Below, in pieces: positions 1-64,000 of a stretch of 64,000 nt of DNA; position 1 is the stretch's first letter; every line of letters starts with the position of its first letter. Source of the DNA: Myxococcales bacterium (GTDB lineage: Bacteria > Myxococcota_A > UBA9042 > JABWCM01 > BTVJ01); NCBI GenBank assembly GCA_045863395.1, contig BTVJ01000021.1, forward strand, positions 35,446 to 99,445, given 5' to 3'. The translations under genes were made by a program, and so were the position numbers. The notes beneath the pieces were generated by a model. That model saw nothing but the letters and a program-made list of their open reading frames with translations. It was not told the DNA's origin and ran no database searches.

Positions 1-311
1 GGACGGCGGAGCTGCTGCTGGTTCAGCGAGAGCCGGGGTTCGTGCGCTGGATCTCGCCCCTGCTCTTCCAGGCCCTGTGCGACCTCGTGGGCGTGGTCAC
101 GGTCGCCACGTGGGGAGAGCCCGTCCAGTGGGCCGTCTGCGCCCCAGAGCCAGGCGGCTTCGTCCCGCCGCCCACCTTCCGCATCGCCACCCCGTCCGGG
201 GCCTCGCACGTCCCCATCGCCGCACACCTGCTGCGCTGGTGCGTCATGCCGCTGCAGCCTGGCGAGCAGCCCCCGCCCCTGGCTGACTGGATCGCGAAGC
301 AGTACGCCTGA
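1..311 (+). CDS. Hypothetical protein, 5'-partial
   Basis: Frame is open from the window edge to TGA at 309-311 with GC3-rich codons; no recognisable motif. Confidence 0.6.
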   Translation, partial: TAELLLVQREPGFVRWISPLLFQALCDLVGVVTVATWGEPVQWAVCAPEPGGFVPPPTFRIATPSGASHVPIAAHLLRWCVMPLQPGEQPPPLADWIAKQYA

Positions 312-429
312 CGGCTGGGTCCGCGGCGCTCCGCGACTCGGGAAGTGGAGCGGGACCGCGGCGCCGTTCGCTTCTACCGAAACCGCCGAAGGCGTATACT
401 CCGCGCCCGGGGGGGGGGAGGCGGAGCAC

Positions 430-2841
430 ATGGCCGTTCGGTCCTGGCGTTGGAGAGTGACCGCGCTGCTGGCCCTGGGGGTGGTCGCGTGCGCCGGGGA
501 GGCCGGGACCGCGGAGGACGCCCAGACTTCGGACGCGGGCGACGCGGGGGACACGGGCGCGCCCGGCGATGCCCCGCTGAAAGACACCTCCCACGCCTCC
601 CTGCGCATCGCGGCGGTCTCTCCGACACTCCCTGCCTCCGTGCGCTACGTCGCTACCCTCCTGGACGGGCGCGTCCTTCGCGCGACGTGTCCCGGCGAGG
701 GCGACGGAGAGCTCGGCTGCGACGGCACGGACGCCCTCCTGGCAGAGGCCGGCTCCGTGGTCGTCAAGGCGCGCGGGCACCACTTCACCTCAGTCACGGT
801 CGCGGGCGACGTCGTCGTCCCGCTGGACCCTCTCTCGCCACTGGAGGTCACCGCCGACTACCGGACCGGGCTCGTCGAGCTGGCCGACTTCAAGACCCTG
901 GCCGTCCCCGCCGCGACAGAGCTCGGCCCGGTCGAGCTGGTGAAGTTCCTGGTGGACCTGCGGGGCGACCCGGTCGTCTACCTGCAAGACACGAAGAAGC
1001 AGCCGCTCCACTACGCCTTCGCCCACCAGGTGCTGGGGGTCGCCATGACGCTGGCGGAGTTCGAGGCGGCGACCTACCACGGCGCCGATCGCACATTCAT
1101 GGCGGGGACCCTGGTGCGATACCCGGACCGCACGATAGAGACCGCCCGCGGGCCGCTCGACTCGCCCGTGGCCGTGACCTTCTTCCCCAGCGACGACCTG
1201 AGCCCCGGGCAGGCGCTGCTCGTTCACCAGCTCCTCGAGGAGCGGCTGGCCTTCGCCCCGCTCGACGGGTCGGAGGGGCGCCTCGCCTACCTGCCCGCCG
1301 GTTCACAGCAGCAGGGGCAGCTCGACGGAGAGGCGCCCCTGTTCGCCGCGCACGACGCCGCCTGGATGAGCCAGGGCGAGCTCTGGGGCGCCGTGGACAT
1401 GCAGCTCCTCAACCCGGGCGTGGCCTACGGCACGCTGCGGGTGATGACCCCCGAGGAGCTGGAGACTGCGGTGGTCAGCTTCACGGACGTGCTGGTGCTC
1501 GTCCGGCTGCCCAACCACCTGCCCATCGTGGGCGGCACCATCACCGAGGAGCTCCAGACGCCGCTGGCCCACGTCAACGTGGCCGCCCGGGCCCGGGGCA
1601 CCCCCAACATGGCGCTCCTGGGCGCGTCCCTGGACCCGCGGGTGGCCCCGTTGCTGGGGACGCTCGTGCGCCTGGAGGTGACTCCGGCCGGCTTCGACCT
1701 GCGCGCGGCCACGCTGGAGGAGGCGTCGACGTTCTGGGCCGAGCGTGCGGACAAGCCCCTGCTCGTTCCCGGCGCCGACGTCGAGCGGGACGGGCTCCTC
1801 GCCTTCGCGGACATCGGCTTCGGCGACGCAATCGCGGTGGGCGTGAAGGCCGCCAACGTGGCCGAGCTGTCTCACCTGCTCAAGGGCAAGGCGCCGTCGG
1901 GCTTCGCGGTGCCATTCCACCACTACGACCGCTTCATGCGCGAGACGCTGGTCAACGGCGTGCTCTGCAAGGGCGCCAAGGCCGACTGCCTCGCCGAGGG
2001 GCGCCCCGCGGAGGTGTGCGACGGTGCGCACGGGGTGTGCCTTGGCGCCGCTGGGAGCGACCTCTACACGCTGGTGGACCGCCTGCTGGACGAGCCGACC
2101 GTCACCGCCGACACGCCGCTGCGGGAGGCCACCCTCGACATGCTGCGCTGGATCATGCGGAACAGCCCCGTGGCGGCCGACTTTGCCACCGCCCTCGACG
2201 GGATGGTGGCGGCGACCCACGGCGCCGCCAAGGTGCGGCTGCGGTCGAGCACCAACGCGGAGGACCTCACGGAGTTCAGCGGGGCCGGCCTCTACGCCTC
2301 GACGGGCGCTTGGGCGACCGGAAAGCAGCGGGCGTCGGCGGAGATCCGCAAGGTGTGGGCGTCGGTGTGGAGCTTCGCCGCCTTCGAGGAGCGGTCCTTC
2401 TGGAACATCGACCACCGGGCGGTGCGCATGGGGGTCGCGGTCCACGAGGCCTTCGAGGGCGAGGAGGCCAACGGGGTGCTCATCACCCAGAACATCGCGG
2501 ACCCCATGGTGGTGGGCATGTACGTCAACGTCCAGGCGGGCGACGCGCCCGTGACCAACCCGGTCGGGGGCTTGCTGCCCGAGGTGTTCAGCATCGTGCC
2601 CGCGCCGCAGGGGCTCCAGGTGGTCCGTCAGCGATACTCCAGCCTGTCGCCCGGCGTGCCGGTGATGACGGACGCTGAGATCGGGGCGCTCGCCTCGGCG
2701 GCGAACAAGGTGCAGCTCCACTTCGCGCCGCTCTACGGCAAGAGCCCGTCGGTGCTGGCGCTGGACCTGGAGTTCAAGCTCCGCGCGGACACGCGGGAGC
2801 TGGTCGTCAAACAGGTGCGCCCCTACTACCAGGCGCAGTGA
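430..2841 (+). CDS. Lipoprotein with a phospho-His swivel-like domain and a PEP/pyruvate-binding (PPDK_N, ATP-grasp) domain
   Basis: Lipobox LGVVAC; swivel-like QTPLAHVNVAARARGTPN; PPDK_N motifs VGVKAANVAEL, RLRSSTNAEDL, FSGAGLY, VWASVW, DLEFK..VKQVRP. Confidence 0.85.
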   Translation: MAVRSWRWRVTALLALGVVACAGEAGTAEDAQTSDAGDAGDTGAPGDAPLKDTSHASLRIAAVSPTLPASVRYVATLLDGRVLRATCPGEGDGELGCDGTDALLAEAGSVVVKARGHHFTSVTVAGDVVVPLDPLSPLEVTADYRTGLVELADFKTLAVPAATELGPVELVKFLVDLRGDPVVYLQDTKKQPLHYAFAHQVLGVAMTLAEFEAATYHGADRTFMAGTLVRYPDRTIETARGPLDSPVAVTFFPSDDLSPGQALLVHQLLEERLAFAPLDGSEGRLAYLPAGSQQQGQLDGEAPLFAAHDAAWMSQGELWGAVDMQLLNPGVAYGTLRVMTPEELETAVVSFTDVLVLVRLPNHLPIVGGTITEELQTPLAHVNVAARARGTPNMALLGASLDPRVAPLLGTLVRLEVTPAGFDLRAATLEEASTFWAERADKPLLVPGADVERDGLLAFADIGFGDAIAVGVKAANVAELSHLLKGKAPSGFAVPFHHYDRFMRETLVNGVLCKGAKADCLAEGRPAEVCDGAHGVCLGAAGSDLYTLVDRLLDEPTVTADTPLREATLDMLRWIMRNSPVAADFATALDGMVAATHGAAKVRLRSSTNAEDLTEFSGAGLYASTGAWATGKQRASAEIRKVWASVWSFAAFEERSFWNIDHRAVRMGVAVHEAFEGEEANGVLITQNIADPMVVGMYVNVQAGDAPVTNPVGGLLPEVFSIVPAPQGLQVVRQRYSSLSPGVPVMTDAEIGALASAANKVQLHFAPLYGKSPSVLALDLEFKLRADTRELVVKQVRPYYQAQ

Positions 2842-2851
2842 GGAGGTCGAC

Positions 2852-3745
2852 ATGAGGTGGACGATGGTGCTGGCGCTCGGCGCGACGATGCTCGGGTGCG
2901 ACGGCGACGACGGTGGGACGAACCCGGGCGCGGACGCGACGGTCGCGGACACGGCGGGGGACGCGGGCGGCAAGGACGTGCAGGCGGGGGACGCAGCGGA
3001 CGCGGGCGGGGGAGAGGACGGCACACCGGGCAACGACGTCGCGGACACGGCCGGCGACGACGCGGGAGTGGACGCGGGCCCCTTGGACGGAGGGACCACC
3101 GACGGGGGGACGGCGGACGCCGGGCCGGGAGACACGGGACCCGACGACGCCGGGACGACCGACGGTGGCGCGGGAGACGCTGGCAGCGACGCAGCGCAGG
3201 ACGCGGGCCTGCCGGAGGGGTTCGAGATCCGCATCCCCGGCAGCAACGAGATCACCTGCCCCGGGGTTGGGGGCGGGACCGAGACCATCGACCAGCCGGA
3301 CACGGACCACGTCTGCACCTTCGCGCATGGCGGCGGCTTCGGCCAGCTCTACGTCCAGGCCAGCGCGAGCGGCTGCGCCCCGGGCGGCTTCGGCGGCACA
3401 CCGATCTACGACGTGGTGGGCGCCTGGATGGCGATGGACGGGAAGGTCGTGTCGCTGGGTGAGCCTGGCTACGACTGGGGCGGCAACCACCACAACGACT
3501 TCATCACGTTCTCGTGGGGAGGCACCAAGTACAAGTACTACCACTCCTCCTTCGGGTGGGGCTGGCGCGCCTGCCAGCCGCCCGACTGCATGCAGGTGTT
3601 GAGCAGCGGGGGAGCGGTGGTGGAGGACGGCTGCACCAAGGATCGCACGCTGCCCGTGGTGTGCGTCCTCGTGGAGGCGGACGGCACCGTGCCGCCGCTC
3701 GTGGACACCTTCGAGCCCTGCGCGGGCGACCCCAACTACCAATGA
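2852..3745 (+). CDS. Hypothetical lipoprotein (acidic DAG-rich linker, Cys-containing C-terminal domain)
   Basis: RBS GAGGAGG; lipobox ATMLGC; stop overlaps the next ATG (ATGA). Confidence 0.8.
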   Translation: MRWTMVLALGATMLGCDGDDGGTNPGADATVADTAGDAGGKDVQAGDAADAGGGEDGTPGNDVADTAGDDAGVDAGPLDGGTTDGGTADAGPGDTGPDDAGTTDGGAGDAGSDAAQDAGLPEGFEIRIPGSNEITCPGVGGGTETIDQPDTDHVCTFAHGGGFGQLYVQASASGCAPGGFGGTPIYDVVGAWMAMDGKVVSLGEPGYDWGGNHHNDFITFSWGGTKYKYYHSSFGWGWRACQPPDCMQVLSSGGAVVEDGCTKDRTLPVVCVLVEADGTVPPLVDTFEPCAGDPNYQ

Positions 3746-4506
3746 TCGCGGTGGTGAGGGAGCCCGCCCGGTCGCTGGCGGAGTGCGAGCTGTCCTTCAT
3801 CGACCGGGAGCACGTGGACGCCGCGCTGGCCGCTGCGCAGCACGCCGCCTACCGGGACGCGCTGGCCGCCTGCGGGTTTGGCGTGCAGTGCCTCCCGGCC
3901 CTGGAGGGGCTCCCAGACAGCGTGTTCGTGGAGGACGCCGCGGTGGTGCTCGACGAGCTCATCGTGCTGGCCCGGCCGGGAGCGCCGTCGAGGGCGCCGG
4001 AGGTGGAGGCCATCGCGCCTCACCTGACATCGCTGGGGCGGGTGGAGCGGCTTCAGGGTGGGCGCCTCGACGGGGGCGACGTCCTGAGGATCGGCCGGAC
4101 GCTCTGGGTGGGGCTCTCGGGGCGCACCGACGCAGCCGGCATCGGAGCCCTCCGCGCCATCGCCGCGCCGCTGGGCTACACCCTGGTGGCGGCGCCCATC
4201 CGCGGGTGCCTCCACCTGAAGACCGGCGCCACCGCGGTCAGCGACGACACGGTGATCGTGAACCCCGCCTGGGTGGACCCGACCCCGTGGCGCCACCTGC
4301 GCGTGGTCGAGGTCCACCCCACGGAGCCCTTCGGCGCCAACGTTCTGCGGGCGGGGGGCCGGGTGCTCGTCTCCGACGCGGCTCCCCGGACGGCGGACAT
4401 GCTCGCGGCGCTCGGATTCGAGACGCTGGCGGTGGACATCGGCGAGCTGGAGAAGGCAGAGGCGGGGCTGACGTGCCTGTCGCTGCTGCTCGATCCCAGG
4501 CCGTAG
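3742..4506 (+). CDS. Dimethylarginine dimethylaminohydrolase (amidinotransferase fold)
   Basis: PDSVFVED, LDGGDVL, CLHLKTG, EKAEAGLTCLS; ATG at 3742 is coupled to the upstream stop. Confidence 0.9.
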   Translation: MIAVVREPARSLAECELSFIDREHVDAALAAAQHAAYRDALAACGFGVQCLPALEGLPDSVFVEDAAVVLDELIVLARPGAPSRAPEVEAIAPHLTSLGRVERLQGGRLDGGDVLRIGRTLWVGLSGRTDAAGIGALRAIAAPLGYTLVAAPIRGCLHLKTGATAVSDDTVIVNPAWVDPTPWRHLRVVEVHPTEPFGANVLRAGGRVLVSDAAPRTADMLAALGFETLAVDIGELEKAEAGLTCLSLLLDPRP

Positions 4507-4542
4507 CGCCGTAACGTCCCAGGTCACCGGGCCAGGACGCTC

Positions 4543-6858
4543 CTACCGCGCCCTCCTTCGCCCTCGGGTGGCGGCGACGACCCAGAGCGCCATGAGCGTC
4601 AGCGCGGCCGGCGGCGCGCCGGGGGACGCCGCCCGGCAGCCATCACTGGCGGTGCCGGAGGGCGCGGCCGCGTCGGTCCCCTGGGCGTCAGGGCCATGCG
4701 GGACCACGTCGTCGCCTGCCGTGTCCACCTCGAGGTCGCCTGCGCCCGCATCCGCGGCGTCGACCCTCGCGCCGACGTCTGGTTCGTCGTGCACCTCAGA
4801 TACGTCGTCCGTTGCGTCGCCGACGGCGTCCTCGGTGGGGCCCGCGTCCGGCTCCGGCGGCGCAGGCGGGAGCCACTTCAGGGTGGTCTGGTGGCGCATG
4901 GAGCGGCAGTGGGCGCTCAGAACGTTGATGTGGACCGTGGCGCCGGGCTCCAACTCCAGGTCCGTGACGGTGACCGTCGTGGGCGAGCCGTCCCGCACGG
5001 CGTCAGCGACCTCGACGCCGTTGACGATGCTCAGGGAGGCCCCGCCGAACTCCAGGGGGACCAGCGCGAGCTGAGCCGGCGCGCCGCGCCGCAGGACCAC
5101 CTCGTGGAGCACGTCGCCCTCCTCCAGCGGGGCGCCGTCGAGCCGCTCCAGCGCCATCGTCAGCTCCAGGCCCCCGACCGGCTCCTCGGGCACGGTTGCG
5201 ACGTAGGAGACCACCAGGGGCACGCGCGCCCCGATGAGGCGCAGCGCGGAGCAGACGCCCTGATCGAGACCGAGGGCCTTGGCGACGGTGTCCGCGCCGA
5301 TGGCCGTCCCCATCCTTGGGAGGCCGGCGGTCAGGGGGACGCTGCGGCCGCAGACGTCGAGCCCCCGCTCAGACAGCACCTGGGCGGCGACCTGGGCGCT
5401 GCCTGCCGGGAGGACACCGTCCTCCTCCAGGTCCGCGACCGCCTGCTGGACGATGGCGGCGGCGTCCGCGAAGGTCGGGGCCCCGGCGAGCTGGTGGATC
5501 AGCGCCCACGCCACCTCGTCGACGGCGTCCCCCAGGAGGCCCCGCAGCTCCCAGAGGGCGGTGGAGATCAGCGGGCCATCCAGGTGCGCCTCGCCGATCA
5601 GGTCGTCGGGACACCGCGGGGTGCCCTCCAGGTGGCGGACGGACCGCTCCAGGTCCTCTCCCTTCGACAGGTACGCCATCAGATCCACCTCGCCGGTGAT
5701 CACGCCCGCCCAGTAGTCGGACATGCCCTCGTTGAGGGCGGTCGGCGCAGAGTGGAAGCCCTCCGCGTCGATGTTCACCGGGTAGTCCGAGTGCCCGGCG
5801 GTGTCGTTGGCGAGATCGAAGAAGGGGTGGCCGATCTCGTGGGCCGCGATGGGCCCGCTGTAGGCGAAGTCGAGGGCCTCGGTGTGGCCGAACACGGTCA
5901 CGAAGAGGTCACCCGTGTCCAGGTAGGCGTAGGCGTTGGAGTAGCCCTCGCCCGGCGACTCCTCGTAGTTGACCAGGACGCTGGCCGGGGCCGCGAGGGC
6001 GACGCCGAAGCGCTGCGTGAAGTAGCTCAGGGCCCGCTCGACGTGGTGGTAGGCGTTGACCTCGGCGAAGGGGTCCGGCGCGTCCCAGGGAGCGGGATCG
6101 TAGAGGAAGTCCCCCGCCTCGTCGGCGGCGGCGTGGCGCGTCTTGGCGTAGGCGCCGTCGGTCCAGGCCGCGCTCCACACGTCGGCGAGGGGGCTCGTCA
6201 GCTCCTGGGCGCCGTCGGGGAGGCCGGACAGGGCGACCTCCTCGGGAGCGCCTGCCAGGGGGTGCAGGGGGTAGACGCGGCCCTGGGCGGTGTGCGAGGC
6301 GCGGGAGAGGCGGACCCCTGCGGCGTCGAAGGTGACGCGCCATCGCTCAGGAGGAGCAGAGGTGGTGGCCGTGGCCACCCAGCGCGCGTGGCCACCCCGA
6401 GCGTCAGGGACGATGACGAGCGTGGGATGCAGCGACGCGGCTGGCAGGGCCTCCGCCATCCGCCGCGCCGCCTCTTCCCGCGACGGAGCGAGCGCCGGAT
6501 CGAGCACCAGGCCCGTCACGAGGCGCTCGTGGACCAGCGCGGGACGCCCGAGCCGGTCGAGCCGCACGACGGCGCCCCCACCGCGCACCGGGACGCCGCG
6601 ATGGAGCTGGGGGAACGCGACCGTCGTCCTGCCCCGCCAGGTGTGGACGCGCGGCTCCCCGAGGGCGCTCGCCTCGACGCCGAGCGCCCGCAGCGTCGCC
6701 CGGGCGTCGGCCATGGGCTCGCCGTGCAGGGGCACCGTGACGGAGGCCGCGGTGGCGCCGTGGTCACGGAGCACACGCACGGACAGCGGAGGGGGAGGTG
6801 CCGGCGCGCAGGCTGCGGCGAGCAACGTGAGGACCAGGGCGATTGCGGAACGGGACAC
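4543..6858 (-). CDS. M4/M36-type zinc metallopeptidase with FTP-like propeptide and MYXO-CTERM
   Basis: HEIGH plus ALNEGMSD zinc ligands, GEAH motif, propeptide FPQLHRGVPV; C-terminal GC-hydrophobic-RRR tail; GTG start after GGAGG. Confidence 0.85.
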   Translation of the reverse strand: MSRSAIALVLTLLAAACAPAPPPPLSVRVLRDHGATAASVTVPLHGEPMADARATLRALGVEASALGEPRVHTWRGRTTVAFPQLHRGVPVRGGGAVVRLDRLGRPALVHERLVTGLVLDPALAPSREEAARRMAEALPAASLHPTLVIVPDARGGHARWVATATTSAPPERWRVTFDAAGVRLSRASHTAQGRVYPLHPLAGAPEEVALSGLPDGAQELTSPLADVWSAAWTDGAYAKTRHAAADEAGDFLYDPAPWDAPDPFAEVNAYHHVERALSYFTQRFGVALAAPASVLVNYEESPGEGYSNAYAYLDTGDLFVTVFGHTEALDFAYSGPIAAHEIGHPFFDLANDTAGHSDYPVNIDAEGFHSAPTALNEGMSDYWAGVITGEVDLMAYLSKGEDLERSVRHLEGTPRCPDDLIGEAHLDGPLISTALWELRGLLGDAVDEVAWALIHQLAGAPTFADAAAIVQQAVADLEEDGVLPAGSAQVAAQVLSERGLDVCGRSVPLTAGLPRMGTAIGADTVAKALGLDQGVCSALRLIGARVPLVVSYVATVPEEPVGGLELTMALERLDGAPLEEGDVLHEVVLRRGAPAQLALVPLEFGGASLSIVNGVEVADAVRDGSPTTVTVTDLELEPGATVHINVLSAHCRSMRHQTTLKWLPPAPPEPDAGPTEDAVGDATDDVSEVHDEPDVGARVDAADAGAGDLEVDTAGDDVVPHGPDAQGTDAAAPSGTASDGCRAASPGAPPAALTLMALWVVAATRGRRRAR

Positions 6859-6943
6859 GGCGACCTCCGGGTGCGGGGCGGAGGCGATTGTGCCACGCGG
6901 AGGGCAGCGCGCTCCACCCCCGATGTGCGGGCGCACTTGCTGC

Positions 6944-7885
6944 TCAGGGCACGTCGTGATCCGCAAAGGAGAGGCTCCAGGAGCGCGGATCCTTGACGAG
7001 GGCGGGGCAGGCGGCGCCCCAGCGCCCCACGCTGAGGGTCATGGGCTCCGGGTTCGCCCAGGCGGGGACGGGGAAGAAGCCGGCGCGAGCGAGGGAGCGG
7101 CGGCCGGGGGTGCCGCGGAAGGCCAGGGCCGCGGCAGCCCTGCAGCCGTACCGGGCCGCGCTGTGAAGCATGGCCTCGTGGAGCTGGCCCAGGAGGTGCG
7201 GAGGAGCGAGCGCGTCCATGATCAGCGCCACGGGGAGGCGGCGCACCCGCCGCACGGCGAACACACCCCACGCGAGGAGGCGCCCTGCGCCCCTCACCTC
7301 TGCGACACCGTAGGCAGCACCCGGGCGCCCGTACCGCCAGCGAAGGGTCGCGAGATCCGACTGGACCGCGACCCAGCCCAGGTCGTGACTCAGGAGGCCG
7401 GTCACGTCGCTCGGGGGTGCGACGGGCGCGGGACCGTGAACCTGGCGCGCGAGCGGCAGCGGCCGCGCCAGCAGGGGAAGGGGCCCCAGAGCCACGCGGC
7501 CTTGCCGCGCAAGGACGCCCGGCGTGGAGGCGGGGTTGGAGAAGCCGTAGACGGAGGCGGGCCCCACGAGTCGCTGGAGGAGGGCGCGCAGCCGCGAGTT
7601 GAGGCCCTGGTGGCGCCACCCGTCCGCGGTGGCCGCGTCGATTGACTGCACGCACGGCTCGACACGGCGGCCCACCCGGAGGGCTCGGCGTAGTCCCCCG
7701 GCATGAGCCACGATGCGCCCCTGGACCTCTGCGATGACGGAGCAGCCGGGCCCCGCCGGCGTCGCGCGGTAGAGCCACGACCAGGTGCCGGGCGGTCGCG
7801 CGACCCCGAACACCGACGCCAGGAACGCATCCACGGCGGGGCCGTCCTCGGGCATTGCCTCGCGGAGCGTCGGCTCGGGGGTCAC
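6944..7885 (-). CDS. GNAT-family N-acetyltransferase
   Basis: WSWLYRATPAG, QSIDAATADGWRHQGL (acetyl-CoA motif A), YGFSN; GTG start overlaps the upstream TGA. Confidence 0.75.
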   Translation of the reverse strand: MTPEPTLREAMPEDGPAVDAFLASVFGVARPPGTWSWLYRATPAGPGCSVIAEVQGRIVAHAGGLRRALRVGRRVEPCVQSIDAATADGWRHQGLNSRLRALLQRLVGPASVYGFSNPASTPGVLARQGRVALGPLPLLARPLPLARQVHGPAPVAPPSDVTGLLSHDLGWVAVQSDLATLRWRYGRPGAAYGVAEVRGAGRLLAWGVFAVRRVRRLPVALIMDALAPPHLLGQLHEAMLHSAARYGCRAAAALAFRGTPGRRSLARAGFFPVPAWANPEPMTLSVGRWGAACPALVKDPRSWSLSFADHDVP

Positions 7886-8154
7886 TTCTTGTCGCAGGAG
7901 AGGGTCCAGGTGAAGTCCGCCTGCGGAGAGCCGCGCCACGTCACGAACGTGGACTCGGCCTTCGGGGCGACGTCCTGGGTGACCCCGTCAGCGTTCACGT
8001 CGGACCTCACCGTGCAGCGGATGACGTGATCGCACCGGTTCTTCACGTGGACCAGGTGGTCGTAGCCAGCGACGTAGCGGACCTGCTTCGTGGCCTCGGC
8101 GCAGCCATCGGCGTCGCCGGCGATCATCGCGAGCACCAACCAGAGCGTGGCCAT
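7882..8154 (-). CDS. Small secreted Cys-containing hypothetical protein
   Basis: RBS GGAGGAGG, hydrophobic N-terminus, 4 Cys, good codon bias. Confidence 0.7.
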   Translation of the reverse strand: MATLWLVLAMIAGDADGCAEATKQVRYVAGYDHLVHVKNRCDHVIRCTVRSDVNADGVTQDVAPKAESTFVTWRGSPQADFTWTLSCDKK

Positions 8155-8240
8155 GGGGTTCACCTCCTCCCCGACGCTACGCCGCCAGGGCGGCGCGCGC
8201 AAGGGTTGTGGGCGTGCCGGGACGCCGCTATCCTCGCGCC

Positions 8241-10172
8241 ATGGACATCAAGACCACGTGCAACCGCGACTGCCCCGACGCCTGCGGCATCGTCGCCACG
8301 GTGGAGGCCGGGCGCGTCACCAGGCTGCGGGGTGACCCGGCGCATCCGATCACCGGCGGCTTCCTCTGCTACCGCACCAACCGGTTCCTGGAGCGGCAGT
8401 ACGCCCCCGAGCGGCTCACGGCGCCCCTCGTCCGGCGCGGCGGCGCGCTCGTAGAGGCGACCTGGGAGGAGGCGCTCGACCTCGTGGCGTCGACGCTGCT
8501 CCGGGTGCGCTCGGCGTCCGGGGGCGCTGCCATCCTCGCGTACCGGAGCGGGGGCTCCCTGGGGCTCGTCAAGCACTTGACGGAGCACTTCTGGGAGTCC
8601 TTCGGGCCGGTCACCGTCAAGTCCGGGGACATCTGCTCAGGCGCGGGCGACGATGCGCAGCTCACGGACTTCGGCGACGAGGACAGCCACGACCTGCTGG
8701 ACCTGAACAACTCCCATGGCATCGTGCTCTGGGGAAAGAACGTCCACGCGAGCAGCGTGCACCTGGTGCCCATCTTGAGAGCGGCGCGAGGGCGCGGGGC
8801 CCGCGTGGTGCTCATCGATCCGGTGCGCCACCGCGGCACCGAGCTCGCAGACGCCTACGTGCAGCCGCGACCGGGCGGCGATCCGGCGCTGGCCCTGGCG
8901 GTGGCGCGGGCGCTCTTCGATGCGGGGCGGGCGCGGCTCGATGGCTGCGACCACGGCGAGGCGTTCAAGGCGCTGTGCTGCTCGCGGACCGTGGAGGAGT
9001 GGGCCGCCGTCGCCGGCGTGACCGGGGACGAGGCCGCCCTCGTCGCGGCCACCCTGGCGGACGGCCCCACGAACATTCAAGTGGGCTGGGGCCTCGGGCG
9101 ACGGCGCAACGGCTCGGCGGCCGTGCGGCTCATCGACGCCCTCGGCGCCATCTCGGGCAACCTGGGGGTGCCGGGCGGTGGTGTCTCCTTCTACTACAAG
9201 CGGCGCGGCGCCTTCGACACGTCGTTCATCCACTCGAGCCCGCCGCGGCGCCTGCCCGAGGCGCTGCTCGGGGAGGCGATCCTCGCCGCCCGCGACCCGG
9301 AGGTGCGGGTCGCCTTCATCACGGCCGCCAACCCCGTCGCCATGCTGCCAGACTCGGAGACGGTCGCCCACGCCCTGCGCACCCGGGAGCTGACGGTGGT
9401 GGTGGACGCCTTCCTGACGGACACGGCCCGGTGCGCCCACGTCGTGCTCCCCACCACCACCATGCTGGAGGACACGGACCTGGTGGGCGCCTACGGTCAC
9501 CACTGGATCGGCGCGGTGGAGCCGGTGGTGGCCCCACCACCGGGAGTGCTCACCGACTACGAGATCATCCAGGCGCTGGCGCGACGAACGGGAGTGGCGG
9601 GCTTCGACGAGCCGGTGGATAGCTGGCGCCGGCGGCTGCTCTCGAGGGTGGAGAGTCACGGGGTCACGCTCGAGCGACTCCAGAGGGGGGCGGTCCGCAG
9701 CCCCCTCGCGCCCACCGTGTTGTTCGACGGTGGGGTGGCGACGGAGAGCGGCCGCGTCAACCTGATCCACGCGGTCGATCCGACTCCGCCAGCCGTGACG
9801 GCCGAGCGCCCCATGCTGCTGATGGCGCTCTCCACGGATCGGGCGCAGGCGTCGCAGTGGCCGGCCCACACGCAAGATTCGCCACCGGTCGCCCGCGTGC
9901 ACCCGGACAACGCGGTGGTGCCCCACGGGGCCCAGGCGTGGCTGGAGTCGGAGGTGGGGCGCATGGCGGTGGTGGTGCACCACGACCCGGGGCAGCGGCG
10001 GGACGTGGCCATCGTGCCGAAGGGCGGGTGGCACCACCGGGGGCGCAGCGCCAACGCCCTGATCCGGGGTGAGCTCACGGACGCGGGCGGGGGAGCGGCC
10101 TACTACGACACCCCGGTGCGCATCCTGCCCATGGACGCGAGGGATTCGGGCACCAGCGGCGCCACGATCTGA
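8241..10172 (+). CDS. Molybdopterin-dependent oxidoreductase (MopB superfamily, N-terminal 4Fe-4S)
   Basis: CNRDCPDAC...GFLC, RLTAPL, ATWEEALD, VVVDAFLTDTA, C-terminal molybdopterin dinucleotide-binding domain; no Tat signal seen. Confidence 0.9.
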   Translation: MDIKTTCNRDCPDACGIVATVEAGRVTRLRGDPAHPITGGFLCYRTNRFLERQYAPERLTAPLVRRGGALVEATWEEALDLVASTLLRVRSASGGAAILAYRSGGSLGLVKHLTEHFWESFGPVTVKSGDICSGAGDDAQLTDFGDEDSHDLLDLNNSHGIVLWGKNVHASSVHLVPILRAARGRGARVVLIDPVRHRGTELADAYVQPRPGGDPALALAVARALFDAGRARLDGCDHGEAFKALCCSRTVEEWAAVAGVTGDEAALVAATLADGPTNIQVGWGLGRRRNGSAAVRLIDALGAISGNLGVPGGGVSFYYKRRGAFDTSFIHSSPPRRLPEALLGEAILAARDPEVRVAFITAANPVAMLPDSETVAHALRTRELTVVVDAFLTDTARCAHVVLPTTTMLEDTDLVGAYGHHWIGAVEPVVAPPPGVLTDYEIIQALARRTGVAGFDEPVDSWRRRLLSRVESHGVTLERLQRGAVRSPLAPTVLFDGGVATESGRVNLIHAVDPTPPAVTAERPMLLMALSTDRAQASQWPAHTQDSPPVARVHPDNAVVPHGAQAWLESEVGRMAVVVHHDPGQRRDVAIVPKGGWHHRGRSANALIRGELTDAGGGAAYYDTPVRILPMDARDSGTSGATI

Positions 10173-10891
10173 CCCACGTAGCTCCGGGGGGTCGGCTCGT
10201 CGATGCCGAAGCGCACCGGGGCCAAGCCGCGGGGATCGTGGAAGGTCCCGAAGGCCAGGTCCATCAGCGGGCTCAGATTGGCGAAGTTGGCGCGCTGCCC
10301 GACCTCCACCTCGTGATGCCAGTTGTGGAGCCGGGGCGAGCCCACGAGCTTCTCCAGGGGGCCGAGCCGCAGCGACACGTTGGAGTGGATGAAGAGGCCC
10401 CACAGCCCGCGGAAGGCGACGAAGCCTGCGATGTGCTCCAGGGGGAAGCCGAGCAGGAAGGCGGGCAGGTTCTCCACGAGCCGCGTCAGGAAGCCGTCCA
10501 CCGGGTGCTCCCGATAAGCAGCGAGCCAGTCCAGGTGCTCCGTCGTGTGGTGGACACGGTGGAAGCGCCAGAGCAGGGGGACGGCGTGGCTCGCGCGGTG
10601 AAACCAGTAGACCGACAGGTCGCAGAGCGCGATGGCCAGCGCGACGCGGGCCCACAGGGGGAGCTCGCTGGCGGCCTCCCGCAACCCCGAGAGTGGGAGT
10701 CCATGGAGCCCCTGCGCTACGAGGACGAGCCCTCCGACGACCAGGCCGTTCCAGACCAGCGCCTGCCCCGCGTAGAAGAGGAGGTCCGTCCCCCACTCGG
10801 GCCGCAGTGTACGCTGGGCGCGCGCCGGGAAGGACCGCTCCAGGCCCCAGAAGATCGCGGCCATGGCCACGAAGAACACCAGCTCGGTCAC
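10103..10891 (-). CDS. Sterol desaturase / fatty acid hydroxylase superfamily protein
   Basis: His boxes YWFHRASH, FHRVHH, FIHSN, LHNWHH; GTG start overlaps the upstream TGA. Confidence 0.9.
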   Translation of the reverse strand: MTELVFFVAMAAIFWGLERSFPARAQRTLRPEWGTDLLFYAGQALVWNGLVVGGLVLVAQGLHGLPLSGLREAASELPLWARVALAIALCDLSVYWFHRASHAVPLLWRFHRVHHTTEHLDWLAAYREHPVDGFLTRLVENLPAFLLGFPLEHIAGFVAFRGLWGLFIHSNVSLRLGPLEKLVGSPRLHNWHHEVEVGQRANFANLSPLMDLAFGTFHDPRGLAPVRFGIDEPTPRSYVGQIVAPLVPESLASMGRMRTGVS

Positions 10892-11535
10892 TGCGCCTCC
10901 TGGGGCTGCTGCTGCGGCTCGACGAGCGGCGCGAACAGCCCTGGATCCGCGGCCTTCGACGACGGAATCAGGATACGCGGCGGCGGAGGGTCGTTGGGAG
11001 GAGGCGGCAGATCGGTGGGCATCATCGCCTTGGAGGAGTGGAACATCACGGGCGGCGCCTCGGGACGGGGCCTGAGAGGACGGACCTTGGGGGGCCGAGC
11101 GACGTCGGCCGGAGCCTCCGCGGGGGCGACGGCGCCCGGCGCGGCGGGGGCGACGGCGCCCGCAGCCTCCGCGGGGGCGACGGCGCCCGGTGCGGCGGGG
11201 GCGACGGCGCCCGGAGCCTCCGCGGAGCGGTCCGCTTCTACGGCCGGAGCGGTGGGCTCCGAGCTGGGCGTGTCCGAAGGGGTGGGCGCCTTCACAGGGC
11301 CCGCCTTTCCCCGCGCTCCGGCGGGAGGTGCCTCCGCGGGAGCCTGCGCCGCGCCCGCGGCGGGTGAAGGAGCCTCCCGCGCGGCATCCGGCGCCCCGAC
11401 GGGGACCGGGTCCGCGTCGGGCGGCACGGCGGAGCGCTGGGTCGCCCAGACGATGACGACGAGGGCAGCAACGGCGACGGCGAGCGCAGCAGCCCGGGCG
11501 GGCCGCGGCCAGGTGGAGCGGGCGGGCGTTGACAT
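10888..11535 (-). CDS. Membrane-anchored Pro/Ala-rich hypothetical protein
   Basis: GGAGG RBS, one N-terminal TM segment, repeated PGAVAPA; coupled to the desaturase gene. Confidence 0.65.
   Translation of the reverse strand: MSTPARSTWPRPARAAALAVAVAALVVIVWATQRSAVPPDADPVPVGAPDAAREAPSPAAGAAQAPAEAPPAGARGKAGPVKAPTPSDTPSSEPTAPAVEADRSAEAPGAVAPAAPGAVAPAEAAGAVAPAAPGAVAPAEAPADVARPPKVRPLRPRPEAPPVMFHSSKAMMPTDLPPPPNDPPPPRILIPSSKAADPGLFAPLVEPQQQPQEAQ
11113..11225. repeat. 51-bp coding tandem repeat (about 2.2 copies)
   Basis: AGCCTCCGCGG recurs at 11113, 11164 and 11215 with nearly identical units. Confidence 0.85.
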
Positions 11536-11774
11536 CGGGTCCTCCATGGGTGGCGCCGGCTCGGCGGCGTAGACCTGCGTGGAAGCTCCCATCAACGCAC
11601 AGGTCGTCGCCGGGATCCACTCTCTGTTGAGCACGGCGGGCCAATTCACGGGCTCAGCAACACGGATGGGCTCGGACCCCACCCGCAGCCGACCGAGATC
11701 GCGACGCATGCTCAGAAAAGAGTCACAGGTAGCCAGCGTCCGGAGTCCTCCCCCCGGAGCCAGGTTCGGCCCCG

Positions 11775-13313
11775 TCAGCGCATGACGGCGATGGCGTCGG
11801 GGATCGCCTCGGAGCCCGTGCCCAGCTCCACCTGGCCGAGGTCCGTCACGACGCCGACGCCGTCGATGCGGAGCACCGCCACGTTCGGGCCCCCGTTGAC
11901 GTCGACGGAGGGGATCAAGACGAGGCCCTCGCTCGACCCCCGGTCGATGAGCGCCATCTGGTCGGCGAGCCCGATGCCCTTGATCTCTCCCGTCACCGAG
12001 AGGCCCGAGCCCAGGTCCGAGAGGATCGCCACGCGGTTGACCTCCGGGCGGCTGATCAGCGCCGTCAGGCCGTCCGGCGAGAAGAGCGCCTCGCTGACGG
12101 CGCTCAGGGTCGTGATGCGGTCCACCTCGGTCAGCACGCCGTCGCCGATGGCCAGGACCGAGATGTCTCCCTCCTCGAAGGAGAAGGCCGACGCGTTGGG
12201 CACGAGCACGCGGCTCCCGTCCGGGGAGGCGGCGATTCGCCCCGTGTTGACGAAGTCCTTGAAGACGTCGAAGGACCCCATCTCTACCCAGGCGTCGCCG
12301 TTGCGCCCCAGCAGGCGGATGTCGTCCGGGTCCTTCGGCGCAAAGACGGTCTGGCCGCCCAGGAGCACCGCGGTCTGCTCGCCGGGCAGCACCGCGATGG
12401 ACTCGGCCAGGCGCACGTTGTAGAAGCCCGCCGTGTCCACGGTCAGGGTGCCGTCGCAGCCGATGTGCACCACGGAGACCCCGCTGGTCTCGTTGACGTT
12501 GAGGCCCACCACCCAGGCGACCGAGCCGTCCTGAGAGATGGCGATGTCTCCGTAGTCGGCGGACGGCAGCTTGACAGAGTCCACCACGGCCAGCTCCTGC
12601 GCGCCCTCGACGGACACGGACACCACGTCGCCGTCCTCGCCCACGACCAGCGCGATGGTGCCCGAAGGGACGAAGGCGATGCGCGCTGGCCGCACCCCGA
12701 CGTCCAGGAGCACGCCGTCGTCGACGGGCATTCCGCCAGGCTCCAGGCTCATGGAGCGTATGGTCTTGCCCGGAGTCCCTGGCTTGGCCGTGAAGGGGTG
12801 ACCGACCAGCACGACCCGGGGGCGGTCGTCGTCGCCGGGATCGCCCAGGTCGCAGAGTGGTCCAGGGTTCTCTCCGATGTCGGGCGCTGGGGGCCCGGAG
12901 TCTATGCCGGCGGCCGAGTCTCCGGCGGGCGACGCGACGTCAGCGCCGGGAGTGTCACCGGGGCTCAGAGTGTCTGTTGCGGCGTCCGTCAGCTCGGCCG
13001 TGTCAGGCAGATCGAGCGTATCAGCCAAGTCAGCCGTGTCGGGCAACGCAGGGACGTCGTCCACCGTCGCCGAGTCCACGGGGTACGTCCCGGAGTCCTG
13101 GAGCGTGTCCGCAGTGGCATCCGCACCGGCGCCCGCACCGGCGTCCGTGCCGGCGTCCGTACCGGCGTCCGCACCGGCGACGCCCGGGCCGGCGTCCACT
13201 CCCGCCCCACCGTCCGCCCCTATGTCTGCCGCGGGCACGCCGGGGCCGTCATCCCCCCCTCCGCACGCGGACAAGCATCCGATTGCTGCAAGCGTCAGCG
13301 CGAACCTGCGCAT
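11775..13313 (-). CDS. Lipoprotein with acidic linker and C-terminal beta-propeller (lactonase/YVTN-like)
   Basis: Lipobox CLSAC; blade motifs IAFVPSG, IAISQDG, IAASPDG, LFSPDG. Confidence 0.75.
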   Translation of the reverse strand: MRRFALTLAAIGCLSACGGGDDGPGVPAADIGADGGAGVDAGPGVAGADAGTDAGTDAGAGAGADATADTLQDSGTYPVDSATVDDVPALPDTADLADTLDLPDTAELTDAATDTLSPGDTPGADVASPAGDSAAGIDSGPPAPDIGENPGPLCDLGDPGDDDRPRVVLVGHPFTAKPGTPGKTIRSMSLEPGGMPVDDGVLLDVGVRPARIAFVPSGTIALVVGEDGDVVSVSVEGAQELAVVDSVKLPSADYGDIAISQDGSVAWVVGLNVNETSGVSVVHIGCDGTLTVDTAGFYNVRLAESIAVLPGEQTAVLLGGQTVFAPKDPDDIRLLGRNGDAWVEMGSFDVFKDFVNTGRIAASPDGSRVLVPNASAFSFEEGDISVLAIGDGVLTEVDRITTLSAVSEALFSPDGLTALISRPEVNRVAILSDLGSGLSVTGEIKGIGLADQMALIDRGSSEGLVLIPSVDVNGGPNVAVLRIDGVGVVTDLGQVELGTGSEAIPDAIAVMR

Positions 13314-13392
13314 GATCTCCCTCCGCGCCAGTCCCCATGTCCAGGGGCTCCGGGCGCACACTACCCCGCTGGGGGACAGCGGTCCAGGGGGA

Positions 13393-14991
13393 TCACGGGG
13401 CCGGAGCGACCTCGGGTGACGGACCGGGGAGGTCCGACGGGGCCGGCGCAGGGCTGGGGATCGCGGTGGCGGGGACCATGGGACCATCCGAGGGGAGGCC
13501 TGCGCCCATGGGTGCCGGCGACACGGAGGTGCCTGCGCCCATCGGTGCTGGGGCCGGCGGCAGGGGCACGGGCGCAGCCTCCGGGAGCCGGTCCGCCTTG
13601 ACCGAGGCGACGAAGGACGGGTCGCGCACCGCGATCTGGCCTTGGCGCGAGAGATCCACCGACTTCGTGAGGATCCGCGCCGCCTCCTGCGGGGCGTGGA
13701 AGCCGGTGGAGTTCTCCGCCTCCACGAAGTCGAGCAGGAAGGTCGCCTGCCGCTGCAGCGACCGCGCCTGAGCAAGGTCCGCGTCGTTCTTCCCGTCTCT
13801 GCGCGCCTTCTCGATGTCTCCGATCAGCGCCACCAGGGCGTCCATGGCCCGGTTCCGCATCTCGAAGTGGCGGTCCTGGATGGTCTCGACCCTCGCCTTC
13901 AGCTCCGTCTCGGGGACGTTGTGGCAGGTCTGGCAGGCGCGGTTGATGTTCAGCATCGGGCTGCGCACGTGGTGGTCGCTGATCTTCTGTGCCCCCTCCC
14001 GCTTGTAGGGCATGTGGCAGTCTGCGCAGGCCACCCCGGACCGCGCGTGCACGCCCTAGCTCCACAGCTCGAACTCGGGGTGCTGCGCCTTGAGGGTGGG
14101 GGCGCCGGTGGTCGCGTGGACCCAGTCCTTGAACCCGGTCTCCTCGTAGTACTCCAGGATCTCGTCGGCCTTGAGCCCCTTGAACCACGGGTAGGTCAGG
14201 CGCTTCTCGGGCCCCTTGAAGTAGTACTCCACATGGCACTGCCCGCAGACGTAGGAGCGCATCTCCTGCCGTGTCGCCATGGCGTTGACGTCGTAGCCCT
14301 CGACCCCCTGGCTCGCCTTGTAGGCGCGGATGCCCTCGATGAACCCGGGCCGCGTCACGCGCAGCGCCATGGTCTGTGAGTCATGGCAGTCGATGCAGGC
14401 CACCGGGTGCTCGACGAGCTTGCGGGCCTCCTCGTAGGGCATCTGGTTGACCTTCTCGAAGCCCGCGATCAGGTCGCCGTTGCCCTCCTTCATGTAGGCC
14501 GCATAGACCGACGCGTGGCAGTGGAGACAAGTGCCGGGCTGCTTGGCGACCACCTGGCGCTCCGTGTAGATCTGGTCCTCCAGCATGTAGGCGTGGCCCC
14601 GCTCCTCGCGGAAGTCCTTCGCAAAGGCGTAGCCGGCCCACATGACCTTCAGGCGCGGGTCCTCCTCGACCTTCGACTGGCTGACGCGCGTGCGCGGGTC
14701 CCGCGGGTCCGGGGTGCGGGGCATGGCCTCGCTGCCTCCGTAGCGCGTGCGCTCCATGTCGACGGTGCGCTTGTAGTCGTCGTACTGCAGCGGGAAGTTC
14801 TTGCCCCACAGGGCGGGGTCGACACTGGTGTCGGCCAGCTCCACGACCCGGAAGAACGGGTTCTTCGCCTCCTGTTTGTGCTCGAACACGTTGACCAGCA
14901 GCGCGGTGAGCCCTGCGGTCACCACGGCGGACGCCAGCACGACCACGCCGGCCACCCAGAGCCGGATCTTCCTCGGGTTGCTCTCGCTCAT
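13393..14991 (-). pseudogene. nrfA: Ammonia-forming cytochrome c nitrite reductase catalytic subunit (CXXCH type), interrupted by an in-frame TAG at 14056-14058
   Basis: Five heme motifs CLHCH, CIDCH, CGQCH | CADCH, CQTCH; RGHAY, LKAQHPEFE, ENSTGFHAP; both ORF pieces are in the same frame either side of the TAG. Confidence 0.9.
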
Positions 14992-15027
14992 CTTGGGCTC
15001 CTTGCAGCTCTCACTTCTGGGATCGCG

Positions 15028-15489
15028 TCAGGGGTGACCCACACCGGCGTGGCACCGGACGCAGGCGGCCTCGCCCGCGCCCGCGTGACCCTCGATGGCC
15101 TCCACGATGGGGGCGTGACAGCCGCGGCAGCGCCGCTCCACGATCTCGAGGTTCGACGCCTTGATGCGGATGGGCTCCGCAAAGTCCCCGGACGTGAAGG
15201 CGGCCGAGTGGTGCCAGCCGTTGGACATCTTGGCGACCATCTTGGGGATGAAGGCCTCGGGGGTGTGACAGTCATTGCAGACGGCCACGTGACGGTGCGA
15301 CGACTTCGTCCAGCCATCGAGCTGCTCCTGCATCACATGGCAGTTGGCGCAGGCGTTGGGGTCGTTGGTCAGGTAGGAGCCCCCCTTCGCGTAGAAGAAG
15401 GTGTAGGCCCCGACCCCGGCGGCGGTGCCGACGGCGATGGAGAGCGCGACGACCACGGTTGCGAGCGACAACAGGCGGTTCGGGTTCAT
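15028..15489 (-). CDS. nrfH: Cytochrome c nitrite reductase small subunit (NapC/NirT-type tetraheme)
   Basis: N-terminal TM; SYLTNDPNACANCHVM, CNDCH, CRGCH, CVRCHAGVGH; lies directly upstream of nrfA. Confidence 0.92.
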   Translation of the reverse strand: MNPNRLLSLATVVVALSIAVGTAAGVGAYTFFYAKGGSYLTNDPNACANCHVMQEQLDGWTKSSHRHVAVCNDCHTPEAFIPKMVAKMSNGWHHSAAFTSGDFAEPIRIKASNLEIVERRCRGCHAPIVEAIEGHAGAGEAACVRCHAGVGHP

Positions 15490-15563
15490 GGAGCCTCATA
15501 CGTGACCACAGGTGCTATAAACCCCGTTATCCTTTTTCACCGCTACCAATCCAACGAGCCTCC

Positions 15564-15578
15564 GCGTCATGCATGCCA
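15564..15578 (-). promoter_or_regulatory. Candidate sigma54 -24/-12 promoter for nrfHA
   Basis: Minus strand reads TGGCATGCATGACGC (GG-N10-GC), 75 bp upstream of the nrfH ATG in an AT-enriched intergenic region. Confidence 0.5.
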
Positions 15579-15673
15579 CGAAGTGAGGCATGGAGCAATA
15601 CACACGACCGTAACAACATGAAATCACGACACACTCAATCCTCACGACCAGGGGGCCGCGAGACACCTCCCCC

Positions 15674-18148
15674 TCAGGGGACGTACCACCCGATGCAGGT
15701 GCCCCACTGGCAGTGGTCGTCCCAGGTGTTCCAGTCGCCGTCGTCGCACCAGGTCCCCCAGGGGGCCTCCTCCCACTGGCAGCCGCTGCCCGGGTCGCAC
15801 CAGGCGGTGGCGCACTGCCCCCCGTCGCCGCACCAGACGGGGCCGCCACTGCACCCGCCCGGGGCGCAGGTGTCGCCCTCGGTGCAGGCGTCGCCGTCGT
15901 CGCAGGGGGCGTAGCTCCAGGCGGACACGCAGCTCCCGCCCTCGCACCAGTCGTCGGTGCATGGGTCGCCGTCGTCGCAGCCGACCGGGGCCCCGGCGCA
16001 GGTCGCGCCACCCGTGCAGGCGTCTCCGGTGGTGCATGGGTTCCCGTCGTCGCAGGGGTCGCCGGTCTCCGGCTCGAAGTGGCACGTACCCCAACCGCAG
16101 AAGTCCTCGGTGCACGGGTTGTCGTCGGCGCACCACACGGGCTCGCCGCCGCACCCCCACCACCGACACCAGTCGTCCTCGGTGCATGCGTCGCCGTCGT
16201 CACACCAGGCGCCGGAGCCCGCTTCGTGGATGCAGCCGTACCAGGGCGCACAGGAGTCCGTGGTGCAGGGGTCGCCGTCGTCGCACGAGACCGGGGTGGG
16301 GCCCACGCACGCGACTCCGTCGCATCCGTCGCCCGTCGTGCAGGCGTTGCCGTCGTCGCAGGGGCCGGGCGTGGGGCTGTGGACGCATCCGGTGGCCGGG
16401 GAGCAGCCGTCCGCCGTGCAGGGGTCGCCGTCGTGGCAGCCTGTCGCGTAGAGGCCCACGCACGTGCCGTCCTGGCACGCGTCGCCTGTCGTGCAGGCGT
16501 CGCCGTCGTCGCAGGAGCCGGGAATGGGGGCGTGGGAGCAGCCCGACGGACCGCACGTGTCCGCCGTGCAGGGGTTGCCGTCGGCGCAGCTCATCGGGGG
16601 GCCCGGCTGGCACGCGCCGGCCGCGCACAGGTCGGTGGAGGTGCAGGGATCGCCGTCGTCGCAGGGGCCGGACGCGGGCGTGTACGCGCACCCCCCGCTG
16701 CCGCACGAGTCGGCGGTGCACGGGTTGCCGTCGTCGCAGGCCACCAGTTCGCCGGCACAGATCCCGCTCGCGCAGAGGTCGGCGGTCGTGCAGGGGTCGC
16801 CGTCGTCGCAGGCCCCCGGGACGGGCCACTGCACGCAGCCCCCCGTGGCGCACACTGCCACCGTGCAGGGCGACCCGTCGTCCGGGCAGGCGAGCGGAGC
16901 CGACGCGCACACGCCGCCGACGCAGCCGCCACTCGTGCAGGGGTCGCTGTCGTCGCAGAGGAGCGGCGACTGGATGCAGCCGCCCCCCTCGCAGCCGTCG
17001 GTGGTGCAGGGGTCGCCGTCGTCGCAAGGCAGCGCCGCGTGCCAGCAGCCGGGGGGCGTGATCGGACGCTCGCACAGAGCACAGGCAGCCTCGGAGGCCA
17101 CCACCCACCCCGCGGGGCCCACGGCGACGCGGTCCCCCTCGACGGGGACGGGAGCCAGGCCCACCCAGGCATCGAAGTCGTAGGGCTCTCCGGTGTCCCA
17201 GCTCCACGCGTCATCCAACGCCCCGAGGCCGATCCAGGCCGGACCGCACTCGCCGGCCAGGTCACTGGCGAGGGCGTCCTCGGGGGCGCTCCCGAGTGTC
17301 GCGAGGTGGCCGCCCCAGCCGGCGCACAGCGCGGCCGCGTCGGCCGGGCCGATGGGCTCCGACGAGAGCGCGATGAAGCACGCCCCTCCGAGGGCGGTGC
17401 CGTCGCAGGCGGAGAGGTCCACCGGGGTGCAGCCGTCGAGAGTGCATGGGTCGCCGTCGTCGCACGTGAAGGGCACCCATGCGAGGCAGCCAGAGATCGA
17501 GGCGCAGACGCGAACGCCGTCTCCACAGTCCCACGTCCCTTCCACGTCGCACGGGTCCGAGCAGGTGCCACCCGTGTCGGTCGTGCCGCCGGTGTCCCCG
17601 CTGGCGCCGACGTCAGGAGCGGGGGCACCGGTGTCCTCCTGAGTGTCCAGGCTCTGCACGGCGTCCTGCGACACATCGGACCACGGGGTCACGGCGCCGT
17701 CTGCAGCGTCCTGGTCCGAGCGACTCCACCCCGCGTCCCCACTGCCGCCGTCCAAGCTCCAGGAGTCATCTCCGTCTGGTTCCGCGACGCCCTCGCCCGA
17801 GTCCCCACCGAGCGTGTCAGGTCCGGCCGACGTGTCCAGGCCCAACGCATCGTCAACGTCCCAGGCGTCCGCGCTGGTTGAGTCCCCGTGACCGACCCCG
17901 TCCTTTGGCGGGCCTGCTCCTCTCGCCTCCGCGAATTCGTTGAGATCTGCGCCCTGTCCGGGCTCCCAGTCGGGGAACAGCAACCCTACGTCCGCGCCGG
18001 CCTCGGGTGCTGTGTCATCGCCATCGCCAGGGACCGGCGCAGCGCAGGACGCGATCATGAGCAGCATCGCCGCCAGGGGTCTCCACGCAGCGCGCCCCCC
18101 CCGTGGGATGGCACCCAGGACCCGCGGTCTCATAGCCGGCCATGACAT
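15674..18148 (-). CDS. Cys-rich repeat (CDDGDPCT) surface lipoprotein with a C-type lectin-like domain
   Basis: Lipobox LMIASC; CFIAL..CAGWGGHLATL..AWIGL..WSW..LCE lectin pattern at about 17065-17385; many CDDG(D/N)xCT repeats. Confidence 0.85.
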   Translation of the reverse strand: MSWPAMRPRVLGAIPRGGRAAWRPLAAMLLMIASCAAPVPGDGDDTAPEAGADVGLLFPDWEPGQGADLNEFAEARGAGPPKDGVGHGDSTSADAWDVDDALGLDTSAGPDTLGGDSGEGVAEPDGDDSWSLDGGSGDAGWSRSDQDAADGAVTPWSDVSQDAVQSLDTQEDTGAPAPDVGASGDTGGTTDTGGTCSDPCDVEGTWDCGDGVRVCASISGCLAWVPFTCDDGDPCTLDGCTPVDLSACDGTALGGACFIALSSEPIGPADAAALCAGWGGHLATLGSAPEDALASDLAGECGPAWIGLGALDDAWSWDTGEPYDFDAWVGLAPVPVEGDRVAVGPAGWVVASEAACALCERPITPPGCWHAALPCDDGDPCTTDGCEGGGCIQSPLLCDDSDPCTSGGCVGGVCASAPLACPDDGSPCTVAVCATGGCVQWPVPGACDDGDPCTTADLCASGICAGELVACDDGNPCTADSCGSGGCAYTPASGPCDDGDPCTSTDLCAAGACQPGPPMSCADGNPCTADTCGPSGCSHAPIPGSCDDGDACTTGDACQDGTCVGLYATGCHDGDPCTADGCSPATGCVHSPTPGPCDDGNACTTGDGCDGVACVGPTPVSCDDGDPCTTDSCAPWYGCIHEAGSGAWCDDGDACTEDDWCRWWGCGGEPVWCADDNPCTEDFCGWGTCHFEPETGDPCDDGNPCTTGDACTGGATCAGAPVGCDDGDPCTDDWCEGGSCVSAWSYAPCDDGDACTEGDTCAPGGCSGGPVWCGDGGQCATAWCDPGSGCQWEEAPWGTWCDDGDWNTWDDHCQWGTCIGWYVP

Positions 18149-18315
18149 CGCGGCCTCCGGGGCTCGATCCCGTCCGCAACCCGGAACCGGGCATGCAATG
18201 CACGTCTTCCAGGACCAGCAGACGGTACGGCTCAGCCGTGAACGGTGTCAAGGCGACGGACACCCAGCAAATCGAGGCCGGGATGCAGCCGGGAGGCGGC
18301 CGGACCGAGCCGTGA

Positions 18316-18343
18316 CATATGAGATCTGAGTAGTCTTGACCCC
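18316..18343 (-). repeat. 28-bp dispersed element, copy 1
   Basis: Reverse complement is GGGGTCAAGACTACTCAGATCTCATATG; TGACCCCTCTTC is tandemly duplicated at 18337-18360. Confidence 0.85.
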
Positions 18344-18359
18344 TCTTCTGACCCCTCTT

Positions 18360-18521
18360 CTCGCCGTCGAGGGCCTCGAAGAGGGCCTCTACTTCCGGGC
18401 GCTCGCGGCTCTCCTGGCCGCGGCGCCCGCGCGGGTCGACCTGGTGCGGATGGAAGAGGCCGACGCGAGCCTCCGCGAGCGTGTCCTGATGCACGGTTTG
18501 CTGCTGGAGACCGCGCGATGA
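18360..18521 (+). pseudogene. 3' remnant of a minimal nucleotidyltransferase (MNT antitoxin)
   Basis: LAVEGL..YFRALAALL..VDLVRMEEA..SLRERVL..G matches the MNT C-terminal half; the GS and DxD catalytic N-terminus is missing; ATGA overlap with the next gene. Confidence 0.7.
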
Positions 18522-18792
18522 CCGCCGCAGACCGGATGCGGGTCCTGCTCGCCGACCTCGCCGCCGACAGGGTGGCTCTCGACCGCCACGCTCGAACCAT
18601 CGATCAGTGCCTGGCAGCAACCCCGTGGGAGCCGGACGCCCCGGTCCTTTCCGTGGTCGCCGTCTCGCTCCACCACTGGTACAGCGCCGCCGAGAGCGCC
18701 CTGGAGCGCATCATCCGCTGCTTCGAGGGCGTCCCATCGCGAGACGACCGGTGGCACCGGCGCATCGTGGAGTTGGCGACTCGCGAGAGGAG
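18518..18792 (+). pseudogene. 5' remnant of a HepT-like HEPN ribonuclease toxin
   Basis: VAVSLHHWYSAAESALERI..FEG....DRWHRRIV is typical of the HepT-like N-terminal half; similarity stops at the repeat and no Rx4H motif in family context follows. Confidence 0.7.
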
Positions 18793-18820
18793 GGGGTCAA
18801 GTATACTCATATCTCATATC
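18793..18820 (+). repeat. 28-bp dispersed element, copy 2
   Basis: GGGGTCAAGTATACTCATATCTCATATC. Confidence 0.85.
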
Positions 18821-18855
18821 TTCGCCGGGTCCCGGCGCCACGACTCCACCTCCGG

Positions 18856-20922
18856 TCAGCCTCCGTGGCACGCCTCCAGGCGCAGCCACTGGAGGCGGGT
18901 CTCCGCGTCGAGAGCCACGAGGATCTCCCAGGCGAGGTCGGCGCCCGTGCGGCAGTCGTGGGTGACGGCTCCCGTGAAGGCGTCGACGAGGCGATACGCC
19001 GCGTCCGCCTTGATTGACGCCGCCGCCGTCACCTCCGGGGGGAGGAAGTAGCTCGCTGAGGCGTCCTGCCTCCAGAGGTTGTGGAAGACGAGGACCACGT
19101 TCGCGTCGTCCGACCACCGGACCTGGGCGAAGAGGCGGGGGTCGATGCCGCCGTCCCTCTTCCGCAGGAACGCGTGGTGTTCCCCCACCAGGGCGCGGTT
19201 CTTCGGGTCGAGGCGCGCGCGGGCCATGGCGCCGTAGAAGTCCACCAGAGCATCCGCGTCGGCTCGGTGGTTGGCGCTGCCCTCGAAGCGCGAGCGCAGC
19301 AGGTCCGAGCGCCTGAACCCGAGGCCCCACGGCTCACCCAGCTCCTGGCCCATCAGCAGCATGGGCGTGCCGCGCACCGTGGCGCCGATGCCCCAGAAGC
19401 CGGCGCCGGTCCACGGGTCGAAGCCGGTGCCGTCGGTGAGGCGGTGCTCGTCGTGGGTCTCGAGCGCCGTCATCACCAGGGCGCCCTCCCCGAAGCGCCC
19501 GGTGTTCCCGACCACCCACTCCACTCGACCCGCGTCCTTGGTCACGCCGTCGCGCCCGCACATGTCGCGCACGTAGCCCTCGGTCATGATGTCCACGATC
19601 TGCGCCATGCCCTTCTGGTCGTGGAACTCCTCCGCGAGCAGGACCGGCCGCTCCTGCCCCCGCAGCGCCGCGTAGTGGGCGAGCTTCCCCGCCAGGTAGC
19701 GCCAGGTCTCCGGTGAGAGCCCGTTCGCGTCCTCCGTGGTGTGGTCGAGGCGGAAGCCGTCCACCCCCCTGGACGACCAGTAGTTGAGAATCCGGAACAG
19801 ATACTCCCGGTTGCGCCACAGCTCGTGACGGTGGGCGACATTGGTGGCGTGGTGGTAGAGGAACTTCACGTCCTTCCACTCATTGGTGTAGCCGTCACCG
19901 AGCGTGCGTGACGGGCTCCACCGGTCGGCGCCCAGGTAGAAGCCAGGCGCCGCCGCCTCCAGGTACGGAGAATCACAGGGGAACACGTCCCGCTCGCCTG
20001 CCAGCGCGGCTCTCCACGCATGGAAGGCGCGCACCAGGTCCTGGCCCCCCAGCTCCGGGCACCGCGCCTCGAGCGAGGCAAGGTCCGCCGCCGCGCTCGC
20101 ATCGACCGCCGCCCAAGCGCGGACCGCCTTCTCCGTGTCGGCGAGCAGCGGCTTCACGTGCGCCTGCTCCTGCGTCGCAGCGAAGTCCCAGAGCCCTTCG
20201 AGGTCCTCCCCAGCCGCGATGCGCTCGCCCACGGAGGTCGCCACGGTGTCGTACATCACGTAGTTGTGCCCGAAGTGGTTGAAGGCCACGTCGAGCATCA
20301 CCCGCAGGCCCTTGGCGTGGGCGGCGGCGATCACACTGTCGAGGGCCTCGTTGCCCCAGCACGGGTCACCGGACCACTCGTCGCGCCCAGTGACGATGCA
20401 CGCCCGCGACAAGGTCCCCCGCGCGTGCATGTAGTCCCGCACCGCGTAGGGCGAGCCCAGGTTGTCGCACGGGTCCGGGATGTTCCAGGTGTCGTTGTTG
20501 GGGAAAAGCGGCATGAGCCAGACGGCGCGCGCGCCGACGCGCTCGGCGACGTATCGCAGCGTGATTCCCGCGCGAAAGTCGGCCGTGTCCTCCAGAAGGT
20601 CGTCCAGGGTGCCGAGGCGGATCTTCTGGAGCTCGTCGAGGGTCGGGCAGCTCATGCCCTCCGCCCGGTAGGGGATGATCGGCGCGACCTTGGCCGCGCA
20701 CGCCTCCCGCTGCCACGGCGCGCCGAGGTCCACGCGGCACGCGTTGGCGGAGCGCACCTGGATCTCGTACAAGATGAGCCGCTTTGCCAGGTCGCTGGCC
20801 CCACCGAACGCGTGGTCGGCTTTGCCGCCGCTGGGGCCCGCCTCGGCAGGAGCCGCGGGATTCGAGTCGCTGGGGGCGCACGCTGCGAGGAGCAGCGCGA
20901 GGAGTCCGAGGAAGGTTCGCAT
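18856..20922 (-). CDS. Alpha-amylase family (GH13) lipoprotein
   Basis: Lipobox LLAAC plus GGKAD; VWLMP, SPYAVRDY, MLDVAFNH; catalytic GFRLD, LAEE, THDE. Confidence 0.88.
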   Translation of the reverse strand: MRTFLGLLALLLAACAPSDSNPAAPAEAGPSGGKADHAFGGASDLAKRLILYEIQVRSANACRVDLGAPWQREACAAKVAPIIPYRAEGMSCPTLDELQKIRLGTLDDLLEDTADFRAGITLRYVAERVGARAVWLMPLFPNNDTWNIPDPCDNLGSPYAVRDYMHARGTLSRACIVTGRDEWSGDPCWGNEALDSVIAAAHAKGLRVMLDVAFNHFGHNYVMYDTVATSVGERIAAGEDLEGLWDFAATQEQAHVKPLLADTEKAVRAWAAVDASAAADLASLEARCPELGGQDLVRAFHAWRAALAGERDVFPCDSPYLEAAAPGFYLGADRWSPSRTLGDGYTNEWKDVKFLYHHATNVAHRHELWRNREYLFRILNYWSSRGVDGFRLDHTTEDANGLSPETWRYLAGKLAHYAALRGQERPVLLAEEFHDQKGMAQIVDIMTEGYVRDMCGRDGVTKDAGRVEWVVGNTGRFGEGALVMTALETHDEHRLTDGTGFDPWTGAGFWGIGATVRGTPMLLMGQELGEPWGLGFRRSDLLRSRFEGSANHRADADALVDFYGAMARARLDPKNRALVGEHHAFLRKRDGGIDPRLFAQVRWSDDANVVLVFHNLWRQDASASYFLPPEVTAAASIKADAAYRLVDAFTGAVTHDCRTGADLAWEILVALDAETRLQWLRLEACHGG

Positions 20923-21604
20923 GGCGTCCTCCGTCGGGGCCCTTCTCCCACCATGCCTGCCGAGTGTCAACCAGAGATCCGGCGAGGACGCCCCCACAGC
21001 CCGGCCCATGTCACCGCACGGAGGGCACGGTGGGCGGAGGAGCCCCCGGGCGCGGGGCGGCATCATGCCCCGACGCGCCCCGACCGGAGCGCCCCCACGA
21101 GAGAGGCGGTCGAGGTCCCGCCGCCTCACCCGTTGACGTATCGCGGTCGATGCGCAGTGCCTGGAGGTGCTGAGAGACGCGGTGTTGACCGGCTCTGGAG
21201 GCCGGGTCGCGCCGCGCCTGCTCCTCCGCGCGCTCGTCGACCTGGCGCGGGCTCGCGGTGCGCACTGCCGGCAGCCAGGCGCGCGGCCTGGTCAGTCGGT
21301 CCCAGCCTTGTCTGCTACCGGAGGCCGAGCGCCGGCTCCTCGCGGGGCGGCTGCTCGACGTGGTGGTGACAGGGACGGTGTCGCGGTGCGTGCGAGCGGA
21401 GGGCCAGGGACGGCGGTCGATCTGGAGATCCGCGGGGGATGGTGGATTGAACCGTCGGGAGGCGGCCCCCCCCCAGGGGGAGTCGCCCGCCGGGTGCGCT
21501 GGCGCCTCGGTGCCACCAGCGCGTGGAGGCCAACTCTTGGGTGTGAGTGACCGTGCGGCGCGGCCGAGCTCGTCCAGGCAGGCGGGCCAGGGGACCGTCG
21601 CCGC

Positions 21605-22095
21605 ATGACGACGTCACCGCCCCTGCACCAGGCCCTTGTGGAGCTCCTGCGGCTGCGGCCAGATCGGGTGGTCCAGCTCGCAAGCCCCGAGGAGCAGGAT
21701 CCATCGGCAGCCGTCGCGCTGTCCGACGCCAACCTTGGCGACCTGGCTCCGCTGGTGATGCCCGGTGACCATCGTGGTCTTCACGCCGGCCCGAGCGGCG
21801 GCGACCTGGGCAGCACGCCCCATCGAGGTCGACGGGTGCGGCGCCGTGGTGGCGACCGTGGTCCTCGGGCCGGACCGGATCCCGCCGCTGTCCGGTCCTG
21901 CTCAGGCGGCCGCATCCCCTCACCGGGCGGTGCTCTCGGCGCTCACCCACCCTCCCGGCCGAGGAGGCGCCGAGGTGCTCGCCGCTGCCCTGGCAGCGGC
22001 CGCCTGCCTGGACCCGGCCCGGGCTGCGTTCGACCATGGCCTGGCGTGGAGCCGTGTGGACGAGGCGGCCCGCATTGCACTGGGGGCACTCGGCT
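21605..22095 (+). pseudogene. Degraded Rpn-like/PD-(D/E)xK myxobacterial multicopy protein (internal deletion and frameshift)
   Basis: One frame gives LHQALVELLRLRP..SDANLGDLAP, then another frame gives CPVTIVVFTP..TWAARPI..VVLGPDRIP..AVLSALTH; the intervening catalytic segment is absent. Family recognised from memory. Confidence 0.55.
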
Positions 22096-22214
22096 CGACC
22101 GCGTCATCGACGCGTCCCCCGCGGACGCGCTGCTCTCCGACGGCTGAGCCTCCAAGCAGGCGCCACGGCCGGCGACCTCGCGTCGCCCCGGGCATCACCG
22201 ACCTGGCGGCCGAC

Positions 22215-22990
22215 TTGGGAGGGTGGCCAACGTTCGCGGTCACCCTTGCGACTCTGGCAGCAGCCTGCGCAGGCGAGCCCCAAGGCGAAGGGCCCGGAGA
22301 GGGGGCACGCCGCGATGTGAGCCTGATCGACGCGGCTCCGCAAGGTGACTCGTCGAACGGGTCGGGATGGCAGGAGGACACCCTGTCGAGGTGGCCCGAT
22401 GACTCGGGCTCGGCCGGTGTCGGCGCCGGGAGTCTGCCCGACCTGCGAGGCCCACGGGGCGACGTGCCCGCCTCCCCCGTGGGCGCCAGCGACCCGGCCG
22501 ACGAGCCCCCGTCCCCGGAGGTCTCCGGCGAACCGGCCGGCGTGCCCGCCCCTCCCGTGGACGCCGGCGAGCCCGCGGACGCCCCGCCGCAGCCCGTGGG
22601 CGCGGGCGAGCCGACCGACGCGAGCGATGCGCAGGAAGGCGTCGTGTGCGTGCCGTCGTGCGACGGGGAGGGCCGCGGGGACGACGCCTGCGGAGGGCCC
22701 TGCGGCACCTGCGGGGACGGCGTCCTCGCCTGCGACGCAGAGGGGACGGCGCTCCTTGCCGCGCGCGCTCCATCCGGGGTGTCGGTTCCCGCGAGCGTGA
22801 GGCGCCGCATCGAGCTGAAGTAGAACGGGTTCCCCGAGCCGGACATCACGAAGTCACCCCCGTGCGCGCGGCTCGCCGACGGCGTCCCTAGCGCCCTGAG
22901 CATGACGGGCCTCAAGTTCGGGTTCGGAGTGCCCTACTCTCTCCAAGCCGGGGTCGGCTGGGATCCGTCGCCCCTCGCGTCCATCCCCCC
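22215..22990 (+). pseudogene. Probable decayed Cys-rich lipoprotein gene
   Basis: Lipobox-like LATLAAAC, acidic Pro-rich linker and CVPSC..DDACGGPCGTC motif; in-frame TAG at 22821-22823; boundaries uncertain. Confidence 0.35.
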
Positions 22991-23289
22991 TGCACGGCCG
23001 ACCACGTGCTCGAGTGCCGCATCAGCAACCGGAGGTCCTGGTGAGGTGGGTGAGGGCCCCACTCCTTGGCCAGTCCTGAACCGGACACGGCAGCCGGCCC
23101 TATCGCGCGAGACGCCACCAGGAGTTGGAGCGCACCGGCAGCCGACGGCGGCCCTCGACGTGCGCACCCAGCAGCCCAGGAGCCGGAGTGACACCTGGCG
23201 CCACACGGTGCGGGGCCCCGCCAGTCCTGGGACGTGGATCTTCCGCCGGATCGGCGCTACCGTCATGGGCATCGCCTCCGGAGGGCCCC

Positions 23290-26200
23290 ATGCGCCACGC
23301 CTCGCTCGTCCTCGCCCTCGCCCTCGCCGCCTGCGACGAGACCGTGATGCTCGGAGAGAGCGCCGATCTCCAAGGGCCCGCCCCCTTCGGTGTGCCCGAG
23401 GGAGGTGGCTGGACCCAGGACGCGCTCCCCGACGCCTTCACGCCCGACGGGTGCACGACCTGCGAGGCCCCGACCGGCTTCTGCGGCGGCCGCGCGGACG
23501 GCGACTTCTGTAGTGGGGCGAAGCTCATCCATTGCCAGAGTGGCGCAACCACTGGGACCACGCCCTGCCCCGCCGGCTGCATCGCGCCTCCGGGCGGGCT
23601 GCCGCACGTGTGCGCCGCCCCCCCGGGCGACGCCTTCTGCGACGGGCGCCCCGACGGTGCGTGGTGCGACGGGTCGACCCTGGTCGCCTGCGAGGCGGGC
23701 GCGGTCTCAGCCGAGGTCGCCTGCCCCCTCGGGTGCGCCAGCGCGCCCCAGCCCCACTGCGCGGCCGACTCTGGCGAGGCCCTGTGCTCCGGCAAGCCGG
23801 ACGGCCCGACCTGCAGCGGATCTTTGCTGGTCACCTGCGCGGGCGGGCTCGCCACCGGGCAGACGCCGTGCTCCCTCGGGTGCGCGGCGGGCCCGCCGGC
23901 CCAGTGTGAGGCGGCGGTGGGCGACGCCTTCTGCGCGCCCCTGCAGGACGGCACCCACTGCAAGGGCAGCACGCTCGTCACGTGCAGCGGCGGCAAGGCG
24001 GCGAGCCAGGCCCAGTGCCTCAACGGCTGCGTGGCGGGCGCGGGGGCGGGCTTCTGCGCCAGCGGCACCGAGCAGGGCTTCTGCGCGGGGAAGGCGGACG
24101 GCCCCTGGTGCGACGGCCAGGCGCTCCGCACCTGCGCCGGCGGCCAGATCGCCGCGACCACCCCCTGCCCCTTCGGCTGCGTGGTCCACCAGGACGGCGA
24201 CGCCTGCGGCGACCCGAGCAACCCCACCTTCTGTGCGGGCCTGCCCGACGGCCCCCACTGCAACGGCCCGGCCCTCGCCGTCTGCCAGGGCGGGCAGGTC
24301 ACGTCCGAGCTGGGCTGCCCCTTCGGGTGCAAGTCGGAGGCGACCGGCGCCTCCTGCGCCGCCGACACCTTCTGCGCAGTGGTGCCCCAGAAAGCCTCGC
24401 AGAGCCCGCCGGCGGCGGCGTGCAGCGCCATGGACTGGACCCTCGAGCCCGACGGCTTCTACCTGATCAGCCAGTTCGGCACGACCAACGACCCGACCAC
24501 CCTCGGAAAGCCGACGAGCTGCGGCTACCTCCAGAGCCAGTACAACGCCAAAGGCTGCGCCTGGGACGCGGGCGCGGGCGCCTGCACGAGCGCGGGGGCG
24601 CAGATCCCCTGGATTCAGGGCCACGTGGACTGGGACTATGCCAAAGTGGTCGGCGCGGGCTTCGGCGGCCCGTCCGCCTACTTCTACGTGGCGGGCGCCC
24701 AGCGCTTCGGCTGCGGGGCGTTGCTGCGGGTGACCAACCCGGCCACGGGGGCCTGCGTGGTCGCCTACGCCGAGGACGGCGGTCCCGGAGCCCTCTACGA
24801 GGGGGCCACCTACGGCGGGCGCCGCATCGTGGACGCCTCCCCGGCGGTGATCGCGACCCTCGCCATCCAGAAGACCGGCTGGAAGAACAGCGACCTGGTG
24901 CGGGTGGAGTGGGGCAAGCCCGGCGACGTGCCAGGGCAACCCTGCGCGCCCTGCGCCGCCATCCCGGCCAAGCTCGGCACCGAGAACAACGCGGCGCCCT
25001 GGAGCCTCCTGCACATGGTGCCGAGCTGCGGCACCGGCGGCGAGGGCTGCCCCGCCGGCCCGGGCCTCTACTGCGGCACCCCTCCTCAAGACACGGCCGC
25101 CCTCTACTACTGCGCCAATGGCAGCTACACCCTCCAGTCCGCCTGCACCGGCGGCTGCCAGCAGAACCCGCCGGGCACGCCCGACTCCTGCGCCGGAGAG
25201 ACGCCCAAGACCTGCCCGTCCGGTGACGGCTTCTACTGTGGCGCCTCCGTCGGTCTCGACCCGCAGACCCTCTACGCCTGCAAGGGCGGGTCCTTCGCCA
25301 CCGCCCAGGTGTGCCCGAGCGGCTGCCAGACCATGCCCGCCGGCCAGAACGACCAGTGCCAGGGCGCAGAGACCGCCTGCCCCGCCGGCGACGGCGCATA
25401 CTGCGGCGGGTCCCTCGGCAAGGACCCGGGCACCCTCTATCAGTGCACCGGCGGCCAGGCCAGCGTCCTCCAGGTGTGCCAGGAAGGCTGCCAGGTCAAG
25501 CCGCCCGGCTCTCCCGACGCCTGCTACGCGGGCCCGGCCGCCTGCCCCGGCGGCAACGGAGCCTACTGCGGCGCCTCGGTCGGCAAAGACGGCAACACCC
25601 TGTACCAGTGCACCAACGGCACCTGGTCGGTGCTCCAGAGCTGCCCGAGCGGCTGCCAGCAGATGCCGGCGGGCACCCAGGACCAGTGCAAGGGCGGCTC
25701 GTGCCCGTCCGGCGACGGGGCCTACTGCGGCTCGTCCGTGGGCGGCGACGCCAACACCCTATACGCCTGCAAGGGCGGCGCACTGAGCCCGCTCCAGACC
25801 TGCTCGGCGGGCTGCCAGGTCAACGCCGCGGGCACGGACGACGCCTGCAAGAGCGCGGGCGGCTGCCCGGCCGGCAACGGCGCCTACTGCGGCGGCGCGC
25901 TGGGCAAGGACGCGAGCACCCTCTACCAGTGCACCAACGGGGCCACGAGCGTCATCCAGGTGTGCCCGAACGGCTGCCAGCAGAACCCGCCCGGCACCCC
26001 CGACTCCTGCGCGGGCTCTCCGACGGGCAAGCTCGTGATGTGCAACCCCTTCAAGCCTCCCAAGGGCGTGACCTGCGCCGTCGGGTGCTACGCGGGCCAC
26101 GCGGGCAGCGACTACGCGACCAACGAAGGCACCCCCGTCTACTCCCCCATCGACGGGACCGTCTCGAAGGTGGTGAACACGGTCCCAGGGCAGACCTGCG

Positions 26201-27297
26201 CCCCCGACTTCGGCAACCACGTGCGCATCGCCCAGGGCAGCTACGAGGTGATCCTGGCCCACATGCGCAAGGACATCCAGGTGGGCGCAAACGCCCCCGT
26301 CTCCATGGGGCAGCTCGTCGGCTACGTCTCCAACACGGGCTACACCTTGTCTCTCGTCGGGGGCGCGTGGAAGTGCCAGGCGGGCGGCGGCTACCACCTG
26401 CACCTGGAGACCCGCAAGAGCGGCGCCGCCTTCGACCCCTACGCGTCGAGCAACGTGACCTGGGCCGAGGGCTGCGGCGGAGGCGGCGGAGGCTCCTGCC
26501 CGAGCGGCGACGGCCTCTACTGCGGCGGTAGCGTGGGAAAAGACTCGAACACCCTCTACTCCTGCGCCGGGGGCAGCTACTCGGTCGTCCAATCCTGCCC
26601 GAACGGCTGCCAGTCCATGCCGGCCGGGCAGAGCGACCAGTGCGCGACGGGCGCGTCGTGCCCGAGCGGCAACGGAGACTACTGCGGATCGAGTCTCGGC
26701 AAGGACTCGAACACCCTCTACAAGTGCACCGACGGCGTGATCACGGAGATCCAGAAGTGCAGCAACGGCTGCGAGACCATGCCCGCGGGCACCAGCGACC
26801 AGTGCAAGGCGGACTCTCCCAAGTGCCCGAGCGGCAACGGCAACTACTGCGGTTCCAGTCTCGGAAAAGACGCGAACACCCTCTACAAGTGCACCGACGG
26901 CTCCATCACCGAGCTTCAGAAGTGCAGCAACGGCTGCGAGACCATGCCCGCGGGCACGAGCGACCAGTGCAAATCGGGCGGGGGCTGCCCGAGCGGAAAC
27001 GGACTCTACTGCGGCGGCTCGCTCGGCAAGGACGGCAAGACCCTCTACAACTGCACCAACGGTTCGACGAGCTTCTCCGCATACTGCGCCTCTGGCTGCA
27101 CGGTCGCGCCACCGGGGCAGTCCGACTACTGCGCCGGGGGGAGCTGCCCGAGCGGAAACGGCGCCTACTGTGGACAGACGGGCGGCCTCTCGTCGAGCAC
27201 CCTCTACAACTGCAGCAACGGGAAATGGACAGTGCTCCAGCAGTGCGGCGGCACCTGCGTCGTCGCGCCGCCGGGGCAGCCGGACAAGTGCCCATGA
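23290..27297 (+). CDS. Large Cys-repeat lipoprotein with an RlpA-like double-psi beta-barrel and an M23 peptidase domain
   Basis: Lipobox LALAAC; CGALLRVTNP..VVAYAEDGGP..RIVDASP (DPBB); HAGSD, GTPVYSPIDG, GNHV, LAHM, HLHLE (M23); 6 plus 11 Cys repeats of two types. Confidence 0.85.
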   Translation: MRHASLVLALALAACDETVMLGESADLQGPAPFGVPEGGGWTQDALPDAFTPDGCTTCEAPTGFCGGRADGDFCSGAKLIHCQSGATTGTTPCPAGCIAPPGGLPHVCAAPPGDAFCDGRPDGAWCDGSTLVACEAGAVSAEVACPLGCASAPQPHCAADSGEALCSGKPDGPTCSGSLLVTCAGGLATGQTPCSLGCAAGPPAQCEAAVGDAFCAPLQDGTHCKGSTLVTCSGGKAASQAQCLNGCVAGAGAGFCASGTEQGFCAGKADGPWCDGQALRTCAGGQIAATTPCPFGCVVHQDGDACGDPSNPTFCAGLPDGPHCNGPALAVCQGGQVTSELGCPFGCKSEATGASCAADTFCAVVPQKASQSPPAAACSAMDWTLEPDGFYLISQFGTTNDPTTLGKPTSCGYLQSQYNAKGCAWDAGAGACTSAGAQIPWIQGHVDWDYAKVVGAGFGGPSAYFYVAGAQRFGCGALLRVTNPATGACVVAYAEDGGPGALYEGATYGGRRIVDASPAVIATLAIQKTGWKNSDLVRVEWGKPGDVPGQPCAPCAAIPAKLGTENNAAPWSLLHMVPSCGTGGEGCPAGPGLYCGTPPQDTAALYYCANGSYTLQSACTGGCQQNPPGTPDSCAGETPKTCPSGDGFYCGASVGLDPQTLYACKGGSFATAQVCPSGCQTMPAGQNDQCQGAETACPAGDGAYCGGSLGKDPGTLYQCTGGQASVLQVCQEGCQVKPPGSPDACYAGPAACPGGNGAYCGASVGKDGNTLYQCTNGTWSVLQSCPSGCQQMPAGTQDQCKGGSCPSGDGAYCGSSVGGDANTLYACKGGALSPLQTCSAGCQVNAAGTDDACKSAGGCPAGNGAYCGGALGKDASTLYQCTNGATSVIQVCPNGCQQNPPGTPDSCAGSPTGKLVMCNPFKPPKGVTCAVGCYAGHAGSDYATNEGTPVYSPIDGTVSKVVNTVPGQTCAPDFGNHVRIAQGSYEVILAHMRKDIQVGANAPVSMGQLVGYVSNTGYTLSLVGGAWKCQAGGGYHLHLETRKSGAAFDPYASSNVTWAEGCGGGGGGSCPSGDGLYCGGSVGKDSNTLYSCAGGSYSVVQSCPNGCQSMPAGQSDQCATGASCPSGNGDYCGSSLGKDSNTLYKCTDGVITEIQKCSNGCETMPAGTSDQCKADSPKCPSGNGNYCGSSLGKDANTLYKCTDGSITELQKCSNGCETMPAGTSDQCKSGGGCPSGNGLYCGGSLGKDGKTLYNCTNGSTSFSAYCASGCTVAPPGQSDYCAGGSCPSGNGAYCGQTGGLSSSTLYNCSNGKWTVLQQCGGTCVVAPPGQPDKCP

Positions 27298-27310
27298 CCG
27301 CGAGGCGCCC

Positions 27311-28315
27311 GTGACCACCCCGCTCCTGACCCCGTGGCCGACGCTGGCGCACCTCCCGTGGCGCGCCATCGAGGACGGCCTGATCAACGCGACCTTCGCC
27401 GTGGGCTCCCCGCCCGTCGCCGTGGTGCAGGCGCTCGCCCCGATCTTCACCGCGGCGGTCAACGACGACATCGACGCCGTGACGCGGCACATCCAGTCCC
27501 GCGGCCTGGAGACCCCGCTGCTCCTGCGCACCGGCGACGGCGCCACCTGCGCCACCCAGGACGGCCGCTGCTGGCGTGCCCTGACGTGGATCCCCGGAGA
27601 GACGGTGCACCGCTTGACCAGCCCCGAACAAGCCCGGGAGGCCGGCGCCCTCGTCGGCCGCTGGCACCGGGCCACGGCCGACCTGGATCACGCGTTCGCC
27701 TTCGCCCGCGCGGGCGTCCACGACACACCGGCCCACATGCGCGACCTGGAATCCGCGGTCGCCGCCCACCCGGACCACCGCCTCGCCGCCGAGGCCGCTC
27801 CCCTCGCGGCGGCCATCCTCGCCGCGTGGCGAAGCCTCCCCTCCTCTCCGCCCGCCCCCCTCCAGGTCTGCCACGGCGACCTGAAGGTCTCCAATGTGCG
27901 CTTCCGTGAGGGCCGCGCCGTCGCCCTGGTGGACCTGGACACCATGGGCATGCAGTCCCTGGATGCCGAGCTGGGTGATGCGTGGAGGAGCTGGTGCAAC
28001 CCCCGAGGCGAGGACACCACGGACGCCACGCTCGATCTGGTCCTCCTGGAGGCCGCCGCCAAGGGCTATCTCGCCGAGCGCCCGCTCCCCCCGGACGTCC
28101 GGGAGGCGGTGGCCACAGGCCCCGAGCGCATCGCCCTGGAGCTGGCCGCCCGCTTCTGCCGTGACGCACTGGAGGAGCGCTACTTCGGCTTCTCGCCGAG
28201 GGTCGCCCCCACCCGCGGCGACCACAACCTGCTCCGCGCCCGAGGGCAGCTCGCTCTTGCCACCGCGATGCGCACCCACCGCGACGCGATCCGGCGCATC
28301 CTCGCAGGCGCCTGA
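27311..28315 (+). CDS. Aminoglycoside phosphotransferase / choline kinase-like phosphotransferase
   Basis: GLINATF, HGDLKVSN, LVDLDT, ELGDAWRSW. Confidence 0.85.
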   Translation: MTTPLLTPWPTLAHLPWRAIEDGLINATFAVGSPPVAVVQALAPIFTAAVNDDIDAVTRHIQSRGLETPLLLRTGDGATCATQDGRCWRALTWIPGETVHRLTSPEQAREAGALVGRWHRATADLDHAFAFARAGVHDTPAHMRDLESAVAAHPDHRLAAEAAPLAAAILAAWRSLPSSPPAPLQVCHGDLKVSNVRFREGRAVALVDLDTMGMQSLDAELGDAWRSWCNPRGEDTTDATLDLVLLEAAAKGYLAERPLPPDVREAVATGPERIALELAARFCRDALEERYFGFSPRVAPTRGDHNLLRARGQLALATAMRTHRDAIRRILAGA

Positions 28316-28323
28316 TCCGCCCC

Positions 28324-30009
28324 CTACCGCGCGAGCCGCGACACCTGCTCCGCGTACGCCCGCGGCGAGAGCGCCTCGCCGGTGACCGCCCGGGTCAGCT
28401 CACCCCACGACAGCCGCGCGCCGGGCTCGAAGAGGCGCTCCTTCAAGAACGCCCCCACCTTGGGGTCGCCCACGTACACCGCCTCGAAGGGGTCCGCGAC
28501 CTTCTGGACGTCCCGGGCGATGACCGCGTGGACCTGGGCCCCGAACAGCTCCCCCATCATGTAGTTGTGGTAGTAGACCGGCGCCACCACCAGGTGGACC
28601 TTGCTCGCGAAGTCGGGCGCCGTGCGGTCCGGAGGGCGCTTCATGCCCTGGTAGCGCTCGACCAGGTCCCACCACAGGCGCGACAGGTCCTGCTTCGGGT
28701 CGGCGTAGAGCGCCCGCTCGAAGTGGAGCATCACCAGGCACCACCGCGCGAAGGCCAGGGAGTTGAAGGCGACCATCTTGCGGGCCGCCGGGAGCATGGC
28801 GTCCCGCCGCTCGGCGTCGAGCCCCACCATCGCCTCGATCCAGTGGGGGTTCAGCACGAGCTTGTTCAGCATCATGGCGAAGCCCTCGGTGGTCAGCCAG
28901 TGGGAGGGGCCGCGCAGCAGGTACGGCGCCTTGCGATCCTTGAACTTGTCGTAGACCGCGTGGCCCAGCTCGTGGACCATGGTCGAGGCCCAGTCGAACC
29001 CGTCGACCACGTTGGCGAGCACCCGCACGTCCTCCTCCCGGTCGATGTCGGCGCAGAAGGCGTGGGGGGTCTTGCCGGGCTTCTCCTTCAAGTCGCTGCG
29101 CGCGAGCACGTCGTCGACGGGCAGCCCGATGCCCTCGTAGAAGCGCCGCGAGAGCTCGATGACGTCGTGGCCCCCGTAGATTGCCTCGTAGTCCACGTCG
29201 AAGACCTGCGGCGGCTCCTGGAAGAAGAAGTCCTGGTAGTGCCACGGCCGGAGCGCCCCCACCTCGATGCCCAGGCGCGCCGCGAGCCGCGCATCGGCCT
29301 CGCCCTTCAGCGCGAGGAAGGGCTCCCGCGTCACGGCGTCCAGCTCGTCGAACAGCGCGAGCAGCTCCTTCTCCCCCTGCTCGTTGATCTCGAGCGCCAG
29401 TGCGTAGTGGTCGCGGAAGCCCAGGGTGCGGGCCACCTGGTTGCGCAGGTCCACGAGCTCCAGCAGGCTCGCCAGCACCACGGGCCCCACGGCCTTCTGC
29501 CCCTCCCAGGCGGCGCGCAGCTCGCCCTCGTCCTTGGACTCTCGCAGCACCTTCTTCAGCTCGTTCTGCGACAGCTCCTTGCCGCCCACCGTGGCCCGGT
29601 AGGCGTTGAAGGTCTTCTCCGCCTCCCCCTGGAGCTTGTTGATGCGCTGGAGCAGCTCCGCCGGCACCTGCTTGCCGAGCATCTCCCGGTAGAGGATGCC
29701 CACCTGGCGCGCCGTCTCCGGCCGGAGCCGCTCGCGGTCCTTCCAAAAGCCGCGCACCTGCTCGAAGCGCCGCGCGTCGCCCAGGAAGGCGTCCACCGCG
29801 TTCTGCGCGTCCTCGCTCGCCGCGAAGTCGGCGTCCGCCCCCGTGACGCTCGCCTGGTACCACGACAGGTTCACCGCCCGCTGGAGCGGCTTGAGCTGAT
29901 CCACCAGCTTCCCCAACGCCTCACTCACCCGCGCGTCCCGCGACGGGGCGCCCGCGTGCGCCAGCCCACTCCACGCGACGGCCAGCGCCACCACCACCGC
30001 TCGTGTCAT
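28324..30009 (-). CDS. Secreted M2/M3-family zinc metallopeptidase
   Basis: Signal peptide; KPGKTPHAFC, HELGH, TEG, HFERALY, YYHNY. Confidence 0.88.
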   Translation of the reverse strand: MTRAVVVALAVAWSGLAHAGAPSRDARVSEALGKLVDQLKPLQRAVNLSWYQASVTGADADFAASEDAQNAVDAFLGDARRFEQVRGFWKDRERLRPETARQVGILYREMLGKQVPAELLQRINKLQGEAEKTFNAYRATVGGKELSQNELKKVLRESKDEGELRAAWEGQKAVGPVVLASLLELVDLRNQVARTLGFRDHYALALEINEQGEKELLALFDELDAVTREPFLALKGEADARLAARLGIEVGALRPWHYQDFFFQEPPQVFDVDYEAIYGGHDVIELSRRFYEGIGLPVDDVLARSDLKEKPGKTPHAFCADIDREEDVRVLANVVDGFDWASTMVHELGHAVYDKFKDRKAPYLLRGPSHWLTTEGFAMMLNKLVLNPHWIEAMVGLDAERRDAMLPAARKMVAFNSLAFARWCLVMLHFERALYADPKQDLSRLWWDLVERYQGMKRPPDRTAPDFASKVHLVVAPVYYHNYMMGELFGAQVHAVIARDVQKVADPFEAVYVGDPKVGAFLKERLFEPGARLSWGELTRAVTGEALSPRAYAEQVSRLAR

Positions 30010-30120
30010 CGGTTCCTCCTGCTCGCCTCACCGTCGTCCACTCGCGCCCAACCCTAGCGCGGAGACCCTCACCAGGTCCAGCGAGACCCCGCCAGTCGCG
30101 CTCGCGGACCCTCTGTGGGC

Positions 30121-30148
30121 TTGACACTGCCAGCAGCCGCGCTACGGT
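30121..30148 (+). promoter_or_regulatory. Candidate sigma70 promoter
   Basis: TTGACA-N16-TACGGT upstream of the 30232 gene. Confidence 0.4.
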
Positions 30149-30231
30149 GGCGCCCCAGAAGCGCGGAGAGCGGACCCCGCCACCTTCAAGCCCCAGGGGG
30201 ACCGGTCGCCGACCAAACCGAGGAGTCCATC

Positions 30232-31269
30232 ATGAGTCGAGCCCTTGCAGGCGCCCTGGTTGCGGCGCTGACCCTGTCCGGGCCCCTTGCCATGGCGCAG
30301 GACATCATCGAGGACGACCTGAAGAAGCAGGTCACCGAGACCCCTGCTGAGTCCGCGGACGGCTGGAAGCTGGGCCTCAACCTGGGCAGCACCATCTCGT
30401 TCAATCACAACAGCAACGTGGTCGGCGTCGCCGACGGCATCAATTTTCAGATCGGGGTGCTCCTCGGCGCCTTCGCGAACCTCCGCGCGGGCCAGCACGA
30501 GTGGCTCAACTCGCTGGATCTGAAAGAGACCTTCACCAAGACCCCGACCATCGACCAGTTCCTCAAGTCCAACGACGAGCTGGTCCTCAAGACCACCTGG
30601 CTCTACCACATCGAAGACCTGGACTGGCTCGGCCCCTTCGTGCGCGCCGCCATGAACGCGCAGGTCTTCCCGGGCTACGACGCGCGCCCCGACGACGTGG
30701 TCCTGCGCAAGACGCTGACCGACGGAACAGTGACCCAAGACACCGTCGAGGGGCAGCACGCCATCACGCTGACCGGCGCCTTCGAGCCCACCAAGCTCAA
30801 GGAGGTCGCCGGCCTCTTCGCCAACCCCGTGGACATGGAGTCGGCGCGCCTCCAGGTGCAGCTCGGCGTCGGGAGCACGCAGACCTTTACCGACGGCGGC
30901 TTCGTGGTGACCGACGACGACAAGACCCCGGAGCTGGAGCTGACCCAGCTCGAGGACTACATCCAGGTGGGCGCCGAGCTGGAGATCACGCTGGGCGGCA
31001 AGCTCCAGAAGATCATCGCCTGGGGCGTCAACGCCTCGTTCTTCCAGCCCTTCTACTCTACGGAGGAGCGCGGCCTGTCGGGCGTGGATCTCATGACCAT
31101 CGGGGTGGCGGCCAACCTGTCCGTGAAGCTCGCCGAGTGGGCGTCCCTCGACTACGTGCTGACTGCGAAGCGCGAGCCCCTGATCCTCGACGAGTGGCAG
31201 GTCGCCAACGGCCTGCTGTTCACTGCGGGCTTCAGCGTCTTCGATCCCGAGCCCGCGCCGGCGCCCTAG
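30232..31269 (+). CDS. Outer-membrane beta-barrel protein (DUF3078/DUF481-like)
   Basis: GAGGAG RBS, signal peptide, alternating amphipathic strands, KSNDEL motif, aromatic near the C-terminus. Confidence 0.7.
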   Translation: MSRALAGALVAALTLSGPLAMAQDIIEDDLKKQVTETPAESADGWKLGLNLGSTISFNHNSNVVGVADGINFQIGVLLGAFANLRAGQHEWLNSLDLKETFTKTPTIDQFLKSNDELVLKTTWLYHIEDLDWLGPFVRAAMNAQVFPGYDARPDDVVLRKTLTDGTVTQDTVEGQHAITLTGAFEPTKLKEVAGLFANPVDMESARLQVQLGVGSTQTFTDGGFVVTDDDKTPELELTQLEDYIQVGAELEITLGGKLQKIIAWGVNASFFQPFYSTEERGLSGVDLMTIGVAANLSVKLAEWASLDYVLTAKREPLILDEWQVANGLLFTAGFSVFDPEPAPAP

Positions 31270-31270
31270 C

Positions 31271-34015
31271 TCAGCCGCCCGCCCCGTCGACCACCTCCCG
31301 TACCGCCCGCGCGAGCTGCTCCGGCGAGAAGGGCTTGTGCAGCACCGGCGCGTCCAGGCGCTCCACCCGCATCCCGGCGGTCTGCCCGTACCCGGTCACG
31401 TAGAGCACGCGCGCACTCGGGCGTGAGGCCCGCACGCTCGCGGCCACCTCGGGACCGCTCAGCTTCGGCATCACGACGTCGGCCACGAGCACGTGGATGT
31501 CGCCCGGGTGGTCCGCGGCCATGCTGAGGGCCTCCATGCCGCTTGCGGCCACCAGGACGCGATAGCCGCGGTCGGACAGCGCGCGGCGCATCAGGCGACG
31601 CACGGAGGGCTCGTCCTCTACGCACAGCACCGTCTCAGCCCCTGCGAACGGCAGGTGACCCGGCTGGACGATCGCGCCAGATGGCAGATCAGTCTCCAGC
31701 AGCGGCAGATACAGGGCCATGGTCGTCCCCTCCCCCGGCGCGGTCTCCACCTCGACGAAGCCCCCCGACTGCATGACGAAGCCGTAGACCGCCGAGAGCC
31801 CGAGGCCCGCCGCCTGTCCGAGGGGCTTCGTCGTGAAGAAGGGCTCGAACATGCGCCGGCGGGTCTCCTCACTCATCCCGACGCCGTCGTCCACGACGGA
31901 CAGCACCGCGTACCGGCCCGGCGCGGCGTCGGGGTGCATGGAGGCCTCGGCCTCCCCCACCTCCGCGACACGCGTGCGAAGGGACAGGCGCCCGCCCTCC
32001 GTCATGGCGTCCCGCGCGTTGATCACCAGGTTGGTCAGGATCTGCTCGAGCTGCCCCGGGTCGGTCTTGACCCGCGGCGCCGGGTCGCACAGGTCCAGGC
32101 CGAGCCTGATCCGATCCCCGGCGAGCCTCAGGATCGTGGGCTCCAGGCGCTCCAGGACGTGATTCAGGTCCACGACGCGAGGCGCGAGGACCTGCTGGCG
32201 GCTGAAGGCGAGGAGCTGCTTCGTGAGCTGGGTCCCGCGACGACCCGCGGCGAGGATCTCTCGGATGTCGGCGTGCACCGGGTCGGACTCGGGCACCGCG
32301 TCGAGCAGCAGCTCGCTGTAGCCGACCACGGTCGTCAGCAGGTTGTTGAAGTCGTGGGCGATCCCGCCGACGAGGCGCCCGATGGCCTCCAGCCGCTGCG
32401 CCTCCCGGAGCTGCCCCTCCAGGCGTGTGCGCTCCGACACGTCGTTGACCATCACGATGCGGGCGTCCCTGCCCTGGATCCGCACCGGGTGGGAAACCAC
32501 CTCCACCTCGAAGACGGCGCCGTCCTTCCTCCGGTGCCGCCACGGGCTGGCGCTCGCAAACGGGAGGTCTCCGAGGCTGCTCATCATCTCCTCGACGGGC
32601 ACCGCGTCGTCTGGAGGGCGGATGTCTCGTGCCGTCATGGCGCGGAACTCGTCGCGGGTCCACCCGTACTGCCGGACGGCCGTCTCGTTGACGTCGAGGA
32701 ACGCCAGGGTATCGGAGGCCATGATGAGGATGGGAGACGGGCTCTGCTGGAACAGGGTGCGGTAGCGCTCCTCGGACTCCCGCAAGGCCGCCTCGGCGGC
32801 GCGGCGCTGGCTGACGTCCCGCACCAGGCTCAAGACCGTGCCGTCCCGCATGGGCACGAAGCGCGCCTCCCAGTCACGAGCGCCGAGCGCCGCGGCGCCG
32901 CGCAGCTCGACGGCCTCCGTGATACCGTGCACGGCGGCTCGGGCGACACGGTCGCGCACGGCTTGCGCCTGCTCAGGGGCCACGAGCTGGTCCAGTGAGC
33001 GCCCAGCGAGCATGGGGATGGCCGGGTCCAGGGCGCTTCCGTGTTGCTCGAGGACCCGCCCGTCGGGAGAGACGCGGAAGATCAGGTCCGGGATTCCGCT
33101 CAACAGCGCGCGCTCCCGGAACTCGGTGACGGCAAGCGCTCGGGCCATGCTGCGGGTCGAGGCCAGGGCCCCCGCCAGGACGAGCGAGGACACGGCCGCG
33201 ACGGACACCAGGCTCTGTAGGAGGATCAGCTTGGACCGCGGGTCCGTGTGCGCGAGCGGCCCCAGGCCGGCCATCGTGCACACGGCCGCCACCATCCCCG
33301 CCACGAAGGAGGCGGACGCGGCCCCCCGGGGGCCGTGCCGGACGGCGCTCCAGACCAGGAACGGCACCAGGACGAAGGCCAGCGGGTAGCTGGTGTTCCG
33401 GAAGGGGAGGACGTCCGTGAAGGTGACGGTCGTCGTCGCGGCGAGGGTGAGGAGCAGGACGCCCAGCTCCCAGCCGGGGCCGGGCACCACCTCTCCGCGG
33501 TTGACCCAGGTGAAGGCGACCGGGGCGACCACCAGGATGCCGATGAAGTCACCGAGCCACCACATGCCCCACAGCGCGGGGAGGTCCCCGGCAGGGACTC
33601 CCCCCACGCTCGCCAGCGCGAGGACGCCTCCCGTGGCGCCGACCAGCGCCATGAGCGGCGCGGCGACGGCGACCAGCACCACGGCGCTGCGCACGTCGCC
33701 CAGGGAGGGGTTGAACAGGCCGGCGGCCCGCAGCACCCGCGCGCCGAAGAGCACCTCGGCCGCGGCAGTGGCGGCGCCGATGGCCGCGGCGAGCGCCGGG
33801 GCCCTCGCGGACGCGGCGGCGAGCACCGCGCCCAGGATGACGCCCGGCAGCAGGCGCTCCCCCCACCGGTACACGAGAGCCAGCACGACGCCGGAGGACA
33901 AGCAGATGGTGGGGATGGCTCCGGGAACGGCCGCGACGAGATCACCGGCGCGCGCAGCCGTCCACCAGGCGACAGCGACGCCGATGCTCCCCAGGATTGT
34001 CCGTCCACGCTCCAC
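31271..34015 (-). CDS. MASE1-PAS-PAS hybrid histidine kinase with receiver domain
   Basis: WWLGDFIG (MASE1); two PAS domains; IAHDFNNLL, NLVINARDA, DDGVG, FFTTK, GLGLS; receiver VEDE..DVVMP..KPF. Confidence 0.92.
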   Translation of the reverse strand: MERGRTILGSIGVAVAWWTAARAGDLVAAVPGAIPTICLSSGVVLALVYRWGERLLPGVILGAVLAAASARAPALAAAIGAATAAAEVLFGARVLRAAGLFNPSLGDVRSAVVLVAVAAPLMALVGATGGVLALASVGGVPAGDLPALWGMWWLGDFIGILVVAPVAFTWVNRGEVVPGPGWELGVLLLTLAATTTVTFTDVLPFRNTSYPLAFVLVPFLVWSAVRHGPRGAASASFVAGMVAAVCTMAGLGPLAHTDPRSKLILLQSLVSVAAVSSLVLAGALASTRSMARALAVTEFRERALLSGIPDLIFRVSPDGRVLEQHGSALDPAIPMLAGRSLDQLVAPEQAQAVRDRVARAAVHGITEAVELRGAAALGARDWEARFVPMRDGTVLSLVRDVSQRRAAEAALRESEERYRTLFQQSPSPILIMASDTLAFLDVNETAVRQYGWTRDEFRAMTARDIRPPDDAVPVEEMMSSLGDLPFASASPWRHRRKDGAVFEVEVVSHPVRIQGRDARIVMVNDVSERTRLEGQLREAQRLEAIGRLVGGIAHDFNNLLTTVVGYSELLLDAVPESDPVHADIREILAAGRRGTQLTKQLLAFSRQQVLAPRVVDLNHVLERLEPTILRLAGDRIRLGLDLCDPAPRVKTDPGQLEQILTNLVINARDAMTEGGRLSLRTRVAEVGEAEASMHPDAAPGRYAVLSVVDDGVGMSEETRRRMFEPFFTTKPLGQAAGLGLSAVYGFVMQSGGFVEVETAPGEGTTMALYLPLLETDLPSGAIVQPGHLPFAGAETVLCVEDEPSVRRLMRRALSDRGYRVLVAASGMEALSMAADHPGDIHVLVADVVMPKLSGPEVAASVRASRPSARVLYVTGYGQTAGMRVERLDAPVLHKPFSPEQLARAVREVVDGAGG

Positions 34016-34165
34016 GGGCTACGACACCCCTCCCCGGGCTCGCGCCGAGAGCGCCCCGCGGAGCCAAGCCAGGCGCCGACGGGCTTCGAGCGAGACCCGA
34101 AGATCACCTACGGCATCTCCGGCCAATCCCTGGAGGACTTTCTCATCGTCGACGACACGATCCGC

Positions 34166-36756
<2,591 letters not shown>

Positions 36757-36757
<1 letters not shown>

Positions 36758-37680
36758 CAGCCCTGGAGCCTCAGCGCGCCGGGGAGGATCTCGAAGGTGG
36801 CCGGCAGGCGCCCGGGGGTCTCGCCGTCCACGTCGAGCAGCACCTCGTCCGCCGACTCGGCGCGGACGTGGGTGCCCGACTCCACGATGACGCCGGGCAT
36901 GTCGACGTGGGTGCCCTTGTAGATGCGCGAGCTGAGGGCGATCTTGCCGCCGAGGGACAGGTCTCCCAGGACGACCACCTCCAGGCGGCCGTCGTCGATG
37001 CGGGCCGCTGGCGCCACGTGCATCCCGCCGCCGAAGTAGCGGCCGTTGCACACCGCGACGTTGAAGATCGGCAGCTCCATCTCCACGCGCCCGTGGTCGA
37101 TGGAGAGGCGCACCCGCTGGTTGCGGTAGCGCATCATGGCCCGCAGGGACGCCACGAAGAAGGACACGCGGCCCCCGAGGCGCTTGCTCGCCGCGTTGAC
37201 GATGCGGTCCACGAGGCCGCTCATGCCGAAGCTCGCGATGTTGACGAACATCTGGGCGCGCTCGGCGCCGTCGTGGTCCACGTGCGCGATGCGGCCCACG
37301 TCGATGGTGCGCACGGGGGCGTCGAGCGCCACGGCGAGGGCCTCCAGGGGGTCGTCGGGCAGGGCGAGCACCCGGCGGAAGTCGCCGCCGGTGCCGCTCG
37401 GGACGAGGCAGAGGACGGCCTCGGGGGCGATGGCGGCGCCGCGCTCGTCGAAGAACCCGTTGACCACCTCGTTGTTGGTGCCGTCCCCGCCGATGGCGAT
37501 CACGCGCTCTGCGCCGGCCCGCAGCGCCTCGCGCACCAGGGTCGTCGCGTGGCCTGGCCCGCTCGTCAGGCGGTTCTCGGCGCCGGGCACGGCCCGCTCG
37601 ATGGCGGCGTGCAGCGCCGGCCACGTGCGCCCGGCGCGGCCATGCCCGGCGTTGGGGTTGACGACGACGACGGTCCTCAT
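36757..37680 (-). CDS. Diacylglycerol/lipid kinase (YegS/Rv2252/BmrU family)
   Basis: VNPNAG, GGDGT, PSGTGGDF, NGRYFGGG, DVDGE. Confidence 0.92.
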
Positions 37681-38759
37681 GCGACCCCCAAGGCGCGGGC
37701 GACCAGGCCCACGCCGCTCAAGACGGGCAGCTCGCCGCGGGCCGCCAGGTGGAGCCGACAGGACGGGTCGAAGGTCACCAGGGCCTGCGCACCAGCGTCG
37801 CGGGCCATGGCGAGCACGTCGCTCGCGGCCTGGGCGGCTCCGTCGGGGTTCGTGCGCTCCCAGCCGCCCGAGGCGCCGCAGCAGTGGGTCGCGTCGCCGG
37901 ACCAGCGCAGGGTGATCGGGGCGTGGCCCGTCACCCGCTCGACGACGGATCGCGCCTGCTCCACGAGGCCGAAGCGCCGCGCCAGGTGGCAGGAGTCGTG
38001 GAGCGCCACCTGCTCACCCAGGGGGCGAAACGTGGCCGTGCCGAGACGCTCGGCGATGACCTGGAGCACGGGCCGCACGGGAGTCCCGAGGCTGACACCC
38101 GCGTGCTCGTAGAGATCGCGTAGGGTGTGGGCGCAGGTGCCCGGCCCCACCAGCACGACCTGGTGCCCCGTGAGACCGGCGGCGAAGGCGGCGGCGGCCT
38201 GGGCCAGCTCGGGCAGCGCTCCCGCCGCCCACTGCGGGTAGCCGCAGCAGCGGGAGGGCCCGATGGATACGTCGAAGCCCAGCTCCTCCAGCACCGCCAG
38301 GGTGGCGCGCACCTCTGCCGGGTCGTTGACGACCACGTCGCAGCCGGGCACGTAGACGGCGTGGGCGAGCGTGCGGTTGCGCTCCTCGTGGATGGCAGAG
38401 AAGGGCTCCGTTGCGAGCGCGATGGCCGCGGAGTCCCGCGCGAGCGCTGCGGGCGAGACGGGGGCCAGCCCCGCCCGGACCGCCCCCGCCCGCGCGTGGA
38501 AGAGCGTCGCCGAGACGTCGACGCCGTGCTTGCAGGCCGACGTGCAGGCCTGGCACCCCGTGCATTGCCACAGCACGCTCGCCGTGTCCCGGTCCTGGGC
38601 GACCGTCCCCTGCGTCACCCAGCGCACCAGCGACATCTTGGCCCACGGCGCCAGGGACGAGCGGCGCGTCGCGTTGGACACGGGGCAGGCGTGCAGGCAC
38701 AGGTTCGGGCAGTAGGAGCAGTAGGAGAGATCGCGCTCCTGGCTGGTGCCGTGCTTCAT
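37677..38759 (-). CDS. Fe-S protein with 4Fe-4S dicluster and CCG domains (GlcF/HdrD-like)
   Basis: CSYCPNLC..CP, CTGCQAC..C, PGC, CCG, HDSC, CCGA. Confidence 0.88.
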   Translation of the reverse strand: MKHGTSQERDLSYCSYCPNLCLHACPVSNATRRSSLAPWAKMSLVRWVTQGTVAQDRDTASVLWQCTGCQACTSACKHGVDVSATLFHARAGAVRAGLAPVSPAALARDSAAIALATEPFSAIHEERNRTLAHAVYVPGCDVVVNDPAEVRATLAVLEELGFDVSIGPSRCCGYPQWAAGALPELAQAAAAFAAGLTGHQVVLVGPGTCAHTLRDLYEHAGVSLGTPVRPVLQVIAERLGTATFRPLGEQVALHDSCHLARRFGLVEQARSVVERVTGHAPITLRWSGDATHCCGASGGWERTNPDGAAQAASDVLAMARDAGAQALVTFDPSCRLHLAARGELPVLSGVGLVARALGVA

Positions 38760-39902
38760 CTACAGGCTCCCCAGCAGGTTGTGCGGGTCGAGGGCGAGCT
38801 TCAGGCGCTGGAGGTACTTCTGGTTCACTCCCCGCGGCGTGGACCCGAGGGGGCCGTCCGGCGCGGCCACCTCTGGCGGGACCCGATCAGCCGTCGCCAC
38901 CTGCGCGGTGTGGGAGTCGAAGCGATCCACGCGCAGGGCACGGCGGGTGGGGGCCGCCGCCCACGCATCCAGCAGCCGCGCCACCTGGGGCAGGGTCAGG
39001 CGGGCGCGGTGCTTCGCGTCGTCGATGACCGGCGGCGAGGGCAGCATGGGCAGCTCGCTGAGCGCCACCGGGATGCACGAAGCGCGAGCGGCCTGCTCCG
39101 CGACGGCGGTGTCCGTCCCCCAGAGCGAGAGGAGGAGCGTCGCCGACCCGTCCGGGCGCCCGGTCAGCTCGATGAGGTGCGGCCGGCAGCAGGTGCGGAG
39201 GAGCGCGCCGACTCCCCGGACGACGGCGCCCGGATCGCGGGTATCGGCCGTGAGAACGAGGCGTGCGGCGGGCCTCGGGAAGACCCGCAGGGTGGCGCCG
39301 GTGACCACGCCGATGCGACCGAAGGTGCCGAGCGCGAGGGAGGTCAGATCGGGGCCGGTCGCGCGCCGCGGAGACAAGCGGGACCACGCGCGGCTCCCAT
39401 CGGGGAGCACCACGGTCAGCGCCCGGACGGCGGCAGCCACGCCGCCGTGGGCGGGCCCCCACCGATCCTCGACGGCCCCGGCGAGCACCCCGCCGAGGGT
39501 GTGCGGGTCGGACCAGGCGGGGGACCAGCCGAGCGTCAGGCGCCGCTCTGCGAGCCGGCTCTCCAGGACCGCGACGGAGATGCCGGTCTGCACGGTGACC
39601 AGGCTGCTCGCCACGTCGATGGACACGACGCTGCCCATGGTGGTGGTGTCGATGCGGATGACGCCGCCGGGACGCACGCGGGTGCCACCGAAGCCCTGGG
39701 TGCCACCGACGGCGACGGGCACGATGAAGCGCTCGGCGACCTGGAGGGTCCGGCAGACCTCCTCCTCGCCGTGGGGGGAGGCGACGATGCTCCAGGCACC
39801 CGAGTCCATACGGTCCCACTCGGCGCCCGGGGGGTGCACCTGGAGGCGCCCGCTCGGGAAGTGCCGGACCAGATCCGCCATGACGTCAGCCAGCCGTGCC
39901 AC
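38760..39902 (-). CDS. FAD-binding PCMH oxidoreductase, divergent subunit (GlcE-like)
   Basis: TLGGVLA, TGPDL, GTFGRIGVVT, LKLALDP; lacks the C-terminal His cluster. Confidence 0.8.
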   Translation of the reverse strand: MARLADVMADLVRHFPSGRLQVHPPGAEWDRMDSGAWSIVASPHGEEEVCRTLQVAERFIVPVAVGGTQGFGGTRVRPGGVIRIDTTTMGSVVSIDVASSLVTVQTGISVAVLESRLAERRLTLGWSPAWSDPHTLGGVLAGAVEDRWGPAHGGVAAAVRALTVVLPDGSRAWSRLSPRRATGPDLTSLALGTFGRIGVVTGATLRVFPRPAARLVLTADTRDPGAVVRGVGALLRTCCRPHLIELTGRPDGSATLLLSLWGTDTAVAEQAARASCIPVALSELPMLPSPPVIDDAKHRARLTLPQVARLLDAWAAAPTRRALRVDRFDSHTAQVATADRVPPEVAAPDGPLGSTPRGVNQKYLQRLKLALDPHNLLGSL

Positions 39903-41505
39903 CGCGCCTCCCCTTGTGATACCGCCCGGCGAAGACCTTTCCCGGGTTCATGATGCCGTTGGTGTCGAAGGTGCGCTTCAGCGCGGCAAAGATGCGCTCG
40001 CCCTGGCCGTGCTCCTCAGCCATGAGGGCTCGCTTGGACAGGCCGACCCCGTGGTGGTGCGAGAGCGTGGCCCCCTCCTCGGACGCCGCCCGCTGCGCCT
40101 CGGACCAGACGCGGTCATAGAGCAGCTCCAGGTCCTCGGAGGCGGGGCGAAAGCCCGCGAAGGTGAAGTAGATCGAGCACCCCTCCCGGTAGGCGTGGGA
40201 GAAGTGGGCCATGATGAAGCCGTGGGCCGAGACGCGCGCCCGCACGGCGTCATAGACGGCCGCGACGCGGCTCCACGGGCAGGCGACCTCCATGGTGTCG
40301 CTGAATGCCCCGGCCGTGAACACCTTGGACTGCTTGAAGGACACGTCGTAGCGGTGCTCGTACCAGTGCTTGCCCGGCTCCTCGCCCTCGTCGGAGGCGC
40401 CGCTCGCCGCCAGGATGGCCTGCGCCTCGGCCATGCGGGTGCGGACGGTGGCCTCCTCCCCCTCGAAGCCCACGATGAGGCGGGCCCCCACCGGCACCAG
40501 CCCCGCCACCCGGTTGAGCAGCGCGGGGTGGGTGAGGGCCGCATGCAGGGCCTCCTTCTGGAGGGACTGGCGGAGAGGCTGGAGCCGCTCGTGGAGCAGC
40601 CGGGAGAGGCCGCTCGGCGCCTCCGACGGGGAGGGGCGAAGGAACCGCAAGAGCGCGTCGATGCCGCGGGAGTCGTCCTTGTCGCCCTTCCCGCCGGCGA
40701 TCAGCGTGTCGAAGGGGTCGTAGAGCCGCAGCACCGACGGCGCGAGGCCCGCCTGCATGACGCGGCGCATGCCCTCCAGGCCGTCGCCCACGGACCGGAA
40801 GCGCATGCCACGGAATGATCGCACCGCCGGGGCCGGGTGGATGCGCAGGAGCACCCGGGTGATCACGCCCAGGGTGCCCTCGGACCCGACGAACAGGGGC
40901 GTCCAGTCCACGGCGCCGTCCAGGGGGCCGAGCTCCCCCATGTGCAGCACGTCCCCGTTGGCGAGCACCACCTCCAGGCCGAGGACCATGTCCTCGATCT
41001 TGCCGTACATGCTGGAGAGCTGCCCCGCTGACCGCGCCGCCACCCAGCCGCCGACCGTCGAGCAGAGGATCGACGAGGGGAAGTGGCCGAGGGTGAAGCC
41101 CCTCTCGGAGAGCGCCTGCTCCAGCAGGTGGCCGACGACGCCGGCGCCCACGTCGAGGGTCAGGGACTCCCCGTGGATCCTGTAGATGGCGTCCAGCCGC
41201 CGCACGTCGACCACGACGCCCCCGCTGATGGGGACCGTCCCGCCGCACACACCGGAGCCCGCGCCGTAGGGGACGACAGGGATGCGCTCGTCGTTACAGA
41301 GGCGCAGCACGGCGGCCACTTCATCTACGGACGCCGGCCACACCACGCAGTCCGGCGGGTGGCGGCAGACGACGCCCCGGGACTTCCAGATCTGGAGCCG
41401 CGGCCACATATCGCCGCTGTAGGTCACGCGATCCGGCTCGGAGCGCGACACGGACCCCGGCCCCACGATGGCGGCGAGGCGCTCGACCAGCTCAGCAGGC
41501 TCCAC
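39886..41505 (-). CDS. FAD-linked oxidoreductase, alkyl-dihydroxyacetonephosphate synthase-like
   Basis: PYGAGSGVCGG, TLGHFPSS..STVGGW, GQLSSMYGKIED, GSEGTLG, AHFSHAY, LSHHHGVG, MNPGK. Confidence 0.85.
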   Translation of the reverse strand: MEPAELVERLAAIVGPGSVSRSEPDRVTYSGDMWPRLQIWKSRGVVCRHPPDCVVWPASVDEVAAVLRLCNDERIPVVPYGAGSGVCGGTVPISGGVVVDVRRLDAIYRIHGESLTLDVGAGVVGHLLEQALSERGFTLGHFPSSILCSTVGGWVAARSAGQLSSMYGKIEDMVLGLEVVLANGDVLHMGELGPLDGAVDWTPLFVGSEGTLGVITRVLLRIHPAPAVRSFRGMRFRSVGDGLEGMRRVMQAGLAPSVLRLYDPFDTLIAGGKGDKDDSRGIDALLRFLRPSPSEAPSGLSRLLHERLQPLRQSLQKEALHAALTHPALLNRVAGLVPVGARLIVGFEGEEATVRTRMAEAQAILAASGASDEGEEPGKHWYEHRYDVSFKQSKVFTAGAFSDTMEVACPWSRVAAVYDAVRARVSAHGFIMAHFSHAYREGCSIYFTFAGFRPASEDLELLYDRVWSEAQRAASEEGATLSHHHGVGLSKRALMAEEHGQGERIFAALKRTFDTNGIMNPGKVFAGRYHKGRRGGTAG

Positions 41506-43570
41506 CGGTCCTCCTCTTGCGAATTGCCAGCGCGAGCAGCGCGAGCAGCGCCCACGGTCCGCTCGGGGCGCCGACCGCCCGGCAGCCGTCGTCGGGTGGG
41601 GGGCGATCCACGGCCTGGTATGCCTTGCCGTCGAGGGTGCCGCCGCCGCCGGACCCGGCGTCGGGCGCGGGCGGCGGCGGAGGCGACGGCAGGATCAGCA
41701 CGGGGACGTCACCCGCCGCCACGCAGGCGCCCCGCCCCGGGAAGGCGTCCGCCTTCAGGTCGACGCACGCGCCGGGGCAAGGGCCGTCCGGCGGGACGCA
41801 GTCGGCGGCGCAGGTGGCAGCGCCGCCCACGGACACACAGGCGAGGCCGGGCTGGCAGGGCTCCACGCCCGAGCAGGGGGCCCCCGCGGCGGCCCCGGTG
41901 AGGGGCTGGCAGGTCCCCGCGGGAGGCGAGCCTCCGCCCCAACTGCACCCGGCGCCGTCCGGGCAGGCGCCGCCGGGCGTGCAGGGGGGGCGGCAGAGGC
42001 CGAAGTCGCCGTAGGAGTGGTCGCAGGCGAGCTCGCCCGTGCAGTCGTGCCCGGGACCGCACAGCTCGCCGTCCTTGGACGGAGCGGTGGACGCCTCGCA
42101 GAGCTGGAGCTGGCACACTTTGGGGCCGAGCAGCCCCGACACCCCGCAGGACTCGCCAACCCCGCACTGCTCATCGGAGGTGCACCCGCAGATGCGCCCG
42201 CCCTTGACCTTGACGCAGGGAGCGCCGGCGCAGTCCGACTCCGAGGCGCACACCCGCGCCAGGTCGAAGCGCTGGCAGGTCGCGCTGCCGCCGCAAGGGC
42301 TGGCATCGCTGCACACCGCGCTGCACTGGGCGCCGTCGCCGAGGCTGATGCAGAGCATCCCGGTGCAGTCGAAGCCGGAGTCGCACGGGGCTCCGGTGGG
42401 GCGCGGCCCGGGCACCATGCAGAGGCCCCCGGGGCAGCTCGCGCCGTCCGGGCAGGGGGCCCCGCCCGGGTCACAGAACGCCGAGCACTTGCCCGTGTCG
42501 CCCTCGCCCACGCACAGGGCGCCCGCGCAGCTCGTGGCGTCCTCACACGGCTCACCGACCTTGCCGTCCCCGGTCTTCATGCACAGCGCGCAGGGCCCGT
42601 CGCACTCGCCGCTCATGGGCACGCAGGCCATGCCGGCCGGGCATGCCACCTCGTCGTCGCACGCGTCGGTGCACTGGGCGCTGGTGCGCGTCGGCAGGCA
42701 GACGCCCGAGGCGCACGTGGCGTGCCCATAGCAGTAATCGCCGAGGGCGATGGTGCCGCCCCCCTCGTGGCAGAACTGGTTGTTGGGCAGGCAGAGCTTG
42801 CCCTGGCCTGGGACCGTGGTGCACGAGAAGCCGCCCGTGCAGTCGGCGTCCTTTGCGCAGGCCGGGGCGCAGTAGTCTCCCCCCTCGGGGAACGTCAGGC
42901 AGCGCCCCTTCCCACAGTGGGAGTGCGCGGAGCACGTGTCGCAGGCGTGGCCCTCCGTGAAGGGCGCGGCGGGGTACTGGTAGCAGACGGCGCGCACGTC
43001 GTCGTCGTCCAAGGTGCGCAGCGAGGCGTCCCCTCCCGCGAAGTACATGGTCGCCATGCGCCCCCGGGAGTGGGACAGGCCGATGGCGTGGCCCAGCTCG
43101 TGGGTGATCACGCCCTCCACGTCGTTGTTCTCGGGGAACGCGGCCTCCTCCGCCGTCGCCCACGCGAAGAGCGGGTTCAGGTGCATGTCGGCGCGGAAGA
43201 TCTCGCCCGAGGCCGTCAGCCAGGTCTCGGTGACGGCGGCGGCGTCCACCCCGACCACGTCACCGACCATGGAGGGGTCGGCCCAATGTATATAGATGCC
43301 GAACTTGGGGGGACCGGCGACCAGCCCTGCGTACTCCAGGCGGAGGGTCGAGCAGTCCGGCGCGTTCCAGGCGGCGAGGCTGCCGGCCAGGGCGGCCTCC
43401 ACCGCCGGGAGGCTCACGTCGGGCGCGACGAGGACGTCCAGGAACACCGGGACGGTGATCACGGTCCAGGTGGCGTCCCCGGAGGTCTCGCCGGCCAACG
43501 TCGTGAACGCCCGCGCGGGCGCCGCGAGGGCGAGCAGGAGTGCAGTCACGAGAAGGGGCGCGTACCTCAC
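41492..43570 (-). CDS. Matrixin (M10) metallopeptidase with Cys-rich repeats and MYXO-CTERM
   Basis: Signal peptide; HELGHAIGLSH plus Met-turn ATMY; C-terminal GC..WALLALLALAIRKRR. Confidence 0.88.
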   Translation of the reverse strand: MRYAPLLVTALLLALAAPARAFTTLAGETSGDATWTVITVPVFLDVLVAPDVSLPAVEAALAGSLAAWNAPDCSTLRLEYAGLVAGPPKFGIYIHWADPSMVGDVVGVDAAAVTETWLTASGEIFRADMHLNPLFAWATAEEAAFPENNDVEGVITHELGHAIGLSHSRGRMATMYFAGGDASLRTLDDDDVRAVCYQYPAAPFTEGHACDTCSAHSHCGKGRCLTFPEGGDYCAPACAKDADCTGGFSCTTVPGQGKLCLPNNQFCHEGGGTIALGDYCYGHATCASGVCLPTRTSAQCTDACDDEVACPAGMACVPMSGECDGPCALCMKTGDGKVGEPCEDATSCAGALCVGEGDTGKCSAFCDPGGAPCPDGASCPGGLCMVPGPRPTGAPCDSGFDCTGMLCISLGDGAQCSAVCSDASPCGGSATCQRFDLARVCASESDCAGAPCVKVKGGRICGCTSDEQCGVGESCGVSGLLGPKVCQLQLCEASTAPSKDGELCGPGHDCTGELACDHSYGDFGLCRPPCTPGGACPDGAGCSWGGGSPPAGTCQPLTGAAAGAPCSGVEPCQPGLACVSVGGAATCAADCVPPDGPCPGACVDLKADAFPGRGACVAAGDVPVLILPSPPPPPAPDAGSGGGGTLDGKAYQAVDRPPPDDGCRAVGAPSGPWALLALLALAIRKRRTGGAC

Positions 43571-43833
43571 CGAACCTCCGAGCGCCGTCGCGGCGGCGGG
43601 CGCCATCTTAGCCGAGGGCAGCGCGCGCGGGCAACCGGCGCCCCGCGGGAGTGTCCTGGCGGTCAGCCCGGCTCGGACCTCTGCGTGCACTCGGGCGGCC
43701 CCAGGAGTACACTGCTGCCGACCGTGAGAGGACTGCCGCCCAGCGCCGCACACCGCCGGTGGCGCGAGCGGCGCCGAGCGGGGTGACGTGCCCGGGTCCT
43801 GGGTTGTGGCACCGCCCGCAAGGGAGACCGCCC

Positions 43834-45075
43834 ATGCGCGTGGCCCTTCTCGCCACCTCGATCCTGCTCGCAGCACCGGCTCACGCCGAGCGGCTCCACG
43901 TCGTGTTCCTGAGCGCCACCTGGTGCGGCCCCTGCCAGTCCATGAGAGAAGAGACCTGGTCCGATCCCGCCCTGGGCGCCTGGATGTCCGAGCACGCCAC
44001 GTTCGAGGCCGTGGACCTGGACGAGCAGCCGGCGCGGGCGGCGGCCTTCGCCCCTCGCGGCGTGCCGACCGTGGTAGTCCAGCGCGAGGGCGCCACGCTT
44101 GACCAGGCGCTCGGGAAGCTCGGGCCCGAGGAGCTGCTCGCGTGGCTCCAGGACCTGGACGACGGCTTCGTGCCGCGGGTGCCGGGAGAGGGCGGGCGCC
44201 TCGATGATGCCGTGCGAGCGCTGCGATTTGCCTGGGTTCAGGCCAACATGGGGCGCTGCGACCAGGCCCTCGCGGTCTGGGAGTGGGTCTGGCGACGCCT
44301 CCCCGCGGACCAGCCGGTCGTCCATGAGCTGCGAGGTGCCGGCACCGGAGGGGCGACGGCGAGCGCACTGGCGGGCCGGTGCCCCGCGGCCCGACACGTG
44401 ATCACCGAGCTGCGCGACGAGGCGGCCCGCTCCTTCGCGACGGCGAAGACCCGCACGCAGCTCGACGACCTGCTGGGGCTCGACATGGCGCTCCGCGACG
44501 CGGACGCCATGGACGCCGCCCTCGCCGCCCTGGAGGCCAGCCCGAACCTCCGCGCCGACGTCGCCGCTCGCCCCTGGCCCACGGTCCACTACGTGGCTCT
44601 TCGCGAGCGGTGGGAGCTGCTGGCGGCCGTGACGACCCAACCAGAGGGAGATGTCCTGAAGGCGTGGGTCGAGTCCGGTCGCGTGGCCGCCACTGCGGGC
44701 GACCCGATGGTGGCGCACCACCTGGAGCAGGACCTCTGCGCCATGGCCGGCTACCAGATGGCGGGCCTGCTCGCCGCCGGCCGCGCCACGGAGGCGGAGC
44801 AGCTCGGCGAGCTCGCGCTGCGCCTCGTGGATACCCCGTTCATGGCGCGGATGCTCGTGGACGTCCCCCTGCGCATGGGCATGGCGCTGCCGGCGATGGA
44901 GCGTTGGCTCGAGGAGCACCCGGTCTCCGACTCGCTTCGGACACGCCTCCGCGAGGTCCTCCGCGCCTCGGGAGGTCCACCTGGGGGTGCGCGCGCCCCT
45001 GGAACCCGGCCCGCCGCGCCTGCCCACGGCGTCCCGCTGGCGCGTGTGGAGGCAGCGCCCGGTCGCCCCCGGTGA
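43834..45075 (+). CDS. Exported thioredoxin-domain protein with helical C-terminal region
   Basis: Signal peptide ..PAHA; WCGPC; cis-Pro motif GVPT. Confidence 0.8.
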   Translation: MRVALLATSILLAAPAHAERLHVVFLSATWCGPCQSMREETWSDPALGAWMSEHATFEAVDLDEQPARAAAFAPRGVPTVVVQREGATLDQALGKLGPEELLAWLQDLDDGFVPRVPGEGGRLDDAVRALRFAWVQANMGRCDQALAVWEWVWRRLPADQPVVHELRGAGTGGATASALAGRCPAARHVITELRDEAARSFATAKTRTQLDDLLGLDMALRDADAMDAALAALEASPNLRADVAARPWPTVHYVALRERWELLAAVTTQPEGDVLKAWVESGRVAATAGDPMVAHHLEQDLCAMAGYQMAGLLAAGRATEAEQLGELALRLVDTPFMARMLVDVPLRMGMALPAMERWLEEHPVSDSLRTRLREVLRASGGPPGGARAPGTRPAAPAHGVPLARVEAAPGRPR

Positions 45076-45191
45076 GGGCGTGGCGGCTCCGCGCCGCGGG
45101 GGTATTGTATTAGGTCCGGCGCGCGCGGACATGCTATGGTGCACACACGTACAAGCTGCCCGGGTCGCAGACCCGCCCCGAGGAGGACCCC

Positions 45192-47339
45192 ATGGGCTCC
45201 GTTCTTCGCGTGTGCGCGCCCTTGCTGGCGCTGCTGGGGGGCGTCGCCCACGCCGCCATCCCATCCTCACTGACCGTCCAGGGGGTGCTGGAGACCTCCG
45301 GCGGCATGCCCGCGAGCGGCTCCTTCGACCTGGTGCTGCGCCTGTGGTCGGCGCCGTCGGGGGGAACGAAGCTCTACGAGCACCCGGCGCAGGCAGTCCA
45401 GGTGGCCGGGGGGGTGTTCGACGCGGTCGTGGGTCCCGTCCCGGACGGCGCACTTGGTGGGGGCGCCTGGCTGGAGGTCGCCGTGGACGGCGAGCCGCCG
45501 CTGCCCCGCCGGCCCCTCGGCGCGGTCGCCTACTCCATCGAGGCGCAGCATGCGGCGGTCGCGGACACCGCGGGCGCCCTCGCCTGCTCGGGCTGCGTCG
45601 GCGCCGGCCACACGGGCTTCAACTGGGCGGCGGGCACGACCCAAGGAGGTGCCGCGGCGGCGCTGGACTGCACGGGCTGCGTCGGGTCCACGATGGTGGC
45701 GGCGGGGGCGATCACGTCGGCGCTGATCCAGGACGGGAGCATCGGCGCGGCGGACGTGGGCTTCGCCTGGGCCGCGGGCGCCAGCCCCGGCGGCGCCGCC
45801 ACCGGGCTCTCATGCACCGGCTGCATCGGCAGCGGCCACCTGGCCGCGAACCTGGCGCTCAAGGGGGCGGTCACCTCCGAGCTGGGGGTCGGGGCGTGCC
45901 AGGCGGGCGGCGCAGGCTGCGGCCTCACCTTCGGGGCGGGCGGCGTTTCGGGCGGCATCGTGGCAGCGGGCAGCGGCGCAGTGGATCTCCGCGCGCCATC
46001 GCTCGTGCGGGTGACCGACGGCTTCGGGGGCTTCCAGCAGATCGAGGCGGGCGCCATCGCCGCTCACGGCGACGCGGTGGTCGACGGCTCTCTGAGCCTG
46101 GGTGGCACCTCCACGGCGCGCCTGACCGTGTCTGCGGCGAGCAGCGCCCCCGATCTCGCCCTGCTGCGCTCCGCCGGCACGCAGCGGCTGCGGGTGCGCG
46201 GCGACGGCTTCACGGCCATCGGCGCGAGCGGCCCGAACGCCGCGCTCGACGTGACGGCGGGCAACCAGATCCAGATCCAGAACGCAAAGCCGGAGCTGAT
46301 CCTCGACGACACCCAGTCGAGCGGGCGCCAGTACCGGGTCCACAGCGGGCGCACGGGGGCGGGGACCTTCGGGGTCTACGACTGGCAGAAGTCCGCTGAC
46401 GTGCTGTCCATCGACGCGGCTGGAGCGGTCACCGTGCCGGGAACCCTGAAGGCCGCCGGCACCATCCAGTTCGCGTCGGGCCAGGCCTTCGGGTTCCGCG
46501 TCGCCAACCTGGGCTCTGCTCCGGGCACGTGCTCCGGCTCCCTTCAAGGGACCATCTATTTCGACACGGCCCAAGGCGGCTTCTACGGGTGCGACGGCGT
46601 CAAGTGGATCCGCTTCGGCGAGGGGCTCCCCGCGGGCTCGCAGGGCAACCCCGGCCAGAGCTGCGAGACGGTGAAGACGAGCGGACAGGCAGCGGACGGC
46701 CCCTACTGGATCGACCCGGACGGCAGCGGCGGCAACGCCCCCTTCGAGGCCTGGTGCGACATGACGACGGACGGCGGCGGCTGGACCCTCGTCGCCAAGG
46801 TGAGCACCGACGACCGCTACAGCATTGGCGAGCCCCGCGCCTGGTTCGCGAGCCAGATCAACACACAGCACGCCACGTCACCCGCGGTCGTCCGTTACCA
46901 AGGGCTCATCAGCCTCGGCGCGAGCCGCTTCACGGCGCTGATCGACGGCGACACCCTCGCGCGGATCACCGTGGTCGCCGAGGACGACGACAACCAGCGC
47001 GGCACCTGGTACAAGCGGGTGGCGTCGGCGGCGAGCTTCACGCAGTGGTTCCAGAACGACCCCACGGCCTCGCAGGTCTGCTCCAACCTGGCGATGACCT
47101 CCAACTGCTCCACCGGGTTCATCCGCACCAACGGGGACTCCACGAACCTCGACGGCATGACCCTCTCCCACCACGGCTATCCAGCAGGGTCCTGCCCCAT
47201 CCACATGCGCCTCGACGGCGACGGCGCGTCCCAGTACACGGCGGTCTGCTCCTGCACGGGCAACAACAACGGCAACCAGTGGCATGACGACGCCATGGAC
47301 GGCCACTGGGGCAACGGGCTCCTGATATACATCCGGTAG
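45192..47339 (+). CDS. Secreted fibre-like protein with a C-terminal fibrinogen-like domain
   Basis: Signal peptide; tail-fibre-like stalk segments; [26 protein letters not shown]. Confidence 0.8.
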
Positions 47340-47372
47340 GCGCCGTCGAGGCGACGGGGTTCAGGAGTCTCG

Positions 47373-47867
47373 ATGCGCATCGCGACCCTCATCGGCGGCG
47401 TGCTCCTGGCAGGCTGTGTGGTGGTGCTCGGCAGCGTGCTTGCCGGGGCCGCGGGGCCCGTGACCCTGGTTGCGCTGGCGCCCCTCGGGATAGGGGCCAC
47501 CGTCGCGCTCCTCATCCGTCGCGGGCTCGCGCGCCAGGATCGCCAGGCCGAGCGGGTCCGCGAGCTGCCGACGCGCGGCGTGCGGCGACGAGGGCGCGTC
47601 GTGGACGCCGTCCCCCATGCCAGCCCGCACGGGGGACCCGTCATCCATCTCGGGGGCGTCCTCGTCCTGCTGCGGGTGGAGCTCAGGGCGGAGGGGGAGC
47701 TCCCTCAGAGGAGCGTGTCCGTCCTGGTGACAGAGCCCACGGAGGCGGCGCGGGCGCGAATTGGGACAGACGTCGTCGTCCTCGAGCACCCCGAGGACCC
47801 GGACATCCGCACGCTGGACGGGTGGCTCCCGAACGGCGTGCGCGGCGGCGGTCGGGGACTTCCCTAG
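47373..47867 (+). CDS. Hypothetical membrane protein (2 TM plus small beta domain)
   Basis: AGGAG RBS; two hydrophobic helices. Confidence 0.65.
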   Translation: MRIATLIGGVLLAGCVVVLGSVLAGAAGPVTLVALAPLGIGATVALLIRRGLARQDRQAERVRELPTRGVRRRGRVVDAVPHASPHGGPVIHLGGVLVLLRVELRAEGELPQRSVSVLVTEPTEAARARIGTDVVVLEHPEDPDIRTLDGWLPNGVRGGGRGLP

Positions 47868-50800
47868 CCGGCCGGCCCGGCTGGCGCCCCGAGCAGCTCT
47901 CTCCAAGCGCGCACCACCTGCACCCCCGCGGTGTCCCCCTCCCCGTCGGCGGCGGCGCGGGCCCGGACCCGGTCGACGAAGGACGGGAGCCAGACGGAGC
48001 CCAGGGTGGCCGCCGCCGTCGAGCCTGCGGCGATGGACCAGCCGACGGGGCCGAGCGGTGTGCAGCCCAGCGCGCGAGACACACTCGGCACCTGGATGGC
48101 GGCGGCGAGGAGCGCCGCCGAGCCGATGGTGGCCGCGAGGACCTCCTTGCTGCGCCCGGTCTGGAGGGTCTGGGCGAGCTGGGTGCCGACGAGGGATGCG
48201 AGGGCGACCGTGCTCGCGCGCCGCCTCGTGCCCGTGAGCCGCGCGAGGACCCACCCTGCGGTAGCGCCTGCGCCGGTGGTGATCGCGCGTTGGACGATCT
48301 CCCGGTCAAGGGCCTTGCCGAGGGACGCCTCGGGGCCCTCGTGGAGCAGCGCCTCCATCGTCGTAGGCTCGGGGGGCCGCAGGGCGATGGCCATGGCGGG
48401 CGCCACGTCCGTCAGCAGGTTCACGAGCAGGAGCTGGCGCGCGTTGAGCGGCGCCGTGCCGCCGAGCAGCGTGCCGAGGATGGTGAAGCCCATCTCGCCC
48501 AGGTTGCCGCCGACGAGGATGGCGACCGCGTCCCGCACCGACGTCCACATGGCGCGGCCCTCGACGATGGCGTCGACCAGGGTCTCGATGCGGTCGTCCG
48601 TGACCACCACGTCGGCCGCGCCGCGGGCCGCGGGGGTGCTGCGGCGCCCGAGCGCGATGCCCACGTCCGCCAGGCGGATGGCCGCCGCGTCGTTGGCGCC
48701 GTCCCCCGTCATGGCGACGACCCGCTTCGCCTGCTGGAGCGCCCGCACGATGCGCACCTTCTGCGCCGGCGTGGTGCGGGCGAAGGCCGCCGTGTGGGGG
48801 GCGACCGCGGCGAGGGCCTCGTCGCTCATGCGCTCCAGCTCGGCGCCGGTGACGATGCCGCGGCCGTCCAGGATGCCGAGCTCCGCGGCGATGGCCTCCG
48901 CCGTGCTCGGGTGGTCCCCCGTGATCATGATGACGTCGACGCCCGCCCTCCGAACCCCGTCGACGGCCGCCGCCGCCGACGGGCGCACCGGGTCCGCGAA
49001 GGCGACGAAGCCGCGGAAGGTGAGGCTGGTCACCGTGTCGTCCGCGAGCGGCCCCTCGAAGGGGCCCTCCGCGATGGCCAGCAGGCGGAGGCCCCGGCGC
49101 GCGAGCTGGCTGGCGCGCCGGGTCAGCTCCGAGCGGGCGCCGGCGTCCAGGGGGCGCTGCCCGGCGGGGTGGGCCCACGACTCACAGCGCGGCAGGACCA
49201 CCTCGGGAGCGCCCTTGAGGCTCAGGACCCCACCCTGAGACAACACCGCGTGGAAGCCCCGGTCCGGCTCGAAAGGGAGCTCGCTCGCCAGCGCCCATCC
49301 CGGGGCGCCCTCCTCACGTCGCACGGCGGCCGCCTCGGCAGCCGACGACAGGGCCCGGTCGGCGGCGTGGAGCGGGGCGCCGTCCGGGCGCCCGTCGGGG
49401 CACGCGCGCAGCGCGGTCGCGAGCACGGCGCGAGTCATGGCGCCTGGCGAGTCGCCCACCGGCTCCTCGGAGACCCCGTCGGTGACCATGCGCAGCGCGA
49501 TGCGCCCCTCGGTGACGGTGCCCGTCTTGTCGACGCAGACCACGTCCACGCGCCCGAGGGCCTCGATGGCGCGGGGATTCCGCACCAGGGCCCCCCGCTC
49601 CGACAGGCGGCGGGCGGCGGCGAGCTGGGCGGCGGTGGCGATGATCGGGAGCCCTTCGGGGACGGCGGCCACGGCCAGGCTCACCGCGGAGCCGATCATC
49701 TTGGCCAGGGACTGCCCGCGCAGGAGGCCCGCGCCGACGACGGCCGCGCCCCCAAAAGCGACGGCGGGGGCGGTCAGCTCCATGAGCTCCTCGAGGCGCG
49801 CCTCGACCCCGCTGTGGGGGAGCGTACCCCGGGCCGCGGCCATGCCACGGCGCGCCTCGGTGCCCTCGCCGGTGGCGACCACCACGGCCACGGCGTGGCC
49901 AGACGCAACGGACGTGCCCTCGTAGATCATGGACGCGCGCTCGCCGACCTCGTCACCGTAGGTCGGGGCCGACGACTTTGCGACAGGCACGGACTCGCCG
50001 GTCAGGGTCGACTCGTCCACCTGGAGACCCCAGCCGCGCATCACGCGACAGTCGGCGGGCACCACGTCGCCGGCGCGGACCGTGACGATGTCGCCGGCCA
50101 CGAGGCGGTCCGCCGGGACCGTCGTGTCCTCGCCGCCTCGGCGCACCCGGGCGGTGCTGCGCTCCCGCTGCCCGAGGGCCTCGATGGAGCGCTCCGTGTC
50201 GTAGCGCTGGATGCCACCAAGCAGCGCATTGACGCCCATGACCCCCGCGACGAGGCCCGCGTCGGCCAGGGAGCCCACCACGGCGGAGAGGCCCGCGCCC
50301 GCGGCCAGCAGCGGTGCGAGGGGATTGAGCAGCTCGTCCGCGACGGCCCGCCCGAGGCGCGCCACCTCGGGCAGCGGGTTCGCCCGTGGTGGGCGGCGGC
50401 GGACCGCCTCGCGCCGCGTCAGGCCGGCGGGGGTGGTGCGGAGGCGCGCGAGGACGCCGTCGACGTCCAGGGCGTGCCAGGGCGTCGGGTCGCGGAGGGG
50501 AGCGGGCGGTCGCCAGTCCAGGGCGGCGGCGAGGCGACCGCCGTTGGCCATGGCGACCACCGTCGCCACGTTGACCACGTTCATGACCTTGCGCCCGGTC
50601 TCGGGCCGCAGCCCGCCCGCCGAGATGAACGCGCCGAGGGACGCGGACGCCAGCGCGATGTGGGTGCTCTGCTTGGAGGCGTCCCGCGCCACGGCCATGG
50701 ACTCGAAGACGTAGCGGAGGAGGCCCAGGTCCTCAGGGCACATGAGGTGTGCGCCCCAGGGCGTCTTCCCCTCGCGCACGAGGCCGATGCCGACGTCCGC

Positions 50801-52354
50801 CGCCCGCAGCGCCGGCCCGGGCCCACTCGCGACCAGGGCGACCACGGCCCCCTCCTGCTGGAGGGCGGCGACGGAGGCTGCGAGGCGGCGGCCGCCTGGA
50901 ACCACCTCGTCCGCGTCGAAGCGCTCCAGGTCGGCGGGGCGATCCGTGGCGACCAGGACGCGCAGGCCGGCGTCGTGGGCGGACCGGATCAGGGCCTCGA
51001 CGTCGGTCTGCGGGGAGACCCGCACCTCGATGATCGCCGCCAGCGCGTCCCGGCGCGTGAGGCCCAGGACCAGGGCGCCGCGGCTCGCGAGCTCCCTCCG
51101 CCGGGCCTCCAGACCGCCCGCGCTCTGCACTCCGAGGAGCGGAAGCGGGCCGAGCGCCCACCCCCGCGCGCGGTGGACGGTCGTGGGGCTCGACGGATCG
51201 AGCAGCGACCGGGCGACCCGGCGGCTCTCCGCTGCGTCGACCGTGCGCTCGTGGACCACCTCGCCGATGGAGAAGCTGGCCCTCGCGACGAGATCCGCCT
51301 GCAGGACGACGGTGTCCACGCGGTCGAAGTGGCGCAGCACCCGGCTGTCCATGGGGACGACGCCTCGGAGCGCCAGGGCGCGGCCGAGCTGGGCCGCGAA
51401 GGCCTCCCGGCCGAGCCGCGCCGGCTTTGGCATGCACCCGATCATGGGCGCGAAGGCCCGGTGGAGGCTGCCCGTCGTAGCGACTCCCACCCCGAAGGCG
51501 CCGAGGGACGCGTACCACGCGCGCTCCGCGTACTTCTCGACTGGGCCCTTGGGGAGCGGGATCGGGCGGTCCGGGAAGGGCCGGTCCGCGGAGAAGCCCG
51601 CCTTGGCGCGGCACAGCTCGGGCTCCCGCCGGTCCCAGACCCGGCGGCGCGCCTGGATCTCCCGCACCAGCAGCGCCCGGTACACGATGTCCGCCCCAAG
51701 ACTCGTCGCCCCCTGGCTCAGGCCCTGGGTCACGGACGAGAGCACGTTGAGCATCAGCTCCGTCGTGAGCGGCCCGAGGCGGTCGTCGAGCTTCTGACGC
51801 AGGGACGGCGCGCTGTCCAGCACGGAGAGGATGGTGGCGGCGTCGGTCTGGAACGGCAGTGGCGGGACGCGGGCCATGCGCAGGATGGCCGCGAGCACGA
51901 GCCCACCCGCGTCCGTGCCCATCTCGACCAGGGTGCGCGCCAGCGGCTCCACGTCCGCCGGGTGCTCGGGCTTCTCGTCGCCGAAGGGCGCGAGCCCCGC
52001 GTCCGCGGCCTCCTCCGCCCGTTGCACCGCGGCGACCAGGTCATCGAGGCTCACCTGCCGCTCGTCGTAGGCCACGATCACGCGGCGGGTGTAGGGGTTG
52101 AGCTCCGCCCACGCCACCCCGGGCACCGCCTCCACGGTCCGCTCGACGGCCCGCCCCAGCTCGGGCAAGCGATTGGCCTCGACGCGGCGCACCTCCACGT
52201 GGGCGCGCCCATCGGCCCCCCAAGCCCGCCGCGTCCGGTGCCCGACGATCTTCAGCGCAGGCCCGACCACGGAGGCGACAGCAGCGCCTACAGCCGGCAC
52301 CACCTTCTCCAGCAGCGGCTTCACGAGAGGTTGCAGGGTCTTCCCAAACGGCAT
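47864..52354 (-). CDS. Large cation-translocating P-type ATPase (CtpH/CtpI-like)
   Basis: DESTLTGES, AVPEGL, DKTGT, KGAPE, MITGD, GDGAND, NLLTD; about 650-aa N-terminal extension with HMA-like and degenerate HAD-like parts. Confidence 0.92.
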   Translation of the reverse strand: MPFGKTLQPLVKPLLEKVVPAVGAAVASVVGPALKIVGHRTRRAWGADGRAHVEVRRVEANRLPELGRAVERTVEAVPGVAWAELNPYTRRVIVAYDERQVSLDDLVAAVQRAEEAADAGLAPFGDEKPEHPADVEPLARTLVEMGTDAGGLVLAAILRMARVPPLPFQTDAATILSVLDSAPSLRQKLDDRLGPLTTELMLNVLSSVTQGLSQGATSLGADIVYRALLVREIQARRRVWDRREPELCRAKAGFSADRPFPDRPIPLPKGPVEKYAERAWYASLGAFGVGVATTGSLHRAFAPMIGCMPKPARLGREAFAAQLGRALALRGVVPMDSRVLRHFDRVDTVVLQADLVARASFSIGEVVHERTVDAAESRRVARSLLDPSSPTTVHRARGWALGPLPLLGVQSAGGLEARRRELASRGALVLGLTRRDALAAIIEVRVSPQTDVEALIRSAHDAGLRVLVATDRPADLERFDADEVVPGGRRLAASVAALQQEGAVVALVASGPGPALRAADVGIGLVREGKTPWGAHLMCPEDLGLLRYVFESMAVARDASKQSTHIALASASLGAFISAGGLRPETGRKVMNVVNVATVVAMANGGRLAAALDWRPPAPLRDPTPWHALDVDGVLARLRTTPAGLTRREAVRRRPPRANPLPEVARLGRAVADELLNPLAPLLAAGAGLSAVVGSLADAGLVAGVMGVNALLGGIQRYDTERSIEALGQRERSTARVRRGGEDTTVPADRLVAGDIVTVRAGDVVPADCRVMRGWGLQVDESTLTGESVPVAKSSAPTYGDEVGERASMIYEGTSVASGHAVAVVVATGEGTEARRGMAAARGTLPHSGVEARLEELMELTAPAVAFGGAAVVGAGLLRGQSLAKMIGSAVSLAVAAVPEGLPIIATAAQLAAARRLSERGALVRNPRAIEALGRVDVVCVDKTGTVTEGRIALRMVTDGVSEEPVGDSPGAMTRAVLATALRACPDGRPDGAPLHAADRALSSAAEAAAVRREEGAPGWALASELPFEPDRGFHAVLSQGGVLSLKGAPEVVLPRCESWAHPAGQRPLDAGARSELTRRASQLARRGLRLLAIAEGPFEGPLADDTVTSLTFRGFVAFADPVRPSAAAAVDGVRRAGVDVIMITGDHPSTAEAIAAELGILDGRGIVTGAELERMSDEALAAVAPHTAAFARTTPAQKVRIVRALQQAKRVVAMTGDGANDAAAIRLADVGIALGRRSTPAARGAADVVVTDDRIETLVDAIVEGRAMWTSVRDAVAILVGGNLGEMGFTILGTLLGGTAPLNARQLLLVNLLTDVAPAMAIALRPPEPTTMEALLHEGPEASLGKALDREIVQRAITTGAGATAGWVLARLTGTRRRASTVALASLVGTQLAQTLQTGRSKEVLAATIGSAALLAAAIQVPSVSRALGCTPLGPVGWSIAAGSTAAATLGSVWLPSFVDRVRARAAADGEGDTAGVQVVRAWRELLGAPAGPAG

Positions 52355-52367
52355 GAGCACCCCCTGG

Positions 52368-52395
52368 GGGGTCAAGTATACTCAGTTCTCATATC
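52368..52395 (+). repeat. 28-bp dispersed element, copy 3
   Basis: GGGGTCAAGTATACTCAGTTCTCATATC. Confidence 0.85.
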
Positions 52396-52467
52396 TCAAG
52401 ACGGCACGTCACGAGCGCCGCCGAGTATAGACGATCCTCGCACAGGGGTGGTGAAGTGAGCGTTGGG

Positions 52468-52495
52468 GGGGTCAAGTTGACTCAGTTCTCATATC
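52468..52495 (+). repeat. 28-bp dispersed element, copy 4 (direct repeat, 100 bp from copy 3)
   Basis: GGGGTCAAGTTGACTCAGTTCTCATATC. Confidence 0.85.
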
Positions 52496-52508
52496 GACCG
52501 GACCCACA

Positions 52509-55310
52509 CTACCCCGAACAGCCCGGGATCTGCTGGTGCGTGCAACCGACCACGGGATCGCAGGCGTCCAACGTACACGGGTCGCCGTCGGCGCAGTCCA
52601 CAAGGCGCCCAACGCAGCGCCCGAGCTTGCAGCCGTCGGCCCACGTACACGCATCGCCGTCGTCGCAGCCTCCAAAGTTCGGAGCGTAGGTGCATCCGCG
52701 ACGCCCGTCGCACGCCTCCGAGGTGCACGGGTTGCCATCCGCGCAGCTCAGCGGGGCGCCCGACAGACACGCGCCGCCAGCGCAGAGGTCCCCCGCCGTG
52801 CATGCGTCGCCGTCGGAGCACGGGACTGCGTTGAAGGTGTGCAAGCAGCCGAGGCCCGGCTCGCAGACGTCGTCGGTGCAGCGGTTTCCGTCGCTGCACG
52901 AGACCTTGACCCCCTTGCACACGCCGGCCACGCACCGATCGCTCTTGGTGCACGGATCGTCGTCGTCGCAGACGCCGACGGCGAGCTTGCAAGCAGCGCT
53001 GCAACACTGGGACGACCCCGGGTCGCACTGCTCGCCCGGGTCCAGCACGCCATCTCCGCATGCCGCGCTGAACGTAGCAGTGAGGGTGGTCTCCATCTCC
53101 GGTCCCACGATGCTGTGGCTGGCGGCCCCGCCGTCGGACCACGCGACGAACTTCCACGCCACGCCACCCAGCACCTGGAGGCCCTCGACCCCCACGGAGG
53201 AGACGGACCCCACGATGACCTCGCGCTCGAATGGTGCCACCTCTGAGGTCCCGCCTACGGCGATGGAGAGCCCCGGCGGGACGGACTCGAACCCGATGGT
53301 GACCGTCCTCGGGTGGATCTCGATGCTCGCCGAGTCCGTCAGCCCCGCCGAGTCCGTGACCGTCAGAACCAGCGTCAGGAACGAGGGGAACTCGTGGTCC
53401 GGCGCAACGAAGCTCCCGCCCGACACCCCCTCGAACTCCTGCAGCGGGTGCTGGTGGCACGCGTCGGGACAGTGCTCCTGGACGAGGGCCCAGCGGAAGG
53501 CCGCGGGCGGCAGGTCTCCATCTTGTGCGTCAGTGGCAGCGCCCTCGAACGGGACCTCGTCCCCCACCGCGAACGTCACTCCCACATCGGGGGCCAGGAT
53601 GGCGGCAACGGGTGGGGTGTCATCGACGGTGATGTCCACGCTCGCGACACCGCTGTCGCCGGCCACGTCGGTCACCTGGAGCGACACCGGGTAGACGCCG
53701 GCCGTGCCATAGACCCACAGCGGGGCCACCTGCGTCGAGTCACCGAAGACGCCGTCGCCGTCCAGGTCCCAGCTGAATGAGAGCACATCCGCCGGGTTTG
53801 CGTCCGTGGAGCCCGATCCGTCGAAGGACACCGCGAGCGGCGCGACTCCAGACGTCGCGCTGGCGTCGATCTTGGCCACGGGAGGCACGTTCTCCGCGAA
53901 GTACCTGATGCGGCGGATGGCCCCCCCAAGGAAGTCCGCGTAGAAGAGGTCGCCCCCCGGCCCCACCTTCAGCTCCACGAGGGGCAGACCGGACGCGAAC
54001 GTGGCCCGCTGCGATGGGTCCGGCTCGCCGTCCGGGCCCGGGAACATGGTCCAGATACACTTCCGCGAGTAGTCGCTGAAGAACAGGGCGCCCTTGTAGG
54101 CGGCCGGCCACGTCCCGCCCTGGTAGAACGCCACGTTTCCCACCGCGGACCCGCTCCCCCCCGCGCCGCACGGGTCCCCGGGGAGCGCGGCCTGCTTGTG
54201 CGCATAGGCGAAGGTCGGAGGAGTGACAGCGCCAGGGACGTCATAGAGGGACTGACACATGGACAGCCCCGCCGCGGCGTACCCGCTCTGCTTGCCGGCG
54301 CCCTCGTAACAGGGCCAGCCGAAGTTCTCCACGACCGCGTCGCCTGCGTCATCGACGACGTTGAGCTCCTCCCACGAGCTCCAGCCCACGTCGCCAATCC
54401 AGATCTGCGAGGTCCCTGGACGGAAGGCGAAGCGGAACGGGTTTCGGAGCCCGAACGCGATGATGCGGTCATCCCCAGCAGCAGCCCCGCCCACCAGCGG
54501 GTTGTCGGGCAGCGCGCCCCCGGTGGCGGGATCGACGCGCAGGATGGCCCCGTCCAGGCTCACCGGGTCGGCGGGCGTGAGGACGTCCTGCGCTCGGAGC
54601 GCGCCCCCCTCGGCGCTCGGTGGCGTCATCGTGCCCCCGACCCCGGCCGGAGGGTCCCCGCACGGGTTCTTGGGGTTGCCCGCCTGGCCGTAGTCCACGA
54701 AGTTGAAGCTCGCCCCGTCCCCAGCGCTCAGGTAGAGGGCTCCGTCCGGCCCGAAGGCGACCGTCCCGATGGAGTGGCTCGGGTACTGCTGGCACCAGTC
54801 GGTGATCAGGACCGTCTCCTGGCCGTCCCAGGAGTCCCCGTCCGCCGTCAGCCGCGACAGCCGCCCCTGGACGACGCACCCATCGGCGGTCGCGCCGGGC
54901 GGCGTCGGGCACCCATCGGTGGTCTCGCCCGCCTTGCCCCAGGTCGGCGCCACGCCCCCCGGCGGAGCGTCATAGGTGTAGAGCACGAAGACGTGCGGAA
55001 CGGCCGGAAACGACGGGTGCAGGGCGAGGCCGAGCAGGCCGCGGTCCCAGAAGTTGTGGACCTGGGTGCGCAGGTCTGCAAAGACTGTGGCGCTCCCATC
55101 GCCGAGCCCGTCGAACACCTTGATGATGCCGCTCTTCTCGGCGACGAAGACCCGCCCGTCGGCGGCAAAGGCGAAAGTCGTGGGGTGAACCAGGCCGCCC
55201 AGCGCCTCCGTGTCCTGGAAGCCTTCGGGCAGGGCGTTGGCCTGCTGGGGGAGCGTCAGGAGGGCGAAGAGGGCAACGGCGCAGCGCGCCAGGGAGGCGG
55301 TGGTGCTCAT
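52509..55310 (-). CDS. PQQ-dependent sugar dehydrogenase (GSDH propeller) with PKD domain and Cys-rich repeats
   Basis: Signal peptide; DRGLLGLALHP, FGPDGALYLSAGDG, GLRNPFR, NFGWP; PKD SWDLDGDG; CDDGDxCT repeats. Confidence 0.88.
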   Translation of the reverse strand: MSTTASLARCAVALFALLTLPQQANALPEGFQDTEALGGLVHPTTFAFAADGRVFVAEKSGIIKVFDGLGDGSATVFADLRTQVHNFWDRGLLGLALHPSFPAVPHVFVLYTYDAPPGGVAPTWGKAGETTDGCPTPPGATADGCVVQGRLSRLTADGDSWDGQETVLITDWCQQYPSHSIGTVAFGPDGALYLSAGDGASFNFVDYGQAGNPKNPCGDPPAGVGGTMTPPSAEGGALRAQDVLTPADPVSLDGAILRVDPATGGALPDNPLVGGAAAGDDRIIAFGLRNPFRFAFRPGTSQIWIGDVGWSSWEELNVVDDAGDAVVENFGWPCYEGAGKQSGYAAAGLSMCQSLYDVPGAVTPPTFAYAHKQAALPGDPCGAGGSGSAVGNVAFYQGGTWPAAYKGALFFSDYSRKCIWTMFPGPDGEPDPSQRATFASGLPLVELKVGPGGDLFYADFLGGAIRRIRYFAENVPPVAKIDASATSGVAPLAVSFDGSGSTDANPADVLSFSWDLDGDGVFGDSTQVAPLWVYGTAGVYPVSLQVTDVAGDSGVASVDITVDDTPPVAAILAPDVGVTFAVGDEVPFEGAATDAQDGDLPPAAFRWALVQEHCPDACHQHPLQEFEGVSGGSFVAPDHEFPSFLTLVLTVTDSAGLTDSASIEIHPRTVTIGFESVPPGLSIAVGGTSEVAPFEREVIVGSVSSVGVEGLQVLGGVAWKFVAWSDGGAASHSIVGPEMETTLTATFSAACGDGVLDPGEQCDPGSSQCCSAACKLAVGVCDDDDPCTKSDRCVAGVCKGVKVSCSDGNRCTDDVCEPGLGCLHTFNAVPCSDGDACTAGDLCAGGACLSGAPLSCADGNPCTSEACDGRRGCTYAPNFGGCDDGDACTWADGCKLGRCVGRLVDCADGDPCTLDACDPVVGCTHQQIPGCSG

Positions 55311-55394
55311 GGGTCTCCTCGGGTGCGGGACGATGGGAACACGCTAGCCCGCTGGCGCGCGGTGACAAGCGGACCGGCGGTGGGGTGGCCGTCG

Positions 55395-56156
55395 TCAGCC
55401 CCGCGTGCGCACCCCCTCGGGCACCGCGCCAGCGTGGCCCTGGCCCACGCGCATCCGCAAGCACGCCTCCGGCTGGTCGGTGATGACGCCGCTCACGTTC
55501 GCGAGCGCCCACGCCATGATCTCCGGCTCGTTGACGGTCCACGCGAGGACCGGCAGCCCCAGCCGGCGCATTCGGGCGACGAAGCCGAAGCGGACCAGCC
55601 GGTGGTGGGGGGAGACGAAGTCGGCGCCGCAGCGGCGGGTGCGCACCTCGGGGAAGAGCTCCGTCATGCGCGTCAGGGGGCCGAGCCGAGGGCTCCCCAC
55701 GCCGAGGAGCAGGCCGACCGTGCGCCCCGGGGCGAGGTCCTTCAGGCGGCGCACCACCTCATCCTTGAAGCATTTGAAGATCACGGGATCCAGGCCGGCG
55801 ACCGTGCGGACCAGGCGCTCCTCGAAGCCCTCCGCCTTGATCTCCAGGTCCAGGCCGACGCGCCCCCCCGCGATGTCCACCAGCTCGGAGAGCAGCGCTG
55901 GCGCCGGGATCCCGGCGGCGCGAGAGGCGGCGACCAGCGCATCGAGGCGCGACGCTGCGACCGGCAGCCCCGCGTGGTCCGGGTCATGGAGGCACACGAT
56001 GTGGCCGTCGGCCGTCTCCCGCAGGTCCACCTCGATGAAGTCCACGCCCAGGCGCACGGCGCGCTCGAAGTGCGCCACCGTCTGCTCGCCGGGGAGGTCC
56101 GCGTAGTGCCCGCCGCGGTGGGCGATGACGAGCGGCCGCGAGGGGAACGGCATCAT
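55395..56156 (-). CDS. Glycerophosphodiester phosphodiesterase (GDPD)
   Basis: IAHRG, IEVDL, LHD, LEIK, WTVN, VITD; ATGA overlap with the upstream gene. Confidence 0.88.
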   Translation of the reverse strand: MMPFPSRPLVIAHRGGHYADLPGEQTVAHFERAVRLGVDFIEVDLRETADGHIVCLHDPDHAGLPVAASRLDALVAASRAAGIPAPALLSELVDIAGGRVGLDLEIKAEGFEERLVRTVAGLDPVIFKCFKDEVVRRLKDLAPGRTVGLLLGVGSPRLGPLTRMTELFPEVRTRRCGADFVSPHHRLVRFGFVARMRRLGLPVLAWTVNEPEIMAWALANVSGVITDQPEACLRMRVGQGHAGAVPEGVRTRG

Positions 56157-58105
56157 GGCAGGGCCTCCCGGTCGAAGCGCTCGATGCGAATCCGGTCCGT
56201 GGACACCCCAGCAGCGCCGAGCCACGCCTCCACGGCGCGCATGTACCCCTCGGAGCCGCACAGGGTGTAGACGGCCGTCGGGAGGCGCCGCACCCACGCG
56301 TGGACCTCCGAGGCCTGCAGGCGCCCCTCCCGGCTCGTCACCCGCCGGCGCAGCGTCAGGTTGGGCGGTGTGGCCGACGCCAGCTCCGCGAGGATCGCCG
56401 CGTCCCGCTCGGAGCGGATCGACCAGTCGATGACCAGCCGGTTGGGCCACCCCTCGCGCAGCAGCGTCCGCGCGAAGGCCAGGGCGGGCGTCACGCCGAT
56501 GCCGCTCACGAAGCACACCAGCGGCGCCGGACCCGGCTCCCAGGTGCAGGTCCCCACCGGCGTCGACGCCTCCACACGGACGCCCGGGCGAGCCTCGTCG
56601 AACAGCCACGAAGAGAACGCGCCACCGGGCTCGCGCTTGACGGTGATCTCCCAGGGCCCCCCCGCAGCGCCCGAGAGGGTGTAGGGGCGGTCCAGGTTGC
56701 GGCCTGGCACCCGCACCACCACGTGCTGCCCCGGCCGCGCAGGCGGCACCTCGCCGTCGGGAGCGAGGTCCACCCGCCGCACGTCGGGGGTCAGCTCCAC
56801 GATGCGCCCGAGGGCCACCGGCAGGAACGCGGTCTGCCCGAGGAGCTCCACCACCGCAGGGACGCACGAGCCGCACGACATACCGCAGCCCGTCCTCTCC
56901 TGAATGGACTGGAGATCCGCGTGGCCGCTCCGGATCGCCGCCTGCACCGTGGAGCGCGTGACCCGCAGGCACGCGCACAGCGTGGCGTCGGCCTCCCGGG
57001 CCAGCTCCCCCGTGGCCGCAAGCGCGGCCTCCTCCGCGGCCGTGAGCGCCTCCCCCCCGATGGCGCGGCCGAAGAGCGCCGCCAGGACCGGCTGGGCAGC
57101 GCGGGCCTCCACGGCCCAGACCCGGCCGTCCGCCTCGACGCCGACGCGCACCTGGCCGTCCGGCGAGGAGATCCACCGCGCCGCCTCCCCACCCGACGCC
57201 TGGAGCCGCACCAGCTCCTCGCCGATGACGTGGGTGGACACCACGCTGCGCCCCCCGCGCAGGTGGAACATCTGCGTCACGCAGGGGCGGCCGTCCAGGT
57301 CCCCCGCGTATTGGGTCACGTAGCCCCTCTGGGGCAGCTCCCACACCCGCTGGAGGGTGGCCAGGTGGTGGCGCAGCTCCGAGGAGCTGGCCGCGCGGTG
57401 GGCGAGCTCCTCGGGCGGAACCTCAAGCAGCCTGGCGGTTCCGTCGACGACGGCCGTGGCAGCCCGCACCCGCTCGTCGCGCTCCCCCGCGCAGAGGCCC
57501 GGGCCCACGCGGGCTACGCGGACGGGGCCGTCCCGCTCGACGAACAGCTCCACGTGCCCTGAGAGCACCACGTAGACCGGCCCCGCGGGGTCGCCCTCCC
57601 GGTAGAGCACCTGCCCGTTACGCCAGGTGCGCTCGCGCATGCCGACTGCGGTGCCTGCGACCAGCTCGCGTACCAGGCTCGTGCGGCGCGCCAGGCGCTC
57701 CTCCCGCTGCCGCTCCCCCAGGCTCCGCAGGCCGTCCTCCAGCTCCGGGTTGCTGCGCAGGGAGGCGGCCAGGTGCTCGCGCCCGAGGCGCGCCACCGTG
57801 GAGACGGGCGCCACCCCGCGGACGCTGGCGCTGCGCCGGCCGCCCTCGTCGAGCAGCGCCTGCTCGCCGAAGTGCTGGCCTGGGTAGAGGTGCGACAGGA
57901 CGACGCCCTGCCCGCCCGCGTGGGTGAACACCTGCAGCGAGCCCGAGAGCAGCACGTAGAAGGCGTCTGCTGGGTCTCCCTCCCGCACGAGCAGCTCGCC
58001 GTCGCGGACCTCCAAGGTCGCGGCCTGGCTCGCGAGCTCGATGAAGGCCGTGTCGCTGAGCGCCGAGAAGAGCCCGGAGCGGAGCAGCGCGAAGGTGGGG
58101 TCCAT
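56153..58105 (-). CDS. Fusion: two cyclic-nucleotide-binding domains, BFD-like [2Fe-2S], FAD/NAD(P)-binding ferredoxin reductase
   Basis: EGD..FYVLLSG..FGEQALL..RSA; second EGD..YVVLSG..GE..RAA; CAC..GCGMSCGSC; RPYTLS, GGAFS, GIGVTP, CGS, terminal ERF. Confidence 0.88.
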   Translation of the reverse strand: MDPTFALLRSGLFSALSDTAFIELASQAATLEVRDGELLVREGDPADAFYVLLSGSLQVFTHAGGQGVVLSHLYPGQHFGEQALLDEGGRRSASVRGVAPVSTVARLGREHLAASLRSNPELEDGLRSLGERQREERLARRTSLVRELVAGTAVGMRERTWRNGQVLYREGDPAGPVYVVLSGHVELFVERDGPVRVARVGPGLCAGERDERVRAATAVVDGTARLLEVPPEELAHRAASSSELRHHLATLQRVWELPQRGYVTQYAGDLDGRPCVTQMFHLRGGRSVVSTHVIGEELVRLQASGGEAARWISSPDGQVRVGVEADGRVWAVEARAAQPVLAALFGRAIGGEALTAAEEAALAATGELAREADATLCACLRVTRSTVQAAIRSGHADLQSIQERTGCGMSCGSCVPAVVELLGQTAFLPVALGRIVELTPDVRRVDLAPDGEVPPARPGQHVVVRVPGRNLDRPYTLSGAAGGPWEITVKREPGGAFSSWLFDEARPGVRVEASTPVGTCTWEPGPAPLVCFVSGIGVTPALAFARTLLREGWPNRLVIDWSIRSERDAAILAELASATPPNLTLRRRVTSREGRLQASEVHAWVRRLPTAVYTLCGSEGYMRAVEAWLGAAGVSTDRIRIERFDREALP

Positions 58106-58107
58106 GG

Positions 58108-59445
58108 TCAGGCCCTCGCTGGCAGGCGCGAGAGACTGGCGAGCACGCCGTCCCGTGAGCGCAGCACGAAGTTCCCCTCCAGGGTGAGGTCCCGGGACAC
58201 GGGGATGGCGCGGAACCGCCGGAGGAACGCCACCAGCAGCGCCTTCACCTCCAGGAGCGCGATCCGCGACCCGATGCAGCGCCGCTGCCCGACGCCGAAG
58301 GGGACGAAGGCGTACCGGTGGCGGCGCTCCACGGCCTCGGGCAGGAAGTGGTCGGGGTCGAACACGTCTGGCCGCTCCCAGAAGGCCGGGTGCCTGTGGG
58401 CGCGCCAGATGCTGGCGAAGGCCATCGTCCCCTGCGGCACACGGTGGCCGAGCAGCGCCGTGTCCCGCCGGGCGATGCGCAACAGGAACCACACCGGCGG
58501 ATAGAAGCGCATGGATTCGTTGATGATTCTATCCAACAGAGGGAGCGCGTCGAGGTCCGCGAGCGGCACGTCGCGCCCCGCCGCCTCGACCTCGGCCCGG
58601 AGGGCGGCCTCCCACGCCGGGTGGTGCCCGAGCAGCCACACCGTGTAGGCGAAGGTGTTGGGCGGGTTGTCGGCGGACGCGATCAGCATGAGGCGCAGGT
58701 GGCCGCGCAGCGCCTCGCGGTCGACCTGGTGATCCTGCCGGATGCGCTCGAGGAAGGACGGCGGCTCTCCGGGCGGTGCGGGGGTGGCGAGCCCCCGGTC
58801 GATGATCCCGTCCAGGAACGCGAGGTCCTGCTCCACCTGCCGTGTGCGGGGCTGGCCGCCCGCGACCGCCCGGAAGGCCCACCGCTGGAGGCGCTGGACC
58901 ACCTCGGGGAACCGGTGGGCCTCGTCCGGGCGGAGCGACAGCCCGAAGCTGCGCGGGGCGAGCAGCGCGAACAGGCGCGTCGACTCCAGCGCCAGATCCA
59001 CGGCCCCGCCGTCTGCGAGGCGCCCCCAGCCATCGAGCTCGACCTCGGCGTCCCGGGCAAAGGAGGCGGCGGCCCGCGCGGCCATCTTCTGGTGGAACGA
59101 GGGCTGGGCAAGCTGCCGGTTGGCGGCCCACTCATCGCCGATGGTGGTCAGGACGTTCTTCCCGAGCAGCGCCGCGAGACCCGTGGACTTCTCCCAGTCG
59201 TCGGGCGAGTCCAGCAGCGCGGCGACGCCGTCGGGGTGGCCGGTCAGGCATGTCCGCCGGTAGAGCAGGTCCAGGCGGACGAGATCGCCCTGCTCGGCGG
59301 CCCGCAGCGTCTCGAAGGTGCGCTCGCGGAACCCGACGAGGCTCCCGAGCAGCGGCTGCCCCGAGACGGCCGGGATCGACGCGTCGAAGGACCCTCGCTG
59401 GCGGAGGGAGGACCGGAGGGCGTGGATGTGTTCGCGCAGGTCCAA
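58108..59445 (-). CDS. Cytochrome P450
   Basis: ESMR (ExxR), FDPDHF, FGVGQRRCIG heme thiolate; TTG start inferred after GAGAGG, so the start is uncertain. Confidence 0.92.
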   Translation of the reverse strand: MDLREHIHALRSSLRQRGSFDASIPAVSGQPLLGSLVGFRERTFETLRAAEQGDLVRLDLLYRRTCLTGHPDGVAALLDSPDDWEKSTGLAALLGKNVLTTIGDEWAANRQLAQPSFHQKMAARAAASFARDAEVELDGWGRLADGGAVDLALESTRLFALLAPRSFGLSLRPDEAHRFPEVVQRLQRWAFRAVAGGQPRTRQVEQDLAFLDGIIDRGLATPAPPGEPPSFLERIRQDHQVDREALRGHLRLMLIASADNPPNTFAYTVWLLGHHPAWEAALRAEVEAAGRDVPLADLDALPLLDRIINESMRFYPPVWFLLRIARRDTALLGHRVPQGTMAFASIWRAHRHPAFWERPDVFDPDHFLPEAVERRHRYAFVPFGVGQRRCIGSRIALLEVKALLVAFLRRFRAIPVSRDLTLEGNFVLRSRDGVLASLSRLPARA

Positions 59446-59630
59446 GGCGCCTCTCGCCGGGTTGGAGGGTGACGGGTGCGAACTTGATAGCCGCAGCACA
59501 CCGGGTGCGTCAAGCAGGCGGGGGTCCCGGGAGCCTTCGCCCCGTAACGCGCTGGCCCTGGGCTCCCCATCACGGTATGACTTGCCGTGAGTGTGGGGCA
59601 AGCACATGGGACGTGAGCGAGGACACCGCC

Positions 59631-61535
59631 ATGAGACTGAGCCATTGGACCGCAGCGCTCACGGCGCTGGCCCTCGCCGCGTGCGGGGCGCAGGACGGCG
59701 CGGGCCCCGCCGCGGTGCCCGACGCAGCGATCAGAGACGGGAGCCCCGCGGGAGCGGACTCGGTAGCGACCGATGGCGGCGCCGACACCGCGGTCGAGCA
59801 GGCGGACGCTGATACCGCGGCCGAGCACGGGGATGCGGACGCCGGAGGCCCCTCGGACATCACGGACGCTGGCGACGATACCAGTGACGAGGACACGGGA
59901 CCCGACGCGTTCGAGCCACACCCCGACTGCGTCCACCTCTACGGGGGCACGTGGCTCCTCCCGGGGCCGTGCGAGCCCGGGTACGACGCGGACCTGGCGG
60001 CGAAGGCGCGCCGGCATGACCGTGTCTGGCGAGCGTTCAATGCCGCAGCCATGGGAGTGAACACGGACGTCGCGGTGGCGGGGCCCGAGGATCGGGCGAC
60101 CGTGGAGGCCTTCGCCACGTCAGGCGGTTGGGACTTCGAGGCATTCGCGGGCGCGGGAGCACTCTCGCTGATCACGAGGCAGGACAAGGTCGCGGGGCTG
60201 TATGCGGGCGTGGGGATCGCGGCCGATGCCTTCCGCTACGCCGTGCTCAGGGATCAGGGGCAGGACGCCGAGGAGATCGCGCTGGCGCGGGCGCACTTGC
60301 TGGCGGGCCTGGAGGGGCTGCACCGGGCGGTGGCCATCACGGGCGTCACCGGGGTGATCGCGCGGGGCTATGCGCGCAAGGACCTGCCGGGGAGCGAGGG
60401 CATCCAGACCGTCCCGCTCTTCGACGAGGACGGCCAGCCCCTGCCGCCAGAGAAGAACAACGGGACGTGGCGCGAGCCCGGCGCCCCGGGCCTTGCCGAC
60501 TACGTCTGGGAGGACTCCATCAGCCGCGACCAGATGCTCGGGTGGGTGACGGCCTTCGCCGCGGCCTGGGAGGCGATCCGTGACGACGCCACCATCCCTG
60601 CGGAGGTCAGGGACCGCCTGCGCGACGACGCCCTGCACATCGGACGCGAGCTGATGGTGGTCAGGGAGAGCGGCTACGACCTGGAGATCCCAGACGCAGA
60701 CGGCCGCACCACCCTGCATGGCTACCTGCACGAGACCAACGTGGAGGGAGTGTACCTGGGCCAGCCCCTCAATGGCTTCCACGCCTTGATGGCGCTCGGC
60801 TTCGCGTCGGCGTGGGTCTACGTCACCGACGACCCGGAGCTGAAGGCATGGCTGCTCGACGACCTCGTGGGCAAGCGCAAGCTCCACGAGCTCGTCAGGA
60901 GCTACGTGGTCCTCGCCTGGGCTGGCAACAAGACCAACTACTCGAACACGAACATGGCCTTCGGGTCCATGTGGCTGGCGCAGCGCTACCTGGACCACGC
61001 GGGGGCGCAGACCACACTCCGAGAGGCCCTGGCGACGAGCATGTACGCCATCCCGGGCGAGCCCGACCAGCCGGAGACCCTCGGCCAGAGCTACTTCGAC
61101 TTCATCTACGCGGCGGGCATGGCGGGGCAGCGCGCGGGCGGCACCTTGAGCGGCGACGTGGACGCAGCCGCCATGGGCCGAGGGCTCGACACGCTCCGGG
61201 CCTTCCCGCAGGCGCCCTACTGGAACGAGGGCGTGGTCAACTGTCCGGCGGCCGTCTGCTCCTGCGAGGAGCCCGCCGTCGCGTCGAGTGCCTGCACCGG
61301 GCTCGACGGCACCCAATTGACCGTGCTCGGCTGCGTGGGGAGGAGCTGCGACCTGATCTGCGACGAGCCCGTCCCCATGGGGATCCGCCCGCCGAGCAAC
61401 TACCACTGGCGGTCCAACCCGTTCCGGCCCAACGGCGAGGGGGACGGGACCACGCTGCTCCCCGGGGTCGACTTCCGCATCGCCTACTGGTCGGCGCGCG
61501 CGGTCAGGCGCTCGGACGCTCAGCCAGCGCCTTGA
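59631..61535 (+). CDS. Hypothetical lipoprotein, helical (possible alpha/alpha toroid) domain
   Basis: GAGGA RBS; lipobox LALAAC; acidic linker; GVIARG, SRDQ, PGVDF..AYW motifs; function unknown. Confidence 0.75.
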   Translation: MRLSHWTAALTALALAACGAQDGAGPAAVPDAAIRDGSPAGADSVATDGGADTAVEQADADTAAEHGDADAGGPSDITDAGDDTSDEDTGPDAFEPHPDCVHLYGGTWLLPGPCEPGYDADLAAKARRHDRVWRAFNAAAMGVNTDVAVAGPEDRATVEAFATSGGWDFEAFAGAGALSLITRQDKVAGLYAGVGIAADAFRYAVLRDQGQDAEEIALARAHLLAGLEGLHRAVAITGVTGVIARGYARKDLPGSEGIQTVPLFDEDGQPLPPEKNNGTWREPGAPGLADYVWEDSISRDQMLGWVTAFAAAWEAIRDDATIPAEVRDRLRDDALHIGRELMVVRESGYDLEIPDADGRTTLHGYLHETNVEGVYLGQPLNGFHALMALGFASAWVYVTDDPELKAWLLDDLVGKRKLHELVRSYVVLAWAGNKTNYSNTNMAFGSMWLAQRYLDHAGAQTTLREALATSMYAIPGEPDQPETLGQSYFDFIYAAGMAGQRAGGTLSGDVDAAAMGRGLDTLRAFPQAPYWNEGVVNCPAAVCSCEEPAVASSACTGLDGTQLTVLGCVGRSCDLICDEPVPMGIRPPSNYHWRSNPFRPNGEGDGTTLLPGVDFRIAYWSARAVRRSDAQPAP

Positions 61536-62040
61536 GGCGAGACAGCCCGCTCTCGTAGTCCTTTCCGATCATCCCCTCGAAGAAGAGCCCGAACCAGCGC
61601 GCGACGGGGTTCATGCCCAGATCCGTGTCGAAGCTCCACGTCAGCTTGGTGCCAGCGCCGTCCGGGGTGAGCGTGAAGCTGGCGATGGCCACACCCTGGT
61701 CACCGAAGTCCAGCGAGGTCTTGACGTGCGAGCTCGGGACGCTCTCCAGGATGGTCTGGACCCCCGTGCCGACGTCGCTGTTGCCCGACCAGCTCATCTT
61801 GGCATTCACGCCCTGGTCGGGCCCCTCGAAGGTGTACCTGGTGTTGGGGTCGAGGCCTGCCCACGGCGACCACTCGTTGAAACGGCGGAGGCTGTTGACC
61901 AGGGGGAAGACCGCCTCGGGCGGGGCCGCGATGGTGACGGACCGCTCGACGTGGACGGTCCGCGGGAGCACGAAGGCCACCGCGACCAGGAGGACGATCA
62001 GGGCCAAGAGCCCGAGGAGGATCCTCTTCAGGATGCGCAT
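61504..62040 (-). CDS. SRPBCC (polyketide cyclase/START-like) family protein
   Basis: N-terminal TM; VERSVTIAAPPEAVF, WSPW, GKDYESGL..LK. Confidence 0.88.
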   Translation of the reverse strand: MRILKRILLGLLALIVLLVAVAFVLPRTVHVERSVTIAAPPEAVFPLVNSLRRFNEWSPWAGLDPNTRYTFEGPDQGVNAKMSWSGNSDVGTGVQTILESVPSSHVKTSLDFGDQGVAIASFTLTPDGAGTKLTWSFDTDLGMNPVARWFGLFFEGMIGKDYESGLSRLKALAERPSA

Positions 62041-62119
62041 GGGAGACTCCGCTGCGGGGGTTGATGGTCCGACCGTAGAGCAAAGGTCCGTCCAGCGCAA
62101 GCCTCCCTGCTCGCAGGTC

Positions 62120-62758
62120 TCACCCGCCCTTGCGCGCCGACACGATGACCCAAGGCAGCGGATCCCGCGCCTCGACGACACGGAAGTGGCCGCGGACCAT
62201 GCGCATGAAGTCGCCCTTGTTGAGGTCCTGGACGTGGCCGGGGTGGTGGCCCATCTCGTCCAGCCATGCCAGGCGGACCATGTTGAGCGCGCGCCAGTGG
62301 GGCTGCCGAGCGACGCTGAGCAGCGCGTGGCGGTGTGTCACGCGCACGATCTCGCGCAGCGCCTTCTGTGGGTCGTGCAGTGTCTCCAGCACCTCGGCCG
62401 CCACGACCAGGTCGAAGCTGCCGTCATCGTAGGGGAGGTCGTAGGCGGAGCCCACGAGGAACTCGACCCCCGGGACGTGCTCCCGCGCCTCGCGCACCAT
62501 GCGCTCCGAGAGGTCGACGCCGACGATGCGCGCCTCGGGGAGTGCCTTTCGCAGGACCTCGACGAAGTGCCCGGCGCCACACCCCACCTCGAGGACGGTC
62601 CGCGGGTCGAGGCGTTGGACCATCTCGGTGACGTCCTGCAGGTAGCGCTGATAGAGCGCGCGAGCGAGCGGGTTGCGGGTGCTGTGTCTGTCGCGCGGCT
62701 CCCGGTGGAGGAGCGCGCCCGTAATCCCATGCACTTCGCTCGGTTCCCGGTTGCTCAT
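62120..62758 (-). CDS. Class I SAM-dependent methyltransferase
   Basis: VLEVGCGAG, GVDLSERM, LPYDDGSFDLV, EVLE. Confidence 0.9.
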   Translation of the reverse strand: MSNREPSEVHGITGALLHREPRDRHSTRNPLARALYQRYLQDVTEMVQRLDPRTVLEVGCGAGHFVEVLRKALPEARIVGVDLSERMVREAREHVPGVEFLVGSAYDLPYDDGSFDLVVAAEVLETLHDPQKALREIVRVTHRHALLSVARQPHWRALNMVRLAWLDEMGHHPGHVQDLNKGDFMRMVRGHFRVVEARDPLPWVIVSARKGG

Positions 62759-62921
62759 GGCCAGCCTCCGCGGTAGAGCCGGCGGGACTATATGCAGCCC
62801 CTGAAGGCGCGTCAATCGACGGGGAGCATCGCGGTGTGAGGAGGAACGCGAGACGCATCGGCCGGCTGCCGAGCGGACGTCAGGCGAGGCGCGCGGGAGA
62901 GCCGCCGGGACAGCGGAGTGG

Positions 62922-64000
<1,079 letters not shown>

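Follow-up and report, generated by a model that had tools for sequence, protein, structure and literature searches.

In bacteria, the usual view is that P450 activity is regulated through gene expression and the binding of substrate. A gene pair in a 64,000-nucleotide stretch of DNA from a Myxococcales bacterium (the window) raises the question of whether the electron supply of a P450 could also be placed under the control of a sensor. Both genes lie on the minus strand, as do all features given below. The upstream gene encodes a P450 (P0002; positions 58108 to 59445; 445 amino acids, TTG start; Pfam PF00067, E 3e-50), and the downstream gene encodes a stand-alone reductase module of 650 amino acids (P0001; 56153 to 58105, with the ATG at 58105 and the stop at 56153). 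The 2-nt gap between the two genes is as the first-pass annotation had described it. We lean slightly toward the reading that P0001 is a dedicated one-chain reductase of this P450, switched by predicted cyclic-nucleotide binding at the first of its two CNB domains (CNB-A).

Domain architecture of P0001

The domain order of P0001 is CNB-A, CNB-B, Rubredoxin_C-like, BFD [2Fe-2S], FAD-binding, and NAD(P)-binding, and the protein ends at residue 650 without a fused C-terminal oxygenase. The cluster domain (56831 to 56989) is a BFD-like domain (Pfam PF04324, Fer2_BFD, residues 376 to 423, E 7e-11) with a CxC...CxxC pattern formed by C377, C379, C411, and C414; the plant-type ferredoxin family PF00111 had no Pfam match in P0001. 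All four cysteines are present in 228 of 228 sequences, and all cofactor ligands of the module are conserved in the family. The FNR-type FAD and NAD(P)H domains (56153 to 56830) include a FAD_binding_6 match (residues 436 to 521) and an RxYT motif (473 to 476). The NAD-binding domain, for which there was no Pfam match, carries GIGxTP (535 to 540), CG (616 to 617), and a terminal ExF (642 to 644), and over residues 427 to 647 the model matches FNR-family reductases in structure (Z 26.8, rmsd 2.1, 217 aligned). The BFD cysteine cluster and complete FNR module named in the first-pass annotation are therefore both present.

The middle segment (residues 256 to 372; 56990 to 57340) had been left unassigned. 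We tentatively assigned it to a Rubredoxin_C, or reductase C-terminal-like, fold at a TM score of 0.62 to 0.64 by query, which is under the naming bar of the tool. Rubredoxin_C Pfam matches were obtained for two relatives (P0184 and L020, one above the cut-off and one below) and not for P0001. Rubredoxin_C before BFD is the arrangement of NirB/NasC-type proteins, and a further match of P0001, over residues 326 to 426, is to the BFD end at the C terminus of molybdopterin nitrate reductase-like proteins. An atlas search by language-model features gave no usable match for the segment, and the whole-model structure searches, filled by CNB and FNR matches, say nothing on this domain. Structure prediction of the fusion, suggested at the first pass, yielded confident domains (pLDDT 86) and no confident overall packing (pTM 0.57); the model therefore demonstrates no allosteric path.

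Association of the module with P450s

We collected 222 nonredundant module relatives, of which 26 are fused to P450s and 32 to NOS oxygenases, with further fusions to membrane, multiheme, or desaturase domains. Among the 57 long representatives scanned, 11 carried a P450 fusion, and in the fused relatives the reductase is N-terminal to the P450. The module of the window's clade is stand-alone, and a P450 lies directly upstream of it in 7 of 7 other loci at a gap of −4 to +2 nt (8 of 8 with the window's locus counted). Distant stand-alone modules also sit beside unrelated P450s (L008, L018, L022, L042, and L119), which are 17 to 20% identical to P0002 in the four of five that were aligned. No P450 is nearby in 5 of 17 stand-alone loci, where the neighbors are PrnB-like, MpaB/Lcp-like, multiheme, or no heme protein. 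In a quick tree made from 99 sampled rows of the reductase core, the window's clade came out as sister to a branch with two P450 fusions (SH-aLRT 95). With P450, NOS, membrane/multiheme cytochromes, desaturase, and nitrite/sulfite reductase as its apparent acceptors overall, the module is, judging from these sequence associations, a portable, general electron donor.

The earlier proposal of a one-polypeptide P450 redox partner is strongly supported because of the P450 fusions and the strictly adjacent, dedicated P450 family in the clade, and P0001 very probably passes electrons to P0002. Electrons would pass from NAD(P)H to FAD, on to the BFD [2Fe-2S] cluster, and from there to the P450 heme. 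Complex prediction of P0002 with module residues 256 to 428, heme, and 2Fe-2S scored 0.01 with controls that did not fold, and it counts neither for nor against the pairing. Six Fer2 matches in the same genome mark other [2Fe-2S] proteins that could serve the P450; a PF00970 family search of this genome missed the module gene itself and is no gauge of other reductases.

GcoB (PDB 5OGX) is a characterized one-chain P450 reductase of the GcoAB two-component class (PMC6021390). In both GcoAB and the pair described here, a single-chain [2Fe-2S]-FAD-NAD(P)H reductase is encoded with a separate P450, and the FNR part of GcoB aligns to P0001 (E 2e-11; Z 24.9, rmsd 2.6, 227 aligned). However, the ferredoxin of GcoB is putidaredoxin-like and no sensor accompanies it, whereas P0001 combines a BFD-type cluster with a Rubredoxin_C-like domain and a CNB pair, and GcoA and P0002 belong to different P450 families. 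CYP116B (RhF-type) and CYP102 (BM3) also use an FNR-like flavin domain to supply the P450 (6laa match, E 2e-6), but there the reductase is fused C-terminal to the P450, whereas P0001 and P0002 are separated by a stop codon and the 2-nt gap, and the genes are likewise separate in the 7 other clade loci. The earlier statement that this class has no characterized example needs narrowing: GcoB and the reductase of Sorangium-type NOS (scNOS) are known, and our literature search found no CNB-bearing form of either a one-chain P450 reductase or an scNOS-type reductase. GcoB, the general-donor role, the scNOS-type core, and the lack of an I-helix threonine in P0002 had all gone unmentioned at the first pass.

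Conservation of the CNB domains

In CRP/PKA domains, the cyclic phosphate is canonically contacted by G, E, R, and the A that follows. P0001 has two cNMP_binding matches (Pfam, E 1e-30), in keeping with the first-pass description of one intact and one shortened cassette. CNB-A (residues 1 to 140; 57686 to 58105) has the cassette FGEQALL-x4-RRSA (F79 to V95; 57821 to 57871), which includes G80, E81, R91, and A93, and its best solved matches are the CNB domains of PKG and PKA-R, with the CRP family also close. The G, E, and R of CNB-A occur together in 212 of 222 relatives and in 33 of 33 members of the window's clade. E81 (98%) and R91 (97%) are within the top four conserved CNB-A columns (column median, 41%), and Glu and Arg conservation is far over background in all partner classes. 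CNB-B (residues 141 to 255; 57341 to 57685) has G207, E208, and R214 in a cassette with 3 residues fewer than the usual GE-x8-R. That spacing is found in 0 of 33 clade members; outside the clade, 171 of 189 relatives have the G, E, and R of CNB-B, and only 1 of 222 relatives lacks these residues in both cassettes. CNB-B of the window's clade is thus likely degenerate and probably a relay or structural unit, and there is a good likelihood that CNB-A binds nucleotide. The tandem CNB regulators PKA-R and PKG and CNB-gated bacterial enzymes (mycobacterial Pat) share the tandem CNB fold and cassette residues with P0001; however, their output is a kinase or acetyltransferase, whereas that of P0001 would be an electron-transfer chain.

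An N-terminal slot shared with Sorangium-type NOS

Three reports (PMC3701330, PMC4436077, PMC7400543) describe the scNOS reductase as a single chain of BFD-like [2Fe-2S], FAD, and NAD(P) domains, the arrangement also seen in the homologous core of P0001. In scNOS, this reductase is N-terminal to, and feeds, a fused heme-thiolate NOS oxygenase and is preceded by an EF-hand region, whereas P0001, encoded separately next to a P450, has the CNB pair in front of its core. We found a large NOS family with the same core behind an EF-hand region, joined at the same junction motif (L257-P-x-R-G in P0001; 57314 to 57337), which marks the exchange point between EF-hand region and CNB pair. A profile of 67 EF-type NOS cores matches P0001 residues 245 to 645 (E 4e-66), while the EF-type N-terminal profile has no match in P0001; the EF-hand NOS relatives are 38% identical to the module over 364 residues. 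The link of scNOS to this set was made by EF-hands and the junction motif only, as seen in its first 350 residues. Searches for EF-type NOS relatives gave no match labeled Sorangium, and tblastn found no NOS oxygenase in the window's genome. Since the core is shared and EF-hands stand in for the CNBs at this junction, the N-terminal position seems to hold an interchangeable sensor, either a CNB pair or EF-hands.

Proposed switch and alternatives

In the mechanism that we propose, cyclic nucleotide at the intact CNB-A pocket would switch electron flow by moving the Rubredoxin_C-BFD arm. At two loci (L047 and L059), CNB-Rubredoxin_C-BFD travels with a P450 without the FNR part, and the sensor therefore appears tied to the Fe-S arm. 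Gating is supported indirectly, by the conserved phosphate-binding residues and by the EF-hand region in the same slot of Sorangium-type NOS; we also counted in its favor that the clade lost the CNB-B cassette geometry yet kept CNB-A in every member, along with the cyclase genes described below. Overall, an effect of cyclic nucleotide binding on electron flow is plausible, with a chance somewhat better than even. Our guess for the direction and nucleotide is activation by cAMP or cGMP. A functional model is offered by Ca2+-gated electron transfer in mammalian NOS with calmodulin and in cyanobacterial syNOS with a C2 domain (excerpts of PMC12922734), where a second messenger moves an electron-carrying domain toward a heme-thiolate oxygenase. 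Unlike P0001, these are diflavin reductases that respond to Ca2+, and the sensors are not homologous. Direct cyclic-nucleotide control of P450 electron supply was not found in print in our literature search.

The module might instead be a constitutive P450 reductase whose CNB pair serves structure, docking, or dimerization or binds nucleotide with no effect on electron flow. This would fit the degenerate CNB-B, the lack of interdomain packing in the P0001 model, and the apparent existence of forms without an N-terminal sensor (L035, L037, L049, and L142; L034 is a split gene, and some of these may be too), and published accounts call scNOS self-sufficient in catalysis and state that its physiological inputs are not known. 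We nevertheless consider it unlikely, given that the ligand-contacting Glu and Arg are so strongly kept whatever the partner and that the sister family fills the slot with another second-messenger domain.

It is less probable still that the module is gated by a ligand other than cAMP or cGMP, such as another cyclic nucleotide, a nucleoside, or a metabolite. The CNB-A cassette is family specific, with Gln after the Glu (85%), Asn/Ser/Thr after the Arg, and a G-to-R spacing of 12 in 156 of 215 sequences (11 in P0001); because it is usually 1 to 2 residues longer than the PKA type, it may take a ligand other than cAMP or cGMP. No cyclase neighbor is conserved either: only 2 of the loci examined, L006 and L059, have a cyclase gene nearby (immediately upstream of the module gene in both), and none is in the window. 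Nevertheless, the cassette has all four canonical contacts, the closest solved domains are those of PKG, PKA-R, and the CRP family, and class III cyclases are plentiful in the window's genome (9 matches). Their presence says little because they are common in such genomes, including 3 of 3 others checked.

The P450 family of P0002

P0002 has a P450 fold (model pTM 0.84), and its best Foldseek match is CYP184A1 (7wzl; TMq 0.79; 26% identical in the structural alignment). The heme-binding motif FGVGQRRCIG (58270 to 58299) contains C390, which is invariant, along with E310 and R313, in 10 of 10 family members (FxxGxRxCxG and ExxR present). Equally invariant is the I-helix motif D259-N-P-P-N263 (58657 to 58671), which replaces the canonical acid-alcohol (E/D-T) pair: in ASADNPPN compared with A/G-G-x-D/E-T, the acid is kept and Thr becomes Asn. 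The canonical I-helix is found in fused and unrelated P450s with few exceptions, and Pro-Pro after the Asn occurs only in the P0002 family among the P450s aligned. Three of 401 phylum genomes, from three different families, have members of this family (>700 bits; next best, 301); they are the same three that have the closest modules, and the two genes are adjacent every time. The DNPPN P450 family itself is uncharacterized. A guess at the P0002 substrate would be a lipid-like molecule that hydrogen bonds Asn260.

CYP74 and prostacyclin synthase-type enzymes have an I-helix Asn and use peroxide-bearing substrates. It is very improbable that P0002 is of this kind and does not activate O2, with the module priming or rescuing its heme or serving another acceptor: the Asn and two prolines in all 10 members and the 5 of 17 stand-alone modules with other or no heme neighbors would suit this, but the family retains the acid residue, all 8 clade loci show strict coupling to a full reductase, and excerpts on the working oxidizing P450s P450cin, OxyB, and RufM, for which we found no close sequence relationship to P0002, place Asn at the same site (PMC13439498, PMC10465960).

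Scope of the proposed cyclic-nucleotide switch

A broader form of the proposed switch stands at about even chances. In it, cAMP or cGMP at CNB-A would free the BFD arm, which would then reduce a new P450 family lacking the I-helix threonine, and P0001 would be one member of a plug-in reductase family with swapped N-terminal sensors (CNB pair or EF-hands) that put oxygenases (P450, NOS, and desaturase) and transmembrane cytochrome chains under second-messenger control. The module is on at least 32 NOS oxygenases and so bears on the question of what activates full-length bacterial NOS, an activator stated as unknown in an excerpt of PMC4436077. If true, bacteria would have a counterpart of the calmodulin control seen in mammalian NOS, one that would extend to cyclic nucleotide-regulated NO synthases; for biocatalysis, a P450 reductase that a ligand can switch would be a useful part as well. 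The gating question is directly testable because a soluble, stand-alone reductase of 650 amino acids can be assayed with cytochrome c alone.

Other features of the locus

A GDPD (glycerophosphodiester phosphodiesterase) family gene (Pfam GDPD; 55395 to 56156) overlaps the module stop (ATGA). We rejected it as part of the system, with the same position occupied in 1 of 7 other clade loci (L097), and it is probably a local passenger. For P0002, an upstream ATG (59607) was rejected as the start because relatives begin at the TTG position, which has a ribosome-binding motif (AGAGG, 4 to 5 nt upstream). A promoter and terminator scan was uninformative, giving a single weak sigma-70-like match, inside the P450 gene, and no terminator. 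Contigs from two RNA libraries of one study (X1, 55097 to 59458; X2, also ending at 59457) end 12 to 13 nt before the P450 start; all 30 bins were covered in both runs and DNA origin is possible, so the contigs were not counted as evidence of transcription. The module had no match in a plasmid collection (tblastn, E 1e-20), and there is no near synteny because no module was found in the 40 closest relative genomes at E 1e-40. Compared with contigs of a close strain, 7 of the 8 differences in the module gene are synonymous.

The P450 and reductase module genes

In the window, the gene for a 445-aa P450 (P0002; 59445-58108, minus strand, TTG start) is followed by that for a 650-aa reductase module (P0001; 58105-56153, minus strand), whose ATG start lies two bases past the P450 end. 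The first-pass annotation described this spacing and, in the module, one intact and one shortened cyclic-nucleotide-binding (CNB) domain, a BFD cluster and an FNR unit; Pfam, motifs and superposition bore it out. Pfam returned a pair of cNMP-binding domains together with BFD-like [2Fe-2S] and FNR-type FAD domains, and the NAD(P) domain was evident by motifs and by superposition on FNR-family reductases. CNB-A carries cassette residues G80, E81, and R91, and CNB-B is short by three residues. In structure, the middle segment is similar to the Rubredoxin_C/reductase C-terminal fold (a match below the naming bar), and residues 326 to 426 match the BFD-bearing C terminus of molybdopterin nitrate-reductase-like proteins. 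In the AlphaFold model, the domains are confident (mean pLDDT 85.9) and their packing is uncertain (pTM 0.57).

P0002 has a normal heme motif, ExxR, and fold. Its I-helix reads DNPPN in 10/10 family members; of five next-best P450 loci checked, four have AGHETT and one has no pattern match. P450cin, OxyB, and RufM also carry Asn at this site (PMC13439498, PMC10465960). Among structures, CYP184A1 comes nearest, at 26% identity and with oleic acid in one entry; carotenoid and CYP3A enzymes follow. Gene neighbors are not conserved and point to no substrate. Divergent from the P450 is a 634-aa predicted lipoprotein-like open reading frame (59631-61535, plus strand) with no Pfam match at E 0.01. 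Elsewhere in the window are a 1,503-aa P-type cation ATPase bearing a long extension at its N terminus (47864-52375, minus strand) and a Gly-rich, Cys-repeat surface protein (62922-64000, minus strand) with a Cys-containing C-terminal tail like a sorting signal, which may resemble MYXO-CTERM.

Linkage of the module to P450s

P0001 is very probably the redox partner of P0002. Within its clade of stand-alone modules, a P450 lies directly upstream in all seven other loci with DNA (L001, L097, L098, L099, L111, L177, and L178; gap, -4 to +2 nt), and the six complete P450s are 48 to 65% identical to P0002. A P0002-family profile exceeded 700 bits in 3/401 genomes (next best, 301), those with the closest modules, P450 and module being adjacent each time; these genomes are partly inside the profile, and the informative point is that there was no other high scorer. 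A quick tree built on the reductase core placed the clade (96) as sister (95) to a branch that includes two P450 fusions; its deeper nodes were weak.

Of 222 modules, 26 are fused to a P450, and 12 of the 17 stand-alone loci examined have a P450 no more than about 3 kb away (three being near-copies of one another); many partners are not P450s. Five stand-alone loci have no P450: three have other heme proteins (PrnB-like, MpaB/Lcp-like, and multiheme) and two show none. These five and the other ferredoxins encoded in the window's genome count against the partner role of P0001. Linked and fused P450s form several groups only 16 to 24% identical to P0002; the pairing of module and P450 is thus either ancient or has arisen repeatedly.

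GcoB, also a structural match to P0001, is a characterized one-chain [2Fe-2S]-FAD-NADH reductase that serves a two-component class of P450s (PMC6021390), and in scNOS and SiliNOS a 2Fe-2S/FAD/NAD(P)H reductase is located at the N terminus (PMC3701330, PMC4436077). By analogy, P0002 and P0001 would work like a GcoAB-type P450 with an scNOS-type reductase, although on the features tested the pair belongs to neither type.

A portable electron donor

With the module as query, a representative search yielded 296 proteins (E up to 1e-30), 150 of them listed. The domain scan took in the 57 new proteins of >760 aa among the matches listed, two giant multi-CNB proteins being excluded. Fusions were to P450 (11), NOS oxygenase (6), multiheme cytochrome c (4), and, once each, a desaturase, a nitrite/sulfite reductase, and an N-terminal FAD oxidoreductase. 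The combined set of proteins and loci comprised 262 full modules. De-duplication at 90% reduced it to 228, in which all four BFD cysteines are invariant, and removal of 6 partial ones left 222. C-terminal extensions, labeled by local profiles and clustering, were absent from 119 (cut contigs may be included); the others, P450s aside, were a His-rich membrane domain (33), NOS (32), multiheme (6), desaturase-like (3), nitrite/sulfite reductase (1), and unknown (2). Because each identified partner is an electron acceptor, this identifies the module as a portable electron donor.

Distribution is patchy (8/401 phylum genomes), and the module was not found in the 40 closest relative genomes. The phyla represented among named relatives include Myxococcota, Acidobacteriota, Pseudomonadota, and Planctomycetota, and automatic database names for the architecture exist. 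Single fusions are P0240 (nitrite/sulfite reductase), P0137 (fatty-acid desaturase), P0130 (sulfotransferase plus P450), and P0213 (N-terminal FAD oxidoreductase). On a Legionella sp. plasmid (L026:4818-10616), a stand-alone module lies directly 5' of genes for a PrnB-like heme protein and a kynureninase-like protein; a second copy in genome G296 (L183:4828-9249) lies near genes for a Pyr4-like terpene cyclase and an MpaB/Lcp-like heme oxygenase. In L016, L020, L023, L035, L041, and L138, the module continues into a His-rich membrane domain of 3-5 helices, and downstream lie genes encoding a multiheme cytochrome c, a Tll0287-like protein, or both, a possible cNMP-linked transmembrane electron conduit.

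The proposed sensor slot

Across the 222 modules, E81 (98%) and R91 (97%) are conserved against a CNB-A column median of 41%. CNB-A keeps Gly, Glu, and Arg in 212/222, and only one protein lacks the set in both cassettes. In the clade, CNB-A keeps all three in 33/33; CNB-B is shortened, with normal spacing in 0/33 and the three residues still present in 21/33.

With an EF-hand NOS as query, 112 matches came up, most of them EF-hand-BFD-FAD-NAD-NOS proteins from cyanobacteria and myxobacteria. A profile of 67/83 EF-hand NOS cores matched P0001 residues 245 to 645 (E 4e-66), the N-terminal profile did not match P0001, and an L-P-x-R-G motif marks the junction to the core in both types. Two second-messenger domains thus alternate in one N-terminal slot, and of the indirect arguments for regulation this is the strongest. 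In mammalian NOS and syNOS, electron transfer is under Ca2+ control (PMC12922734). L047:4995-8243 and L059:5665-8622 lack the FNR, and their CNB pair, middle domain, and BFD continue into a P450, which suggests that the Fe-S arm is the target of the sensor. The I-helix of these P450s is also noncanonical (AQAPT). Other FNR-less units (P0059 and L151:3107-6400) have a PF10118 metal-dependent domain or unknown domains as fusion partners.

Weighing these comparisons, we lean slightly toward cNMP gating of the P450 electron supply by P0001. Apparently sensor-less module forms and the atypical cassette length count against gating, and the AlphaFold model predicted no allosteric contact. The window's genome has nine cyclase-domain matches; a cyclase gene adjoins the module gene only in L006 and L059 (an upstream FHA-GAF-cyclase gene in the latter). 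The same genome has 18 other CNB-like matches, and at G000:C27:73961-75004 a class III cyclase match and a CNB match share one 956-aa open frame.

NO synthases with CNB or EF-hand regions

Our literature search (CNB/cNMP/cAMP with P450, NOS, BFD, ferredoxin, or reductase; scNOS), mostly outside subscription journals, found no paper on a CNB-bearing form. The 32 NOS fusions represent a substantial family of bacterial NO synthases, full-length and carrying two CNBs where scNOS has EF-hands (P0041, P0043-P0047, P0049, and P0055; L005, L006, L007, L011, L012, L015, and L182). L006 has a GAF-GAF-class III cyclase gene immediately upstream, and L005 a globin-FAD (flavohemoglobin-like) gene just downstream on the other strand. 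The EF-hands of Sorangium-type NOS (P0262-P0344) sit within a larger N-terminal region of 330 to 390 aa; a precomputed NAD(P)-binding Rossmann match (PF13460) in two members suggests that an NmrA-like domain hosts them.
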